The notes beneath the pieces are model-generated. The model saw only the letters and a list, made by a program, of their open reading frames with translations, searched no databases and was not told where the DNA came from. Source: Reclinomonas americana ATCC 50394 (Eukaryota). Taken from it: DNA of 64,000 nt. Below, piece by piece: positions 1-64,000 of the stretch. The stretch is from the NCBI GenBank assembly GCA_048213135.1, contig PS015009.1, positions 186,001 through 250,000 on the forward strand, written 5' to 3'. Position numbers and translations under genes: made by a program. How positions within the stretch are numbered: position 1 is the stretch's first letter; the number at the start of each line of letters is the position of its first letter.

Positions 1-980
1 AAATCGTTTTCCAGTTGTGTAAGTTCATTGGCACTGGTCGTGTTCACATCAAAAATATACAACACCACATCGGCCGACTGCATTTTTTCGCGGCTGCGTT
101 CAATACCAATATTTTCGACCACATCGGTGCTGTGATCGCGTATGCCTGCTGTATCGATAATGCGAAAAAGAATACCATTGATGTTGAGCATTTCTTCAAT
201 GGTATCGCGGGTAGTACCGGCGATCTCACTCACAATAGCCCGTTCCTCATTCAGCAATGTATTGAGCAGTGTACTCTTGCCGGCATTGGGACGTCCAATA
301 ATGGCGACGCTCACACCATTCCGGATCACATTGCCCAGCCTGAAGGAATCGATGAGCTGCCGGGTGGAAAGCATGGCTGATTCAATCAATTCATAGAATT
401 TTTTCCTGTCGGCAAACTCCACATCTTCTTCACTGAAATCGAGCTCCAGTTCTATCAGGGCGGCAAACTGCACCAGGTTCTCCCGCAGGGTTTTGAGTAC
501 TTCACTGAATCCTCCCCGCACATTATGCAGGGCCGTACGTTGCGAAGCAGAGCTGTTGGAAGCGATCAGATCGGCCACCGCTTCTGCCTGGGTAAGATCC
601 AGCTTACCATTGAGGAATGCCCTTTGTGTAAATTCTCCCGGGCGTGCCATGCGTGCACCGTTACGGATACAGGCCTGCAACACCTGCTGCAGCACGTATG
701 GGCTACCATGACAGCTGATCTCCACCACATCTTCCCCGGTGTAACTGCGGGGATTTTTATAAAGGGAAACAACGGCTTCATCAATGTCCTTTCCCTCATC
801 GGTTATTAAACCCACATGCAGGGTATGACTGGCCTGGCCGGTAAGATCTTTGGAAGGAAAAATAGCATTGGCGATATCAATCGCCTTTTGTCCGCTCAGC
901 CTGATGACCCCGATGGCACCAATACCCGCAGGGGTAACAGGCGCAACAATGGTATCATCCCAACCAGAGAGTTTATTCAT
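1..980 (-). CDS. mnmE: tRNA modification GTPase MnmE/TrmE (C-terminus runs off the window)
   Basis: Manual minus-strand translation from ATG at 980: MNKLSGWDDTIVAPVTPAGIGA..SYTGEDVVEISCHGS..GEFTQRAFLNGKLDLTQAEAVADLI..GRPNAGKSTLLN..GTTRD..DTAGIR. Not in the ORF track because it has no stop inside the window. Confidence 0.95.
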   Translation of the reverse strand, partial: MNKLSGWDDTIVAPVTPAGIGAIGVIRLSGQKAIDIANAIFPSKDLTGQASHTLHVGLITDEGKDIDEAVVSLYKNPRSYTGEDVVEISCHGSPYVLQQVLQACIRNGARMARPGEFTQRAFLNGKLDLTQAEAVADLIASNSSASQRTALHNVRGGFSEVLKTLRENLVQFAALIELELDFSEEDVEFADRKKFYELIESAMLSTRQLIDSFRLGNVIRNGVSVAIIGRPNAGKSTLLNTLLNEERAIVSEIAGTTRDTIEEMLNINGILFRIIDTAGIRDHSTDVVENIGIERSREKMQSADVVLYIFDVNTTSANELTQLEND

Positions 981-1040
981 GCTGCAAAGATAAACGGCAT
1001 TCGGTAAACGACAGCGGGCAATTGGAAACCCCTGCCACCA

Positions 1041-1568
1041 TCAGTACCCAGATTTTTTAAGGAGCCGTTTATCTTCTTCATTGACATCGTCGATAAAATA
1101 GTGGCGAACTCCAGTAATGGCCACCTCATCCAGTATGTCGATGAAATTTTTATAGGAAGATGCTACGGAGGGTTTGATGATGAGTACCATATCCCCGGCG
1201 CTGCCTCTTGCTACGCGTACGGCTTCTTTTTTCTTTTGCAGCAGGTCGCGGAGTTGCGGCCCGGTAAATGAAATGGATTTAACCTGCGGGTCCTGCTCCG
1301 GCATACCTTCATAATAGCGGATGGTATTGCCTTCATCGGGAATGACGGTGATCACGCAGGAGTTACAAACTTCTGTTGTGATCTTTGACTCCAGTGGTAC
1401 ATGTATATCCATCACTTTAGGTTTTGCCATGGTGGTGGTAAATACAAAAAAAGTGATGAGCAGGAAACCCAGGTCAACCATTGGGGTAAGGTCAACCCGT
1501 GTACTCTTTTTAATGAGCCGTTTGTTTCCTTTCTGTTTGATTGCGGATGTTGCGGATATTTCTGCCAT
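1041..1568 (-). CDS. exbD: ExbD/TolR family biopolymer transport protein
   Basis: RVDLTPMVDLGFLLITFFVFTTT transmembrane motif. Confidence 0.9.
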   Translation of the reverse strand: MAEISATSAIKQKGNKRLIKKSTRVDLTPMVDLGFLLITFFVFTTTMAKPKVMDIHVPLESKITTEVCNSCVITVIPDEGNTIRYYEGMPEQDPQVKSISFTGPQLRDLLQKKKEAVRVARGSAGDMVLIIKPSVASSYKNFIDILDEVAITGVRHYFIDDVNEEDKRLLKKSGY

Positions 1569-1616
1569 AACCTGTGACTGAAAAATGAAGAAATAAAAAG
1601 TGAAGGTGCAAATAGA

Positions 1617-1646
1617 TCATCATCCCGGTTATGCCCGGGATGATGA
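1617..1646. terminator. Inverted-repeat hairpin downstream of tonB (terminator or mRNA-processing stem)
   Basis: TCATCATCCCGG / CCGGGATGATGA inverted repeat; no strong U-tract. Confidence 0.45.
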
Positions 1647-1654
1647 CATTCTAT

Positions 1655-2482
1655 CTACTGTGCTTCTACCTGGAAGGTAATGGGCTGGCGCCTGTAAGCA
1701 TTTACATGCTGACCGTTCTGTAAGGCAGGTGTCCAGTTTTTTGTTTTTTTGATCACCCGCAGCGCTTCCTGGCACATGCCAAAGCCCGGGTCATTTTCAC
1801 AAATGATATCGCTGAGGCTGCCGTCTTTGCTTACCACGAACTTGATGGTAACGGTATATAAGCCTGGCTCTGCGCCATTGTCTGCCGGAATATTGGCATT
1901 CAGATTTTTCCGGAGGTAATTGCCCCAGGCTCCTTCTCCGCCCGGAAATTCAGCTTCCTTTTCTACTTTCAAAAATATCTTGTTCTCATCATCGGCCACT
2001 TTCACATCGGCCACCTGTGTGTTCTTGTCTTCAATGGGCGCCTGTACTATCGGTTCTTTATTGTCGCTGACTACTGTTTTGGCGCTGATCAGCTGATCGT
2101 CTTTAATGTCCTGTATCTGGTCTTCCGGTTTTACATCTTCGTCCTTCATAATTTTCGGCGGGGTAAATTTCACCTGGTTCATTTCAGGTGGCGGTGTAGG
2201 CTTGGGTTTTGGCGGAGGCACTACAGGTGGCGGAGGCATTTCTTTTTTGAGCTCTGCCATTCGTGTGTCAAGCAGGTCGGGCCCTGTACCGCTTTTCCTT
2301 TTGAAATTGTTCGCGAAAAGAGAAGTAAAAAAAACGAGCACACCTAATGTTGCGGTGAGCAGTAAAGATTTGGTAAGCCGCCTGTTGTAGGTCTTACGCA
2401 GATCATAAGCGCCATACTGCTTATTCCTTCCATCGAATACAATGTCGAGGATGTGGGAGCTGAGTATTTTGTTGGTATCCAT
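1655..2482 (-). CDS. tonB: Energy transducer TonB (paralog 2 of the tandem pair)
   Basis: N-terminal LDIVFDGRNKQYGAYDLRK, TM helix, Pro-rich linker, C-terminal EFPGG..FVVSKDGS..WTPA domain. Confidence 0.9.
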   Translation of the reverse strand: MDTNKILSSHILDIVFDGRNKQYGAYDLRKTYNRRLTKSLLLTATLGVLVFFTSLFANNFKRKSGTGPDLLDTRMAELKKEMPPPPVVPPPKPKPTPPPEMNQVKFTPPKIMKDEDVKPEDQIQDIKDDQLISAKTVVSDNKEPIVQAPIEDKNTQVADVKVADDENKIFLKVEKEAEFPGGEGAWGNYLRKNLNANIPADNGAEPGLYTVTIKFVVSKDGSLSDIICENDPGFGMCQEALRVIKKTKNWTPALQNGQHVNAYRRQPITFQVEAQ

Positions 2483-2656
2483 AAAATGATTTTCTAATCA
2501 GATACAAACTGAAAATGTTTCCATAAAAAATTATTCAGCAGGTAATTCAAAAAAGATCCCGCTGGCAGCGGGATAAAAAAATAATTCATTGCTTCATGTT
2601 ATGCTGCAATATCACTGCAACAATATTCCATATTACATCTTCAAAATAAAATGCAA

Positions 2657-2692
2657 TAAAAAAGTCCCGGCGAAAATTCACCGGAACTTTTA
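2657..2692 (-). terminator. Rho-independent terminator after tonB paralog 1
   Basis: AAAAAAGTCCCGG-CGAAAATTCA-CCGGAACTTTT hairpin with flanking A/T tracts. Confidence 0.6.
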
Positions 2693-2713
2693 TTAATTGA
2701 CGAGGGTCGTTTA

Positions 2714-3544
2714 CTATTGTGCTTCTACCTGGAAGGTAATGGGCTGACGCCTGTAAGCGTTCACATTACGTCCGTTCTGGATAGCGGGTGTCCAGTTTTT
2801 TGTTTTCTTGATCACCCTTACGGCTTCCTGGCACATACCGAAACCGGGATCGTTTTCGCAGTTCACATCACTTAAGCTACCGTCTTTACTTACTACGAAT
2901 TTTACGATTACGGTGTAGGTACCTTCACCGGCTCCGTTATCAACAGGAACGTTACCGTTCAGTGTTTTCTGGAGATAGTTCCTCCAGGCAGCTTCACCAC
3001 CAGGGAAGGCGGCTTCTACTTCCACTTTGTTGAAGATCTTATTCTCATCATCGGCTTCTTTTACAACAGCCACCTGGGTTCCTTTATCTTCAACGGGTGC
3101 CTGAACGATCTGTTCTTTGTTTTCGCTTTCCACCGTTTTGGTGCTGATCACCTGGTCTTCCTTGATCTCTTCGATCTTTTCTTCAGGTTTCACTTCCTCA
3201 TCTTTTACGATTTTAGGAGGTGTAAATTTCACCTGGTTGATCTCGGGTGGTGGTGGCGCTTTTGGTGGTGGCGGTGGTGGTGGCGCCGGTGGCGGAGGTG
3301 TTTCTTTTTTGAGCTCAGCCATCTGCGTATCCAGCACATCCAGCTGGGTGTTCTCCTTCTTCTTGAACGCGTTCGCGAAAACGGTACTCAGGAAGATCAG
3401 GAGGGCCAGGGCCGCCGTTAATAACAGGGCTTTGGTAAGCCGCTTGTTATAGGTTTTCCTTAAGTCATAAGCGCCGTACTGCTTGTTCCTGCCTTCAAAC
3501 AGGATATCAAGGATGTCGGAGCTTAATATTTTGTTTATATCCAT
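2714..3544 (-). CDS. tonB: Energy transducer TonB (paralog 1 of the tandem pair)
   Basis: Same architecture as 1655-2482, with a poly-Pro linker. Confidence 0.9.
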   Translation of the reverse strand: MDINKILSSDILDILFEGRNKQYGAYDLRKTYNKRLTKALLLTAALALLIFLSTVFANAFKKKENTQLDVLDTQMAELKKETPPPPAPPPPPPPKAPPPPEINQVKFTPPKIVKDEEVKPEEKIEEIKEDQVISTKTVESENKEQIVQAPVEDKGTQVAVVKEADDENKIFNKVEVEAAFPGGEAAWRNYLQKTLNGNVPVDNGAGEGTYTVIVKFVVSKDGSLSDVNCENDPGFGMCQEAVRVIKKTKNWTPAIQNGRNVNAYRRQPITFQVEAQ

Positions 3545-3593
3545 TGTAATGCTTGTTATTAATTAGATTCAAAAATGGGCCAATTCCATAAAC

Positions 3594-4142
3594 TTATTTG
3601 ATGCCGTTGGCGTCTTCTGTCATTTTGATCAGTTGAGACTCTGTATCAGTGATATCCACTTCGGCATAGTGGCCGGGCGGCACTGCACATATCTGCATCT
3701 CGTCGAGAATATCGATGGCATTTTTAAACGTACTTTCCTTATCGGCTTTGATGATGTACATCAGGTCGCCGATAGGAACAGCGTTCTTTTTATCTAAAAT
3801 AACCTGGCGGATGTCCTTGAAATTGGTGCTTTTGAACTGCTGTGAGGCGCCTTCCGCGGTCAATTCGCCCATGTAATAATATACCTGGTCTCCTTTACCG
3901 AGAAGGATGGTCATAGCACCTGAGTTCTTAACCTTCAACTGATTATTCGGATCATCCTTGGGTTCATTCATGTTCATCGCCGTGGGTTTACTCATAGTGG
4001 TAGTAAACACGAAGAAGGTGATGAGCAGAAATCCCAGATCCACCATTGGGGTGAGATCCACCCTGGTAGATAATTTTTTGGGCTTCTTGACGCCGGGGCC
4101 TTTCTTATGTCCGCCACCCGACGAGGTATCCATTTCTGCCAT
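3594..4142 (-). CDS. exbD: ExbD/TolR family protein
   Basis: STRVDLTPMVDLGFLLITFF motif. Confidence 0.9.
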   Translation of the reverse strand: MAEMDTSSGGGHKKGPGVKKPKKLSTRVDLTPMVDLGFLLITFFVFTTTMSKPTAMNMNEPKDDPNNQLKVKNSGAMTILLGKGDQVYYYMGELTAEGASQQFKSTNFKDIRQVILDKKNAVPIGDLMYIIKADKESTFKNAIDILDEMQICAVPPGHYAEVDITDTESQLIKMTEDANGIK

Positions 4143-4179
4143 AAAAAATATTTTTTCTTTTAATTATAGAATACTGTTA

Positions 4180-4842
4180 CTAACCGCCTGAACCGCCTTT
4201 CTGGTTGGCCTTGTACAATTCGGATCCAACAGGAACGGTTTCGCTGTTGGTAACGATCCTGAATTTGTAGAGGGCGTTCTTTTTGAAAGCGTACTTGATG
4301 TTCTTGAAGGCAGGATACTTGGCCAGGTTATCACCCTTGATCAGTATCTTTTCTTCCAGGTCACGCTGGTTACCGCCGGCATAGGCATTGGTGATGCTGC
4401 GCATCCAGTCTACCAGTTCATTGTTGGTACTGTCCTGGATGGGAATACCGGGCAGGCGTGCGGCCGAGATCTCTTCAGGTGAATTCACTACGCCCTTGAT
4501 CATATTGAGGGGCATACCGATCACACTCATTTTACCGAGTTTTCTCAGTTCGGCGTCAGATAATCCCAGTTGCCTGGTCGTATTCAGGTCGCTTAATATT
4601 TCTGCTTTTTTTGTATCCTCTCCCAGCATCAGGTAAACTTTACCTTCTTTGGTGAGGGTAATCAGTATCGATTTTTCGGGAGCTGCCTTAGATGATACTG
4701 AAGTAGGCGCCACCACCGCTACGGCCTCCGGCGGTTTCTGCTTGGTAGCCAATATAAAGAACGAGAGCAGCAGGAATGCGACGTCGCACATTGCCGTCAT
4801 GTCTATATTGGTACTCTTACGGGGTATTTTCGCTCTTCCCAT
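4180..4842 (-). CDS. exbD: ExbD/TolR family protein
   Basis: IDMTAMCDVAFLLLSFFILAT motif; lies directly after exbB. Confidence 0.9.
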   Translation of the reverse strand: MGRAKIPRKSTNIDMTAMCDVAFLLLSFFILATKQKPPEAVAVVAPTSVSSKAAPEKSILITLTKEGKVYLMLGEDTKKAEILSDLNTTRQLGLSDAELRKLGKMSVIGMPLNMIKGVVNSPEEISAARLPGIPIQDSTNNELVDWMRSITNAYAGGNQRDLEEKILIKGDNLAKYPAFKNIKYAFKKNALYKFRIVTNSETVPVGSELYKANQKGGSGG

Positions 4843-4895
4843 TTTATGCGTTTTATTTACTGTTATAGATGCAATACCAGGTCAAATCCATACAA

Positions 4896-5753
4896 TTACT
4901 TGTACAGGGAAGCAAAACTTTGTGTTAAAGTAAAGCCGCTTTCGTCGATACCATAAGTAATGCCATCTATTTTGGTAGTAAACATGTTATAGAAAATGAT
5001 CGCGAAGGCTGAAGTACCGATACCCAGAGCGGTATTGTACAGGGCCTCGGAGATACCTACTGACAGTTTAGAAGCCGCATCGCCACCGCCTTCACCTTCA
5101 CCGAGAGCAGAGAAGGAACGGATCATACCCAATACGGTACCGAGCAGACCCAACAGGGTGGCTACTGAAGCGATAGTGGAAAGGAATACCAGGTTCTTTT
5201 CCAGCATAGGCAGTTCGAGAGAAGTAGCTTCTTCCACTTCTTTCTGAATAGCCAGTACTTTCTGGTCGGTAGACAGTTCAGTATTGTTGATCATTTCTTT
5301 ATAGCGGTGCAGGCCTGCTTTCATTACATTGCCTACGCTGCCTTTTTGTTTGTCGCATTCTGCCAGGGCAGCATCAACATTTTTATTGGCAAGGTGAAAT
5401 TGTACTTTGCGGATGAAATCAGCGTTGCTGCCTGTTCCGGTGGCTTTGCCGATGGTGAGGAAACGTTCGATAACGAATGTAAGCATGGTCAGGAAAGTTC
5501 CGATCAGGATAGGTACGATGATACCACCCAGGTACATTTTGTTCAGGGCATTTTTAGGGCCATCATGGTTAGGCCAGAACCATCCTTGTCCTGGTTTAGT
5601 GAAGCCGGAAGGGTCGCCAAGGAGGAATCTCCAGATGATATAACCTGCTATTATACAGATTACAGGTGCCAGAATAGAGATGGCATTGCTTGATTTTTTT
5701 ACCTGTACGGAGGTTGTTGGTTTTACGGCTGCAGTCGGTTTTGTTTCTGCCAT
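4896..5753 (-). CDS. exbB: MotA/TolQ/ExbB proton channel protein
   Basis: STIASVATLLGLLGTVLGMIRSF..GISEALYNTALG; start taken at MAETKP. Confidence 0.92.
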   Translation of the reverse strand: MAETKPTAAVKPTTSVQVKKSSNAISILAPVICIIAGYIIWRFLLGDPSGFTKPGQGWFWPNHDGPKNALNKMYLGGIIVPILIGTFLTMLTFVIERFLTIGKATGTGSNADFIRKVQFHLANKNVDAALAECDKQKGSVGNVMKAGLHRYKEMINNTELSTDQKVLAIQKEVEEATSLELPMLEKNLVFLSTIASVATLLGLLGTVLGMIRSFSALGEGEGGGDAASKLSVGISEALYNTALGIGTSAFAIIFYNMFTTKIDGITYGIDESGFTLTQSFASLYK

Positions 5754-6036
5754 GACATTCAAATTTTAGTTAGTGAAAGGTGTAATTAAATTTTGTTTAA
5801 AGATTAGTTGAAAAGTCTACAGAAAAATATATTTCAGCAATCATTTTTTGTAGATTCCATGCTTATGTGAACACACAAGTTAATAAAATAATTGAAAGCA
5901 ACAACTTGCCCTATAATTTTTTTTGGTTATTTTTTGAACGATGCATAAACATCGTTTTTACATAAAAAAAACTAATATCATTTTTATATTATCTCCGCCC
6001 GTAATCTGCCCCGGCACTGGGTATCCGGCTCCCCAC

Positions 6037-7317
6037 CTATTCATACCGCAATGCCACGATCGGGTCCAGTTTCGCCGCCTTATATGCAGGATATAACCCG
6101 GCCGCCAACCCCACCCCTGAACACACAAGTATACCCCCGATGATCCATTCCCACAGCAACACAATTCCCGATTGCAGGAAGATGGCAATGATGTTCCCAA
6201 GCAGTATACCAACAAGTATTCCAACCACCGCTCCCATCAGGCTGATGAGTATCGACTCCCACAGGAACTGGTTACGGATATCTTTTTGCCTGCCACCCAG
6301 TGCTTTGATAAGCCCGATCTCCTTAGTGCGTTCATTCACAGCCACTAACATAATGTTCATCAGCCCAATAGACGATGCCAGCAGCGTAATGAGCGCCACA
6401 CCTATGATCCCTGTTTCCAGGAACCCCAGGTTATTGATGAACGCTTCGGCAATACTGTCGCTTTTATCTATGTAAAAATTGTCCTCGTCCTTTACATCCA
6501 GTTTCCTGATGGGCCGGAAAGTACCTTTCGCCTCCCCGATGGCGGCCTCCATCAGTTTAAGATCACTTACCATCACCCCTACATTGAAGGAGGAGTTGCT
6601 GGTGGGGTACAGCCGGCGGATATTATTATAAGATGTAAGTATGATTTTCCCGGTATTGAAGAAGGCGCTGGAACCCTTGTCTTCCAGCACACCAAGCACC
6701 CGGTAGGGAATATGATCGACACTCACCACCTTATCAACGGCTTTGGCCACATTGTCGGGGTACAATTTCTGCGCCACGGTACTGCCAAGCAGGCATACAT
6801 TGCGGCCGGTTTCCACATCGGTCGGACTCATGTTACGTCCATATGCGATCTTATAACCATTGAGTTCGAGGTAGTTCTCATCGCCGCCCAGTACATTGAT
6901 ATCGGGATTGGTCTTTTTCCTGTCGTTGTTCACCACGATACCACCGCCACCGCGTATGGCCAGGCTCACTTTCGCCGGGAACGGGTATCGCTCCTTGAAA
7001 GCTTTGGCTTCTTCGTAAGTGATGATCCTGCCTGTATTGGACTTTCTTGTGCGCAGCGATGACTTGCTTACTTTATTGGAGCTGCTCTGCCTGCCGCCAC
7101 CGATACGTATGTTGCGCTCCTTAAAACGCAGGCTGAAGGCATTGGCGCCCATGGTGGAAAAACTGGAGGTCAGACTTACATTGGCAGCTTTAAGAACCGT
7201 GAGGAACCAGATAAGGGCACATATCCCCAGCGCGATGATCGCGACGGTAATAGCGGTCCGCAACTTGTTGCCGACAATATTCCGCATTGAAAGTGAGATG
7301 GTATCCTTGAATGTCAT
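6037..7317 (-). CDS. MacB/FtsX-like ABC transporter permease
   Basis: NKLRTAIT..; GLMNIMLVAVNERTKEIGLIKALG; YPAYKAAKLDPIVALRYE. Confidence 0.9.
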   Translation of the reverse strand: MTFKDTISLSMRNIVGNKLRTAITVAIIALGICALIWFLTVLKAANVSLTSSFSTMGANAFSLRFKERNIRIGGGRQSSSNKVSKSSLRTRKSNTGRIITYEEAKAFKERYPFPAKVSLAIRGGGGIVVNNDRKKTNPDINVLGGDENYLELNGYKIAYGRNMSPTDVETGRNVCLLGSTVAQKLYPDNVAKAVDKVVSVDHIPYRVLGVLEDKGSSAFFNTGKIILTSYNNIRRLYPTSNSSFNVGVMVSDLKLMEAAIGEAKGTFRPIRKLDVKDEDNFYIDKSDSIAEAFINNLGFLETGIIGVALITLLASSIGLMNIMLVAVNERTKEIGLIKALGGRQKDIRNQFLWESILISLMGAVVGILVGILLGNIIAIFLQSGIVLLWEWIIGGILVCSGVGLAAGLYPAYKAAKLDPIVALRYE

Positions 7318-7663
7318 TCCCTTGTCCGGTTAAAGTTAATCAGAGAAAATAGAAATTTCCCCGATTTTTTTTGAGCGGCAGGAACAGGTAAGCATTTATT
7401 ACCATTCATTGGCGGGCGGCCCGGGGCGCCGTCCCTTTTAAAACAGGCAAGAAATGGCGCATGGAACTGCTGTATCAAGGGTCATTCTTTTCATCCCGGA
7501 AAATATTTTCTATGGTCCGGAACAATAGCTGTACCCGGTTAAAATACCAATTGCGAAAGGGCGATGGCCAGGAAATGTTGCTGCCATTGCTTCGTATATA
7601 CTATAACGTTAGATGGCCATTATGCACGACTACATAGCATACATTCTGAAAGAGAAGCAGGAC

Positions 7664-9055
7664 TTAATAATACAACCAGTCGATAAGCATGTCGGGATTG
7701 ATGCCCAGCAGGATGATCAGCACCGCGGTCAGCAACAGCAACGCCTGGAAAGCCGGGCTTACCTTTTCTGTTACCCCGGTGTTTTCTCCGGGCTCTTTGA
7801 AGTACATCGCCTGGATAACGCGGAAATAATAATAGGCGCTGATGGCTGCGCAAAGCACGGCAAGGATCACCAGCCATATCTGCTGTCCATTCTTTACCGC
7901 GGCAAGCAGCATGAAGAACTTGGCCTGGAAACCCGCGGTCAGTGGTATACCGGTGAGGGATAATAAAAATATGGTAGCGGTAAGGGCGAGTACAGGTTCC
8001 TGTTTGGCGAGTCCATTGAATCCTTCGATGGTATAATCCTTCAGGCGGATGAGGATGGCAAACAGACCGATACTGGCCAGGCTGTAAGCGGCGGAATACA
8101 ATACCAAACCTTCCTTAGCCGTACTGTTCAGTGCAAATAACGCGAACAGCATGAAGCCGGCCTGCGCAATACTGGAATAAGCCAGCATACGTTTCACACT
8201 CTGCTGGAATACAGCGGTAAGGTTACCGATAAGCAACGTAACGGCAATAAGCACCACCACCAGTTTCTGCCACTGGTCATGCATAACGCCGAATGCATTT
8301 TCAAACAGGCGTACGAAAGCGAAGAAGGCCGCGATCTTTACAATGGTAGCCATGAAAGAGGTGAATACGGTGGGGGCTCCGTCGTATACATCCGGTGTCC
8401 AGAAATGGAAAGGAGCAGCGGATACTTTGAATGACATGGAGATCAGCAGCAGCAGCAGGCCGATGGTGATCATCACAGGCATATGTCCTGTTCCCAGGTC
8501 AATACGATTCACATAAAAAGATCCGGTGCTGTTGCCGCCATAAATGAACACAATACCCATGAGCATGATGCCGGTAGAGAAAGCGCCCATAAGAAAGTAC
8601 TTCAGTGCCGCTTCATTACTTTTTAAATTTCGCTTATCGCTTCCCGTTAGTATGTACAACGGAATGGAAATGATCTCGATACCCAGGAAAAGCATGAGCA
8701 GGGTATTGAAGGTAGCCGCGATGGCTACGCCGCAAAGTATAAAGAAGATAAGGGCGAAATATTCAGATACATTTGATCCCACTTTTTCAAAATCACGTCC
8801 GCTGAGCAGGAAAAACAGCAGCGTACAGGCAAATGCCACCACGATAAAAGTAAGGTTGAAGCTGTTGGTGTGCAGCATGTCCTTTACATCTATTTTGAAG
8901 AAAGATGCGCCGGTCTTCAGCTCTATGATGGTAGCCAGCAATGCAAGCGAAAGTCCGCCAATGGCGAGGTACTTCGGCAGGGTTTTGTTGCGGATGAATG
9001 CACCGCCCCACATCATGATCACTCCCCAGATTGCTGTTATTATTATTGCGTTCAT
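7664..9055 (-). CDS. nuoN: NADH-quinone oxidoreductase subunit N
   Basis: EAALKYFLMG, FKVSAAPFHFWTPDVYDGAP; last gene of the nuo operon. Confidence 0.95.
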   Translation of the reverse strand: MNAIIITAIWGVIMMWGGAFIRNKTLPKYLAIGGLSLALLATIIELKTGASFFKIDVKDMLHTNSFNLTFIVVAFACTLLFFLLSGRDFEKVGSNVSEYFALIFFILCGVAIAATFNTLLMLFLGIEIISIPLYILTGSDKRNLKSNEAALKYFLMGAFSTGIMLMGIVFIYGGNSTGSFYVNRIDLGTGHMPVMITIGLLLLLISMSFKVSAAPFHFWTPDVYDGAPTVFTSFMATIVKIAAFFAFVRLFENAFGVMHDQWQKLVVVLIAVTLLIGNLTAVFQQSVKRMLAYSSIAQAGFMLFALFALNSTAKEGLVLYSAAYSLASIGLFAILIRLKDYTIEGFNGLAKQEPVLALTATIFLLSLTGIPLTAGFQAKFFMLLAAVKNGQQIWLVILAVLCAAISAYYYFRVIQAMYFKEPGENTGVTEKVSPAFQALLLLTAVLIILLGINPDMLIDWLYY

Positions 9056-9118
9056 AATTCCTGATAAACTTTGGTTCTGCCGGCTGCCCGGGTATTTTTA
9101 TTTGTTCAGATCTTCTTG

Positions 9119-10609
9119 TTAGGGTAAGGGACGGAAGGCCGCCGTTACCGCTTTTACCGTATCGGTGGTAAGGTCAATTACCGGCTGCGGGTAAACTCCC
9201 GAAACCAGTATCAGTACCACCAGGAAAGCAAGCACCGCTTTTTGCCCGGTGCTGATGTCGGTTACCGCCGCTGTAACGGGGTTGGCATCGCCATAAAAAA
9301 CTTTCTGCACCATATTCAATGTATAAACTGCTGCCAGGATGATGCTGAGTCCTGCCACTGCAGTAAACACGATACTGTAACGGAACAGTCCGCTGAACAT
9401 CATGAACTCTCCTACGAAAGCATTGGTGAGCGGCAGGGCGATATTAGCCAGGGCGATCACCACCAGCAGTATGGTCAGCCCCGGCGCTTTGTGTGCCAGT
9501 CCGCCCAGTTCTGAAATTTTTCTTGTACCGGTCTTTTTCTCCACCAGGTCAACAACGATCCACATGGCGATGATGTTGATACCGTGTGCGAACATCTGTA
9601 TCATTACCCCCTGCAGACCAATGTCGTTCCTTACAAAAACGGCGGCACACATTAAACCAATGTGCGCTATGGAAGAATACGCAACAAAACGTTTAAGATC
9701 GTCCTGCCGTATGGCGATAAGACTGGCATAGATCATACCGATGACCGACAGGGCAATAACGAGATTGTCCCATTTGGCAACTGCCAGCGGGAACATAGGC
9801 AGCAACCAGCGAATAACCGCGAAAACACCCATCTTCACCATGATGCCACTCAGTACCATAGTTGTGGCTGTTGGTGATTGTTCGTACGCGTCGGGTTGCC
9901 AGGTATGAAAAGGAAATACCGGCATTTTTATGGCGAAGGCGATAAAGAAAAGGAAGAAAAGCCAGTTCTGGTCCGCGGCGGTCAACTGAACGGAATAGAA
10001 AGCCCTCATGGCAAAAGAGTGATCGGCTACACCGGTAGGTGGTGTGTGCAGGTAAATATAGATGATGCCCACCAGCATGAGCAGCGAACCCAGGAAGGTA
10101 TAGACAAAGAATTTAAAGGTAGCCTGTATCCTCCTCTCCCCTCCCCAGCGGCTGCAGAGGAAGTAAGCGGGAATCAGCGCCAGTTCCCAGAAGAAGTAGA
10201 ACAAAAGTACATCCATGGAAGTGAAAACGCCCATCAGACCGGCTTGTGTCAGCAGCATCAATCCATAGAAAGCATTGGCATTCTTGTATTCTGTTTTGTA
10301 GGTGGCCAGGAAAATAACCGGGAAGGCCAGCGCGGTAAGTGTGGTAAGCAAACGTCCCATACCATCGAGACCTACGGCAAAACTGCTGCCGAGGTATTGC
10401 AGCCATATGTAATTAAAACTTAACCCGCTCAGGTTCCTGTCATTGGCATAATAAATACCCGCGCCGGCAATGACAAGGGTGATCACAGAAGCCAGGATAG
10501 CCCAGGTTCTGGCTCCCTTATCGCTGGGAATAAAAAAGCTGACCAGTCCCGCCAGGAGCGGAAAAAAGATCAACAAATGCGGGATCGTAATACTGTTACC
10601 GAACATCAA
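9119..10609 (-). CDS. nuoM: NADH-quinone oxidoreductase subunit M
   Basis: FYFFWELALIP, AFAIKMPVFPFHTWQPDAY. Confidence 0.95.
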   Translation of the reverse strand: MMFGNSITIPHLLIFFPLLAGLVSFFIPSDKGARTWAILASVITLVIAGAGIYYANDRNLSGLSFNYIWLQYLGSSFAVGLDGMGRLLTTLTALAFPVIFLATYKTEYKNANAFYGLMLLTQAGLMGVFTSMDVLLFYFFWELALIPAYFLCSRWGGERRIQATFKFFVYTFLGSLLMLVGIIYIYLHTPPTGVADHSFAMRAFYSVQLTAADQNWLFFLFFIAFAIKMPVFPFHTWQPDAYEQSPTATTMVLSGIMVKMGVFAVIRWLLPMFPLAVAKWDNLVIALSVIGMIYASLIAIRQDDLKRFVAYSSIAHIGLMCAAVFVRNDIGLQGVMIQMFAHGINIIAMWIVVDLVEKKTGTRKISELGGLAHKAPGLTILLVVIALANIALPLTNAFVGEFMMFSGLFRYSIVFTAVAGLSIILAAVYTLNMVQKVFYGDANPVTAAVTDISTGQKAVLAFLVVLILVSGVYPQPVIDLTTDTVKAVTAAFRPLP

Positions 10610-10617
10610 AAAATATT

Positions 10618-12519
10618 TTACAGGAACAATTGAATAATAAATAATACCAGCACACCAATAACCATCAGCAAGACATAGTTACCCACCTGGCCGCTCTGCA
10701 GCAGGCGTACCTGGCGGCTGCCGTAGTTCACAGCCCTGCCTACTCCGTTCACAAATCCATCCACCACAGTTTTCTCAATCACATTATTAAGATAACGGGC
10801 CACAGACATTACCGGCTTAACAATAATGGTATCATAGAATTCATCCACATACCATTTGTTGGCCAGCACCTTACCCAGGCCTTTTTCTTCCTCACCTTTG
10901 TTCTCGTATTTGCTGAACTTACCCCATGCCCATATGATCATAACCAGGGCACCAATAACGGATGCCGTCATCAATACATATTCCGTTGTATGAGACAGGT
11001 GTTCCGTATGCTTTGCGATGGTATTGCTTGGCGCAAATACCGGCTCCAGGAAGGACTCCAGCCTGTGCCCGCCGTGCATAAACACTTCAGGTATACCCAC
11101 CCAGCCACCAATAACGGCGAGTATGGCCAGCACGATGAGCGGGAAGGTGATCGCGGCCGGGCTTTCGTGCAGGTGATGTTCCTGCTCATGCGTACCGCGG
11201 AATTTTCCCTGGAAGGTCATGGCATACAAACGGAACATATAATAAGCTGTCATGAATGCGGTGAGTACACCTACGCCCCACAACAATGGATTTTTCTGGT
11301 AAGCGGCTGCGAGTATTTCGTCTTTGGAAAAGAAACCCGAGAATGGCGGCATACCGGCAATGGCCAGGCAGCCCAGTAAGAAAGTGATGTGCGTTATGCC
11401 CATGTACTTTTTCAGTCCGCCCATATTCCGCATATCCTGTTCACCACCCATGGCATGGATAACACTGCCTGCGCCGAGGAACAACAGGGCTTTGAAGAAA
11501 GCGTGTGTCATTACATGAAATACAGCGCCTGTATAAGCGCCTACGCCCAGGGCGAGGAACATATAACCCAGCTGGCTAACGGTTGAATAAGCCAGCACTT
11601 TTTTAATATCGTTTTGTTTAAGTGCGATGGAGGCCGCTACCAATGCAGTCACCAGCCCAATGGCGGCAATCACTGCCTGTGTAATTTCGGCCATGGTGAA
11701 CAGCACATTGCTCCTGGCGATCATATAGATACCTGCTGTTACCATCGTGGCGGCATGGATCAACGCCGATACGGGTGTAGGACCGGCCATCGCATCGGGC
11801 AGCCAGGTGTATAAAGGTATCTGTGCACTTTTACCGGTTGCGCCTACAAAGAGCAATAAAGTAATGCCGGTGATATCTGTTGCAGATAACTTGCTAACGT
11901 TTGCGAATATGGTATGGTAATCTGCAGAACCGGTTTTGGTAATGAACCAGAATACAGCCAGCAGGAAACCCAGGTCACCGATGCGGTTCATGATGAAGGC
12001 TTTCTTCGCGGCATTGGTATAATCGTTATTGCGGAACCAGTAGCCGATGAGCAGGTAAGAACAAAGGCCCACGCCTTCCCAGCCGATGAACATGATCACA
12101 TAGTTGGCGCCAAGCACCAGCAACAGCATGGAGAAAACAAAGAGATTGAGATAGGCGAAATACTTGGCAAAATCTTTTGGTTCTTCATCATGCATATACG
12201 AAGTGGAGTACACATGAATAAGGAAACCCACGCCGGTAATGATGAGGAGAAAAAGTGACGACAACTGGTCAACCTGGAAATCGAAACCGATCTTTACCGC
12301 GGTGGTGTTGATGAAGTCGAAATAGTGCAGCGTTTGTACGTTGCCGTCAACCACCTGCAGAAAGATCATCAGGCTGATGATAAAAGAACCGAGAATAACC
12401 CCGCTGCCGATGACACCCGACAGTCCTTTCGACAGGTATTTCCTGCCCAGTCCGTTGATGAGGAAACCAACGAGGGGCAGAACAGGGATCAGCCATGCCA
12501 ATTGAAAAACATTACTCAT
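10618..12519 (-). CDS. nuoL: NADH-quinone oxidoreductase subunit L
   Basis: GKSAQIPLYTWLPDAMAGPTPVSALIHAATMVTAG. Confidence 0.97.
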   Translation of the reverse strand: MSNVFQLAWLIPVLPLVGFLINGLGRKYLSKGLSGVIGSGVILGSFIISLMIFLQVVDGNVQTLHYFDFINTTAVKIGFDFQVDQLSSLFLLIITGVGFLIHVYSTSYMHDEEPKDFAKYFAYLNLFVFSMLLLVLGANYVIMFIGWEGVGLCSYLLIGYWFRNNDYTNAAKKAFIMNRIGDLGFLLAVFWFITKTGSADYHTIFANVSKLSATDITGITLLLFVGATGKSAQIPLYTWLPDAMAGPTPVSALIHAATMVTAGIYMIARSNVLFTMAEITQAVIAAIGLVTALVAASIALKQNDIKKVLAYSTVSQLGYMFLALGVGAYTGAVFHVMTHAFFKALLFLGAGSVIHAMGGEQDMRNMGGLKKYMGITHITFLLGCLAIAGMPPFSGFFSKDEILAAAYQKNPLLWGVGVLTAFMTAYYMFRLYAMTFQGKFRGTHEQEHHLHESPAAITFPLIVLAILAVIGGWVGIPEVFMHGGHRLESFLEPVFAPSNTIAKHTEHLSHTTEYVLMTASVIGALVMIIWAWGKFSKYENKGEEEKGLGKVLANKWYVDEFYDTIIVKPVMSVARYLNNVIEKTVVDGFVNGVGRAVNYGSRQVRLLQSGQVGNYVLLMVIGVLVLFIIQLFL

Positions 12520-12560
12520 AAGTCGTTATTAAATAACAGGAACTGTTGCACAGCCCGCTG

Positions 12561-12893
12561 TTAATGCTTTAACCGGTTTAAGAAATTCACGTCAATCGAA
12601 TGGGTATTCCTGTACATCATTACGATAATAGCCAGGCCCACACTCACTTCCGCGGCGGCTACCACCATAATAAAGAACACAAATACCTGTGCGTCGCTCA
12701 CTACCGATGGGTTGGTTGCGCCCAGCGGTGAGGCGGCATGCATTTTAGAAAATGCCACCAGCAGCAGGTTCACGGCATTCAGCATGAGCTCAATGCACAT
12801 GAAGATGATGATCGCGTTCCTGCGGGTGAGTACGCCGGTGATGCCGATACAGAAAAGGGCAACTGCCAGTCCGATATACCATTGAATGTCCAT
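12561..12893 (-). CDS. nuoK: NADH-quinone oxidoreductase subunit K
   Basis: [22 protein letters not shown]. Confidence 0.95.
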
Positions 12894-12926
12894 ATACTTT
12901 TATTGTGTGGCGACGGATCGCCTGCT

Positions 12927-13424
12927 TTATCTTTCTTTTTTACTGATCACTACCGCGCCAATCATCGCACTCAGGAACAGCACACTGCTGATCTCGAAGG
13001 GCAATACAAAATCGTTGAACAGGGCCTTGCCCAGGTTCTTCACCAGGCCGGCGTTGCCTTCGTTCAGTTGAACGGTTGCACCGCCTGATTTGCTGAGGGC
13101 CGCCAGTATCACAAGGAAAAGGCTGCCGCCGGAGATGAGCCCGGCAAATTTCAGCAGTTTATTTTTCTGTGGTTCTGCGTCGGTGTTCAGGTTCATCAGC
13201 ATCACCACGAAGAGGAACAGTACCATGATGGCGCCGGCATAAACGATGAGGTTCACAATGGCGAGGAACTGCGCATTCATCATAATATAATGTCCTGAAA
13301 TGGCGAAGAACGTGACGATCAGCCACAATACGCTGTGCACCGGGCTTTTGCTGGTGATCACCATCAGGGCGCTGCCCAATGCCATAACCGTAAGGAACCA
13401 GAATATGATCTGTGTAATACCCAT
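12927..13424 (-). CDS. nuoJ: NADH-quinone oxidoreductase subunit J
   Basis: LIVYAGAIMVLFLFVVML; PFEISSVLFL. Confidence 0.95.
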   Translation of the reverse strand: MGITQIIFWFLTVMALGSALMVITSKSPVHSVLWLIVTFFAISGHYIMMNAQFLAIVNLIVYAGAIMVLFLFVVMLMNLNTDAEPQKNKLLKFAGLISGGSLFLVILAALSKSGGATVQLNEGNAGLVKNLGKALFNDFVLPFEISSVLFLSAMIGAVVISKKER

Positions 13425-13429
13425 AATAA

Positions 13430-13981
13430 TTAAACTGTTTCTTTTTTAGCCCTGTTGCCCAATGCCTTCTGGTATGCGTCCGGTTCGTTGATGGGGTGAG
13501 GGATCAGTAATTCATCTTTGCTGTAAACAAATTGCTTGCGTTTGTAATCGGCCGGCGCAAAAGTTTCACTGAGGTAGATGGCGTCTTTCGGACAAGCCTC
13601 TTCGCACAAACCGCAGAATATACAACGCAGCATGTTGATCTCATATTTAGCGGCGTACTTTTCTTCACGGTATTTATCTTCCTCTCCCGCTTTTCTTTCC
13701 GCTGCTTCCATAGTGATGGCTTCTGCCGGGCAGGCTACGGCACACAAACCGCAGGCAGTGCAGTTCTCCCTTCCTTCCGCGTCGCGGTTGAGGATATGCA
13801 GACCACGGAATACCGGGCTGAAAGGTCTTTTCTTTTCCGGGTAATTGATCGTGGGCTTCTTCTTGAACATGTGCATGAACGTAATGGCCATGCCTTTGAA
13901 GATAGCAGGCAGGTAAAGCCTTTCCATAAAGCTCAGCGGCTTCCGTTCTACTTCCTTTACCCTGTTGGTTAATGCTTGCAT
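13430..13981 (-). CDS. nuoI: NADH-quinone oxidoreductase subunit I
   Basis: Two CxxCxxCxxxCP ferredoxin motifs; start taken at MQALTN. Confidence 0.95.
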   Translation of the reverse strand: MQALTNRVKEVERKPLSFMERLYLPAIFKGMAITFMHMFKKKPTINYPEKKRPFSPVFRGLHILNRDAEGRENCTACGLCAVACPAEAITMEAAERKAGEEDKYREEKYAAKYEINMLRCIFCGLCEEACPKDAIYLSETFAPADYKRKQFVYSKDELLIPHPINEPDAYQKALGNRAKKETV

Positions 13982-14029
13982 AGTTGATCCGTTATACAAA
14001 CGGTAATTTAATGTTGCGCAAATATATCT

Positions 14030-15097
14030 TTAAAAATGCCAGTTATTCTGTTTCAGCAATACCAGCGCCCCGGTGATGAGCATATTCACCAAAGCCAGTG
14101 GTATCAGTACTTTCCATCCCAGGTTCATCAGCTGATCGTAACGGAAACGCGGTATCGTCCACCTCACCCACATAAAGATGAACAGGAAGATGACTACTTT
14201 ACCCATGAGGGCAAGCACCCCTATTACTGCCATCACATTTTGCGACCATCCCCAGGCCGACTCATCCACGAAAGGCAGCAGGTCGTACCCGCCGAAGAAC
14301 ATGGTAGCCATGATCACGCTGCTCACAAACATATTGATGTATTCGGAGAACAGGTAAAAGCCCAGTTTCATGGAAGAGTATTCGGTATGGTAACCACCGA
14401 TGAGTTCATTCTCCGCTTCAGGCAGATCGAACGGCGTACGGTTACATTCGGCGAAAGCGCAGATGAGGAAGATGAGGAATCCCAGCGGCTGGTACACGAT
14501 GTTCCAGATGCTGCCATTGGCCTGCTGCTGTACTACCATTTCTTTCAGGCTGAGATTGCCGGTAACGAACAGCAACGCGATCAGCGAGAGGCCCATCGGC
14601 AACTCATAACTGATGATCTGCGAAGCGGCACGCAGTCCGCCCATCAATGAGAATTTATTATTACTGGCCCAGCTGCCGATCATAATACCATACACACCCA
14701 AACTCACCACGGCGAATACATACAGGATACCTACGTCTACATTGGCTATCTGCAGTTGTATATCGCGGCCAAACAAATGAACGGAGTCTCCCCATGGAAT
14801 AACAGCGCCGGTCATGATGGCGGTCAGCATCGCCAGTGATGGTCCTAATATGAAAAGGAACTTCGATGAAAAATTAGGAATGATCTCTTCTTTGAAAAAC
14901 AATTTCAATCCATCGGCAACGGGCTGCAATAAACCAAAAGGTCCGGCACGGTTGGGACCGCGGCGGTCCTGCAGTATAGCCGCCACCTTCCTTTCCGCGA
15001 AAGTGGTGTACATGGCAATACCCAGCGAGCCCATCACCACTACGAGGATCAGCGCGAATTTTTCAATGATCAATGTCCAGTCAATTGCTAAGAGCAT
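14030..15097 (-). CDS. nuoH: NADH-quinone oxidoreductase subunit H
   Basis: GPNRAGPFGLLQPVADGLK; NRTPFDLPEAENEL. Confidence 0.97.
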   Translation of the reverse strand: MLLAIDWTLIIEKFALILVVVMGSLGIAMYTTFAERKVAAILQDRRGPNRAGPFGLLQPVADGLKLFFKEEIIPNFSSKFLFILGPSLAMLTAIMTGAVIPWGDSVHLFGRDIQLQIANVDVGILYVFAVVSLGVYGIMIGSWASNNKFSLMGGLRAASQIISYELPMGLSLIALLFVTGNLSLKEMVVQQQANGSIWNIVYQPLGFLIFLICAFAECNRTPFDLPEAENELIGGYHTEYSSMKLGFYLFSEYINMFVSSVIMATMFFGGYDLLPFVDESAWGWSQNVMAVIGVLALMGKVVIFLFIFMWVRWTIPRFRYDQLMNLGWKVLIPLALVNMLITGALVLLKQNNWHF

Positions 15098-15106
15098 ATA
15101 ATAATT

Positions 15107-16240
15107 TTAATCAGCCTTGTTTTTAAAATCACCCGAATTGGCGGGCCTGTCGATCGTACTCAGGTGTATCGACGGGTCGTTCACTTCACTTACACTGTGG
15201 ATGTCCATCAGCAGTTTGGGATCACGTCCACCCATCACAGATTTCACGGTCTCTTTCGGCATTTCCAGTGTTTTGTATTTATTGGCGCCGATCACGGAAT
15301 GGCGGCTGATGGCGGTGAGTCCTTCCACTACCCAGTCGCTCGTTTTCTTTTTGTCGAAGCGGCAGGTATTGCATATCCAGCCTGGCTTGCCGTCGTAGCT
15401 CTGCACTTCACCCCATTCATCTTTACGTGCCGTTACACGGAATACTTCATCACCACGTAACCACAGCGTGGCTTTGCCGCAGCATTTAGGGTTCTCACAA
15501 TCACGGTGCGCATCTACCGGTTTGGTGAACCATACCCTGTTTTTGAAACGGAAAGTTTTATCGGTAAGCGCACCAACCGGGCATACATCAATCATATTAC
15601 CACTGAAGTCGTTGTCGATGGCTTTGGAGATATAGGTAGAGATGGCGGCATGATCGCCCCTGTCTACCACACCATGTACACGGTGATCGGTGATCTGGTC
15701 GGCTACATAAGTACAGCGATAGCAGAGGATACACCTGGTCATGTGTAATTGTATGTAAGGGCCGATGTCTTCTTTATGAAAAGTCCTTCTTGCAAATTCA
15801 TAACGTGTGCCTTCTTTGCCGTGCTCGTAGCCCAGGTCCTGCAGGTGGCATTCACCGGCCTGGTCGCAGATGGGGCAGTCGAGCGGGTGGTTCAGCAACA
15901 GGAATTCCACCACGCCGTTGCGGGCATCGGTTACGCGGTCGCTGGTGATGTTCTTCACCACCATACCGTCCATTACCGTTGTACGGCAGCTGGCCACCAG
16001 CTTGGGCATAGGCCTCGGGTCGGCTGTTGAGCCGGCGGCCACTTCCACCAGGCAGGTACGGCATTTACCGCCACTGCCCTGCAGCTTGCTGTAATAGCAC
16101 ATGGCGGGAGGTGTTACATCACCGCCTATCTGCCTCGCGGCATTCAGTATGGTAGTACCCGGCGGCACTTCAATAGTGATGTTGTCGATCGTCACTTTGA
16201 AGTTGGCGGGGGTTTCTTTTTTTGCTGTCTCGTCTGCCAT
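15107..16240 (-). CDS. nuoG: NADH-quinone oxidoreductase subunit G (short form, Fe-S domains only)
   Basis: CRTCLVEV, NHPLDCPICDQAGECHLQD, CILCYRC; 377 aa. Confidence 0.9.
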   Translation of the reverse strand: MADETAKKETPANFKVTIDNITIEVPPGTTILNAARQIGGDVTPPAMCYYSKLQGSGGKCRTCLVEVAAGSTADPRPMPKLVASCRTTVMDGMVVKNITSDRVTDARNGVVEFLLLNHPLDCPICDQAGECHLQDLGYEHGKEGTRYEFARRTFHKEDIGPYIQLHMTRCILCYRCTYVADQITDHRVHGVVDRGDHAAISTYISKAIDNDFSGNMIDVCPVGALTDKTFRFKNRVWFTKPVDAHRDCENPKCCGKATLWLRGDEVFRVTARKDEWGEVQSYDGKPGWICNTCRFDKKKTSDWVVEGLTAISRHSVIGANKYKTLEMPKETVKSVMGGRDPKLLMDIHSVSEVNDPSIHLSTIDRPANSGDFKNKAD

Positions 16241-16249
16241 ATTGTTTAT

Positions 16250-16661
16250 GTTTCACGCAAAGCCCGCAAAGGAGCAATGACGCGAAGATTATAATCTGTT
16301 AACTATTCTGTGTATTCCATCTTTTATTAATGGAACGTTGAAATTGATCAGCATTCCCAATTTCAAATTTGTCAATTTCAAATAAGTCAATACTTGTTTG
16401 TAATGCACCTCCTCAAGGGCTTTAACTGATTTCAACTCAAGTATTACTTTATTTTCAATAATGATGTCCGCTCTAAACCCTACTTCCATTCTTATCTCTT
16501 CGTACACACTTTCAAAAAGCCCTGGTCCGTATTTCCTGTGAATCGCTATGCACAAATCCATGACCACACCTGATATCTCATTCTCACTCATCATTTTCCT
16601 CTTTTATATCTAAGCTTTCTTCTGCGGGCGGCTCTGCTCCTCTGCGGACCTTGCGTGAAAC
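16250..16661. mobile_element. Inverted-repeat-bounded GxxExxY cassette between nuoF and nuoG
   Basis: 27-bp inverted repeats at 16250-16276 and 16635-16661 (24/27 identical) flank an AT-rich ORF. Confidence 0.6.
16289..16594 (-). pseudogene. GxxExxY family protein with a probable in-frame internal deletion
   Basis: GPGLFESVYEE joins directly to IRMEVGFRADIIIENKVILELKSV..QVLTYLKLT..INFN. It is 101 aa, shorter than typical family members as recalled. Confidence 0.7.
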
Positions 16662-18017
16662 TTACGCTGTGACGGGCACATGCACAGGATCCGCATAATG
16701 CGCCAGTCCATAATTCGTCCTCAAACATTCTTCCGGGTTGTTCACATGCCATTCAAACTCGTCGCGGAAGTGGCGGATGGCGGCAGCTACCGGCCAGGCA
16801 GCGGCGTCGCCCAGCGGACAAATGGTATTACCTTCTATCTTACGCTGTATATCCCACAACAGATCGATATCGCTTAGTTTGCCTTTACCGTTCTCTATGT
16901 TCATTAATATTTTCTCCATCCAGCCGGTACCTTCACGGCAGGGACTGCATTGTCCGCAGCTTTCGTGGCGGTAAAACCTGGCCAGTGTTAATGTATGTTT
17001 TACTACACATTGGTCTTCATCGAGCACAATAAAACCACCGCTGCCCATCATACTGCCGCTGGCAAAACCGCCATCGCTGAGACTTTCATAGTTCATCAGG
17101 CGCTTTTCGCCTTTAGCTGTGGTCAGCAACAGGTTGGCAGGCAAAATCGGAACAGAAGAACCGCCCGGGATGCAGGCTTTTAATTTTTTTCCGTTGGGAA
17201 TACCTCCGCAATATTCATCGCTGAAAATAAACTCCTCAACGGAGATGGTCATATCAATTTCGTAAACGCCGGGTTTATTGATGTTACCGCAGGCGCTCAT
17301 CAGTTTGGTGCCGGTGCTTTTACCCACACCAATCTGTGCATAGGCTTCGCCACCATCGTTGATGATCGGTACCACAGCTGCAAGTGTTTCCACGTTGTTC
17401 ACCACTGTCGGACAATCCCATACACCTTTTACGGCCGGGAATGGTGGTTTGATGCGGGGGTTACCGCGTTTGCCTTCCAGCGATTCGATGAGTGCCGTTT
17501 CTTCACCGCAGATATAGGCACCAGCGCCGCGTTGTACATAGATCTCACAATCGAAGCCACTGCCCTGGATATTTTTACCCAGCCAGCCATTTTTCTTCGC
17601 TTCCGCGATGGCTTCTTCCAGTATATCTGTGATCCAGGCATATTCGCCGCGGATATAGATGTAACTCACATTGCTGCCAAGGGCATAAGAAGATACCACC
17701 ATGCCTTCAATAAGGATATGAGGAATAAATTCCATGAGGTAGCGATCCTTAAAAGTTCCGGGTTCGCTTTCATCAGCATTGCACACCAGGTAGCGGGGCA
17801 CACCTTCAGGCTTGGCAAGGAAACTCCATTTCATTCCCGTAGGAAAGCCGGCACCGCCACGGCCACGCAGACCGCTTTTCTTCACTTCTTCCACCACATC
17901 GCCGGGCGCCATTTTCAGGGCTTTCTCCACGCTGCGGTAGCCACCTTCACGACGGTAAACATCGTAATAGCGGATGCCTTCAACATGGGCTTTGTCCAGT
18001 AATAATTTTTTACTCAT
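16662..18017 (-). CDS. nuoF: NADH-quinone oxidoreductase subunit F
   Basis: GLRGRGGAGFPTG, NADESEPGTFKDR, GAYICGEETAL, ESCGQCSPCREG. Confidence 0.97.
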   Translation of the reverse strand: MSKKLLLDKAHVEGIRYYDVYRREGGYRSVEKALKMAPGDVVEEVKKSGLRGRGGAGFPTGMKWSFLAKPEGVPRYLVCNADESEPGTFKDRYLMEFIPHILIEGMVVSSYALGSNVSYIYIRGEYAWITDILEEAIAEAKKNGWLGKNIQGSGFDCEIYVQRGAGAYICGEETALIESLEGKRGNPRIKPPFPAVKGVWDCPTVVNNVETLAAVVPIINDGGEAYAQIGVGKSTGTKLMSACGNINKPGVYEIDMTISVEEFIFSDEYCGGIPNGKKLKACIPGGSSVPILPANLLLTTAKGEKRLMNYESLSDGGFASGSMMGSGGFIVLDEDQCVVKHTLTLARFYRHESCGQCSPCREGTGWMEKILMNIENGKGKLSDIDLLWDIQRKIEGNTICPLGDAAAWPVAAAIRHFRDEFEWHVNNPEECLRTNYGLAHYADPVHVPVTA

Positions 18018-18020
18018 TAT

Positions 18021-18113
18021 AAGTCAAAATTCAAAAGTCAAAAGTCAAAAGACGGCGCTTGAATTATCGAGTCCCGTGTTTTGAATTTTTACTTTTTACT
18101 TTTTAATTTTTAG
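18021..18113. repeat. Heptamer-repeat hairpin element, copy 1
   Basis: (GTCAAAA/TTCAAAA)n, then a spacer, then (TTTTGAA/TTTTTAC)n. Confidence 0.8.
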
Positions 18114-18115
18114 TT

Positions 18116-18535
18116 TCAGCCCTTCACCGCCTGTCTCGCGAACAATATCCAGCGTTTGCCTTTCTTCACCCATACTTCCAGCACTTTCAGGTGAAAATTG
18201 CTGGTGGTTCCTTTCAATGTTGCTGTTATATCCGCGATGAAACGAACATTGGCCATATTGCCGTTGATCGTTACGGTAATGCTGTCTTCCTTAAATACCT
18301 GGTAACTGATGTAACCGGTTTCCAGGTCTTTGATCACGTCTGTTTTTGTTTCCACCCAACCGTTGCTGTGTCCGTAACTCAGTGCCTTGTCGGTCTGCTG
18401 GTTAATGGAAACTGTATTTTTTTGTACCAATGCCTGGTGAAACTCCTTTATGGTTGTTTCCAGTTTTTTTTCTTCTGTTTGCGCTGCGGCTGACAGTGAA
18501 AAAAGAACAAATGTTATGGTCAGTATTCTTTTCAA
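18116..18535 (-). CDS. Secreted NTF2-like (DUF4440-type) protein inserted between nuoE and nuoF
   Basis: Signal peptide followed by LSYGHSNGWVETK..LEVWVKKGKRW; probable TTG start at 18535. Confidence 0.7.
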   Translation of the reverse strand: MKRILTITFVLFSLSAAAQTEEKKLETTIKEFHQALVQKNTVSINQQTDKALSYGHSNGWVETKTDVIKDLETGYISYQVFKEDSITVTINGNMANVRFIADITATLKGTTSNFHLKVLEVWVKKGKRWILFARQAVKG

Positions 18536-18537
18536 TT

Positions 18538-19032
18538 TTAATTGGCTTTGGCGCGGCATTCATCAATAATGCGGTCCACCTTCTCTTTGGTCAGGTGTTC
18601 GCGGTAGTGCTTGCCGAGCTGCATCATGGGAGCATAACCACAGGCGCCCAGGCATTCAACCGTTTTGAGTGTGAACATACCGTCGGCTGTTGTTTCGCCC
18701 ACATTGATGTTAAGCTTTTCTTTGATGTAGGCAATGATATCATCGCTGCCGTTCAGCATACAGGGCCCCGTCTGGCAAACCTCGAACATATATTTACCAA
18801 CGGGTTTCAGGTTGTACATGCTGTAAAAGCTGGCCACTTCATATACCTCAATAGGATCGAGCTGCAGCAGTGTGGCTACATAGTCCATCACCGGCACATC
18901 CAGCCATCCGCCGAATTCATCCTGTGCCAGGTGAAGTACCGGGAGCAGGGCGCTTTTCTGGCGGCCTTCGGGATAGCGGGAGATGATCTCCTTTACCTTA
19001 TCCAGCTTTTCTTTTGAAAATTCAACACTCAT
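18538..19032 (-). CDS. nuoE: NADH-quinone oxidoreductase subunit E
   Basis: VCQTGPC..VECLGACGYAP 2Fe-2S ligands. Confidence 0.95.
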   Translation of the reverse strand: MSVEFSKEKLDKVKEIISRYPEGRQKSALLPVLHLAQDEFGGWLDVPVMDYVATLLQLDPIEVYEVASFYSMYNLKPVGKYMFEVCQTGPCMLNGSDDIIAYIKEKLNINVGETTADGMFTLKTVECLGACGYAPMMQLGKHYREHLTKEKVDRIIDECRAKAN

Positions 19033-19035
19033 ATT

Positions 19036-19072
19036 TAATTACTAATTACTAATGACCAATTACTAAATACTT
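19036..19072. repeat. TAATTAC heptamer repeat at the nuoD/nuoE junction
   Basis: taattac-taattac-taatgac-caattac; the complementary-type motif GTAATTA/GTAATTC repeats at 55894-55921. Confidence 0.6.
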
Positions 19073-19076
19073 AGCA

Positions 19077-20297
19077 TTATGCATCCAATTCCCCCGCGAT
19101 CAAATTCAGGCTGCTCATCGTGATCACCGCGTCGCTCAGCATACCGCCCTGTATCAGTTCCGGATAAGCCTGGTAATAGATGAAGCAGGGCCTGCGGAAA
19201 TGCAAACGGTAAGGCGTACGGCCTCCGTCGCTGATCAGGTAAAATCCTAACTCGCCATTGGCGCCTTCCACGCTGCTGTATACCTCACCGGCAGGTATAT
19301 CTGTCTCACCCATGATGATCTTGAAATGATAGATGAGCGCTTCCATTTTAGTGTACACATCTTTCTTTTCAGGAAGATAATATGCGGGTGCATCGGCATG
19401 ATACACTTCGGCTTCAGCGCCTTTGAACTCCTGAACTTTCTGCCAGGCCTGTTCAATGATGCTGAGGCTTTGCCACATTTCTTCGTTGCGCACCAGGAAA
19501 CGGTCGTAACAATCACCGGTCTTGCCCACGGGTATGATAAAATCAAAATCTTCGTAAGAGCTGTAAGGCGTGTGTACCCTTACATCATAGTCAACACCGG
19601 CGGCACGCAGGTTGGGGCCGGTAAAACCGTAATTGAGTGCACGCTCTGCTGATATAGGTCCGCACCCGATGGTCCGCTCCATGAAGATGCGGTTGCGGGT
19701 GAACAATTTTTCAAACTCTTTCAGCTGTGCGGGATATTCTTTCAGGAATTTTTCGAGTTTCTCAAAAGCGGTATTGGTGAAATTTCTTTCGAACCCACCA
19801 ATACGGCCAATATTGGTCGTCAGCCTTGAGCCGCATACCTCTTCATATATTTCATAGATCAACTCACGGTATTGCATGAGGTAGAGGAAGCCGGAGTAAG
19901 CGCCGCTGTCCACACCCACAATTGAGTTACAGATCAGGTGATCGGAGATGCGGGACAATTCCATGATGATAACACGGAGATAATCGACCCGCTTAGGTGT
20001 TTGAACACCGAGTAATTTTTCACATACCAGGTGCCAGCCCATATTATTGATAGGCGAAGAACAGTAGTTCAGCCTGTCGGTAAGCGGCGTGATCTGGTAC
20101 AGCGGTCGGCGTTCAGCGATCTTTTCAAAAGCACGGTGAATATAACCTACTGTGGAAGTAGCTTTCATGATGCGTTCGCCATCCAGTTCCAGGATATTCT
20201 GGAACACACCATGCGTGGCCGGGTGCGTAGGCCCCAGGTTGAGCGTAGTGGTTTGCTTTTCGATGCTTCCTTCCGGTAAAAGAATATGATCACTCAT
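19077..20297 (-). CDS. nuoD: NADH-quinone oxidoreductase subunit D
   Basis: NLGPTHPATHGV, GYIHRAFEK, GELGFY; start taken at MSDHIL. Confidence 0.95.
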   Translation of the reverse strand: MSDHILLPEGSIEKQTTTLNLGPTHPATHGVFQNILELDGERIMKATSTVGYIHRAFEKIAERRPLYQITPLTDRLNYCSSPINNMGWHLVCEKLLGVQTPKRVDYLRVIIMELSRISDHLICNSIVGVDSGAYSGFLYLMQYRELIYEIYEEVCGSRLTTNIGRIGGFERNFTNTAFEKLEKFLKEYPAQLKEFEKLFTRNRIFMERTIGCGPISAERALNYGFTGPNLRAAGVDYDVRVHTPYSSYEDFDFIIPVGKTGDCYDRFLVRNEEMWQSLSIIEQAWQKVQEFKGAEAEVYHADAPAYYLPEKKDVYTKMEALIYHFKIIMGETDIPAGEVYSSVEGANGELGFYLISDGGRTPYRLHFRRPCFIYYQAYPELIQGGMLSDAVITMSSLNLIAGELDA

Positions 20298-20302
20298 GGT
20301 AT

Positions 20303-20394
20303 AAGTCAAAATTCAAAAGTCAAAATTCAAAATGTGATCTTAGATTACAATGTCTCCTATTTTGAATTTTTACTTTTTACTTTTTAATTTTTAA
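20303..20394. repeat. Heptamer-repeat hairpin element, copy 2
   Basis: Same arms as 18021-18113 with a different central spacer. Confidence 0.8.
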
Positions 20395-20898
20395 TTATCG
20401 TCCAAACATATCATCATCCTTATCAATCCTCGTCTGGTCTTCCAGCGGGAATTCCTTACGCATGGGGAAATAATCCATTTCATCTACGTTCAGCACACGG
20501 ATGAGGTTAGGATGCCCAACGAAGTTCACCCCGAAAAAATCATAGGTTTCCCTTTCCATCCAGTTGGCCGCCTGGTACAATGCCGTTGCGCTGTACACGT
20601 CGGGTTTCGCGATGTCGGTAAATACCTTGAAACGGATGCGGATGTTATCGGTGAGGTTGTGCAGGTGGTATACCACTGCCAGTTCCGCGCCGGTTTGATC
20701 GGGATAATGAACGGCCTGCAGGTCGGTCATAAAGCGAAAACGCAGTTCCTCATCATCATAAAGAAACTGCAATACTTTTAAGTTGAGGTCTTTGGGCGCG
20801 GTAAAAGTGAGCATACCGTAAGGCTCCTGCCAGTTGGTGAGCTGGTCGCCAAATTTCTCAGTTAGTTTTTGTTGTATGGTCTCGTTCGTTAACGACAT
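20395..20898 (-). CDS. nuoC: NADH-quinone oxidoreductase subunit C
   Basis: ANWMERETYDFFGVNFVGHPNLIR..PMRKEFPL; start taken at MSLTNE. Confidence 0.95.
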   Translation of the reverse strand: MSLTNETIQQKLTEKFGDQLTNWQEPYGMLTFTAPKDLNLKVLQFLYDDEELRFRFMTDLQAVHYPDQTGAELAVVYHLHNLTDNIRIRFKVFTDIAKPDVYSATALYQAANWMERETYDFFGVNFVGHPNLIRVLNVDEMDYFPMRKEFPLEDQTRIDKDDDMFGR

Positions 20899-20995
20899 AA
20901 AGTCAAAATTCAAAAGTCAAAATTCAAAACGGAGAATGCTTCTCAATGAAGTGTTTTGATTTTTTACTTTTTACTTTTTAATTTTTACTTTTTAA
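20899..20995. repeat. Heptamer-repeat hairpin element, copy 3
   Basis: Same arms; fills the whole nuoB-nuoC intergenic space. Confidence 0.8.
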
Positions 20996-21559
20996 TTACT
21001 GTATCCCATATCCCGCCAGCAAATCTTTATACTGATCGCTGTGCCTTCTCCTCAACCCTTCTTCGTTCACCAGGTCCTGTATTTTCATAAACCCGTCGAG
21101 AATAGCTTCGGGCCTGGGCGGGCAACCGGGCACATAAACATCCACGGGTATCACCTGGTCGATGCCCTGCAATACGGAATAGGTATCGAAAATGCCACCG
21201 GAAGAAGCGCAGGCGCCCACTGCCATTACCCAGCGGGGCTCGGCCATTTGCAGGTATACCTGTTTCAGTACGGGGCCCATTTTTTTGGCAATGGTACCCA
21301 TCACCATCAGCAGATCGCACTGGCGGGGAGAGAACCCCACCCTTTCGCTTCCGAAACGGGCCAGGTCGTAGTGACTGGCCATGGTAGCCATAAACTCGAT
21401 ACCGCAACAGCTGGTAGCGAATGGCAGAGGCCATATGGAATTCTTACGGGCCAGGCTCACCACTTTTTCAAAGTTGGTCGCCATGAAACCTTCTCCCATA
21501 TACCCTTCGGGAATACCTTCAAACTTGACGTGATTGTTATATTGGACCGGACGTGACAT
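20996..21559 (-). CDS. nuoB: NADH-quinone oxidoreductase subunit B
   Basis: TSCCGIEFM, MAEPRWVMAVGACASSGG, YVPGCPPRPEA; start taken at MSRPVQ. Confidence 0.95.
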   Translation of the reverse strand: MSRPVQYNNHVKFEGIPEGYMGEGFMATNFEKVVSLARKNSIWPLPFATSCCGIEFMATMASHYDLARFGSERVGFSPRQCDLLMVMGTIAKKMGPVLKQVYLQMAEPRWVMAVGACASSGGIFDTYSVLQGIDQVIPVDVYVPGCPPRPEAILDGFMKIQDLVNEEGLRRRHSDQYKDLLAGYGIQ

Positions 21560-21566
21560 TCCTGTT

Positions 21567-21676
21567 AATTTGAAAATTTGAAAATGGCCCAATTTGAAAA
21601 TTATTGAGCATTTTATATTTTAAATGTGCTTACTTCCAATTGTCACATTTTCGTATTCGCACATTTTCACATTTGC
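21567..21676. repeat. Octamer-repeat inverted element at the nuoA/nuoB junction
   Basis: AATTTGAA-type units on the left, complementary-like ATTTTCAC/ATTCGCAC units on the right. Confidence 0.6.
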
Positions 21677-22072
21677 TTATTCTTCCCAGTCCAGCGCCCC
21701 TTTCTTGAAAATGTACACCAAGCCGGCTACAAAAAGGGACACAAAGACCACTACTGCTATAAAACCATTCCATCCCAGTTCTTTAAAGTTAACCGCATAA
21801 GGATAGAAAAAGATCACTTCCACATCGAACAGCACAAAAAGGATGGCCACCAGGAAGTATTTGATCGCCATAGGCTGACGGGCATTACCCCTGATGCCGA
21901 TACCGCTCTCAAAATTCTGCAGTTTGTCACTGGTCTTACGCTTAGGCCCCAGCCTGTCGGAAAGGATCATGATCGTAGCGATCAGCCCGATAGCGAAAAT
22001 GAGCTGGAGACCTATGGGCAGGTAACTGGCCGCGTTATTCAATCCATCTGCCTGGAGTAAGAAAAATGGCAT
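21677..22072 (-). CDS. nuoA: NADH-quinone oxidoreductase subunit A
   Basis: FESGI..YFLVAILFVLFDVEVIFFYPYA..KKGALDWE; start taken at MPFFLL. Confidence 0.95.
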   Translation of the reverse strand: MPFFLLQADGLNNAASYLPIGLQLIFAIGLIATIMILSDRLGPKRKTSDKLQNFESGIGIRGNARQPMAIKYFLVAILFVLFDVEVIFFYPYAVNFKELGWNGFIAVVVFVSLFVAGLVYIFKKGALDWEE

Positions 22073-22242
22073 ATTTTTTACAATTGTGCTGTATCCGCAA
22101 AAATAAGACAGCAAAAGCAATAATCCATAGTTAATAAAGGCTTACAATAAAATAATCCGGGGAAGTTTAAACGGCGGTCCCTGGCAAGAAAAATCCCGCT
22201 GTTGGAGCAGCGGGATCATATATCAATTCTTTTTCTTTGGTG

Positions 22243-24003
22243 TTATCTTTTTTTTTGCGCCACTGGCTTTACCGGCTGGGTAGTGGTTCCCGACGGTTTA
22301 GTACCCGGGTTGGTGGTCCTGGGCGTTGGCTGCCTTGGAGGCGCGGGTGTTGCGGCGGGCTTAATGGTCATTTTGCTCAGCTGATCCTTGATGTTCACGA
22401 AGTCGGTGTCTGCCGGGTCAAGGGCGATACCTTTATCCGTGTACAGGATAGCCGTATCCTTACTCCTCCTCACATTAGCATAAAACTCTATAAGGTAGCG
22501 CAGCGAGCTTTTAATACGGTCTTTTTCACCGGGTTTGTCTTTAATGGCGTCGGTCATATCCACGATCTTGGCGTAGTTCTTCAGCGCATCTCCGGCAACA
22601 TCCAGTGAATCAAGTTTGGAAAAGTTCCTGCCGTTCATGAAATAACCGAAAGACTCGTCAGGATATTTAGCGATGTATTTATTAAACACATCTATCGACT
22701 GCTGGTAAGCTCCTGCCCTGTTAAAGTTATAACCGGCATTGTACAGGTCAACCTTACCCGGGTCTTTCTTCACGGTCAGTATCCTGCTGTACCAGTCGGC
22801 AGCCTCTTTATACATCTTCTGTGCTTCGTATTTGGAAGCAATAGATTTGATCAGGGCTACTTTACCGGCTTCGGTGCTGTCGGCATCAATGGCTTTTTCC
22901 AGGAAGGTGCCGGCCAGCGACTCGTTACCGGGGAATTTCAGCAGGATCTCGGCATAGGTTTTATAGTCGCCTGAACCGATATCGGCCGGTTTTTCTTTCT
23001 TAAAGAATTCATCGAAAGACAATTTCGCGTTCACGGAATCGCCCAGCCTGTTGTAAGCGTAACCTTTCAAACCATACAGTTTGGGGTTTACATTAGCACC
23101 GGCGGCAGCCATACAGGCATCTACCTGTTTAACCGTTTCCGCGAAAAGCCCCTGTGCGTAGGTAAGCGTTGCTGTCAAACGGCAGCCATCAGGCTCATCC
23201 TTCGGACCTTTGGCCTGCAGGTATTTCGCCAGGTATTCGGCTGATTTGGGCACATTGGTTTCGTAGAAATATTGATACAGGGTGTAAAACACCGGTGTAT
23301 AGTTGGCATCCAGCGCAATGGCTTCATTATAGTACTTCATGAAGATATCTTCCTGGCCGCGGCCCTGCGTTTGGTAGATACGGCCAATGCGGTATTTACC
23401 ACGGGCATATTTAGGATTGAGCGCCAGCGCAGCTTCGTAAGATTGCTGTGCTTTACCACCATCGGCGAGTTTACGGTAGGCATCACCCAGGTTGGCATAC
23501 ACGTCCGGATCTTTAAAACCCTTGATTTGCGTAGCCTGTGTCAGCTTCTGGATGGCGTAGTTGGCGTCGCCCGCTTTTGAATAGAAGTCACCATTGGCCA
23601 TACCTACTGCATTCAGCACGGCAATGCTTTTACCGCCGCTGAGGCTGATGGCCGTTTCAAAATGGTTACGGGCTTCCTGTGTTTTGCCTTCCAGCAATTC
23701 CACGTGACCCACACCGGCGGTGAGCAACGCATCGCTGCTGTTGGCAGATAATGTTTTCAGGTATAAGGCTTTCGCTCCGGCAATGTCTTTATTATTGTCG
23801 GGACCCAGCAGGGCTTGTCCAAGCCAGTATACGGCTTCAGTATTATTAGGATTGGCATCCACCAGTTTCTGGAACAATTCTTTAGCGCTTACATACTTTT
23901 CATAGTACAATAAGTCCTTCCCTTCCTGGATGGTCTGCGCCTTTACCAGCCCCGTAAACAAAACGGCAACCAGTAATAAAAAACCTTTGTTGAACTTGCT
24001 CAT
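22243..24003 (-). CDS. Secreted/periplasmic tetratricopeptide repeat protein
   Basis: Signal peptide, several TPR-like helices (YANLGDAYRKL..YEAALALNPKY), Pro/Thr-rich tail. Confidence 0.85.
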   Translation of the reverse strand: MSKFNKGFLLLVAVLFTGLVKAQTIQEGKDLLYYEKYVSAKELFQKLVDANPNNTEAVYWLGQALLGPDNNKDIAGAKALYLKTLSANSSDALLTAGVGHVELLEGKTQEARNHFETAISLSGGKSIAVLNAVGMANGDFYSKAGDANYAIQKLTQATQIKGFKDPDVYANLGDAYRKLADGGKAQQSYEAALALNPKYARGKYRIGRIYQTQGRGQEDIFMKYYNEAIALDANYTPVFYTLYQYFYETNVPKSAEYLAKYLQAKGPKDEPDGCRLTATLTYAQGLFAETVKQVDACMAAAGANVNPKLYGLKGYAYNRLGDSVNAKLSFDEFFKKEKPADIGSGDYKTYAEILLKFPGNESLAGTFLEKAIDADSTEAGKVALIKSIASKYEAQKMYKEAADWYSRILTVKKDPGKVDLYNAGYNFNRAGAYQQSIDVFNKYIAKYPDESFGYFMNGRNFSKLDSLDVAGDALKNYAKIVDMTDAIKDKPGEKDRIKSSLRYLIEFYANVRRSKDTAILYTDKGIALDPADTDFVNIKDQLSKMTIKPAATPAPPRQPTPRTTNPGTKPSGTTTQPVKPVAQKKR

Positions 24004-24056
24004 TTTCTATGCTGTTTTAAACTTTACAATGTTATCAATTTTCTCAGTAACCGGTT

Positions 24057-24995
24057 CTATAATTTTTCATTAATTTTTACCGACCTCACTTCAAATCCCA
24101 TTACCGGTCCGAGATACGCTCTTCTGAAAATCAGTTGTCCTCTTTCATACTTCATAAACTGTGCAAACCCCGATCCAAGACCACTGTAATTTTCTTTCAG
24201 TATATAATACAAACCACGTACCAAAGGATATCTTTTCGACAGGATGCCCGACTGGCTTGGTTTTACATAAGGCGTATCGGCACAAACCTCACATTTCACA
24301 TAAGCGATTTTTACTTTCTTTAACATATTTACCTGTGCGGTGTCTTCCGGATTGCCGATCCAGCTGAATCCTACCAGGCCGATGGCATTGGGTGTGGAAG
24401 CCACCGTTTCCAGCACTTCCCTGCTGTTCTTCGCGGCTTTCACCACGCTGGTGTCGAAACTTTTTCCGCCCAGCAGGCTGTCCATCGCGTAGCGTACAAT
24501 ACTGGTGGCACGAAGACCATCGAATACCACTACCTGTTTATTGCCTAACCCGCCGCTGAGTTGCTGGCGCAGTCTTTCTTTGGTAAAAAGTGTATCGTTG
24601 CTCGACGCGTTCACCACAATGGTGATGGCATCTGTAGCAATGCGGTCGCTCACTGGTGCATAGGACAGGGAGTCGGCATAGAAACGGCTTTCCTTACTGG
24701 TGAGGCCACGGGTTACGATCACCATACGGTTGGCACTGTCGGAATAAAGATCACGCAGGCATTCCGCTTCGGGTTTATATTCCGCGATGATTTTTGTGCC
24801 AGGGAACGAGGCTTCGTATACGCTGATCTCTTCTTCTATCACCGGCCTGAAACTCTCATCAACGCTGATGTGGATGGTACCGCTGGAAGGCGTATCCGTT
24901 ACCGCGGATTTTTTTTCGTCACCGCCACAACCCCAGTTCAACAGCAGTCCTGCAGCGAGGAAACTGCCTGTTATGTAAAAACGAATGCGCTTCAT
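24057..24995 (-). CDS. PstS-like substrate-binding lipoprotein
   Basis: Lipobox WGC; DTPSSGTIHISVDESFRP; GLGSGFAQFMKYERGQLIF. Confidence 0.8.
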   Translation of the reverse strand: MKRIRFYITGSFLAAGLLLNWGCGGDEKKSAVTDTPSSGTIHISVDESFRPVIEEEISVYEASFPGTKIIAEYKPEAECLRDLYSDSANRMVIVTRGLTSKESRFYADSLSYAPVSDRIATDAITIVVNASSNDTLFTKERLRQQLSGGLGNKQVVVFDGLRATSIVRYAMDSLLGGKSFDTSVVKAAKNSREVLETVASTPNAIGLVGFSWIGNPEDTAQVNMLKKVKIAYVKCEVCADTPYVKPSQSGILSKRYPLVRGLYYILKENYSGLGSGFAQFMKYERGQLIFRRAYLGPVMGFEVRSVKINEKL

Positions 24996-25252
24996 TAATT
25001 TCTGAAATAATTTTTCCTGTAACCCCTGTAAATGCGGAAGATGCCGTAAATACAACAGATAACACCAAATATTTTGATAACAACGGGATCGTACTGGTCA
25101 ATGTACTGCCGTGTAGCGTTTACCGGGAACAGGAAGAAACAGCCCGCGCCAATGAGAAATATCCCCATCACATAGTTGGTGATGCTGCGCATGCGGACCA
25201 GGTTTTTTTCCCTGTCGCTGAGCGGTTGTTTTTCGAATTCTTCCAGTGCCAT
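24995..25252 (-). CDS. Small 2-TM membrane protein
   Basis: Two hydrophobic segments and YGIFRIYRG; its stop overlaps the next start (TAATG). Confidence 0.75.
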   Translation of the reverse strand: MALEEFEKQPLSDREKNLVRMRSITNYVMGIFLIGAGCFFLFPVNATRQYIDQYDPVVIKIFGVICCIYGIFRIYRGYRKNYFRN

Positions 25253-25324
25253 GGATAACAATTTTAAGAGGCTCCGGGTACAATGCACCCGGAGCCTGGC
25301 AAATTACTAAAAAATGCTGTTGTG

Positions 25325-26155
25325 TCAGTTGTACGGTACAAACTTTACAGGAATGGTATAGTATACAGCTACATTCTTTCCACCCCTGGTTTTGCCGGGT
25401 ACCCATTCGGGCATTTTCTTCAGCACACGTACCACTTCCTTATTGAATTCGGCGCCGCCGTCCTGCACGGTTTCAAAGCCCTGCAGTTTACCGTCGTAAC
25501 CTACTACAAACCTGACCTTTACTGAAATGTTCTCCCCTTCTTCCAGGTCACGCGGGTTGGTGAGGTTTCTTTCCAGGAACTTGCGCAGCGCATCCATACC
25601 ACCGGGGAATGAAGGCGCCACTTCCGGATCGCTGATGGGCTGGGCCGGGTTAAAAGGCGGCTCCGCGGGCGCTACAGGCGTACTCACCGTGCCGGTGCCG
25701 GGCTCGGTTACAGGAACCACCACCGGCGTTGTTCCGGGATCCACATTCGTATTGGTCACGCTGCCAATGGCTACGTTGGAGATGTCAACCAGTTTATTCG
25801 TTGAGTCCTTTTTCGCATCCACTACCTTGATATTGCTCACGAACTTTTGAGAAGGCGACGGCTTTTGTTTGGCCACAGGCTCTTTCTTTTGCGGCCCGGG
25901 CTCTTTCTGCTTCTGCTTTTCGGGGAGTTTTCCCATTTCCGTATCGGCCCAAACTGTTTCTACTTCAGGCTTCGCCTCTTTTTCCGGCAGGAAGCGGAAG
26001 GCGCACAAAGCCAGCACGCCGCCAAACACCAGCAAAAGGGATTTCATGAGCCGGCCGGGGTAATACTTCCGCAGGTCATAGGCACCATAGGCCTTATTCC
26101 GCCGGTCGAAAATAATGTCGAGCACATCCGATCTGAGTATAATATCCTTGTTCAT
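25325..26155 (-). CDS. tonB: Energy transducer TonB (third paralog)
   Basis: LDIIFDRRNKAYGAYDLRK; PSFPGG..VRFVVGYDG..WVPG. Confidence 0.88.
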   Translation of the reverse strand: MNKDIILRSDVLDIIFDRRNKAYGAYDLRKYYPGRLMKSLLLVFGGVLALCAFRFLPEKEAKPEVETVWADTEMGKLPEKQKQKEPGPQKKEPVAKQKPSPSQKFVSNIKVVDAKKDSTNKLVDISNVAIGSVTNTNVDPGTTPVVVPVTEPGTGTVSTPVAPAEPPFNPAQPISDPEVAPSFPGGMDALRKFLERNLTNPRDLEEGENISVKVRFVVGYDGKLQGFETVQDGGAEFNKEVVRVLKKMPEWVPGKTRGGKNVAVYYTIPVKFVPYN

Positions 26156-26250
26156 TGTATTAGGTTTTGAAATGATCAATCGAATTCCAAAACCAGCGCT
26201 GGTTGTTTATTAGATGCGGGGAGATGATGAATCCATAAAAGAAGGTGTTA

Positions 26251-26402
26251 ATGTGCGGATGTGTGAATGTGCAGATATGCGAATTTGTAGATGTGTGAAT
26301 ATGCGAATGTGGGGTGTGCAAATTTGCAGATGAGGGTTGAAATTCCTTCATTCCTTCCTTCATTCCTTCCTTCTTTCCTTCCTTCATTCCTTCCTTCTTT
26401 CC
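26251..26402. repeat. Composite simple repeat: octamer ATGTG(C/T)GA run followed by a TTCCTTCCTTCA run
   Basis: Directly visible; a similar TTCC run occurs at 44054-44086. Confidence 0.75.
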
Positions 26403-26425
26403 CCCGCCTGCCGTATCTTCGCATC

Positions 26426-26896
26426 ATGAAAATTTTGATGGTGTGCCTGGGTAATATCTGCCGCAGTCCGCTGGCGGAAGGCATCCTGCAGCATAAGGCC
26501 AGTAGGGCCGGGCTGAACTGGGTGATCGACAGCGCGGGCACCAACGGCTACCATACCGGGGAAGCACCGCACCGGCTGAGCATAAAAGTGGCCGCCCTTA
26601 ATGACATTGACATCAGCAACCAGGTGAGCCGCCGTTTCGTGAAAAAAGATATTGAACAGTACGATATCATTTACGCGATGGCCGCCGATGTAATGGATGA
26701 CATCCGCCGCATTGCCGGCAACGATTTTCATCCCGGTAAGATCAGGCTGTTCCTGCCCGACACGTTACCACATGAAGGGGAAGATGTTCCCGATCCCTGG
26801 TATGGTGGTGAAGATGGCTACCACGAAGTATATGACCTGCTGAACAGGGCCTGCGATGCGCTGCTGCAGCGTGAACCGGCATCATTACATAACTGA
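26426..26896 (+). CDS. Low-molecular-weight protein tyrosine phosphatase
   Basis: VCLGNICRSPLAE P-loop; DVPDPWYG. Confidence 0.93.
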   Translation: MKILMVCLGNICRSPLAEGILQHKASRAGLNWVIDSAGTNGYHTGEAPHRLSIKVAALNDIDISNQVSRRFVKKDIEQYDIIYAMAADVMDDIRRIAGNDFHPGKIRLFLPDTLPHEGEDVPDPWYGGEDGYHEVYDLLNRACDALLQREPASLHN

Positions 26897-26923
26897 CCGC
26901 ATTTCTGCAAAACAATACAACAC

Positions 26924-28294
26924 ATGAGCAATAAGGCTTCTATTCCGCAGGGTACAAGAGATTTCCCGGCAACGGTAGTGCGGAAACGTAACTATATATT
27001 ATCAGCCATAAAGAATGTATTTGAAGTATACGGCTTCCAGCCGCTGGAAACACCGGCCATGGAAAACCTGGATACCCTGATGGGTAAGTATGGTGAAGAA
27101 GGTGATAAACTGATCTTCAAAATACTCAACAACGGGCTCGACAATAAAGACAAACTGGAAAAGACCAAGGCGGGTTTTGAAAAGGTACTGGAAGGAAAGA
27201 ATACCAAGGACATTACTGAACGTGCCTTAAAATATGACCTTACCATTCCCTTCGCCCGGTATGTAGCTATGAACCACGGACAGCTTACCTTTCCCTTCAA
27301 ACGTTACCAGGTACAGCCGGTATGGCGTGCCGACCGTCCGCAACGGGGCCGCTACCGCGAATTCACACAATGCGACGCCGACGTGGTCGGCAGCACTTCA
27401 CTCATCAACGAAGTGGAACTGGCCAATATTTATCACCAGTCGCTGAACACACTTGGACTGGCCGGGTACGAACTGCGTATCAACAGCAGGAACATCCTTG
27501 CCGCATTGGCCGAGAGCTGCGGCGGAGCGGATAAAATGACCGACATCAGCGTAGCCATCGACAAACTGGATAAAATAGGACTGGAAGAAGTGAAGAAAGA
27601 ACTGCTGGGCCGTGGGATCAGCGATACACAGGTTGGCACAATTGAAAGCTATCTTCTTATTGAAGGCAGCAACGCGGAAAAAATGCAGCGCATCCGCACC
27701 GTGCTGGGGCAGTCACCCGAAGCGGAAAAAGGCATCGCCGAACTGGAATTTGTACTGGCCCGCGCCGGCAATACCAACCTGGTGGTGGATTTTACACTGG
27801 CAAGAGGACTGAATTACTATACAGGTATTATTTTTGAAGCGAAAGCACCGGCAGAAGTGAAGATGGGCAGCATCGGCGGCGGCGGGCGTTATGATGACCT
27901 TACCGGTCTTTTTGGCGTACCCGGCATACCCGGTGTGGGCATCAGTTTCGGCATCGACCGTATTTATGATGTACTGGAAGAACTGGACCTGTTCCCCGCC
28001 GACCTGCAGGTAGGTACAAAAGTGCTGTTCTTTAATATGGGGGAAGCTGAAGCAAGTACGGCTTTTGCACTCATGCAGGAATTACGCGGAAAAGGCATCG
28101 CCTGCGAACTGTATCATGAAAACGCGAAGATCAGCAAGCAGTTCAATTACGCGGAAAAGAAGCAGATACCCTATGCCGTGATCATCGGCAACAGGGAAAT
28201 GGAAAACAAAGAATGCCAGGTCAAGCGTTTGGCCGATGGCGTACAGGAAACCGTTGCCTTCGACCGGCTTTCCGATTTTTTTAACAAGGCATAA
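26924..28294 (+). CDS. hisS: Histidine--tRNA ligase
   Basis: GTRDF, LKYDLTIPFAR, RADRPQRGRYREFTQCD, RGLNYYTG, GGGRYD. Confidence 0.97.
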   Translation: MSNKASIPQGTRDFPATVVRKRNYILSAIKNVFEVYGFQPLETPAMENLDTLMGKYGEEGDKLIFKILNNGLDNKDKLEKTKAGFEKVLEGKNTKDITERALKYDLTIPFARYVAMNHGQLTFPFKRYQVQPVWRADRPQRGRYREFTQCDADVVGSTSLINEVELANIYHQSLNTLGLAGYELRINSRNILAALAESCGGADKMTDISVAIDKLDKIGLEEVKKELLGRGISDTQVGTIESYLLIEGSNAEKMQRIRTVLGQSPEAEKGIAELEFVLARAGNTNLVVDFTLARGLNYYTGIIFEAKAPAEVKMGSIGGGGRYDDLTGLFGVPGIPGVGISFGIDRIYDVLEELDLFPADLQVGTKVLFFNMGEAEASTAFALMQELRGKGIACELYHENAKISKQFNYAEKKQIPYAVIIGNREMENKECQVKRLADGVQETVAFDRLSDFFNKA

Positions 28295-28340
28295 CGGTTA
28301 CTTATATACGTAGTATAGCATTAATTAAAAAACCATCAAC

Positions 28341-30017
28341 ATGAAATCATTTCGTTTACATTGGCTGGCCGCACTCCTGCTGCTGCTGGCCTCCTGCAGT
28401 AAGACCAATAAGCAGGGCAAATTCATTCCTAAAGACGCGGCCATGGTACTGCACATCAACGGTGAGCAGGTGAATACCAAACTGCCCTGGGATGAGGTGA
28501 AAGCCAATCCTATGTTTGTGCAACTGTACCAGGACAGTACCCTGCCGCAAAGCATGAAGCAGGTGCTCGACAATCCCGATAACAGCGGCATCGACATTAA
28601 AACCGATCTCCTTGTTTTCATGATGAAAGATTCTGCCGGCGCTTATATTGGCGTTACCGGCACCGTAAAGGATGAAGCTAAATTCAAAGCCTTCAACCTC
28701 GAATCATCCAAAGGAAGTGTGAGCGAAACCAATGGCGTCAGCTATATCGCCAAATCACCGGTTTGCGTGGGTTGGAACAAAGACAAGTTTGTTTATGTGA
28801 TCGACGCCCCGCAAATGAGCAAGGCTACATCTTTCAGCAATATAGATGACGCGGATAAAAAGCCCAGGGATGTGGGTGCTACCTGCCGCTCAGTATTCGA
28901 CCTGAAAGAAAGCAACTCACTCTCTAAAGATGAGAAGTTCAGCACGCTGATGGGCAACAAAGGCGATGTACACTTCTGGCTGAACACCGAAAAATTCTAC
29001 AGCGGCATGGGTGGGGCTATGGGCGCTATGTCTATGTTCAAACTCGATAAATTATACGAAGGCAACATTACCGCGGCCACCGCTACTTTCGACAATGGTA
29101 AAATAGATGTGGAATACAAAAGCTATGTAGGCAAAGCGCTGAAAGATGTGGTTAAAAAATATTCCGGCGGCAAACTCAACGAAGACATGCTGAAACGCAT
29201 TGCCGCTAAAGACGTGGCTGTCGCTTTCGCCTTCCATTTCAAACCCGAGGGCATCCGTGAACTGCTGAAAGTGATGGAACTGGAACCCATCGTAAATATG
29301 GGACTGGCTTTCGCCGGTTTCTCACTCGATGATTTCATTAAAGCCAATAAAGGCGACCTCGCTTTTGCCATGACCGACTTTAAAGTAAAGACAGACTCTG
29401 TAGTGATCCATGGTCTTGATGGCAAGATGGCCCCCATCACCACTACCAAAATGGAACCCGATTACATTTTCGCCGTAGCGGTAGACGATAAAGAATCCTT
29501 CGGCAAACTGATACAGGCCGCGAAAAAACTCTCCCAAAGCGAAAGCGACAACAAAGCTTCTTACAATACCGGTAACGGTTACTTCGCACTGGGCAGTTCG
29601 CAGGAGAATGTAGAAAAATACCTGGCCGGCAATGCCAACAGCAATTTTGATTTTATCAAAAAGATCAGCGGCAATGCACTCGGTGGTTATATCAACATAC
29701 AAACCCTGCTGAAATCTATGCAGGCCGAAGTGGCTAAGGACAGCAGCAGCATTGAAGTGTACAACGCTTCACTGAAATTCTGGGACAATGCCTACATCAC
29801 CGGTGGTGATTATTCCGACGGCGGGCTGAGTTACAAAATTGAGATCAACCTGCTCGACAAAAACACCAACAGCCTCAAACAACTGAACCAGTACCTGGGC
29901 CTGGTGGGCAAACACATGGAAGAAAGGAAAAAAGACGTGGCCGACTGGGAGAAGATCGACGAAATAAAACCCGTTGACACCGTAGTGACGGCTCCTGTTC
30001 CCTCACCAAGACATTAA
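28341..30017 (+). CDS. Lipoprotein (DUF4836-like) associated with an ABC transporter
   Basis: Lipobox LASC; IPKDAAMV..NPDNSGID; C-terminal NSLKQL; lies upstream of the ATPase and permease. Confidence 0.65.
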   Translation: MKSFRLHWLAALLLLLASCSKTNKQGKFIPKDAAMVLHINGEQVNTKLPWDEVKANPMFVQLYQDSTLPQSMKQVLDNPDNSGIDIKTDLLVFMMKDSAGAYIGVTGTVKDEAKFKAFNLESSKGSVSETNGVSYIAKSPVCVGWNKDKFVYVIDAPQMSKATSFSNIDDADKKPRDVGATCRSVFDLKESNSLSKDEKFSTLMGNKGDVHFWLNTEKFYSGMGGAMGAMSMFKLDKLYEGNITAATATFDNGKIDVEYKSYVGKALKDVVKKYSGGKLNEDMLKRIAAKDVAVAFAFHFKPEGIRELLKVMELEPIVNMGLAFAGFSLDDFIKANKGDLAFAMTDFKVKTDSVVIHGLDGKMAPITTTKMEPDYIFAVAVDDKESFGKLIQAAKKLSQSESDNKASYNTGNGYFALGSSQENVEKYLAGNANSNFDFIKKISGNALGGYINIQTLLKSMQAEVAKDSSSIEVYNASLKFWDNAYITGGDYSDGGLSYKIEINLLDKNTNSLKQLNQYLGLVGKHMEERKKDVADWEKIDEIKPVDTVVTAPVPSPRH

Positions 30018-30070
30018 TATTAATGCATCATAAAGCCGTTGGATAACACCAGCGGCTTTTCATTTCGCCT

Positions 30071-30712
30071 ATGCATATCCAACTGAATAAAGTAGTACCG
30101 GAATTCATTGAACCCGAAAAGATCGCCAGTTCGGAAGTATGGAATCATGCCATCCGTTTCGAACCCGGCGAAAGGTTGCAGATTGTTGCGCCCAGCGGCA
30201 GGGGTAAAACCTCCTTCCTGCATTTTTTGTACGGGCTGCGGAAAGACTATTCCGGGCAGATATTATACAATGGCAAGAACATACACAGTTTTGACACCGA
30301 AGATTTCTCCGGCTGGCGGCAACGCCATGTGAGCGTTATCTTCCAGGACCTGCGGTTGTTTCCTGAACAGACCGTATTGCAAAACCTGGAAGTAAAAAGA
30401 CAACTGGCGCCTTATCACCCGCAGTCGAAGATCGCGGAAATGGCCACCCGGCTGGGCATCGGCAACAAACTGGACAAGCCCTGCAAAACCTGCAGCTATG
30501 GCGAACAGCAACGCATTGCCATCATCAGGGCCTTGCAGCAGCCTTTTAATTTTTTATTGCTCGACGAACCGTTTAGCCACCTCGATGAACACAACCGCCA
30601 GATCGCCATGGAACTGATGGAAGAAGAAGCCACCGCACGCCAGGCCGCCATCATCCTCGCCGACCTGAAAGTGATCACTTATTTCAACGCACAAAGAACC
30701 CTGTCGCTTTAA
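30071..30712 (+). CDS. ABC transporter ATP-binding protein
   Basis: Walker A APSGRGKT; SYGEQQR; LLLDEPFSHLD. Confidence 0.92.
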   Translation: MHIQLNKVVPEFIEPEKIASSEVWNHAIRFEPGERLQIVAPSGRGKTSFLHFLYGLRKDYSGQILYNGKNIHSFDTEDFSGWRQRHVSVIFQDLRLFPEQTVLQNLEVKRQLAPYHPQSKIAEMATRLGIGNKLDKPCKTCSYGEQQRIAIIRALQQPFNFLLLDEPFSHLDEHNRQIAMELMEEEATARQAAIILADLKVITYFNAQRTLSL

Positions 30713-30714
30713 TT

Positions 30715-31905
30715 ATGGCCCAATTGTCATTTCAGCATATCGCCCCATTTTTAAGTACCCGGCAAAACAGGGGCTCCCGCCTGCTCAGTTATATAGGCCT
30801 GGGCATTGGTGTGCTGCTGCTGCTGTGTTCCATACAGCTGTACATCAACATCAACCGGTTGCTCACGAACAAGAACCCGAAGAAGGACGGTTACGATTAC
30901 ATTTCCGTAACCAAAACCATCACCAACGATAACATGACGCAGGACCATAGCTTCACTCCCGCCGATGTGCAGGAACTGAAGACCCAGTCTTTTATCGACG
31001 ACGCCACACCGTTGATCGGCAATAAATTTCTGGTGAAAGCTACTGGCGGTTCAGCCGTACCCTTCAGCGCCGATATGTTTTTGGAATCGATAGATGAAAA
31101 ATTCATAGACACCGTGCCTGCTGCTTTTAAATGGCAGGAAGGACAGGACCTCATCCCCGTGATCATGTCATCCGATTACCTCGAACTCTACAATACTGTA
31201 TTCGCCCCCAGCCGCGACCTGCCGCAGATATCCCCTGCCGGCATTTCCGCCATTATCGTGCAACTGGAACTCTATGGTCCCAACGGACCACAGACCTTCC
31301 GCGGTAACGTAGTCGCACTCAGCGACCGCATCAACTCCGTATTGGTGCCCCCCAACTTCCTCAGCTGGGCCAACAAACGTTTCGGCAATACCGACCATGC
31401 CAGTCCGGCCCGGGTATTCCTTAAAACAAAGGATGCCAACAACCCGCAACTCCTCAGCTTCCTGGAGAGCAAACATTACAGCATCAATAAAGACAAAACA
31501 AAATTCGGCCGGGTGAAACAGGTACTGCAGGGCATTGTCAGCGGCCTCGCCGGCTTCGGCGTACTGGTAATACTGCTGGCCATGGTGCTGTTCTCCTTTT
31601 ACCTGCAACTGATGATTGCCCGCAGCCGGGAGAACCTGCAACTCCTCCTCACCATTGGCTACTCACCCAAATGGCTGAGCCGTACTGTTTCCAAAAAATG
31701 GATACCCATTTACACCTTCGTAGTACTGGGCGCACTGGCCATTACCGCCGCGCTGCACTGGGCCTTCGGGCATTTCATCATCCACGATGCCGGTAATCTT
31801 TCTCCTTTTGTGCATTGGGTGGTGATTGCGGTGGCGGTGGTGTTGCTGCTGATGAGTGTGTGGATTAATTACAGGCTGGTGAAGAAGTTGTTGTACAAAT
31901 TATAA
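30715..31905 (+). CDS. FtsX-like ABC permease
   Basis: One N-terminal TM, a periplasmic domain and three C-terminal TMs; follows the ATPase. Confidence 0.8.
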   Translation: MAQLSFQHIAPFLSTRQNRGSRLLSYIGLGIGVLLLLCSIQLYININRLLTNKNPKKDGYDYISVTKTITNDNMTQDHSFTPADVQELKTQSFIDDATPLIGNKFLVKATGGSAVPFSADMFLESIDEKFIDTVPAAFKWQEGQDLIPVIMSSDYLELYNTVFAPSRDLPQISPAGISAIIVQLELYGPNGPQTFRGNVVALSDRINSVLVPPNFLSWANKRFGNTDHASPARVFLKTKDANNPQLLSFLESKHYSINKDKTKFGRVKQVLQGIVSGLAGFGVLVILLAMVLFSFYLQLMIARSRENLQLLLTIGYSPKWLSRTVSKKWIPIYTFVVLGALAITAALHWAFGHFIIHDAGNLSPFVHWVVIAVAVVLLLMSVWINYRLVKKLLYKL

Positions 31906-31983
31906 AGTCAAAATTCAAAAGTAAAAATGGGAGCAGGAGGAATAACGTTTCTGCAATCGACTTCCCTAAAATAAGGATAATAG

Positions 31984-32015
31984 AAAAGGAGCCCTGGTTA
32001 GCAGGGCTCCTTTTT
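31984..32015. terminator. Bidirectional terminator at the left edge of the AT-rich island
   Basis: AAAAGGAGCCCTG-GTTAG-CAGGGCTCCTTTTT between convergent genes. Confidence 0.8.
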
Positions 32016-32028
32016 AGTACTATATAAC

Positions 32029-32763
32029 TTACTCTTTCCCATACTGTACTTCCATCTTCTTACAAAACTCAATAACCGCTGCCCCATTGTTACCAACAGG
32101 AGGTCGCAGCAGCTCCCACGAAGCTTTACGAAACTTATTGATCTCTTTCGCATTTTTGGAACTGTCCTTTGCCAATATTATTTCAATCCTTGACAATTTA
32201 GAATGATTAACAGAATCCTGATATTTTGAAAGTGAAAATGGAAGGTCGTCCAATGACCTGTCGAAGTACAGGTATAGTGAATCCAATCCGGTCATGTGTG
32301 AACTATAACGTTTAATAAAGACATCCTTTGAAATATCGACCTTATTAGAAAACGCTGATTGCTTTAGTACTTCATTCAATATCGAAGCAACATGACGAGT
32401 TTTCAGGAATGAATCAACGCTAACCCTTTTTTCAGCATTATCCTGCAGGTAATCCACTTTAAAGCCCACAGGCTTGCTGGTATCATAGCCGAAATAAGTA
32501 ACCGTAGTAGAATCAGTAATGAATTCACCGCTATCCAGAAAATGGCCTTTCACAAAAGGAGTTTCATATATTCTGTATTTCCCATAATAATAAATGCAGC
32601 TGCTATCCATTGCTACAAATGCGGAGTCATCAGTATATAAAGCCGGAATTTTATATACAACACAAACCTTCATAAGGGCTGGCTTATTTGTACCGGCATT
32701 TTTAAGAGAGCATTGACACAGGGCAAGAATAAATAGGCCTATGAGTGCAGGGTACTTTGTCAT
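32029..32763 (-). CDS. Hypothetical lipoprotein
   Basis: 244-aa ORF; N-terminal hydrophobic stretch ending in LCQC; AT-rich. Confidence 0.7.
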   Translation of the reverse strand: MTKYPALIGLFILALCQCSLKNAGTNKPALMKVCVVYKIPALYTDDSAFVAMDSSCIYYYGKYRIYETPFVKGHFLDSGEFITDSTTVTYFGYDTSKPVGFKVDYLQDNAEKRVSVDSFLKTRHVASILNEVLKQSAFSNKVDISKDVFIKRYSSHMTGLDSLYLYFDRSLDDLPFSLSKYQDSVNHSKLSRIEIILAKDSSKNAKEINKFRKASWELLRPPVGNNGAAVIEFCKKMEVQYGKE

Positions 32764-32810
32764 AAGTTAATCTATCAATTATTTTTTAACCCGTAAATCT
32801 GGTTCTCACT

Positions 32811-33362
32811 TTATTTTATTATCTCGAATGAAATCGGAAATCCCATATCATGCGGAAGGTCCAGAATGCCAAAGTGATATTTATACTCGTTAAAAAGCAA
32901 ATCTACATTATCCCTGAATGGAGGGCCATCGATCCGCTGTCGCTCGAATGTCGTATCAAATACTATCGTTCCAAGAACAATACTTGCTGTGTCTGTTCGG
33001 CCTCTCCAATTCTTGTCTGTAAGAACCCCTGCAGTTCTCCTGCATTGCAACAGGTCTTTACCTAAATCAGGATTTCTCCATCTCATACCCTGAAAATAGA
33101 CCAGGAGTACCTCATTATTATTCTCTATCAATGATTGCTTTATAAGTGAGTCAAAACCCGCATTTTGCAAAAGAGATTTGTCTTTTACCGGTAAAAAAAT
33201 TACGTCCTGGGGAATTCCGGTATTCTGCTGATCTCCAATGTCAGATTGGTAATAAATGAGTACCCCTGAAACCTTATTCAGTTTCCGGTTCTGTGCATTT
33301 GCATAGTTTATAAAAACAGACGATGACATAAAAAGACAGAAAAACAGTTTTTTTAATAACAT
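32811..33362 (-). CDS. Hypothetical secreted protein (candidate immunity protein)
   Basis: Signal peptide ending ANA-Q; overlaps the stop of the upstream gene. Confidence 0.65.
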   Translation of the reverse strand: MLLKKLFFCLFMSSSVFINYANAQNRKLNKVSGVLIYYQSDIGDQQNTGIPQDVIFLPVKDKSLLQNAGFDSLIKQSLIENNNEVLLVYFQGMRWRNPDLGKDLLQCRRTAGVLTDKNWRGRTDTASIVLGTIVFDTTFERQRIDGPPFRDNVDLLFNEYKYHFGILDLPHDMGFPISFEIIK

Positions 33363-34543
33363 GCTGAGTAAGGAATTGCAGGTACAGGATTAGCCGGGCT
33401 TTCAGAGCCATAACGAGAAATTCTACCTTTATTCTGTGTAAGTTCCATCATTCTAATATTTGCCCGCTGTACCCAATATTGCTGAAGCTGCCCAGCAGTC
33501 ATTGTAGTATGAGTTTTGAAATATTCCCTCATATCATATTCCGCCATATTTAGAGCATCAGCAGAAATTGCCTTTGCCGTATTCTGGGAATATACAAGTT
33601 GACCATTCACATTGTAGTAGGGCAATCCAAAATATAATTGAGGGATATTAACCATTACAGCATGACTTCCGCTACCATTCAAATATACCACATTACAGTA
33701 GATGTTGGTCAATTCAGCTTCCTGCCATAAATTATTGGTAGTAACTGATACAAAACTAAAATTAGCCGGACAAGTATACTCGTCATCAGGTTCCCATGAA
33801 ATGATTGTACCTCCATTATTTCCACCACCACCGGTACTTCCTCCTGTGCCACCCGTACCTCCCGTTCCTCCTTCCTCCGGGCAATCGCCACATTCTGTAT
33901 AAACATAAACTTCGCTTATTATTACCCCGGTTTCAGGATTATAAGTAACATCCCACCATTCAATACACTCGCCGTATGCCAATGGAACTAATGAAGACGC
34001 CTCATACACTTTATCATTTTGCTTCATCACTAATTTGTGTGCTTCATTGGTACCCAGACCATCTTTATAATTTTGGCTGGATATTAGGTTGTATCCTATA
34101 TCATATTTGAAAATGGTTCCGGTGAAATCTGCCGGGGGCATGCCGGTAAAAGTCGTGAGTGTTTTTTTGTTATCTGATACTACATAATAGTAAACCCCTC
34201 CTGTTATTACGCCTGCCGCATTTTGTTGAGTAGATAGAAATTTGTGGGCTTTTCCGGGAACATTAATATCCATATCCCCTATTTCGACAGGTGTAGAATA
34301 ACTGTTTGATGACGAGTAGAAAGCAGTTTTATTCCATTGCAGCACTCCTTCGCGGGCATCCTCTAATTTCGGGAGATGAATAGCCCGACCCGTTATAGAA
34401 TTGTTTTGATTTTGAAACCAGGTCTGTATTTTCCGGACACCTAAGTTGTCTGGAATTTCAGGTTGTTCTTTGGATGTATCCTTTTTGCATGCACTTAGGG
34501 CTATAGCTATCCCCACAGCTATACCGATAATTTTTGTTTTCAT
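33353..34543 (-). CDS. Hypothetical lipoprotein with a Gly-rich linker and a distinct C-terminal domain
   Basis: Lipobox LSAC-KKD; CIEWWDV..TECGDCPEEGGTGGTGGTGGSTGGGGNNGG linker. Confidence 0.75.
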   Translation of the reverse strand: MKTKIIGIAVGIAIALSACKKDTSKEQPEIPDNLGVRKIQTWFQNQNNSITGRAIHLPKLEDAREGVLQWNKTAFYSSSNSYSTPVEIGDMDINVPGKAHKFLSTQQNAAGVITGGVYYYVVSDNKKTLTTFTGMPPADFTGTIFKYDIGYNLISSQNYKDGLGTNEAHKLVMKQNDKVYEASSLVPLAYGECIEWWDVTYNPETGVIISEVYVYTECGDCPEEGGTGGTGGTGGSTGGGGNNGGTIISWEPDDEYTCPANFSFVSVTTNNLWQEAELTNIYCNVVYLNGSGSHAVMVNIPQLYFGLPYYNVNGQLVYSQNTAKAISADALNMAEYDMREYFKTHTTMTAGQLQQYWVQRANIRMMELTQNKGRISRYGSESPANPVPAIPYSACY

Positions 34544-34897
34544 AAGTGTACCGTTTATTTGATGATAAAATGGGCGTGGAAAAGAGAAAGGGCCGGTTTG
34601 TTTCGTTAAAGGAACGCCAAATGTATTACAATCTTCGTGACAACGAATACCACAAAACGACCATCTTACTTTGTGAAATCACATGTTCCAAATTTCCTCA
34701 TGTTAGAATGTCATAAAATCTCGCAAGGTATTCCAACTGTACACTTTTGTACAAAAACCCTAAAACATTGAACAGCAGCAAGTTTTAACGAAAAATAAAA
34801 TCTCTTTTTTACAACCAGTAGCCGCTTTTATAAGTCTATGATAATGCGGTGGATAATAAGCCGCAATAATTATTGTACCTATAAAAATTACCGTATT

Positions 34898-35398
34898 ATG
34901 CCGATAAACAATTTATCGCAGCACCAGGTTGATCCCAAACAGGCGCAGAGCCTCCTTAGCCAGTTACAAACCGTACTGGACACCCTTAATCCCCTCGGGC
35001 GCAACCTTACACCCGAAGAACGCCAGCAGTATGGCAGTATTAATGAACGCAACAAACTCATCACCGGCAAGGCGCTTGATTTTCATACGCAGCAGCCCGG
35101 GTTGCAGAGCCCCGATGTGGATTGGAACGTTTTTGACGCTAGCTGGCAAACCCGCAGCACCCTGGCAGCCATTGAAAGCCTTTGCCAGAGTATTATTGAA
35201 GTAGCGTCTGACACCAGGATCATTCACGATTACGACCTGTACCAAATGACCCTTACCGATTACGACTACACCAAGTACAAGGCCAGCAGCACCACCGCGG
35301 CGGGTGGGTTTACCACCAAATTTGAGGAGATGAGACAGTTTTTTCCCAATCCGAGCGGTGCCAATTCACCCAAAGAGGAAGCGCCTGAAACAAAGTAA
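34898..35398 (+). CDS. Uncharacterised alpha-helical protein upstream of the palindrome array
   Basis: 166-aa ORF (MPINNL..NLTPEERQQYGSINERNKL..SPDVDW..YDYTKYKA..QFFP) followed by a terminator. Confidence 0.8.
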   Translation: MPINNLSQHQVDPKQAQSLLSQLQTVLDTLNPLGRNLTPEERQQYGSINERNKLITGKALDFHTQQPGLQSPDVDWNVFDASWQTRSTLAAIESLCQSIIEVASDTRIIHDYDLYQMTLTDYDYTKYKASSTTAAGGFTTKFEEMRQFFPNPSGANSPKEEAPETK

Positions 35399-35416
35399 TT
35401 GTATAGTTCAATTGTT

Positions 35417-35442
35417 AAGCCCACCGATTGGTGGGCTTTTTT
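35417..35442 (+). terminator. Rho-independent terminator
   Basis: AAGCCCACC-GATT-GGTGGGCTTTTTT. Confidence 0.85.
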
Positions 35443-35463
35443 GTGCCTCGTCAAACCAATATA

Positions 35464-35729
35464 AACCTAACCGCGATAGGTTAATAACCTAACCAGGATA
35501 CGTTACCTAACCTAACCGGGATAGGTCAGCAATCTAACTAGGATACGTTACCCAACCTAACCGGGATAGGTCAATAACCTATCTAGGATACGTTACCTAA
35601 TCTAACTTGGATAGGTTTGTAACCTAACTAGGATAGGTTACCCAACCTAACCTGGATAGGTTTGTAACCTAACTAGGATACGTTACCCAACCTAACCGGG
35701 ATAGGTCAGTAACCTAACCAGGATAGGTT
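35464..35729. repeat. Array of 12 x 19-bp imperfect palindromes (consensus AACCTAACYNGGATASGTY) with alternating 3- and 4-bp linkers
   Basis: Units start at 35464, 35486, 35509, 35531, 35554, 35576, 35599, 35621, 35644, 35666, 35689 and 35711. Confidence 0.95.
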
Positions 35730-35749
35730 TATATGGCTTTTAAAGATGA

Positions 35750-35971
35750 CTATTCAGGGTCCTGCTCCACGGTAATAACAAGCCGGCGGTTTTCGCACTG
35801 CACGTTCAGGATTTGCCCGCCGGTGAAACCGGTTTGCTGCAGCCATTTGCCGGTAAGGAGTATGACGGGGAAGGTGGCACAAGGCCTGGCCAAATTGTTA
35901 CGATCGAAATGTTTGTTACAAACCGTAAGCCGGCGGCCCCGGAGGGGTGCTTTGTCTTTTGCTGTTTTCAT
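35750..35971 (-). CDS. symE: SymE-family toxin-like protein
   Basis: 73 aa with FPVILLTGKWLQQTGFTGGQILNV..RLVIT, matching the SymE P-x-I-x-L-x-G-x-WL-x3-GF pattern. Confidence 0.75.
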   Translation of the reverse strand: MKTAKDKAPLRGRRLTVCNKHFDRNNLARPCATFPVILLTGKWLQQTGFTGGQILNVQCENRRLVITVEQDPE

Positions 35972-36107
35972 GGGTATGATTTTTTGTAAAGAAACTCCTG
36001 CCCGGGCCGATAAACTACCGCACACCCATGTATTGCACAAACCCGCACCCGTATTTTACACGGAAATGGTTAACTTTCAGCGATCAAAAACCAAATACAT
36101 TTGTACC

Positions 36108-36506
36108 ATGACAGCTAGCAACCGCACCATACACCAGGGCCGCAACGTAAAGCGTTTTCGTGAAATGCTGGGCATAAAACAGGATGCCCTTGCCGCCGAC
36201 CTGGGCGACGACTGGAACCAGCAAAGGGTCTCGCTGCTGGAGCAGAAGGAAGCTATTGACGACCGGTTGTTGCAGCAACTTTCCGACGCCCTTAAGATAC
36301 CGGTGGAGGCAATTAAGAGTTTTGATGAAGAGCAGGCAGTGAATGTGATTGCCAATACATTCGGTGATAATGCCTGTGTAGCAAATCCCAACTCTACTTT
36401 TAATTTTAATCCTATTGATAAAATGGTTGAACTGTATGAAAGGATAATCCAGCAGCAAAAGGAAATGATTGATAAGCTGGAGAGGTTGTTGGAAAAGGGG
36501 AAATAA
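36108..36506 (+). CDS. XRE-family helix-turn-helix transcriptional regulator
   Basis: IHQGRNVKRFREMLGIKQDALA..WNQQRVSLLEQKE..FNPIDKMVELYER; TACATTTG box just upstream of the ATG. Confidence 0.9.
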   Translation: MTASNRTIHQGRNVKRFREMLGIKQDALAADLGDDWNQQRVSLLEQKEAIDDRLLQQLSDALKIPVEAIKSFDEEQAVNVIANTFGDNACVANPNSTFNFNPIDKMVELYERIIQQQKEMIDKLERLLEKGK

Positions 36507-36527
36507 CCCATCCTTATTAAATATTAT

Positions 36528-36556
36528 AAAAAAGTCGCATAAATATGCGGCTTTTT
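36528..36556 (+). terminator. Rho-independent terminator
   Basis: AAAAAAGTCGCAT-AAAT-ATGCGGCTTTTT. Confidence 0.7.
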
Positions 36557-36798
36557 GTTTATGTTTAGTGTGCCCTTAAATCCGATGCCTGTTAATCTCC
36601 ACGAAGGTGAAGTTTTGCCAAAAGCTATGTTTTAACATTTAATTGAGTTTCGTAAATACAGTAAGAATTGAGTGTATTGGCGAAATGGGATTTCGTCAAT
36701 ACACGAGTTGTACGCAACCAATATGCGACACCCGTTCAATTTGAAGGTTAAAAATTTGCAACCTAATAAATATTCAATCACATATTAAACCAGTTGTT

Positions 36799-37758
36799 AT
36801 GAAAAGTTTCATCTACCCCTTATTTATTTTATTAGCAGTAACGCTATTGGTTGGATGTGACACAAAATTACCAGAAGAAGCAAAACAATCTTTTTCTAGT
36901 AGTAATACTTTTACAAATCCAATATTATTACCAGTTCCTACACCTGATAAAAACAGTAGTTATGAAAATATTATTAATAACCCTACTATTGTGGACAATA
37001 GCTTTATACCACAAGTATATGTTTCGGTTAATGAAAATAAACCTGCGTTAGATTACGATAAAAATTTGTTGTCTTTTTTAATCAACATGAAATATCTTGA
37101 AATTAAATCTGCTCAACAGACAACGGTTAACCGTTTTGGACAAGAAACTAAAAAATTCAATTTCGCAATTTATACATCTCTTGGAGAAAAATTATTAATT
37201 ATGTCTAATGACCAAAATTCAAAGTATAATTTAAAAGTAGGGACAAGGGTCATAAAGACAATAACAAACGAAACGTCAACAAAACAAGATATTAATGGCA
37301 CATCTGTAAGAATATACCCAACAAAATTTACGTATTCAATAGAGCCGGTAATAGAAGGATTTGATGATTTAAAGAACAAAGTTTTTAATGGTGAAGTGCA
37401 AATCTACAAAGACCCTGTAACAAATAACTGGAGTTTCAACAACATTATATTGAGTGATAAAAACCAAAATGAATTTCTGGATTTAATTCACTCATCCTAT
37501 CAGCCATACATGACTGCTGAAGAAATTAAAAATAGTAGAGTGGATAGAGTTCGAGCAAGGTACCCGTGTTTAAATGAGAATTCACAATTTATAGACGATA
37601 CTCATTTTATAGGATATTTTGCACCAACTTATACTGGTGCAGTCTATACATTAAATATGACTTATGTTGAAGCGACGGGAGGATTAACAGTAGACAACTC
37701 CAACAATGAACCATTTGATTGTAACAATGCAGCACGATTTGTAATAAAAGTAAATTAA
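36799..37758 (+). CDS. Hypothetical lipoprotein (AT-rich, cassette-like)
   Basis: Lipobox LVGC; 319-aa ORF. Confidence 0.75.
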   Translation: MKSFIYPLFILLAVTLLVGCDTKLPEEAKQSFSSSNTFTNPILLPVPTPDKNSSYENIINNPTIVDNSFIPQVYVSVNENKPALDYDKNLLSFLINMKYLEIKSAQQTTVNRFGQETKKFNFAIYTSLGEKLLIMSNDQNSKYNLKVGTRVIKTITNETSTKQDINGTSVRIYPTKFTYSIEPVIEGFDDLKNKVFNGEVQIYKDPVTNNWSFNNIILSDKNQNEFLDLIHSSYQPYMTAEEIKNSRVDRVRARYPCLNENSQFIDDTHFIGYFAPTYTGAVYTLNMTYVEATGGLTVDNSNNEPFDCNNAARFVIKVN

Positions 37759-37777
37759 TACCATTCAAATATGGCAT

Positions 37778-37858
37778 GCGTACAACATTGGTATTGCTGC
37801 AAGTGGGGCTGGACGTTATAGAACATCCCACCTGCAGCAATACCCGCCCGTTGTACGC
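37778..37858. repeat. attC-like palindromic site
   Basis: GCGTACAAC..GTTGTACGC outer boxes enclose a GGTATTGCTGCA/TGCAGCAATACC inner stem. Confidence 0.6.
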
Positions 37859-37915
37859 TATGCTTTTTGAGCATCCAATTCTAATTGGAAATACATAAAT
37901 TCATACCTTTAAAAT

Positions 37916-38773
37916 ATGAGTGACTCAATTGTAAAAAACAAATTATCAAAAAACATTACTTCCCTTAGTTTTGAAAAAGAGGATTTAAAAAGATTATTGG
38001 ATATCCTGCAGGTTAGAGCAGATTTTGCAGGAGAATTAGAATACCAATTTTTGGCAGAAAGGAATAGTGAAAATCTTGAAAATATTAGAAGAGATATTAC
38101 ACTTTGCAAACCTCTAAAGATTACTATAAAGGGAAGTCAAAGTGAAGAACTCTTCGGAACAATTGAAGATGTCTTTAGTTCGGTTTCATTCCCCGAGACA
38201 GTAACTACTATTTTTCTTAATAGTGATTTGAACTACCGCTCATATTTTAAATACTACCCACAAAATTCATTTCAATTACTTATTGATTTCACGAAACCAA
38301 CAATTTTTGACTTTAGCTTTCAAGCCAATGAAAAAACTCCAAATGACTCACTGTTTTTAGTAGAAGGCTTTGACAGTACATGGGTAAATGGCGTTTTTCA
38401 TGAAATTGACTCTTTCATTAAAAACAAGCCCTCAAAATTCCCGAAAGTTCACAATGGAAGTATATACGACCTCTTGGTTTGGTTTTTAGGAATACCATTC
38501 GGCTTTTGGATGAGTTTCAAAATCATTAATTGCGATTTCTCAATTTTTAATGACCATCCATTTTTAGAAAATGTCTTTCTAACCTACATATTCTTTTTGA
38601 GTTTATTTATCCTTCGCATTATTTTTCACTATTTTCGATGGGTATTCCCAATGGTTGAATATTTGACAAAAAAAGGGAGATCTTTTAAACACCAGGCAGC
38701 ATTGTTAACAATTAGCCTAGGCCTAATAGGTAAATTCTTGTATGACCTCGTCAAACTTTCTTTCTTCTCATAA
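37916..38773 (+). CDS. Hypothetical membrane protein with about 3 C-terminal TM helices (AT-rich, cassette-like)
   Basis: 285-aa ORF with a soluble N-terminal part and a hydrophobic C-terminal part. Confidence 0.75.
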   Translation: MSDSIVKNKLSKNITSLSFEKEDLKRLLDILQVRADFAGELEYQFLAERNSENLENIRRDITLCKPLKITIKGSQSEELFGTIEDVFSSVSFPETVTTIFLNSDLNYRSYFKYYPQNSFQLLIDFTKPTIFDFSFQANEKTPNDSLFLVEGFDSTWVNGVFHEIDSFIKNKPSKFPKVHNGSIYDLLVWFLGIPFGFWMSFKIINCDFSIFNDHPFLENVFLTYIFFLSLFILRIIFHYFRWVFPMVEYLTKKGRSFKHQAALLTISLGLIGKFLYDLVKLSFFS

Positions 38774-39025
38774 ATTTGTCATAACACAGCGTACAAAATC
38801 AGGTTTTGTGCAATTGGGGCATGACGTGGAAGCAATCATCAGCAGTGCATATCCAAGCTTTAGTTTCAGCGGACGTAATTCTGCCGGGCTTTTATTAGTC
38901 AACTTTGGCTTTTATGCCGTGGTTGGTGTTTTCACCAACCATGTTTCGTCAGTATAAATAACACCCGCAGCGGCGTTAAAGTATAACTTACGAAAGCCTT
39001 CAACCAACAATTAAATTTTAAAAAA

Positions 39026-39493
39026 ATGCAAGGACAACATCATTACCAGGCAACAATTACATGGACGGGAAACAAAGGGACCGGTACAGACAATTACCGT
39101 AATTATGAAAGAAGCCATACTATTGACATTGATAATAAGGCAACAGTTTTAGGTTCGTCTGACCCGGCTTTTCGTGGCGACAATTCAAAACATAACCCGG
39201 AAGACTTATTGGTTTCGTCTTTGTCTGCTTGCCACATGCTGGTGTATTTACATTTGTGCGCTGAGGCAAAAGTAATTGTAACAGGCTACGTTGACAATGC
39301 AACAGGAATTATGGTTGAGACTTCTAATGGTGGCGGACACTTTACCGAAGTAACCCTCAACCCAACTGTTACAGTGACAGAAGAAAGCATGATAGAAAAA
39401 GCAAATGAATTGCATAAAAAAGCTAACGAACTTTGTTTTATTGCAAATTCAGTAAACTTTGCAGTCAGGCACAATCCGACAGCAAAAAATTAG
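39026..39493 (+). CDS. OsmC family protein
   Basis: SSDPAFRGD..NPEDLLVSSLSACHML..HKKANELCFIANSV. Confidence 0.9.
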   Translation: MQGQHHYQATITWTGNKGTGTDNYRNYERSHTIDIDNKATVLGSSDPAFRGDNSKHNPEDLLVSSLSACHMLVYLHLCAEAKVIVTGYVDNATGIMVETSNGGGHFTEVTLNPTVTVTEESMIEKANELHKKANELCFIANSVNFAVRHNPTAKN

Positions 39494-39655
39494 CTTTTTT
39501 GCCTTGGTTGGTGTTATCGCCAACCATCTCAAAAGGAGAAGAATGAGAACTACCACACCAGGCATTAACTTCGGCCTTATATGTAAAATAACACACTCTA
39601 CCGGAATTTTGAAACAATACCAAGAATTGGTATCTTTGAGAAAACCATAATAACA

Positions 39656-39904
39656 ATGGCAAAAAACACTTCCATCTTATTAGGAGATTATTTTGACAGT
39701 TTTATTAATGACCAGGTACAAAGCGGGCGTTTCTCTTCTGCCAGCGAAGTGGTAAGGGCTGCTTTACGGCTTTTTGAGCAGGAAGAAAATCAAAAGAATG
39801 AACTGGTAAAAGAACTCAGGAAAGGAGAAAGATCAGGGTTTGTACAAAAATTTGATCGTAAAAAATTTATCACAAACCTCCACAGCAAACATTTGCCCAA
39901 ATGA
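39656..39904 (+). CDS. parD: Type II toxin-antitoxin antitoxin, ParD family (RHH)
   Basis: MAKNTSILLGDYF..SGRFSSASEVVRAALRL. Confidence 0.88.
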   Translation: MAKNTSILLGDYFDSFINDQVQSGRFSSASEVVRAALRLFEQEENQKNELVKELRKGERSGFVQKFDRKKFITNLHSKHLPK

Positions 39905-40200
39905 AATATAAGGTCAGTGCAAAAGCATTGGAGGACATTGAAAACATCTGGCTGTATACTTTTGAGAACTGGTCATTGGAGCAGGCCGACAGGTACATTA
40001 ATTTAATTTTTAACGAAATTGAATATGTTGCCGACAATCCCTATTCCGGAAAAGATTATAATTACATCCGGAAAAATTATTGGTGTGTTAAAGTAAAATC
40101 ACACCTGGTCTTTTACCGGGTTACCGACAAACAGGATTATATTGAAGTGATAAGGGTTTTACACCAGCGAATGGACATTGAGAACCGTTTGAATGAGTAA
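39901..40200 (+). CDS. parE: Type II toxin-antitoxin toxin, RelE/ParE family
   Basis: KALEDIENIWLYTFENWSLEQADRY..HLVFYR..IRVLHQRMD; ATGA overlap with the antitoxin. Confidence 0.9.
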   Translation: MKYKVSAKALEDIENIWLYTFENWSLEQADRYINLIFNEIEYVADNPYSGKDYNYIRKNYWCVKVKSHLVFYRVTDKQDYIEVIRVLHQRMDIENRLNE

Positions 40201-40214
40201 ACCCTCTTTCATTT

Positions 40215-41411
40215 TCAAGTCACATTCTCGTAGATCACAGCAGCTCCCTGCCCCACTCCCACACACATCGTTGCCAGGCCATAACGCCCCTTACGTTTCT
40301 TCAATTCGTATAATAAAGTAGTAGAGATGCGTACACCACTACAACCCAGCGGGTGGCCCAAGGCAATGGCGCCGCCGTTTACGTTAACCTTCTCCAGGTC
40401 CAGCCCCAGGTCGTGTATGCAGGCGATGGATTGGGAGGCGAAGGCTTCGTTCAGTTCAATCAGGTCAAGGTCGGCAACGGTAAGGCCCGCACGTTGCAAT
40501 GCTTTACGTGTTGCGGGCACCGGGCCAATGCCCATAATGGAAGGGTCAACCCCGGCCACGGCCATGCTTACCACTCGGGCCATGGGTTTAAGGCTGTATT
40601 TTTTTACCGCTTCTTCGCTGGCCAGCAGCATAGCGGCGGAGCCGTCGTTAATACCGCTGCTGTTGCCCGCAGTTACAGTGCCGTCTTTGGCAAAGGCGGG
40701 TTTCAGCTGGCTCAGCTTTTCGAGGGTGGAGAGGCGGGGATGTTCATCGCGGTCAAAGTCAAACACATCTTTATCTACCTGCACCTGCACGGCAATCAGT
40801 TCGTCGGCCCATTTGCCGGCTTCCTGCGCACGGGCATATTTCTTCTGGCTTTCAAAAGCAAACTCGTCCTGCGCAATGCGGCTGATGTTCCACTGGCGGG
40901 CCACGTTCTCCGCGGTTTCTCCCATGGTATAGGGGTAATACAGTTCAGACAGTTTTTTATTCACAAAACGCCAGCCCAGGGTGGTATCGAACAACTGGTT
41001 TTCGCGGGAGAACGCGGAGGTAGCTTTGGGCATTACAAAAGGCGCACGGCTCATACTTTCCGCACCGCCGGCGATCATCAGTTCGGCATCGCCGCAGGCA
41101 ATGGCACGGGCGCTGTCCATAACAGCCTGCAGACCGCTGGCACACAAACGGTTTACGGTATTGCCCGCCACTGTCACCGGCAGTCCGGCCAGCAGGGCAG
41201 CCATACGGGCCACGTTGCGGTTGTCTTCGCCGCTCTGGTTGGCCGCTCCGGCAATCACATCCTCAATGGCATTTACGTCCATACCGGGGTTGCGTTTAAC
41301 GAGGGCTTTGATTACGAGAGCGAGCAGGTCGTCGGGGCGGGTTCCGCTTAAAGCACCACCATATTTACCAATTGGGGTTCTTACCGCATCTGCAACGTAT
41401 ACAGTTTGCAT
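40215..41411 (-). CDS. Thiolase (acetyl-CoA C-acyltransferase, PcaF/PaaJ-like)
   Basis: NRLCASG, NEAFA, GHPLGCSG, MCVGVGQG. Confidence 0.93.
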   Translation of the reverse strand: MQTVYVADAVRTPIGKYGGALSGTRPDDLLALVIKALVKRNPGMDVNAIEDVIAGAANQSGEDNRNVARMAALLAGLPVTVAGNTVNRLCASGLQAVMDSARAIACGDAELMIAGGAESMSRAPFVMPKATSAFSRENQLFDTTLGWRFVNKKLSELYYPYTMGETAENVARQWNISRIAQDEFAFESQKKYARAQEAGKWADELIAVQVQVDKDVFDFDRDEHPRLSTLEKLSQLKPAFAKDGTVTAGNSSGINDGSAAMLLASEEAVKKYSLKPMARVVSMAVAGVDPSIMGIGPVPATRKALQRAGLTVADLDLIELNEAFASQSIACIHDLGLDLEKVNVNGGAIALGHPLGCSGVRISTTLLYELKKRKGRYGLATMCVGVGQGAAVIYENVT

Positions 41412-41437
41412 ACCTTATTCTTTTTTGTAAAGGTATG

Positions 41438-41592
41438 GTGATTTGGAAATTAGACGATTTGGAAGTTTGGAGATTAACTAATTGGGAAATGAGATGATTT
41501 GGAGGTTTGGCGATTCCGCTGCCATCCGCGGGACGGCCTGTCCCTGGCGGGTGCCATCTTCAAATCTCCAAATCTTCAAATTGGTAAATTGA
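41438..41592. repeat. Octamer-repeat inverted element
   Basis: GATTTGGA/GTTTGGAG units on the left, TCTTCAAA/TCTCCAAA units on the right. Confidence 0.65.
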
Positions 41593-42720
41593 TTATTGGC
41601 CAGAGATTTCTATGAGTTTATCCGCATTCCCCCCATTACTGGTGCACAGGTACACCCGTCCGGCGGGAGATACACATACATCCCTCAGGCGGCCCCATTC
41701 TCCTTTAAAGAAGGTTTGCTGGCCGGTTACGGAAAGCCCGTCGTTGCTGAGCGTGAGTATACGCAGACTTTCGTCTTTAAGCGTGGCCAGCAACAGGCTT
41801 TTCTGCCATATGGGTATGCGGGGGTTGTTGTAATAGTCGAGCCCGCTGGTGGCAATGGTGACGTTACCGGTACTCCAGATGGGTTCTTTGATATTGTTGG
41901 CGGTACAAAAACTGATCTCCGAGCCATCGCAGGGGCCCTGCACATTTGGCCAGCCGTAGTTGCGGTTCCTTTCAATAATATTGACTTCATCTTCCGTATT
42001 GGAGCCGTGCTCACTGGCGTAAATGATGCCGTTTACCTGTACCAGCCCCTGCTGGTTGCGGTGGCCCAGGCTCCACAGGGGTGAGCCGGCAATGGGGTTA
42101 TCGGCGGGAATGGTACCATCCAGGTTGAACCGGAGTACCTTACCTGAGAGGGAAGACGTATTCTGTGCATTTCCGCTGTTAAGCGCATCACCCACGGTCA
42201 TGAATAATTTGGGATCAGCCCCGTCGCTGATGAGAAGTCGGGAGCCGTTGTGGTTGATGGCGGCAGGCAGGTCGGCAATGATGGTACTCACCGGCGTAAT
42301 GGCATTGGAGCCAAAACGCATCTGCACCATTTTCTCCCGGTAACCCGCGCCGCTGTTGTAATTGTATACCACGTAAAACAATCCGTTACCCAGGAATCCC
42401 GGGTGCTGTACCATACCCAGCATCCCCCCTTCCCCATCGCTCACCACTTCGGCCACGGAAGCGGAGAATACCACGGTTCCCGTTTTGGGGTCGATACGGC
42501 TGATCTTGCCGCCCCGCTCGGTCATCCAGATGTGGTCGTCTTTTCCCCATAGTATTTCCCAGGGATAGTTGAGGCCCGTTTTTACTACCCGGATGCTGTC
42601 GGAAGGCCAGTCGTCCTGCCCGGGGGTATTGTTGTTATCATTTTTACTGCAGCAGGTAAGAAAACAGCAGGCAACCAATAGTGCGGAAAGGTGGATCGTC
42701 ATAAGTTGGGATTTAGACAT
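41593..42720 (-). CDS. PQQ-dependent glucose/sorbosone dehydrogenase family lipoprotein
   Basis: GLNYPW..TERGG; HNGSRL; GHRNQQGL; NYGWP; GRLRDV. Confidence 0.88.
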   Translation of the reverse strand: MSKSQLMTIHLSALLVACCFLTCCSKNDNNNTPGQDDWPSDSIRVVKTGLNYPWEILWGKDDHIWMTERGGKISRIDPKTGTVVFSASVAEVVSDGEGGMLGMVQHPGFLGNGLFYVVYNYNSGAGYREKMVQMRFGSNAITPVSTIIADLPAAINHNGSRLLISDGADPKLFMTVGDALNSGNAQNTSSLSGKVLRFNLDGTIPADNPIAGSPLWSLGHRNQQGLVQVNGIIYASEHGSNTEDEVNIIERNRNYGWPNVQGPCDGSEISFCTANNIKEPIWSTGNVTIATSGLDYYNNPRIPIWQKSLLLATLKDESLRILTLSNDGLSVTGQQTFFKGEWGRLRDVCVSPAGRVYLCTSNGGNADKLIEISGQ

Positions 42721-42916
42721 AGCGCAGCAATTTTACTGCCAAGTTCGGGCATGTCGGGATAATATTTCGATCAAAGATTTCCCGCGAAGCTGCCAAGCAA
42801 AACCTTTGTGGGCTTGGCGGCTTCGTGGGAAATAAAATGAGTCTGACTCAGGAAGAGATGCCTCCTCCGTCGGCATGAATTTGGTCTTAATGGCACTACT
42901 GTCGTACCTTTGCCGG

Positions 42917-43957
42917 ATGTCAGCAGTAAAGAATATACGGACCCTCAGCCTTCCCGAACTCAAAGAATACTTTGAATCCATCGGGGATAAGAAGTTCCGT
43001 GCCATTCAAACCTATGAGTGGATATGGAAGAAAAGTGCCTGCAGTTTTGAGGATATGAGCAACTTATCCAAGGAGTTACGCCAGAAACTGTCGGAGGACT
43101 TTACCCTGCCCGCTATTGCTGTTGACGCCACGCAGATCAGTGCCGACGGCACCCTCAAATCAAGATTCCGCACATACGACGGGCACCTGATCGAGGGTGT
43201 ATTGATCCCTACCGACAAAAGGAACACGGCCTGCGTATCGTCCCAGGTGGGTTGCAGCCTTACCTGCTCCTTTTGTGCTACGGGTAAGATGGAACGCAAA
43301 CGCAACCTCAATTTCGACGAAATATACGACCAGGTAGCCCAGCTGAACCAGCAAAGCGAAAAGGTGTACAACAAGAAACTGACGAATATCGTGTTCATGG
43401 GCATGGGCGAACCCCTGCTCAACTATAATAATGTACTCCAGGCCATTGACCGTATTACCAGCAACGACGGACTGGCCATGAGCCCCAAGCGCATCACGGT
43501 TTCCACAGCCGGTGTGGCCAAAATGATCAAAAAACTGGGCGACGACCAGGTGCGTTTCAACCTGGCATTGTCCCTCCACGCGGCGAACGACGCCAAACGC
43601 GACTCCATTATGCCTATCAATGAAAGCAACAATATTGATGTACTGGTGGAAGCGCTGAACTATTTCTACGAAAAAACAAAAAACGACATCACGCTGGAAT
43701 ACATCCTGCTGAAAGATGTGAACGACTCCATACAGGATGCGGATGACCTGGTAAAGATCTACCGCCGCATTCCAACCCACCTCGTGAACGTGATTGAGTA
43801 CAACCCCATTGAGGGCGCCGCTTTCATCAAACCCGATGAGGACACTACCCAGCAGTTTACCGACTACCTCGTGCAACACCGTGTGAATGTACGGGTAAGG
43901 CGCAGCAGGGGCAAGGATATTGATGCGGCGTGCGGGCAGTTGGCGAATAAGAAATAA
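42917..43957 (+). CDS. rlmN: 23S rRNA/tRNA m2A methyltransferase RlmN
   Basis: CVSSQVGCSLTCSFCATG, FMGMGEP, DIDAACGQL. Confidence 0.96.
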   Translation: MSAVKNIRTLSLPELKEYFESIGDKKFRAIQTYEWIWKKSACSFEDMSNLSKELRQKLSEDFTLPAIAVDATQISADGTLKSRFRTYDGHLIEGVLIPTDKRNTACVSSQVGCSLTCSFCATGKMERKRNLNFDEIYDQVAQLNQQSEKVYNKKLTNIVFMGMGEPLLNYNNVLQAIDRITSNDGLAMSPKRITVSTAGVAKMIKKLGDDQVRFNLALSLHAANDAKRDSIMPINESNNIDVLVEALNYFYEKTKNDITLEYILLKDVNDSIQDADDLVKIYRRIPTHLVNVIEYNPIEGAAFIKPDEDTTQQFTDYLVQHRVNVRVRRSRGKDIDAACGQLANKK

Positions 43958-44180
43958 TGTGCCTATTTGAAGATGTGATGATTTGAAGATTTGATGATGC
44001 AGGTCTTCCAGGAGGAGCGCTTATTGGCCATTGCAGAACTTAACCCCGGTAAAAATTCCTTCATTCCTTCCCTCCTTCCTTCTTTCTTTATTTAAAGCCT
44101 TAACATTTTCTTATATACAAGCATTAAACTTCTCCCTAATGCCGGCGTCTATGTATAGAACGTAAAAAAATTATACCGTC

Positions 44181-44810
44181 ATGAAGAAACTAGTAATGTT
44201 AGCATTAGTGGTAGCCGGCCTGGGTTTCAGCGCCAGCGCCCAGCAAAAGGAATTCCGCAAGGGAGGCCATCACGGCCGCAAGCACCACCGCATGGATATG
44301 GCCAAACAACTGAACTTCTCCGAAGATCAGAAAAAACAGGCAGCCACCTATAAGCAGGACCTCCGCAGTAAAATGCAGGAGCTGAACAAGCAGGAAAATA
44401 TTACCGTTAAGGAACAACGCGACCGCAGAAACGCTATTATGAAAGAACATAAGGCGAAAATGGACGGTCTGCTTACTGCCGAACAAAAAACAAAAATGGC
44501 GCAGCTGAAAAAAGAAGGTAAAGAAAAAAGGGAACAGCACTACGCCAAACACCTGGACAGGATGAAAACACAACTCGGTTTATCTGATGCGCAGGTAACC
44601 CGTATGAAAGCCCAGCGTGAAACGGTAGCCGCCAAACGCAAAGCCATCATGGACAACGCTTCCCTGAGCCGCGAACAGAAGAAAACACAAATGATCGCCC
44701 TGAAGAATGAATCAAAAGAAGAACGTAAAAAGATATTTACGCCCGAGCAGTTGAAAAAAATGGAAGAGCTGAAAAAGAACAGGCCCGAAAGAAATAAAGC
44801 AGTAAAATGA
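44181..44810 (+). CDS. Periplasmic helical protein, Spy/CpxP (LTXXQ)-like
   Basis: Signal peptide; LTAEQK and FTPEQL motifs; Lys-rich. Confidence 0.6.
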   Translation: MKKLVMLALVVAGLGFSASAQQKEFRKGGHHGRKHHRMDMAKQLNFSEDQKKQAATYKQDLRSKMQELNKQENITVKEQRDRRNAIMKEHKAKMDGLLTAEQKTKMAQLKKEGKEKREQHYAKHLDRMKTQLGLSDAQVTRMKAQRETVAAKRKAIMDNASLSREQKKTQMIALKNESKEERKKIFTPEQLKKMEELKKNRPERNKAVK

Positions 44811-44927
44811 TTGTCCGCAAGGGCAAATAAAACCCCAACCCCGGCGCTCCTTTATGGAGCGCTTTTTGTTTTTTACCGCAGAGAAGGGAGGACGCAGAGG
44901 GTGATAAGCTCATGCTCCTTTGCGGAT

Positions 44928-44988
44928 GTCATCCCGACGAAGGAGGGATCTCTCAATAACCGACAGATGCTTCGTTCCTCAGCATGAC
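44928..44988. repeat. REP-like imperfect palindrome GTCATCCCGACGAAGGAGGGATCT..AGATGCTTCGTTCCTCAGCATGAC
   Basis: Ends GTCAT/ATGAC are complementary, as are inner ATCT/AGAT; single copy in the window. Confidence 0.55.
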
Positions 44989-45104
44989 CATTCATAGTGG
45001 AGTTCAAACTGTTGCACTACTCATTTTTTAATTTTTACTTTTGAATTTTAAATTTCTACCTTTGCCCCTCATTCCTGTTGTAAAACAGTATAAAACTTCA
45101 CTAC

Positions 45105-46097
45105 ATGAGCCAGTCTCCATTCCAGAAATTTACCGGTAAAAAGAAGAACAGCGTTGTTAAAGAAGCCTTCCGCCAGGAAAAACGCCAGGCCAAAAAAGAA
45201 AGGGAAGCCTATTTTGACAAGGTAAAAAAAGAAGAGTACGAAGCCCGCCAGGCCAAGCGTACCGGCAAACCCGTTCCCTCCGTGGAACCTAAACCCGCCG
45301 CTAAACAGGCCGGTGCCAAAAAAGCGGGTGCCACTGCTTCATCCGCTACTGCTGCCAAAGCACAGCATCCTGAAATGCCGCTGAACAAATACCTGGCCCA
45401 CTGCGGGGTATGTTCAAGAAGGGAAGCCGTGGAACTGATCGCCGGCGGAAAAGTGAAGCTTAACGGGCAGGTAGCCACAGAGCCGGGTTACAAGGTTAAA
45501 CCGGAAGATGTGGTGATGTTCAATGGCAAGAAATTGTTTGTAACGAAGAACCTGGTCTACATCCTGCTCAACAAACCCAAGGATTATATTACCACCACCG
45601 ACGATCCGCAGGGCCGCAAAACGGTGCTGCAGCTGATACAGAAAGCCACCACCGAAAGGGTATACCCCATTGGCAGGCTCGACCGCAACACATCAGGTGT
45701 GCTGCTGCTGACCAACGACGGCGATCTTACCCAGAAACTGTCGCACCCCAGTTACGAGATCAAAAAAATATACGAAGTCAAACTTGACAAGGCACTGGCC
45801 AAATCCGACTTTGAAAAAATACTCAAGGGACTGAAACTGGAAGACGGTGAAGTGTTTGTAGACAGCCTGGCTTATGCCGACAGTAAAGACAAGTCCATCA
45901 TTGGTATAGAAATACACAGCGGCCGTAACCGTATTGTACGCCGCATCTTCGAGCATTTGGGTTATGATGTAAAGGGCCTCGACAGGGTGATGTACGCCAA
46001 CCTTACCAAGAAGAACGTGGAACGCGGCAAATGGCGCTTCCTCAGCGAAAAAGAGATCCGCCTGCTTAAATACATGAACGCTTCCAAAAAGAAATAG
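45105..46097 (+). CDS. rRNA pseudouridine synthase (RsuA/RluB family)
   Basis: S4 domain LNKYLAHCGVCSRREA; GRLDRNTSGVLLLTNDG; GRNRIVRR. Confidence 0.92.
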   Translation: MSQSPFQKFTGKKKNSVVKEAFRQEKRQAKKEREAYFDKVKKEEYEARQAKRTGKPVPSVEPKPAAKQAGAKKAGATASSATAAKAQHPEMPLNKYLAHCGVCSRREAVELIAGGKVKLNGQVATEPGYKVKPEDVVMFNGKKLFVTKNLVYILLNKPKDYITTTDDPQGRKTVLQLIQKATTERVYPIGRLDRNTSGVLLLTNDGDLTQKLSHPSYEIKKIYEVKLDKALAKSDFEKILKGLKLEDGEVFVDSLAYADSKDKSIIGIEIHSGRNRIVRRIFEHLGYDVKGLDRVMYANLTKKNVERGKWRFLSEKEIRLLKYMNASKKK

Positions 46098-46099
46098 CT

Positions 46100-46819
46100 T
46101 TGTCCAGACAGCCTTACGAGATCATTTTTGAGAATGACCATTTTGTTGCGATCAACAAACCCGCCGGCTTATTGTCCATCCCCGACAGGGAGCAAAGCCA
46201 GCCTTCGCTGAAAGATATGCTCATGGCCCGTTACGGTAAAATATTCACCGTGCACCGGCTAGACAGGGACACCAGTGGCATGATCGTATTTGCAAAGGAC
46301 GAGACCACACATAAATACCTTTCCCTGTTATTTGAAAGCCGCGACGTAGAGAAATACTACCGTGCTGTGGTGCTGGGTTTACCCGTTCCTGAAAAAGGGA
46401 GTATTGATGCACCCATCAGCGAACATCCTTTACATAAAGGCTCCATGGTGGTACACCGCAATGGCAAACCTTCGCTTACCGATTATGAAGTCATTGAAGG
46501 ACACCGCTCCTATTCGCTTGTTGATTTTCGCCTGCATACCGGGCGTACACACCAGATACGTGTACATGCCAAGAACATTGGCCACCCTATTGTTTGCGAC
46601 GAACTGTATGGCGATGGCAAACCTGTACTCCTCTCTTCCCTGAAGAAAAAATTCAAACTCAGCAAACAGGAAGAGGAAGAACGTCCCATGATCGGCCGCC
46701 TGGCACTGCACTCTTACAAACTGGTGTTTACAGATGAGCAGGGTACACGGCATGAACTGATCGCTCCTGTTCCCAAAGAGTTCAGGGCCCTGTTTCAGCA
46801 ACTCGGTAAGCTGCAATAA
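46100..46819 (+). CDS. RluA family pseudouridine synthase
   Basis: NKPAGL, HRLDRDTSG, TGRTHQIRVH; TTG start. Confidence 0.92.
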   Translation: MSRQPYEIIFENDHFVAINKPAGLLSIPDREQSQPSLKDMLMARYGKIFTVHRLDRDTSGMIVFAKDETTHKYLSLLFESRDVEKYYRAVVLGLPVPEKGSIDAPISEHPLHKGSMVVHRNGKPSLTDYEVIEGHRSYSLVDFRLHTGRTHQIRVHAKNIGHPIVCDELYGDGKPVLLSSLKKKFKLSKQEEEERPMIGRLALHSYKLVFTDEQGTRHELIAPVPKEFRALFQQLGKLQ

Positions 46820-46868
46820 AAAAGGCCGTCATACAACGGCCCAAAACTAAAAAATACAAAGAAAGATA

Positions 46869-47504
46869 TCAGGATTCAGGTTGTGGCGTATAACGCAGGT
46901 AAGGCTTTACAATTTCCACACCTTTCTCAAATCGTTTAATGGCGTCTTCGGTACTGATGGCAGGCACTACTATCACTTTATCGCCCTGCTGCCAGTTGGC
47001 CGGTGTGGCTACACTATGTTTTGCCGTCAATTGCAGTGAATCGATCACCCGCAGCACTTCGTGAAAATTACGTCCCGTGCTGGCCGGGTAGGTGATCGAC
47101 AGTTTGAGTTTTTTATCGGGTCCGATGATAAAGAGTGATCGCACCGTAAAAGTTTCCGACGCGTTGGGATGGATCATATCATACAGGTTGGCCACTGTTT
47201 TACTTTCATCAGCAATCAACGGAAAATCCACATTACAATGCTGCGTTTCATTGATGTCTTTTTTCCAGCCTTCGTGTTTGTCGAGCGGGTCAACACTTAC
47301 CGCCAGCACTTTTACATTGCGCCGGGCAAACTCTTCTTTCAGCAGGGCCGTCCTGCCCAATTCTGTCGTACACACCGGTGTATAATCAGCCGGGTGAGAG
47401 AACAGTACGCCCCAGCTGTCACCGAGGTGTTCATAGAAATCTATACGGCCTTCTGTGGTATCGGCCTGGAAGTTGGGAACAGTATCGCCTAAACGTAAAC
47501 TCAT
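46869..47504 (-). CDS. 1-Cys peroxiredoxin (Prx6 type)
   Basis: FSHPADYTPVCTTE; YPASTGRNF. Confidence 0.93.
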   Translation of the reverse strand: MSLRLGDTVPNFQADTTEGRIDFYEHLGDSWGVLFSHPADYTPVCTTELGRTALLKEEFARRNVKVLAVSVDPLDKHEGWKKDINETQHCNVDFPLIADESKTVANLYDMIHPNASETFTVRSLFIIGPDKKLKLSITYPASTGRNFHEVLRVIDSLQLTAKHSVATPANWQQGDKVIVVPAISTEDAIKRFEKGVEIVKPYLRYTPQPES

Positions 47505-47604
47505 GATCGGTTGTTTTATGTATCAAATATACAATATCCTACCAAATAAGTAGACTATATTACACCATTATTATTTTTCCCTATCTTCGGGCTTATTCAG
47601 CGAT

Positions 47605-48015
47605 ATGCTTTCAAAAAAGACACAATACGCGTTAAAAGCACTGGGCTACCTGGCCGAAAAGGCGGGGAAAGGACCTGTATTGATCGCTGATATCGCCAAA
47701 AGAAAAAAAATACCTTTAAAGTTCCTCGAAAGTATCCTGCTGGAACTGAAACAGAAAGGCATATTGGAAAGCAAAAAAGGAAAAGGCGGCGGATACTACC
47801 TGCTGGCTTCACCCAAGAAAACAACATTGGCCGCTGCCATCAGGATGGTGGAAGGCCCCATAGCCATGCTGCCCTGCGTAAGCCTCAACTTTTACCAGAA
47901 ATGTAAAGACTGCAATGAAGTAGTTTGCGGTCTGAATAAAGTGATGGCTGCCACCAGGGATGCCACACTTAAAGTGCTGGAGAAGAAAACACTGTACGAT
48001 CTCATCGATCAGTAA
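47605..48015 (+). CDS. Rrf2 family transcriptional regulator
   Basis: YALKAL..IPLKFLESIL..SKKGKGGGY; three to four C-terminal Cys. Confidence 0.9.
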   Translation: MLSKKTQYALKALGYLAEKAGKGPVLIADIAKRKKIPLKFLESILLELKQKGILESKKGKGGGYYLLASPKKTTLAAAIRMVEGPIAMLPCVSLNFYQKCKDCNEVVCGLNKVMAATRDATLKVLEKKTLYDLIDQ

Positions 48016-48024
48016 CTCACTGCA

Positions 48025-49167
48025 CTAATTAGAAGAAGCCCTCTTCACCGATAATTTCCCGAACCGGTTCTTTACCTCATCAATCGCTTTATAGAGATCT
48101 GATTTCTTTTCCAGATCATTGAACAGGTTGGCCTGCACCACTTCATTGGTAAGTTCACTCAGGCGCACGCCCAGCAAGCGTATGGGCTGCCCCTTACGGT
48201 GCAGTTGCTTAAAGAGTAGTTTAGCAACCGGTATAATTTCATCATCGGCACAGGTATAGGGAACAGTCGTTTGTTTGGAGGTGGTCTCAAAATCGGGGTA
48301 GCGGATCTTCACCGCAATGCAGCCCGCTACTTTCTCATCCTGTCTTAGCTCATACGCCACACGTTCTACCATCCGCACCAGTTCGCTCATCAGGAAATCC
48401 ATATCAATCTTGTTTTCATCAAAAGTATTTTCGGTGGAGATGGATTTGGCTTCGTGGTACTGGCTTACTTCGCGGTGGTGTATGCCCTGGCTTTTCTCCC
48501 AGAGATCAGCGCCCCATTTACCCAACCGTTCTTCCAGCTCTTTTACCTCGTATTTCGAAATGTCGCCAATGGTACGAATGCCCATGGCTTTAAGTACCTG
48601 GTGGGTATGCTCACCCACGCCGGGAATCTTATCTACATCAAGCGGTGCCAGAAATTCCCTTTCCTTCCCAAAAGGCACCTGCAGGTAACCATTGGGTTTG
48701 GCCTCATTGGTGGCGATCTTGGCCATCATTTTATTGCTCGACAGTCCGAATGAAATAGGCAGTCCTGTTTCCTCCATGATCCTTTTACGCAGGTCGATGG
48801 TCCATTGAAGCGGGTCGAAGAATTTGTCCATACCGGTGAGGTCAAGATAAAATTCGTCGATGGAAGCCTTTTCAAAAAGGGGTGCTTTTTCCGCGATGAT
48901 CTGTGTTACCCAGCGGCTGAAGCGGCTGTACTCTCCCCTGCTGCCTTTTAGGAAAATGGCCTGCGGACAAAGCTGCCGGGCTCTTTGCGATGGCATAGCG
49001 GAATGTATGCCGAATTTGCGGGCCTCGTAGCTGCAGGCAGCTACCACACCGCGTTCCCTTCCTCCAACAATAACGGGCTTGCCTTTCAGTGAGGGATCGT
49101 TGAGTATCTCTACAGAAACAAAAAAAGAATCGAGATCAAAATGCGCTATGATGCGTTGCTGTTCCAG
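48025..49167 (-). CDS. dinB: DNA polymerase IV
   Basis: Reading frame extends past the ORF-track start to include IAHFDLDSFFVSVE..KPVIVGG; also SYEARKFG and SIDEFYLD; probable CTG start. Confidence 0.92.
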   Translation of the reverse strand: MEQQRIIAHFDLDSFFVSVEILNDPSLKGKPVIVGGRERGVVAACSYEARKFGIHSAMPSQRARQLCPQAIFLKGSRGEYSRFSRWVTQIIAEKAPLFEKASIDEFYLDLTGMDKFFDPLQWTIDLRKRIMEETGLPISFGLSSNKMMAKIATNEAKPNGYLQVPFGKEREFLAPLDVDKIPGVGEHTHQVLKAMGIRTIGDISKYEVKELEERLGKWGADLWEKSQGIHHREVSQYHEAKSISTENTFDENKIDMDFLMSELVRMVERVAYELRQDEKVAGCIAVKIRYPDFETTSKQTTVPYTCADDEIIPVAKLLFKQLHRKGQPIRLLGVRLSELTNEVVQANLFNDLEKKSDLYKAIDEVKNRFGKLSVKRASSN

Positions 49168-49218
49168 GATACAAAATTACGGATTCCTTCCCGCGTTTTT
49201 TGATTAGCTTTATAAGGC

Positions 49219-49707
49219 ATGAAATACATTTACCGGCTGGCGGTCATCTTCTTTCTTATCCTGTTCTGTTCTGCCGGTTACGGCCAGGGCGACGGAAATG
49301 GTATTTCATTACCGGCATGGAGCGATTCACTTGACGGAGAATGGAAAGGATATTTTTCTTATGATAAGAACTATCTCACCTCATATCCCATCAAACTCTA
49401 TTTCAGGAAAGAAGCCAATGGATCTTACAGTGTCTTCAGTTACAGCCGCGACAGGGACACCATTGTAGTGGCCGCGGTGGAATACCGGTTCTCGGGTCCC
49501 AACTCTGTATACCTGGTAGAAACCAAACAATTAAAACCCAAGAGAATGACCTTTAACTGTTTCCAATCCATGTCATTGAAACTGATCCGTACAGACGGGC
49601 AACTAAAAATGGAAGGGACCTGGGCTACTGTAGCAGAGCAGGACTGCAGCCATTCCGAAGGCCCCATTACATTTACCCGAAAATTATCACCCGTTACCAA
49701 GCCATAA
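49219..49707 (+). CDS. Hypothetical secreted protein
   Basis: Signal peptide; LDGEWKGYF beta-rich domain. Confidence 0.65.
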   Translation: MKYIYRLAVIFFLILFCSAGYGQGDGNGISLPAWSDSLDGEWKGYFSYDKNYLTSYPIKLYFRKEANGSYSVFSYSRDRDTIVVAAVEYRFSGPNSVYLVETKQLKPKRMTFNCFQSMSLKLIRTDGQLKMEGTWATVAEQDCSHSEGPITFTRKLSPVTKP

Positions 49708-49710
49708 CTC

Positions 49711-50970
49711 ATGTACAGGCTCATCTTCTTACCGGTATTATGGCTATTCGTGCAACCAGCCGCATTTGCGCAGGACAATATTAAAAAATATGTCCAGGCC
49801 AATACCTCCGCTATTACAACCATTGAACCCGGCACTGCTGACAACAGCGACCTGGCAGCCATTGGTAAAGCCATTGGTGACGCAGAAATAGTAATGCTCG
49901 GTGAGCAGGATCATGGCGATGCGCCAACCTTTCTTGCTAAAACAAGGCTCATTCAATATCTCCATGAAAAGATGGGATTCAATGTACTGGCTTTTGAAAG
50001 CGATTTCTTTGGTCTTACAAATGGATGGGACCAGGTGAAAAAGAAACAAGCGATCACCGACTCTGTGATCAGGCATAACATTTATCCCATATGGACCTAC
50101 TGCAAAACGATCCAGCAGCTGTTCTTTCAATACATCCCTTCTTCCTTAACAACGAAAACACCATTACAACTCGCAGGATTCGACAGCCAGGTATACCTGC
50201 GACAGGTGGCGCCTGCGCTGGATAGCATACTGCGGAAGCACGATCTTGAAATAACAAAAAATAATGACTACAGTTCCGGTTTCCTGCCTATGTTGTTATC
50301 ATCATATAAGTATGCAAGGGATTCTGCCGCTAATAATAAGATCACGCAATTCCTTCTTACCGCCAGGTTACAGTTACAGGCTGTACTTCCGCCAAATGAT
50401 TTCTGGCTGATGGCAATGGATAACCTTGTTGAACAGAGCCGCCGGTTACTGCAGTGGGATGGCGACTATTGGCTCGACATGAACTCACGCGACAGTATGA
50501 TGGCAGTTAATCTGCGATGGCTGCAAAAAACGAAATTCCCCGGTGAGAAAATTATCGTGTGGGCGCATAACTACCACATCTCAAAATATGCAGGCCATTA
50601 CCCGGAAGATTTCCTGAATACAGCTAAGCCCATGGGCAGTGTGTTTACCATGGATAAAGAACAACTACAAAAGACCTATGTCATCGGGTTCACTTCTTAC
50701 GAAGGCAGGACCGGTCGCCTGAACGGGAATATTTACAAAGTAGATAAACCGGAGAACAGCAGTTTTGAAAACTGGATCGACCCATTCTTATCTTACGCTT
50801 TTGTTGATTTCAAACCCTACAATGCACAAGCCGGCATACCTGCAGACAACTTCAACCTGTCGGGCGCCGTTAAAGGGAACTGGTACCATAAAAATCATAA
50901 AGCGCAATGGAACCGTATTTTTGATGGCGTGTTTTTCATCCGGGAGATGTATCCGTGTAAAGAATATTAA
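49711..50970 (+). CDS. Erythromycin esterase family protein
   Basis: IVMLGEQDHG, GFNVLAFES, RDSMMAVN, IIVWAHNYH. Confidence 0.85.
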   Translation: MYRLIFLPVLWLFVQPAAFAQDNIKKYVQANTSAITTIEPGTADNSDLAAIGKAIGDAEIVMLGEQDHGDAPTFLAKTRLIQYLHEKMGFNVLAFESDFFGLTNGWDQVKKKQAITDSVIRHNIYPIWTYCKTIQQLFFQYIPSSLTTKTPLQLAGFDSQVYLRQVAPALDSILRKHDLEITKNNDYSSGFLPMLLSSYKYARDSAANNKITQFLLTARLQLQAVLPPNDFWLMAMDNLVEQSRRLLQWDGDYWLDMNSRDSMMAVNLRWLQKTKFPGEKIIVWAHNYHISKYAGHYPEDFLNTAKPMGSVFTMDKEQLQKTYVIGFTSYEGRTGRLNGNIYKVDKPENSSFENWIDPFLSYAFVDFKPYNAQAGIPADNFNLSGAVKGNWYHKNHKAQWNRIFDGVFFIREMYPCKEY

Positions 50971-50992
50971 ACAACCTATATAACTTTTATTT

Positions 50993-51502
50993 ATGAGCAT
51001 GATCGGCAATCTTCTACGGATATCTAATGCTGAACTGGATGCTTATCTTGAAGACAGTAACCTACTTGAAGAAAGGGTATATCCTGAAGAAGATATTCCT
51101 GATCCAAAATCGCTGGACATCGACAAAAGCTGGGCCGGGATCATGTTCCTTTTAAACGGTTGCGGGCTGGAAGAGATAGACTATGCAGAACGGCCTCTTA
51201 GTCTTGTCTTTTATAATCCTTCCGCTCATATCATCGACGAAAACCAGGACATGGGGTATGGCCCTGCCATCTATTGCACAGCCGAAGAGGTAAAAGAGAT
51301 TTCATCCGCCCTGGACGATATTTCAATTGAAGAACTGGAAAAAAGATATGATCCTGCCAGGATGGAACAATTAGAGATATATCCTTTTAGCTGGAAGGAG
51401 GAAGGAGCGTTTAACTACCTCGCTGACTATTTTAAAAGTATAAAAGAGTTTTACAAGGCAGCCGCGGACAGTAATGAAGCAGTCATTTCTTTTATCAACT
51501 AA
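50993..51502 (+). CDS. YfbM/DUF1877 family protein
   Basis: MSMIG..LDIDKSWAGIMFLL..GYGPA..IYP. Confidence 0.82.
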   Translation: MSMIGNLLRISNAELDAYLEDSNLLEERVYPEEDIPDPKSLDIDKSWAGIMFLLNGCGLEEIDYAERPLSLVFYNPSAHIIDENQDMGYGPAIYCTAEEVKEISSALDDISIEELEKRYDPARMEQLEIYPFSWKEEGAFNYLADYFKSIKEFYKAAADSNEAVISFIN

Positions 51503-51772
51503 AAATATTTTTTACCGGGCATCCTCTCACGGCAGCTTTTCCAGCCATTCGAAAGCCATCTTTATTTTCTTCTAATCCCTTTACTGATACAGGGTTACAG
51601 CCGATTTCCTTTATAGTGCATCGTACATTTACGCACGCCTACCGTGTTTCTACCTGCGGAAAAAGCGGGTTTGTTCACCCGTTAAAAAAATGGCATAACA
51701 ATTTGGTAAGAAAGAAGAAAACGCTCTATATTCAGATCGTTAACCAAAAAGCTCACTTAAAAAAACGCTATC

Positions 51773-52606
51773 ATGAAAAAACTTTTTTTTGTTCCCGCAC
51801 TGGTTTGCACGCTGGCAGTCGCTGTCGTAAGCTGTAAAAAAGCAAGTACCGATGACGCTTCCGGTCTTGATCAGAACGAAAGGCAACTCATTGCTTCGGC
51901 AGGTTTCAACAGCAACTGGGCTGAAAGAACCGCCGATGGCAGTTACCTGATTGAAGGCGATATCCTGCTCAGCAGGGCGCAACTGCAGGAAATGTCAGGA
52001 CAGGCCCCTGCGCACGAACTGATTGTTGCCAACGAGGAACATTACCGTACCACCAATGTAGTAAGCACACCAGGTACAGCACAAAGGATCATCACCGTAA
52101 GGCTGGGCTCCGGTTTCCCATCTTATTATTCAACCGGTCTTGACCAGGCGCTCGCCAGGTACAATAACCTTAACCTGCGAATCAAATTCCAGCGTGTAAC
52201 ATCAGGTGGCAACATCGTTATCAGCGGTGCCAACCTGGGTACCAGCGGTGGCGGTTGTATCCTGGGACAGGCTTCCGGCTTCCCTACTGCAAGCGGCAAT
52301 CCTTCCAGCGGCTTTACCCTCAGCACCAGCAGCTGCGCTACCAGCTACCTGAATACTGCTAATAAAGTGGATGAAGTGATCGCTCACGAGATCGGCCATT
52401 GCATCGGCTTCAGGCATACGGATTATATGAACCGCTCCAGCTGCGGACAGAATGTTAACGAAGGCACTGCCGGCGTTGGCGCTATCAATATCCCCGGAAC
52501 TCCAACTACTGTAACCGGTACCTACAATTCCTGGATGATGGCCTGCACCAACAACAATCCAGCTTTCAGCTCTTCCGACGGAGTAGCACTGAACTACGTA
52601 TACTAA
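51773..52606 (+). CDS. M57 family (dual-action HEIGH) metalloprotease lipoprotein
   Basis: Lipobox VSC; YLIEGDI; HEIGHCIGFRHTD. Confidence 0.88.
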   Translation: MKKLFFVPALVCTLAVAVVSCKKASTDDASGLDQNERQLIASAGFNSNWAERTADGSYLIEGDILLSRAQLQEMSGQAPAHELIVANEEHYRTTNVVSTPGTAQRIITVRLGSGFPSYYSTGLDQALARYNNLNLRIKFQRVTSGGNIVISGANLGTSGGGCILGQASGFPTASGNPSSGFTLSTSSCATSYLNTANKVDEVIAHEIGHCIGFRHTDYMNRSSCGQNVNEGTAGVGAINIPGTPTTVTGTYNSWMMACTNNNPAFSSSDGVALNYVY

Positions 52607-52623
52607 TCGTATTATCGTAATTA

Positions 52624-52654
52624 AAGATCCCCTTCTTTACCGGAGGGGATTTTT
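52624..52654 (+). terminator. Rho-independent terminator
   Basis: GATCCCCTTC-TTTACC-GGAGGGGATTTTT. Confidence 0.65.
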
Positions 52655-52683
52655 AATGCTTTATATTTATTCTTTCAAGAACT

Positions 52684-55371
52684 ATGCTTTCTTCTTCTCT
52701 ATATAGAAAAAAATATGTCCGCAGCATTTTTACCTGCCTCATGCTGTGCAGCTCCGTATCCGTAAGCATCGCTCAAAACAAGGCACTGCCCGGTACCAAC
52801 AGGCAAAAGCTTTCCCCTGACCTGCTCAACATTTCCGCAAAGGAACAGGATAAAGAACAACGCTTTACTATTGCCGGAACGGGCACCAGCGAACTAATTT
52901 CTGCATTGAAGAATATCATCACTCCGTTGCAGGTAGTACAGGTCAATGAAGCATCGCATGCTGTTGTGATCAAAACCAGTCTCCGGACTGTTTTGGATAA
53001 AATACTTCCGCTTAAGGAAGTGATCTTTGCCGACAGGCCCCTTACCGCACATACAGAAATCGCTATCATCGGCTATAACCGCAGCTTTCATGGCATTAAT
53101 GCCGTTGATTACAGTATCCCCGGTGCTAACGGTAAAAATATAATTGTGGGCGTGAAAGAACAAAGTATGGAATCTGCTGACCTCGATCTGTATAAAAGAG
53201 TATTGCCTTCTTCCGCAGCATCAGCGTCTGTCACCAGTCACGCTACGGTAATATCCTCCATCATTGGCGGAGCCGGTAACAGTTTTTATGATGGCAGGGG
53301 CATTGCCAATGGCTGCAAATTCTTCCCAAGTACATTCGACAATCTCTTTGCCGACGACGCTACCCTGCTCAACAATAATAAGGTGACGGTACAAAACCAT
53401 TCTTATGGCACCGTTATACAACAGTTCTACGGCGCCGAAGCTGTAAGCTACGATGCACTGACATGGAACAATAAAAATATTGTACCCGTTTTCTCCGCCG
53501 GTAACCAGGGAACCGCAGCCGCAGCTACCGGTACTTACAGCGGTATAGCTGGTTTTGCCAACCTCACTGGTAATTTTAAAATGGCGAAGAACATCATCAG
53601 TGTTGGCGCTGTTGATAATAAAGGCGTCATTGCACCGGAAAGTTCTGCCGGGCCTTTGTATGATGGAAGGATTGCCCCACAACTCACTGCGCTAGGTCCC
53701 AATGGCACATCTGACGCTGCTGCGATGGTCAGCGGTGCTATTGCCGTAATGCAACAGGTATATGCCGACAGCAACAGCCAGGCACTGCCTCCCGCGTCTC
53801 TTGTTAAAGCTCTTCTTTACAATAACGCCGACGATATTTATACCAAAGGAATTGATTTCAAAACAGGTTATGGACTTCTCAACAGTTATGCTGCTGTAAA
53901 AGCAGTACAGCAAAAAAAATATGATGGCGCTGTGCTGGCGCAGGGCCAAAGCTGGAGTAAAAATCTCACACTTCCCGCAAGCATCGCACAACTGAAAATA
54001 ACCTTATCGTGGACAGACAGTATTGCAGCACTTAACAACGGTAAAGCCCTGCTCAATGATCTTGACCTGGAAGTACAGGAGATGAGCAGTGGCACCATTT
54101 ACAAACCCTGGTGCCTTTCCACTGCCGCCCGTGCCGATTCACTGGCGAAAGAACCCATAAGAAAAAGAGATTCACTCAATACCTCCGAACAGGTAAGCAT
54201 CGCCTTACCTTCTGCCGGCGTATACCAGGTAAGGGTTACAGCGACCAGCCTGGCTAATACACTTGTACCATTCCACATCGCTTACCGTACCGACACATTG
54301 AACACCTTTCAATTTACCAGTCCGCAACATGCATCGGATGTAAACCCGGAAGAAGATCCGGAACTGCGTATCCGCTGGACAACCTTTGTTGCCGACACCA
54401 ACCAGACGGGGAATTTATACATCAGCTATAACAGTGGTGCTGCATGGCAACTACTGAAAGCCAATCATAAGATCTACACCAACCAATACCTGTGGCCCAT
54501 AAAAGATACCGCCAGCAGGGCCATACTGAAAATGGAGACCTCATTTGGCAATTTTTTTTCCAAAGAATTCATCATCAGTAAAGTGATACGTCCGCAGGTA
54601 GATTTTCTTTGCAATGATTCCTTCCGGCTGAGCTGGAACAAACATATTTACGCGAACGGGTATACAATTTTCTGTCTTACCGACAGCGCTTACCTTAAGC
54701 CCATACTTACCGTAACAGACAGTTTCGTGGTCATGAACAGGAGCCTGTACCCTTCTTTAGTGTATGCAGTAGAACCCCTTCCCGGCAACGGTATTCCTGC
54801 CGCCAGGAGCATTGCCTCCAATATTACTTTGCAGGGTGTGCAATGTTTTTATAAAACTTTTTACCATACCCTGCAGGACGGCAACCAGCTGAGACTGATC
54901 CTGGAGTTAAGTGCTCCTTCCTTTGTGGACAGTATTTATTTTGAACAGGTGACAGCATCGGGCCAGGTATTGAAAAATTATGAAGGAAAAAAAGTGACAG
55001 CACCGGGTGCTGTGTACGACCAGCTCATCAACGATGCGCCTTCCGGTACCAGTCACTGGCGGGCAAGGCTGAAAATGAAAAACGGCAGCACGCTGTACAC
55101 CGATATTATTGATGTGCTTACTTCAGGGAAAAAATATATCGTCTTTTATCCTAATCCCGTCAGCCGAAACAGCAGTTTGAATTATGTTACACAACAGGGT
55201 CTTCCACCCGGCAGCCAGTTACAGTTCTTTGACCTGGCAGGGAGATTACTCAGGACCTGCTCACCACCTGACAATGTAGATGTATCCAAATGGTCGGCAG
55301 GAATGGTATTGTATAAATTACTCTCTCCCGCTAACCTGTTACTTGAAACAGGAAAACTGCTGATCCAGTAA
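52684..55371 (+). CDS. S8 subtilisin-like serine peptidase with a probable T9SS sorting domain
   Basis: HAT, NHSYG, FSAGN and GTS motifs; C-terminal FYPNPV..FDLAGR..KLLIQ. Confidence 0.85.
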   Translation: MLSSSLYRKKYVRSIFTCLMLCSSVSVSIAQNKALPGTNRQKLSPDLLNISAKEQDKEQRFTIAGTGTSELISALKNIITPLQVVQVNEASHAVVIKTSLRTVLDKILPLKEVIFADRPLTAHTEIAIIGYNRSFHGINAVDYSIPGANGKNIIVGVKEQSMESADLDLYKRVLPSSAASASVTSHATVISSIIGGAGNSFYDGRGIANGCKFFPSTFDNLFADDATLLNNNKVTVQNHSYGTVIQQFYGAEAVSYDALTWNNKNIVPVFSAGNQGTAAAATGTYSGIAGFANLTGNFKMAKNIISVGAVDNKGVIAPESSAGPLYDGRIAPQLTALGPNGTSDAAAMVSGAIAVMQQVYADSNSQALPPASLVKALLYNNADDIYTKGIDFKTGYGLLNSYAAVKAVQQKKYDGAVLAQGQSWSKNLTLPASIAQLKITLSWTDSIAALNNGKALLNDLDLEVQEMSSGTIYKPWCLSTAARADSLAKEPIRKRDSLNTSEQVSIALPSAGVYQVRVTATSLANTLVPFHIAYRTDTLNTFQFTSPQHASDVNPEEDPELRIRWTTFVADTNQTGNLYISYNSGAAWQLLKANHKIYTNQYLWPIKDTASRAILKMETSFGNFFSKEFIISKVIRPQVDFLCNDSFRLSWNKHIYANGYTIFCLTDSAYLKPILTVTDSFVVMNRSLYPSLVYAVEPLPGNGIPAARSIASNITLQGVQCFYKTFYHTLQDGNQLRLILELSAPSFVDSIYFEQVTASGQVLKNYEGKKVTAPGAVYDQLINDAPSGTSHWRARLKMKNGSTLYTDIIDVLTSGKKYIVFYPNPVSRNSSLNYVTQQGLPPGSQLQFFDLAGRLLRTCSPPDNVDVSKWSAGMVLYKLLSPANLLLETGKLLIQ

Positions 55372-55387
55372 TGTATTAACTTGTTGC

Positions 55388-55789
55388 ATGCTGCTCTTAC
55401 GCCGCTTACTGAATGATTTTTTTTCAAAACGGGCTTTCCGCAAATATTGCTCCTGCCAATCTAATCCACCGGAGAATAACTGGGATGGGGTTGAAGAAGT
55501 GTATATAGGTTGCGACAAGACCAATGGCCGGTTTGCAGATGTTACGGCACGAATCTGTCCTTATTGCGGCTTCACCTGGCTGCGTTACCAGGTTGAATAC
55601 GAAGGGTTCAGTCATTCGGGGAGATGGTATTATGGCAGGATACCGGTAAAACAACTTTCAGTGCTGAAGCCTGAAGAAGCTGTATCCTGGCTGGAAAAAT
55701 CAAGCCCTTGTTTTTATGGTGGCAGTTATTATGAAACAGAAGGCCGCTTCCTTGAAGATCCGCGAGGTAATATCCATGTCGACCTGTAA
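55388..55789 (+). CDS. Hypothetical Cys-containing protein
   Basis: 133-aa ORF with CSC and CPYC; start uncertain. Confidence 0.55.
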   Translation: MLLLRRLLNDFFSKRAFRKYCSCQSNPPENNWDGVEEVYIGCDKTNGRFADVTARICPYCGFTWLRYQVEYEGFSHSGRWYYGRIPVKQLSVLKPEEAVSWLEKSSPCFYGGSYYETEGRFLEDPRGNIHVDL

Positions 55790-55919
55790 TTATCCCCGAT
55801 AAGTACAGCAAAAACTGGCTGTTCAATTTCCAGAAAGGATAACCGCTGAAAGGCGGAAAAAGAATAAAGAGAGAAAACCTGTAATGAGAATACGCTAATT
55901 CGTAATTAGTAATTCGTAA

Positions 55920-56435
55920 TTATTTATAAATATCAAGTAGCCCCTCCGGCAGGTTCACAAAAATTTTGCGGTTCTTTTTGTCCATTTTCTGCAGGCTTTC
56001 TTCATGGATGGGGATGAGCGCTTCTTTGCCATTCAGCATCAGTGTGCACAATAACTGGTGGGGCTGTTCAATCACTTCCAATACTTCGCCCAGGTCTTCT
56101 CCCTCATGAATGATATGAAAACCCAGCAGGGATATGGCAGAAGTGGCGGCGGCATATTTTTTAAAGTCTTCTTCGGTAATCCAGACTTCTTTGGGTGTGA
56201 GTTTGCGGGCTGTTTCTTTATCGTCTACACCTTCCAGTTTCAGGAAAGTCTCATTATCGCTTTTGATTTTTGTGACCTGGATAAAATAGGGCAGGAAACT
56301 TCCTTTTTTTTCCTCGATAAAAACGGCCTCCAGGCCTTTGAGTGAAGTCTTCTTCCCGAGGCTGTGCTCCAGTACCAGGTCACCTTTTAAGCCATGGCTG
56401 GCAGCCAGTTTTCCTATTTTGAAATATTGATCCAT
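55920..56435 (-). CDS. rimM: Ribosome maturation factor RimM
   Basis: IGKLAASHGLKG; LIP..LPEGLLD; follows rpsP. Confidence 0.93.
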   Translation of the reverse strand: MDQYFKIGKLAASHGLKGDLVLEHSLGKKTSLKGLEAVFIEEKKGSFLPYFIQVTKIKSDNETFLKLEGVDDKETARKLTPKEVWITEEDFKKYAAATSAISLLGFHIIHEGEDLGEVLEVIEQPHQLLCTLMLNGKEALIPIHEESLQKMDKKNRKIFVNLPEGLLDIYK

Positions 56436-56511
56436 AAGAGGCAAAGGTATTTTAACCGGGAGGCTTTGCCAAAGTGAAAATAAAATTTACAGTAACCCGG
56501 TTGTGTTTAAT

Positions 56512-56543
56512 AAAAAAGTCCTGTTGCTGGTGCAACAGGACTT
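56512..56543 (-). terminator. Terminator after rpsP
   Basis: AAGTCCTGTTGC-TGGT-GCAACAGGACTT with a T-tract on the minus strand. Confidence 0.75.
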
Positions 56544-56571
56544 GATCATGCGTTAACGGAACAGAGGTCTA

Positions 56572-57051
56572 TTATTCTTCTGTTTTAGGTTCTTCCGCGG
56601 CCGGGGCTTCTTCAGCTACCGGTGCTTCCACCTTCTCCGCCACTTTCCTCACTACAGGTTGGTTCTTACGATCCATACGTGCTTTTTTATGGGCACTCTG
56701 GCGACGGGCAATATGAGCATCATGCTCGCTGCTCCATTTCGTGAACTTTTCCATAGCTGCGGCTTCGTCAAACAATCCCAGGCCTACACCACGCAGTAAA
56801 TGCTTCAGGTACAGCACACCTTTGAAAGAAAGGATGCGACGTACAGTATCGGTGGGTTGAGCACCTTTCTGCAGCCAGTCCAATGCTTTCTGACGGTCTA
56901 CCTGGATAGTCGCAGGAACTGTCAGTGGATTGTACGTACCTAATTTTTGGATGAATTTACCATCGCGTGGGCTTCTGCCATCTGCTACTACGATGAAGTA
57001 AAAAGGGCGCTTCTTTGAGCCGTGCCTTTGCAGTCTCATTTTTACAGCCAT
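56572..57051 (-). CDS. rpsP: 30S ribosomal protein S16
   Basis: [32 protein letters not shown]. Confidence 0.97.
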
Positions 57052-57231
57052 AAAATAGAAATTTTTGGTTGTTATTAAATAGGGTTTCTCCTTAAATAAG
57101 GACAGCGAAGATAATAACAGCTACCTAAACAGCCAAAACTTTAAGAAATATTAAGAAAATCCTGCCAAACCGGCTCCCCGCCGCCTTTTGTGAAGACTCA
57201 GCCCACCCATTCATCAACAGTTGATTACCTC

Positions 57232-60200
57232 CTATTTTATCATATTTTCCAGGTCGGATTTGATCTGCCGGATGGTTTTTATTTTCGAAACGGCACCCTC
57301 CGCCAGCGACAGCATGGTGATGAGGAACTCAAAATGAGACTTCTGCGATATTTTCTTGTTCTGTGACCCGGCGCTGTTCCATATCCCGGCAAACGCTTCC
57401 CGCAACTGCTTTTCCGCTGCTTTTTCGGCTCCTTTTCCTTCCAGCAGCCATAAAATGAGGCGGGCATTTACCTGGTCGATCCTGCCCCAGAAATCCATAT
57501 CCCCGGAAACATCGGCAGCCTGATCTATGAAAGTTTTTAACGCTTCTTTGATCTCTTTCAATGCCGGCAGGTGATAACGCTGAGGAGTGTCGGCACCCCA
57601 TTTGTGCTTGCCCAGTTCCACCAGTACATATTCAATGGCCAGCCAGTTACTCAGCGCATAGCCTTTATAATTATTATCCGTTTTAGTTACCGCTTTATGG
57701 AAATAGGAAGCCGCCTGTGCCAGCGCTGCCAGTTTTTGGGGCCGCGTGCTGCTGATGAGCGCCTTGCTTTTATACGCCTTGGCCATCAGGCAAAACCTTT
57801 CCGCCGTGGGACTCATACCCAGCAATTGCTCCATATCGCCGATCACTTTATCCAGTTTCGCAGGCTGACTGCTTTTACTGATACCGGCCATCCAGTCCGA
57901 CACACATTTCTTTGCCCGGATATTGCAATAGCGTTCCAGTGCTGTTACAGAAAAACCTGCCTGCTCCATGCGGAGAAGACTTTCAAATTTTTCGATGGCT
58001 TTCTCCTGCTGATTGAACTCTGCGTACGCGATGGCTTCTTTTTCCGTGATACCGGCATTCCGTATACCCTGCTCATCAACGGCCAGCGATATGGCTTCCA
58101 GGGTGCTGAGCAACGACGCGGCGGTGTAGCCCTTTACATCGGTTTTGTTCAGCAGGTTATCCAGGTCAATCACCGCTTCCTGTGGTATCATATAACGGTA
58201 AGGCTTAGCCGCTGATGGTTTACCCGGTTTAGCCAGGGTAAAGAAGGGGTCGCCGTAACACTGGTAGGCCCCCCAGGTGTTGGTATTGGGGTAACGGGTA
58301 AACGTGCTTTGCCTTGCGGCCAGTACCGCCTGACCGAAATTGTTACCGGCCAGCATCCTGCTGTAAAACACTTCTGTAAAATGATACGCGGCATCGTCAT
58401 CCACGGCCCAGCCCGCTGCCACCACCACTTTCACACCATTTTCAATCAGCTGCGTGCCGATGTTGGCCGCCAGCCTGAAACGGTCGCGGTAATATTTTTC
58501 GGCACCGCCATCCATCTTGCCCAGGAAACAGCAGTTCACAAACACCAGTTCGGGCACGGTACTCATCTGGCATATCTCCCTGGTGGACAGGAATACATTG
58601 TTACCGATCAACATACCGGAAGGCTGTGACAGGTCTTCATTGAATATACCATGACCAGCCAGGTGGATCACTTTGTAATCATCCTGGAACAGGGCCCTGA
58701 TGATGGCTGAAGAAGAGCTGTGAATACAGGTATTACCCGTATCGAAACCATTGTCGGATAGCAGGCGGTTCACCAGGTGCGCTTCTTTTTCGGCACCGGG
58801 CAACTGGCTGGCGAATGCATAACCCGCCAGGTCGGGATCGCCCACAATCAGTGCTTTACTGTTGGCCACGGGTTTAATGCGGATACGGAAATCTGGCGTG
58901 TACAACTGCCGGATCATACCGGCATTACAGCAAAGCGGCTGACTGCCATTGCCGGCGTCCTGCAACAATTCCCAGGGATAACCGGCAGTTACTTTATCAA
59001 GTATCCAGATGGTGTTGGACTGCCTGCGGATATTTTCCTTAAAATCATTCGGAATGAGCAACTCGAATACGGTACGGGCAAGGGCGTCGGACCAATGGTT
59101 ATCGGTAGACAGGTCATTGATCAGTTGTTCTATGATAACAGGTGTGGTGAACAGGTCACGCTGCTCTTCCCTGGCACTGCCGGTGGAAGCGCTGAAACGC
59201 AGTGAGCGCACAGGTTGTGCCGTATCTAGTTTTTGCTCCTCCATCAGCACAACGGAAATACGTTTCCACCATTCACTGGAGGACTCAAGCGGCAGCCGCA
59301 GCCTGGAACCAAACAGTTTCTTAATATGCTGGCCCGACAGGCGGATGTTCAGTGCTGTATTTTCTTCCGCCGCCAGCCGGGTAAGCGTGTACAGGCATTG
59401 CAGGCAACGGTCTTCATACAGTTCCACAAATTCAATATGCGTGATCGCATTCAGCTGGTCGAGCCCCATAGCCTGTATTTTATCATTGGCATTTTGTATG
59501 CCCTGTATGATGGCACGCAAAGAACTTTCGGTACTCAGCCCACCATACCCCGCTCCTATTAATAAAGAGGATATGCCATTTTCCGCATTATCCTTCATAC
59601 CCGTCGTTCTTGATTCCAGCATGTATTTCAGGATGCCCTGCTCTACGGTGAGAATAAGCTGGTAAACGGTAAGTGCGCCGGGATCACCTAACCCCATTAC
59701 CACGGTGCCATTAAAATCGGAACCCGCTTTCAGCATCACTTCATTACTTCCGATATCTCCTGGATACATACCCAATCGTTGCCGTTCCATCAGTGCGCCA
59801 CCCATATAATAATCGATCACCGATTCAGCACTCATAATGCCGTCATTCCTGAAATGCCCTACCAGTATGGGATATCGGCTATAGAGCAGGTCGCCATGAC
59901 TGATACTAACTTTAAGGGGTACACGATTTACTTCGGTTGTGGTTACCTTAGGTTCTGGCAGCCCCAGCAGGGTGCGTTCCAATCCGGCAGGATCAATATC
60001 AAAGCTTTCCTTTTCTGTTGCACGGAACACCGTACCGGCCGTCCGGGTAACAGGTCGTACTTTGCTGAGCAACCCTGTTTTACCTGTCGATAATATTTCC
60101 GCGATGCCATTAAAGATGGAAGGTTCATTGGCCAGCGCGCCATGCGTTACATTCACATAATACAATCCGTCGGAACCAATCAGTTGTTTGGGTATGCCCG

Positions 60201-62541
60201 ACTCCCAGGTAACAGACTGATCACCTTCCGCAGTGCTTAGAAACACCAGTTGTTCATCGGGCAGTTCCTTGTTGATCTCGAAACCACAAACGGTTTCATC
60301 ATCTTTACCAGCTATATAAATAATGTTGGAGTAGTCGATACTGTCGAGGCCACTAAGGACCTGGTCGCGGTATTTTTTGAAGAAAGTAAGGTCGGATGCT
60401 TCTGGTATATTCCAGTCAAATAAAGAAGCTTCCTTCATCTGTTTCCAGGTAGCTGCTGAAGCAAAGTCGGCTGGCTGACTGCTCAATGGGAGCAACCCCA
60501 GCAAACCGGGGAACTGCCGGAATACATCGAGCAGTTCTTTCTTGGTATGATTAAGGTCGATCTTGGCCAGTTTACTGATGATGGGATCTTTACCAGCCAG
60601 TACATAAGGTATGCGGTGCGAGCCTCCCAGCGGGGCGCCCAGCAGCAGCAGGCGGAAGCCCGGTGTGGCGTTGAGTTGTTTCCAGGTTTGCGGATGACGT
60701 ATGATAAAATCGCGGCTCACCACACCTCCCATGGAATGTCCTACAATGCGTATGGGCTGATTAAGAGGCAGGTAGCGCAGTATCCTTTCGTTCAATGCAT
60801 CGGCTGCATCGGCGAGTGGTCGCCGCCAGTCGAACGGAAAGGTGACCACATCGTATGTTCCGTCAAAATGATCGACAATTTTTTTGTAGGATGTTTTGAT
60901 GAGTGAAGTAGCGGCAATACCTTCTTTTCGTATATCCAGTCGCGTTAGTTCCCCCATCAGGAACCGGAGATAATTGATCCAGACGAGTTTGTCTTTTACT
61001 TTCAGGTTCGATCCCATGATCCCCGGCAGGAGGATGAGGATGGGTTTGGTACCGGAAACCTCATCGCGGTATACGCTTCCGCCATCCAGTCCCAGCAGGG
61101 CATTCCTGTCAAGCGTGGCTTCTTCATCCTGCTGCAGCGTAGTAAAATTGGGTATCGCCGGCACGGATATATTCCTTAATGCCAGCAGCAACGCATCCTG
61201 TGTGCGCCTGTTCCTGAAATAGCGTACGTGATCCACTTCCGCTCCTTCATCAAAAAAGTATTGTATGGTTCCTGTTCTGTGACTGCCGCAGTACATGGAA
61301 CGGGTATCCACTACCAGGTCGTTATCGCGGAAGTAAAACAGTTTACTGGCGATCACCAGCAACGCTTTCAGATTCAACCCAATGCCGGTATTGCCCGATA
61401 TGACAGCCAGCGGTGCATTGATCCTTGTGTCGGGGTTGTTGAGTACTTTCAGGAAAGGAGAATCGGGGTTCATCGATTCCAGCCCGGGTAATTCAGTGGG
61501 GTCGTTCTTCACTTCCACAGCCGCGCTGATCAGTTCCCTGAATTCTCCCGCCACCAGTTTCATTACAGGTCCGCCGATCAATCCCAGCAGGTTAAAACTG
61601 ATGTTTAAAAAATGATCCAGCCGTTTGGAAAGAATGGTGGTTCCATAGGCCGGGCAGGCCACACGAATGTGCTGTTCCAGCCGCAGTTTCTTTGATGATG
61701 CCAGTTGCCGGAGGGCATAGATGAAATTGATGTCATCGGCACGATTGCATTTTTGCAGGTAAGCAATCTCGGTATCGGTAAAACCATTGTTGTCGTTACA
61801 GAAACGCGACAACACATCGCCCACCAGCCCGCCACGTGAATGGGAGATCACATGCAATACGGCACCTGCGGGCAGCTCATTCATCAGTTCGGCGACATTT
61901 TGCAAGGGGCTTTTGGTAAGCGTCTCGTGCTCAAAACCCAGTATGTTGCCGCTGTAAGTATTTACGATATGCGTCCACAATTCTGAATTGTATATATCCC
62001 CGAAAGCACCTACCGTGTAGGAGTTGGTCCCGTGTATGAAAAGCAGGTAAGGTTTGTCAGATTTTTTAGGCGCAGCTTTTGTAAACTGGAAGGAATTATT
62101 GATCGAATACAGTCCGCTCCTGCCTTCCAGCAGTTTTTTCTCCAGGCCTATGGCGATGTCCTTCACTTTGCGGGTCACCGCTTTTTTAGTGAACACGTTC
62201 AGTATTTTCAAAGCGATATCGCCAATGAAACCACGTTTGTTATCCCCGGAATCGAGATAAGCGGGCAGTTCAAATGTTTCACCTGCTGCACGTTTGCGTC
62301 CTGTGGCCTCAGGAAAGACATGATAGAGCGAATCGGTACCACCAAACCAGGTGCTGTCATCATCAAAGATAAATTCGAGGAGATCGTTCTCGCCGAGGTT
62401 GAGTTCATGTACCTCGCCGATGGCCCTTGTAGCGCTGACCTGGTAGCTGGCTTTCCACTCCAGGCGGGCATCGTTAGCGGTTTGCCTGGATACGGTTTCA
62501 GCGCCATCGTTTTTAATACCACGCAGAACGATCTTTTTCAT
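57232..62541 (-). CDS. Large multidomain protein: two alpha/beta-hydrolase domains, a CHAT caspase-like domain and a helical/TPR-like tail
   Basis: HGTNS..SHSRGG; PGIMGS..FDWR..GHSMGG; YPWELL..HLAGHG..FVNCC..AYQCYGDP; start taken at MKKIVL. Confidence 0.85.
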   Translation of the reverse strand: MKKIVLRGIKNDGAETVSRQTANDARLEWKASYQVSATRAIGEVHELNLGENDLLEFIFDDDSTWFGGTDSLYHVFPEATGRKRAAGETFELPAYLDSGDNKRGFIGDIALKILNVFTKKAVTRKVKDIAIGLEKKLLEGRSGLYSINNSFQFTKAAPKKSDKPYLLFIHGTNSYTVGAFGDIYNSELWTHIVNTYSGNILGFEHETLTKSPLQNVAELMNELPAGAVLHVISHSRGGLVGDVLSRFCNDNNGFTDTEIAYLQKCNRADDINFIYALRQLASSKKLRLEQHIRVACPAYGTTILSKRLDHFLNISFNLLGLIGGPVMKLVAGEFRELISAAVEVKNDPTELPGLESMNPDSPFLKVLNNPDTRINAPLAVISGNTGIGLNLKALLVIASKLFYFRDNDLVVDTRSMYCGSHRTGTIQYFFDEGAEVDHVRYFRNRRTQDALLLALRNISVPAIPNFTTLQQDEEATLDRNALLGLDGGSVYRDEVSGTKPILILLPGIMGSNLKVKDKLVWINYLRFLMGELTRLDIRKEGIAATSLIKTSYKKIVDHFDGTYDVVTFPFDWRRPLADAADALNERILRYLPLNQPIRIVGHSMGGVVSRDFIIRHPQTWKQLNATPGFRLLLLGAPLGGSHRIPYVLAGKDPIISKLAKIDLNHTKKELLDVFRQFPGLLGLLPLSSQPADFASAATWKQMKEASLFDWNIPEASDLTFFKKYRDQVLSGLDSIDYSNIIYIAGKDDETVCGFEINKELPDEQLVFLSTAEGDQSVTWESGIPKQLIGSDGLYYVNVTHGALANEPSIFNGIAEILSTGKTGLLSKVRPVTRTAGTVFRATEKESFDIDPAGLERTLLGLPEPKVTTTEVNRVPLKVSISHGDLLYSRYPILVGHFRNDGIMSAESVIDYYMGGALMERQRLGMYPGDIGSNEVMLKAGSDFNGTVVMGLGDPGALTVYQLILTVEQGILKYMLESRTTGMKDNAENGISSLLIGAGYGGLSTESSLRAIIQGIQNANDKIQAMGLDQLNAITHIEFVELYEDRCLQCLYTLTRLAAEENTALNIRLSGQHIKKLFGSRLRLPLESSSEWWKRISVVLMEEQKLDTAQPVRSLRFSASTGSAREEQRDLFTTPVIIEQLINDLSTDNHWSDALARTVFELLIPNDFKENIRRQSNTIWILDKVTAGYPWELLQDAGNGSQPLCCNAGMIRQLYTPDFRIRIKPVANSKALIVGDPDLAGYAFASQLPGAEKEAHLVNRLLSDNGFDTGNTCIHSSSSAIIRALFQDDYKVIHLAGHGIFNEDLSQPSGMLIGNNVFLSTREICQMSTVPELVFVNCCFLGKMDGGAEKYYRDRFRLAANIGTQLIENGVKVVVAAGWAVDDDAAYHFTEVFYSRMLAGNNFGQAVLAARQSTFTRYPNTNTWGAYQCYGDPFFTLAKPGKPSAAKPYRYMIPQEAVIDLDNLLNKTDVKGYTAASLLSTLEAISLAVDEQGIRNAGITEKEAIAYAEFNQQEKAIEKFESLLRMEQAGFSVTALERYCNIRAKKCVSDWMAGISKSSQPAKLDKVIGDMEQLLGMSPTAERFCLMAKAYKSKALISSTRPQKLAALAQAASYFHKAVTKTDNNYKGYALSNWLAIEYVLVELGKHKWGADTPQRYHLPALKEIKEALKTFIDQAADVSGDMDFWGRIDQVNARLILWLLEGKGAEKAAEKQLREAFAGIWNSAGSQNKKISQKSHFEFLITMLSLAEGAVSKIKTIRQIKSDLENMIK

Positions 62542-62788
62542 ATGCAGGATTTTTTGGTGAGATGAAAATAAGATTTTTATTTTTCCCACCTTCAGTGGGT
62601 TTTTATTTTAACACAGAAAACAAGAGAGCACAAGGGTTCTGCAGAGAATTTTATCCTGCGACAGGTCTGAGCACAAAAAAAGCAACACTATTCATGTTGC
62701 TTCCTTATGCATTTTGTTACCTCAAATATCATGACTTATCCTGCCGGATGAAGTCAATTATCTCATCATCAGATTTGCAAATTATCAA

Positions 62789-64000
62789 TTATCTTTTTGT
62801 CATCCCCTGCATCCTGCCCATCGGCATTTTGTTCATCATTTTCATCATGCCTTTCATTTGTTCAAACTGTTTCAGGAACTGGTTCAGTTCGTTCATATCA
62901 CGACCACTTCCCCTGGAAATGCGTTCTTTCCTGCTGGCATTGATCAGGTCGGGATTACGGCGTTCTTCGAGGGTCATGGCATTGATCATGGCTTCAATAC
63001 CTTTGAAGGAATCGTTACTGATGTCGATATCTTTGATCTGTTTGCCCACACCGGGTATCATGCCCATCAGGTCTTTCAGGTTACCCATTTTTTTGATCTG
63101 CTGCAGCTGGGTTTTGAAGTCCTCGAAATCGAACTGATTTTTGCGGATCTTTTTTTCCAGGCGTGCGGCTTCTTTTTCATCAAACTGCTCCTGCGCTTTT
63201 TCTACCAGGCTTACGATATCACCCATGCCCAGGATACGCTGCGCCATCCTTTCAGGATAGAACACATCCAGCGTTTCCATTTTTTCCCCGTTACTGGCAA
63301 ACTTGATCGGTTTGTTAACGGTGTATTTAATGGAAAGAGCTGCACCACCGCGGGTATCACCATCAAGCTTGGTCAGCACCACGCCGCTGAAATCGAGTCT
63401 TTCATTGAAAGCGGCTGCGGTATTCACAGCATCCTGGCCGGTCATACTGTCTACTACGAACAATATCTCATCGGGTTTTACCGCTTCCTTTACATTCGCC
63501 ACTTCAGTCATCATCACTTCATCAACGGCCAAACGACCGGCAGTATCGATGATCACCACATTTTTATTCCTTGACTTCGCCGCAGCAATGGCATTCTTCG
63601 CAATGCTGACAGCATCTTTATTTTCGCGTTCGCTGTATACATCAACGCCCACCTGTCCGCCGAGTACTTCCAGCTGGTCAATCGCCGCAGGACGGTAAAT
63701 ATCAGCTGCCACCAACAGGGGTGATTTGCCCTTTTTGGTTTTAAGATAATTGGCCAGCTTACCACTGAAAGTGGTTTTACCACTACCCTGCAAACCCGCT
63801 ACCAGTATAACCGCCGGGTTGCCGGTGATGTTGAATTCGCTTTCGCTGCCGCCCATCAGTTCAGTGAGTTCGTCCTGTACGATCTTTACCATTTGCTGCC
63901 CGGGGTTAACCGACAGCAGTACTTTGGAACCGATCGCTTTTTCTTTCACTTTATCGGTGAATTCTTTCGCGATCTTGTAGTTCACATCCGCGTCTACCAG
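62789..64000 (-). CDS. ffh: Signal recognition particle protein Ffh (N-terminus outside the window)
   Basis: GLQGSGKTT, DTAGR, TKLDGDTRGGAALS, Met-rich M domain. Confidence 0.97.
   Translation of the reverse strand: MVDADVNYKIAKEFTDKVKEKAIGSKVLLSVNPGQQMVKIVQDELTELMGGSESEFNITGNPAVILVAGLQGSGKTTFSGKLANYLKTKKGKSPLLVAADIYRPAAIDQLEVLGGQVGVDVYSERENKDAVSIAKNAIAAAKSRNKNVVIIDTAGRLAVDEVMMTEVANVKEAVKPDEILFVVDSMTGQDAVNTAAAFNERLDFSGVVLTKLDGDTRGGAALSIKYTVNKPIKFASNGEKMETLDVFYPERMAQRILGMGDIVSLVEKAQEQFDEKEAARLEKKIRKNQFDFEDFKTQLQQIKKMGNLKDLMGMIPGVGKQIKDIDISNDSFKGIEAMINAMTLEERRNPDLINASRKERISRGSGRDMNELNQFLKQFEQMKGMMKMMNKMPMGRMQGMTKR

Follow-up and report, generated by a model that had tools for sequence, protein, structure and literature searches.

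The gene for a 166-aa protein, here termed A1, and the array of short palindromic units beside it are two halves of one conserved system in Bacteroidota. Arrays lie beside A1 genes and A1 is nearly restricted to array-bearing genomes, which points to a protein-and-repeat partnership. As far as the literature searched shows, this partnership is previously undescribed: no description of the pair was found in the main texts of openly accessible publications. We see about an even chance that, within this conserved system, the arrays are double-stranded DNA coated by protein in a two-turn register, with A1, acting in trans, as the most probable binder.

The array and the A1 protein

The window is the whole stretch of 64,000 nucleotides that was analyzed. 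It is chromosomal, as a Pfam scan identified the nuo operon and hisS. The features relevant here are as follows.

34898..35398, + strand: A1 gene, encoding a 166-aa array-associated protein that is acidic, predicted all-helical, stand-alone and of no known family (homologues, profile searches, structural model)
35417..35442, + strand: intrinsic-terminator-like hairpin (AAGCCCACC/GGTGGGCTT) with T-run, between the A1 gene and the array (read from the sequence)
35464..35729, no strand: dyad array of twelve 19-bp units with alternating 22/23-bp spacing, forming six 45-bp dimers (TRF, regular expression, spacing, frame check)
35750..35971, - strand: SymE-like small gene of 73 aa, convergent on the array, with its stop codon 20 bp from the last unit (Pfam SymE_toxin PF08845, E 8.8e-11; NCBIfam SymE, E 7.9e-6, below cut-off)
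36108..36506, + strand: XRE-family helix-turn-helix (HTH) gene of 132 aa, 379 bp beyond the array, a rival candidate binder (Pfam HTH_3, E 1.4e-5)

TRF reports 35464-35729 as a single array (period 45, 5.9 copies, 86% matches) with a score of 385; the runner-up among 58 rows in the window scores 106. The regular expression AA[CT]CTA-N7-TA[CG]GT[TC] matches exactly 12 units on the plus strand; the array contains them all and the remainder of the 64 kb has none, in agreement with the twelve 19-bp dyads claimed in the initial annotation. The unit type is AACCTA-N7-TAGGTT. The consensus given earlier holds overall, except that two units begin AATCTA and one has TCT in place of ACY. All nine occurrences of AACCTAAC in the window, and all four of GGATACGT, fall within the array. 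Distances between unit centres are 22, 23, 22, 23, 22, 23, 22, 23, 22, 23 and 22 bp, with linkers of 3 and 4 bp, so the strict linker alternation and the 45-bp higher-order period described earlier are borne out. The same is true of the odd and even unit variants: all six odd units end in TAGGTY and even units mostly in TACGTT (4/6), with units 8 and 12 ending in TAGGTT.

The array had been described as apparently non-coding, and all six frames are indeed closed, with 8-12 stops per frame and a longest open run of 20 codons. It was rightly described as not being a CRISPR array; this candidate was rejected because unique spacers are absent, the units abutting with 3-4-bp linkers, and no cas genes are nearby (Pfam detects no Cas family in the 40 window ORFs that were scanned). 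An iteron replication origin was likewise rejected, as the units are dyads rather than direct repeats and Pfam detects no Rep family among the neighbours. Visual inspection of both strands beside the array revealed no TAnnTTTG, which is the Bacteroidota-type -7 promoter motif. A terminator had been placed between the 166-aa gene and the array, and the order is as described: the A1 stop codon (35396-35398), the GC hairpin with T-run and then the array.

The ORF finder starts the A1 gene at 34838 (186 aa), but all homologues begin at the methionine of 34898, which confirms the length of 166 aa. There are 280 homologues at E<=0.001, and the family comprises 724 representative clusters at 50% identity. 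No fused forms occur among the best 150 listed of these clusters (72-271 aa). The family has no match in Pfam, NCBIfam, PADLOC or PHROGs. The window protein itself has no Pfam match even at E<=10, and the few weak Pfam matches of other members include none to the HUH/Y1 family. The label PF27734.1 is attached to two homologues; no mention of it was found in the papers searched.

Structural searches gave a consistent picture. A sequence profile of A1 has no match in the PDB, and the AlphaFold2 model (pLDDT 85.3) consists of five helices. This model had no match in a Foldseek search of the PDB (best E 0.82), its best Z in a wide VIA-align search was 5.4, which is within noise for helical models, and the ESM Atlas returned only 'hypothetical protein' clusters. 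No recognizable DNA-binding domain or fold was found by Pfam, PDB profile, Foldseek or VIA; Pfam, Foldseek and VIA do not support a ParB-like or RHH-like identity. HUH or tyrosine-transposase signatures and nuclease or recombinase folds were also not found. The isoelectric point is 4.6-5.8 in 27 of 28 aligned members. A1 is an acidic, fold-orphan protein that the model predicts to be all-helical.

Linkage of A1 and dyad arrays

A dyad array with a 21-22-bp period lies within 700 bp of the A1 homologue gene in 60 of 81 loci. Array density is 23.6-fold higher near A1 (67 arrays in 110,940 bp) than in the outer flank (12 in 469,393 bp); by TRF criteria, 21 of the 81 loci have no array. The initial annotation had suggested a gene-plus-array system in which the array follows the gene. 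The association itself stands, at 60/81 loci and 24-fold enrichment, but the array does not invariably follow: it is downstream in 42 loci and upstream in 19. In 26 of the 42 downstream cases, a terminator-type element separates the A1 stop codon from the array. There is no other conserved neighbour across the 81 loci, the next commonest gene cluster being present in seven.

The linkage is also inherited. Examination of the sequence downstream of homologues, as the initial annotation proposed, showed enrichment, and the side, period and unit type of the arrays follow clades of the A1 tree across branches longer than one change per site. A divergent A1 paralogue (E 3e-8) likewise has an array downstream. 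The A1-linked arrays consist of 8-20 dyad-symmetric sites of 16-19 bp, and across very different unit sequences these are spaced by 21 bp (99 intervals) or 22 bp (49 intervals). The proposed co-variation of protein and repeat was not observed in any simple form. For example, the window shares the unit centre ACCGGGA/ACCAGGA with the third A1 copy of genome G001, yet the window protein is 48% identical to that copy and 53% identical to the other two.

Co-occurrence was also assessed at the level of whole genomes. Fixed-sequence unit patterns (201 genomes of the order, 81 of the genus) were too lineage-specific, so generic three-unit patterns were used; the reversed control gave 0-1 matches in the genus sample. 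A1 is present in 10 of 12 array-positive genomes of the genus and in 6 of 69 array-negative ones (Fisher p 2.4e-7, uncorrected for shared ancestry). One of the latter (G209) proved on inspection to have an array adjoining its A1 gene. Two array-positive genomes (G237, G277), which may be incomplete, lack any match to A1 even at E<=1, and their arrays adjoin no A1-like gene. Among 121 genomes of the order of the nearest named relative, A1 occurs in 5/7 pattern-positive and 2/114 pattern-negative genomes (p 2.2e-6, again uncorrected for shared ancestry); the two positives lacking A1 are non-dyad direct repeats. Dyad arrays are thus nearly confined to genomes encoding A1.

These data bear on the possibility that slippage produced the array as a neutral minisatellite without any partner. 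Metagenome contigs of close relatives appear to differ from the window in their number of complete 45-bp dimers (with loose ends at 35509 and 35528), as slippage would produce. However, the association with a single gene family is conserved over deep clades and is seen again at the level of genomes, which makes this explanation highly improbable.

In the relatives' genomes, where the genome-wide scatter of units was assessed, arrays of one unit type recur at 3 to about 9 further, species-specific intergenic sites per genome. One unit type occupies four loci in G004, of which only one is beside A1, about nine loci in G225 and at least six arrays in G001; G002 has at least seven arrays. The initial annotation had named genome-wide scatter of the unit, together with no enrichment downstream of homologues, as evidence against a system. 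Arrays of the same unit do occur at several loci away from A1, but the lack of enrichment was not observed, since 60/81 loci are linked. One G004 array adjoins hemN, but none of the 10 congeners examined, five with A1 and five without it, has an array at that gene; the comparison therefore demonstrates species-specific sites only, rather than dependence on A1.

Such scatter resembles that of REP elements. The arrays could be selfish or structural REP/BIME-like repeats that spread intergenically and are propagated or maintained by A1 without any host function; A1 would then play the role of RAYT for REPs and not be a mere occupant. In PMC3733652, a REPtron is defined as REP/BIME elements with a RAYT transposase gene beside an element, and REP palindromes carry a GTAG or CGTC tetranucleotide tag at one end. 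The likeness to REPtrons as described there extends to short intergenic palindromes clustered with alternating variants, to presence in some species and absence in close relatives, and to one dedicated gene that is beside an element and whose presence is tied to the repeat family. In line with this, A1 is patchy (16/81 genomes of one genus, 7/121 of one order), pattern matches range widely from 2 to 110 per genome, arrays sit in repeat-rich spacers, and both the unit variants and the linker lengths show the alternation typical of BIMEs.

Other properties argue against a REP-like origin and we consider it unlikely. While palindromic units occur at many intergenic sites per genome, here they form long, helically phased tandem arrays instead of single or paired hairpins, and strict helical phasing is foreign to REPs. 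The arrays of G004 share no flanking ends. Neither tag is present in any of the 12 window units on either strand, and A1 units in general differ from the REPs of PMC3733652 in having no GTAG tag and a CGTC start only in some lineages (some Flavobacterium units begin ACGTC). The protein of about 160 aa is predicted to be all-helical and has neither the HUH nor the catalytic-tyrosine motif of a transposase. It was also not found on mobile DNA, with no tblastn match in 72,556 plasmid and 50,697 phage records and no confirmed match in viral contigs (IMG/VR). Finally, the evidence from the arrays favours double- over single-stranded recognition.

Proposed recognition of the arrays

The symmetry of the units extends to the dyad axis. 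In 108 units from 41 loci, symmetry is 73% at 2 bp from the axis (48% expected) and 45% at 1 bp (30% expected). A hairpin cannot pair at these positions, and the persistence of symmetry there favours double-stranded DNA. At the fourth half-site position, the choice between C and G on one side is independent of that on the other (hybrids 32/71 and 11/19; Fisher p 0.47 and 0.65), and 45% of units would have a C-C or G-G mismatch in mid-stem. The RNA folds predicted for the window array are long-range pairings instead of successive hairpins, and their ensemble frequency does not exceed 0.0016. The spacing of 21 or 22 bp maintained among unlike unit sequences, and the terminator between gene and array in 26 of the 42 downstream cases, also point to double-stranded DNA. 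Of the two possibilities raised in the initial annotation, a phased protein-binding platform is hence favoured over a hairpin RNA by the symmetry to the axis, the uncompensated stem base and the ill-defined fold. The best reading of these sequence features is that the arrays act as double-stranded DNA, to which a protein with two-fold symmetry probably binds along a single helix face.

The alternative is that the array is transcribed, either as a multi-hairpin RNA or to be cut into 22/23/45-nt units, with A1 as an RNA-binding or processing partner, on the model of type III toxin-antitoxin arrays or stabilizing 3' structures. Several observations are compatible with this. Dyad symmetry co-varies within 38 arrays (925 Watson-Crick pairs against 756 expected, z 11.7), as hairpins would also predict; this test was run in register, without mixing unit-centre and junction-centre registers. 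Folding is far more favourable for either strand than for shuffled sequences (z -6.5 and -6.7), and would-be G-U mismatches in downstream arrays are more numerous on the minus strand (159) than on the plus strand (113; binomial p 0.006, units not being independent). In two metatranscriptome runs of one study (X14, X17), k-mer depth is 107-111 on array contigs, 6.6-7.6 on A1 and 2.9-3.8 on the SymE-like gene, and in a run of unrecorded kind (X1) array contigs are at 7.5, with bins up to 22.5, against 4.3-7.3; however, contig depth is inflated by collapsed repeats and so cannot rank expression, and RNA libraries can also hold DNA.

We give transcription of the array as a functional RNA a low probability. 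Besides the mismatches, the symmetry at the axis and the ill-defined fold, the lack of any Rfam match at gathering score, both for the window array and for those of 18 homologue loci, speaks against it. A terminator also precedes the array in the 26 downstream cases noted above, and transcript order is not fixed, as arrays lie on either side of A1. Type III toxin-antitoxin loci were rejected as an identity for the system, because 42 of the 60 array-bearing loci have the array downstream of the gene and A1 is recognized by none of the toxin models of PADLOC or Pfam. ToxI/ToxN loci resemble A1 loci in combining a tandem array of short units, a terminator and a gene of about 170 aa. They differ in order, which in A1 loci is usually reversed (gene, terminator, array), and in their repeats, which are direct repeats of about 34-40 nt and not 21-22-bp dyads. 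Furthermore, the predicted all-helical fold of A1 has no match among solved structures.

A further candidate for the array binder is the XRE protein. The arrays could be multi-operator regions of this repressor (36108-36506), which would control its own gene and a small divergent partner, SymE-like in the window, with A1 a mere neighbour. XRE proteins are dimeric HTH proteins that bind dyads of this size, and the 16-19-bp dyads, with half-site centres 11-13 bp apart, would accommodate an HTH dimer. The window array lies upstream of the adjoining XRE gene, and the layout of A1, array, small gene (-) and XRE (+) recurs in L002/L106 and L004/L108. In G001, which has 29 XRE paralogues, an XRE gene lies within about 1.2 kb of two of the three A1 genes, and the three arrays not beside A1 are each 79-240 bp upstream of an XRE paralogue. 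In the lineage of the window, arrays adjoin many XRE paralogues, and those of the 21-22-bp family are present at 16 of 30 XRE loci.

This explanation also appears improbable. About half of the XRE loci are arrayless, and XRE genes are near A1 in only 6/81 loci, such a gene being absent within 4 kb from the other 75. No XRE protein of the window family was found in G002 or G004 at E<=1e-5, despite at least seven and at least four arrays, respectively. Three XRE copies (L097, L101, L105) have identical N-terminal HTH regions but adjoin arrays of three different unit families. If the arrays were the operators of the XRE protein, the sites should always accompany it and co-vary with it; neither the two genomes nor the identical N-termini conform to this. 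XRE/Cro operator regions moreover contain 2-3 operators, compared with 8-20 sites in strict two-turn register here.

Proposed mechanism and roles

A1 is most likely the protein that would bind the arrays. Its acidity and the lack of a recognizable DNA-binding domain or fold count against this role, as do the 21 loci without an array by TRF criteria, the two array-positive genomes without an A1 match and the lack of co-variation between protein and unit centre. Each unit would accommodate one binder with two-fold symmetry. Because the units lie two helical turns apart, all of them would face the same side of the DNA, which would allow a protein coat to assemble cooperatively. A1 would act in trans on all arrays of a genome while its gene is kept beside one of them, a placement that may be likened to that of ParB genes by parS and RAYT genes by REPs.

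The closest architectural parallels are plasmid centromeres. In sopC of the F plasmid, a tandem inverted-repeat array with a 43-bp period lies beside the gene for its binder, SopB. Depending on the system, such arrays (sopC/SopB, parC/ParR) are downstream or upstream of the binder gene. A1 loci share with them about a dozen inverted-repeat units adjoining the gene of a binder, for which A1 is the candidate here. The sopC period is close to whole helical turns, as in A1 arrays, and cooperative coating would be expected in both. In contrast to plasmid centromeres, no ParA, ParM or TubZ-type NTPase gene lies in the neighbourhood of A1 in the window and no neighbour is conserved across the 81 A1 loci, A1 is neither ParB-like nor RHH-like and appears to be exclusively chromosomal, and each genome has several arrays, the sites of which change.

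The coated arrays might serve in chromosome architecture, act as insulators or roadblocks, titrate the protein or propagate themselves. It is conceivable, though on balance doubtful, that A1 and its arrays represent a bacterial counterpart of satellite DNA with a dedicated candidate binder, that is, an unrecognized repeat-protein partnership of architectural, insulating or self-maintaining nature. A1, a fold-orphan protein that is not a transposase, would then seed, spread and coat phased palindrome arrays across the chromosome. The coated arrays would be architectural or insulating elements, or a self-maintaining genomic 'guest', and protein and unit sequence would drift jointly between lineages.

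If A1 does bind the arrays, it would define a widespread chromosomal system of Bacteroidota with a new protein fold and an unusual DNA architecture, in which up to twenty dyads in strict two-turn register are repeated at many loci. How such arrays organize, insulate or parasitize the bacterial chromosome would then be a directly testable question. The system would be a second, mechanistically different case beside REP-RAYT of a gene that predicts a genome-wide repeat family. It would also account for one class of tandem-repeat or 'questionable CRISPR' calls made in genomes of Bacteroidota and provide a name and a partner for a large family of hypothetical proteins. Cultured carriers of A1 include Flavobacterium dankookense DSM 25687, F. 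hydrocarbonoxydans, Epilithonimonas lactis DSM 19921 and Limnovirga soli.

The array and its neighbours

The window contains one strong tandem array, placed by TRF at 35464-35729 with a score of 385 (5.9 copies of a 45-bp period); the runner-up among the 58 TRF rows of the window scores 106. A regular expression for the unit finds 12 copies, every one inside the array and none outside it in the 64 kb. Centre-to-centre spacing alternates between 22 and 23 bp with no exception, and the array is closed in all six reading frames. Its surroundings are as follows.

34898-35398, +: A1 gene, 166 aa; stop codon 66 bp before the array start
35417-35442: GC hairpin and T-run, between the A1 stop codon and the array
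35750-35971, -: SymE-like gene, 73 aa, AbrB-fold; 3' end 20 bp away from the array's final unit
36108-36506, +: XRE helix-turn-helix gene, next after the SymE-like gene

Since TRF, the regular expression, spacing, frames and gene context agree, the initial annotation was right in nearly every detail. It had described an apparently non-coding array of 12 units with linkers strictly alternating between 3 and 4 bp, separated from the 166-aa gene by a terminator. Its distinction between odd and even variants holds fully for the odd units (TAGGTY ends in 6/6) and only partly for the even ones (TACGTT ends in 4/6).

The window is chromosomal, given the presence of the nuo operon, hisS and rlmN. The SymE-like gene, whose 3' end abuts the array, is divergent from the XRE gene, and the two possibly form a toxin-regulator pair. 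Where metagenome contigs of close relatives join the array (at 35509 and 35528), they are shifted by one 45-bp dimer relative to the window; this suggests that strains differ in copy number by whole dimers, although repeat contigs may be misassembled.

Association of A1 with arrays

We compared 81 loci, comprising the window and 80 fetched loci of A1 relatives (contigs, one genome per species). An array of the 21-22-bp period family lies within 700 bp of the A1 gene in 60/81 loci, and array density is 23.6-fold higher near A1 (67 in 110,940 bp) than in the outer flank (12 in 469,393 bp). The gene-plus-array association suggested in the initial annotation is thereby confirmed. Its proposed orientation is not general: 42 loci have an array downstream of A1, 19 have one upstream, and 1 has both. 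A terminator-like hairpin separates the A1 stop codon from the array in 26 of the 42 downstream loci. When all ORFs of the 81 loci were clustered, no second conserved gene was found near A1, the next commonest cluster occurring in 7 loci.

Array unit sequences vary by lineage but are all built as a dyad of 16-19 bp, for example ACSTAAAnnTTTASGT; in the window's clade the form is AACSTA-N6-7-TASGTT. Higher-order periods of 43-45 or 63-66 bp recur because unit variants alternate. In a maximum-likelihood tree of the 81 A1 proteins, array side, period and unit type are coherent inside well-supported clades, so gene and array have been passed down as a pair for a long time. Of the 8 rows in the window's clade (support 100/99), seven have an array, always downstream and of 22-bp period; the remaining locus (L005) ends 58 bp past the A1 gene. 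Flavobacterium A1 genes sit in two deep clades, with arrays in both, and a divergent paralogue (E 3e-8) in a Flavobacterium genome has its own array downstream. In one fetched locus (L030), a Flavo-1 RNA (Rfam RF01705, 81 bits) lies at 4855-4932, about 85 bp past the array.

Arrays also occur elsewhere in these genomes. The complete genome of a Chitinophagaceae relative (G001, L002 record) has three A1 copies, each with an array beside it; a unit pattern matches it at 32 sites (the reversed control at 5), and these 32 cluster in at least six arrays. A second genome (G004) has four arrays of one unit type, only one of which adjoins A1; the other three sit between unrelated housekeeping genes, and a third genome (G225) has about nine clusters of that type. 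Thus the claimed tie of unit to gene stands as local enrichment, but the same unit type also forms arrays away from A1. Such sites are species-specific, as the array beside hemN in G004 is missing at hemN in ten congeners. Arrays of G004 away from A1 (L124, L125) share spacers with another short hairpin repeat, of TTGTCACCCTGTAAGGGTCTC type.

We surveyed genomes with generic patterns of three consecutive well-formed units, for which the reversed controls never exceeded 16 hits and in most genomes had 0-1. Among 81 genomes around G004, A1 is present in 10/12 array-positive and 6/69 array-negative genomes (Fisher p 2.4e-7, kinship ignored); restricting A1 to strong matches changes the table to 10/2/2/67 (p 2.2e-9, kinship ignored). 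Two exceptions do have arrays beside A1, one missed by the strict pattern (G209) and one degenerate (G220). In two other genomes with arrays (G237 and G277, the latter an assembly of only 2.0 Mb), A1 is not matched even with the cut-off relaxed to E<=1, and the arrays are not flanked by any A1-like gene. Among 121 genomes around G001, A1 occurs in 7, and 5 of the 7 pattern-positive genomes have it (p 2.2e-6, kinship ignored); one A1-positive genome has 110 pattern hits. The two pattern-positive, A1-negative genomes (G030, G047) carry non-dyad direct repeats. Arrays are not exclusive to A1's side, but depend on A1 at the genome level. On at least five contigs (C12, C14, C15, C23, C42), G030 carries numerous arrays whose 21-bp repeat, of ACGAATGATTCTGCGTTGCCT type, is direct and non-palindromic; this is a different repeat class of equal period.

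Form of the array and its candidate binders

Unit spacing keeps to 21 bp in 99 intervals and to 22 bp in 49, despite widely differing units; 21-22 bp corresponds to two turns of B-DNA. Among 108 distinct 16-bp units from 41 loci, bases are complementary in 73% at 2 bp from the dyad axis and in 45% at 1 bp, compared with 48% and 30% expected from column composition. This symmetry favours double-stranded DNA because a hairpin cannot pair there. The fourth base of each half-site is C or G, chosen independently per side (C-C or G-G hybrid units, 32/71 and 11/19; Fisher p 0.47 and 0.65). On balance, the arrays more likely act as double-stranded DNA than as RNA, or at least by pairing. Dyad symmetry does co-vary inside 38 arrays above shuffling (925 vs 756, z 11.7), but alternating sites for two-fold binders would give the same signal. 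Both strands of the window's array, when folded as RNA, score better than shuffled sequences (z -6.5 and -6.7); the best fold is a long-range pairing tangle with an ensemble frequency of at most 0.0016, not twelve hairpins. At gathering score, no Rfam family matches the arrays of the window or of 18 homologue loci. In two metatranscriptome runs of one study, k-mer depth is 107-111 on array contigs and 6.6-7.6 on A1, though it is inflated by repeat collapse and the contigs show neither strand nor ends; the contrast is smaller in a run of unrecorded kind.

A1 is the sole gene tied to arrays both locally and genome-wide, the same reasoning that linked RAYT to REPs (PMC3733652). A word-indexed search found 280 homologues at E<=0.001 and an exhaustive search 724 representative clusters, the best 150 of which are all stand-alone proteins of 72-271 aa; all source names read 'hypothetical protein'. 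Neither the models of Pfam, NCBIfam, PADLOC and PHROGs nor any PDB sequence match A1, which also gave no hit among 72,556 plasmid records, 50,697 phage records and the IMG/VR contigs. Its confident AlphaFold2 model (pLDDT 85.3) has five helices, one of 55 residues; the best Foldseek match has an E of only 0.82, and the top Z of a full VIA-align scan (5.4) is at noise level for a helical model. An unnamed gene adjoins A1 downstream in L013, L026, L043 and L053 (about 800 aa) and upstream in L034 (a 118-aa piece), with no Pfam match in the two copies scanned.

A phased double-stranded array would provide a platform coated by A1, a mechanism whose chances we consider evenly balanced. Acidity (pI 4.6-5.8 in 27/28 aligned members) and the lack of a known DNA-binding fold count against A1 as binder. 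Co-variation of protein and unit centre was not found: the window's unit centres match those beside the third G001 copy, to which its A1 is less similar (48% identity) than to the other two (53%).

In the window's lineage, the XRE gene is a real rival as binder. G001 has 29 XRE paralogues, 16/30 XRE loci have an array, three G001 arrays without A1 sit 79-240 bp upstream of XRE genes, and the order A1, array, small gene (-), XRE (+) is found at other loci too. However, G002 and G004 have arrays and no XRE of this family, and XRE copies with identical HTH regions adjoin three different unit families. Many XRE paralogues (L094-L123) adjoin defence-like genes (TIR_2, DUF4062, AAA_15/AAA_21) or else a divergently oriented small gene, from an unnamed family of 86-110 aa without a Pfam match. 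A second 21-bp-period array family in G001, of GTTTTAAAAtCATTTTAAAAC type, lies beside other XRE paralogues (L097, L110/L117, L111), so the two-turn design is not limited to one unit family.

Known systems and other repeats

The array is part of a widespread gene-plus-array system, of which no description was found in the text of openly accessible papers. It resembles F-plasmid sopC, where 43-bp units, twelve in number and all containing an inverted repeat, adjoin sopB, and also ParR/parC; its genome-wide pattern resembles REP/BIME with RAYT. Each comparison with a known class nevertheless breaks down at a defining feature. For a centromere, both a partition NTPase and a plasmid or phage setting are missing; for REP-RAYT, an HUH transposase and the GTAG tag; and for an iteron origin, a Rep gene near the array. 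A1 is of no known toxin family, as type III toxin-antitoxin would entail, and unique spacers are absent, as already noted in setting CRISPR aside.

At 39656-40200, some 4 kb away from the array, Pfam identifies a type II toxin-antitoxin pair, ParD/ParE (E 2e-27, 3e-20). Heptamers (AAGTCAA, TTTTTAC, TAATTAC and similar; 3.4-5.4 copies) are repeated in tandem in many short stretches, in nuo spacers and elsewhere, and a Flavobacterium locus (L135) has a similar run.

18021-18116, 19036-19071, 20303-20396, 20899-20994, 31904-31927, 45025-45064, 55896-55922: 7-bp-unit runs (TRF)

At 26245-26402, 4.2 copies of a 16-bp repeat precede a TTCC run, which can be read as 15 copies or as 5 copies of a 12-bp unit; these repeats lie at the 5' end of a low-molecular-weight phosphatase gene and overlap its start at 26291.
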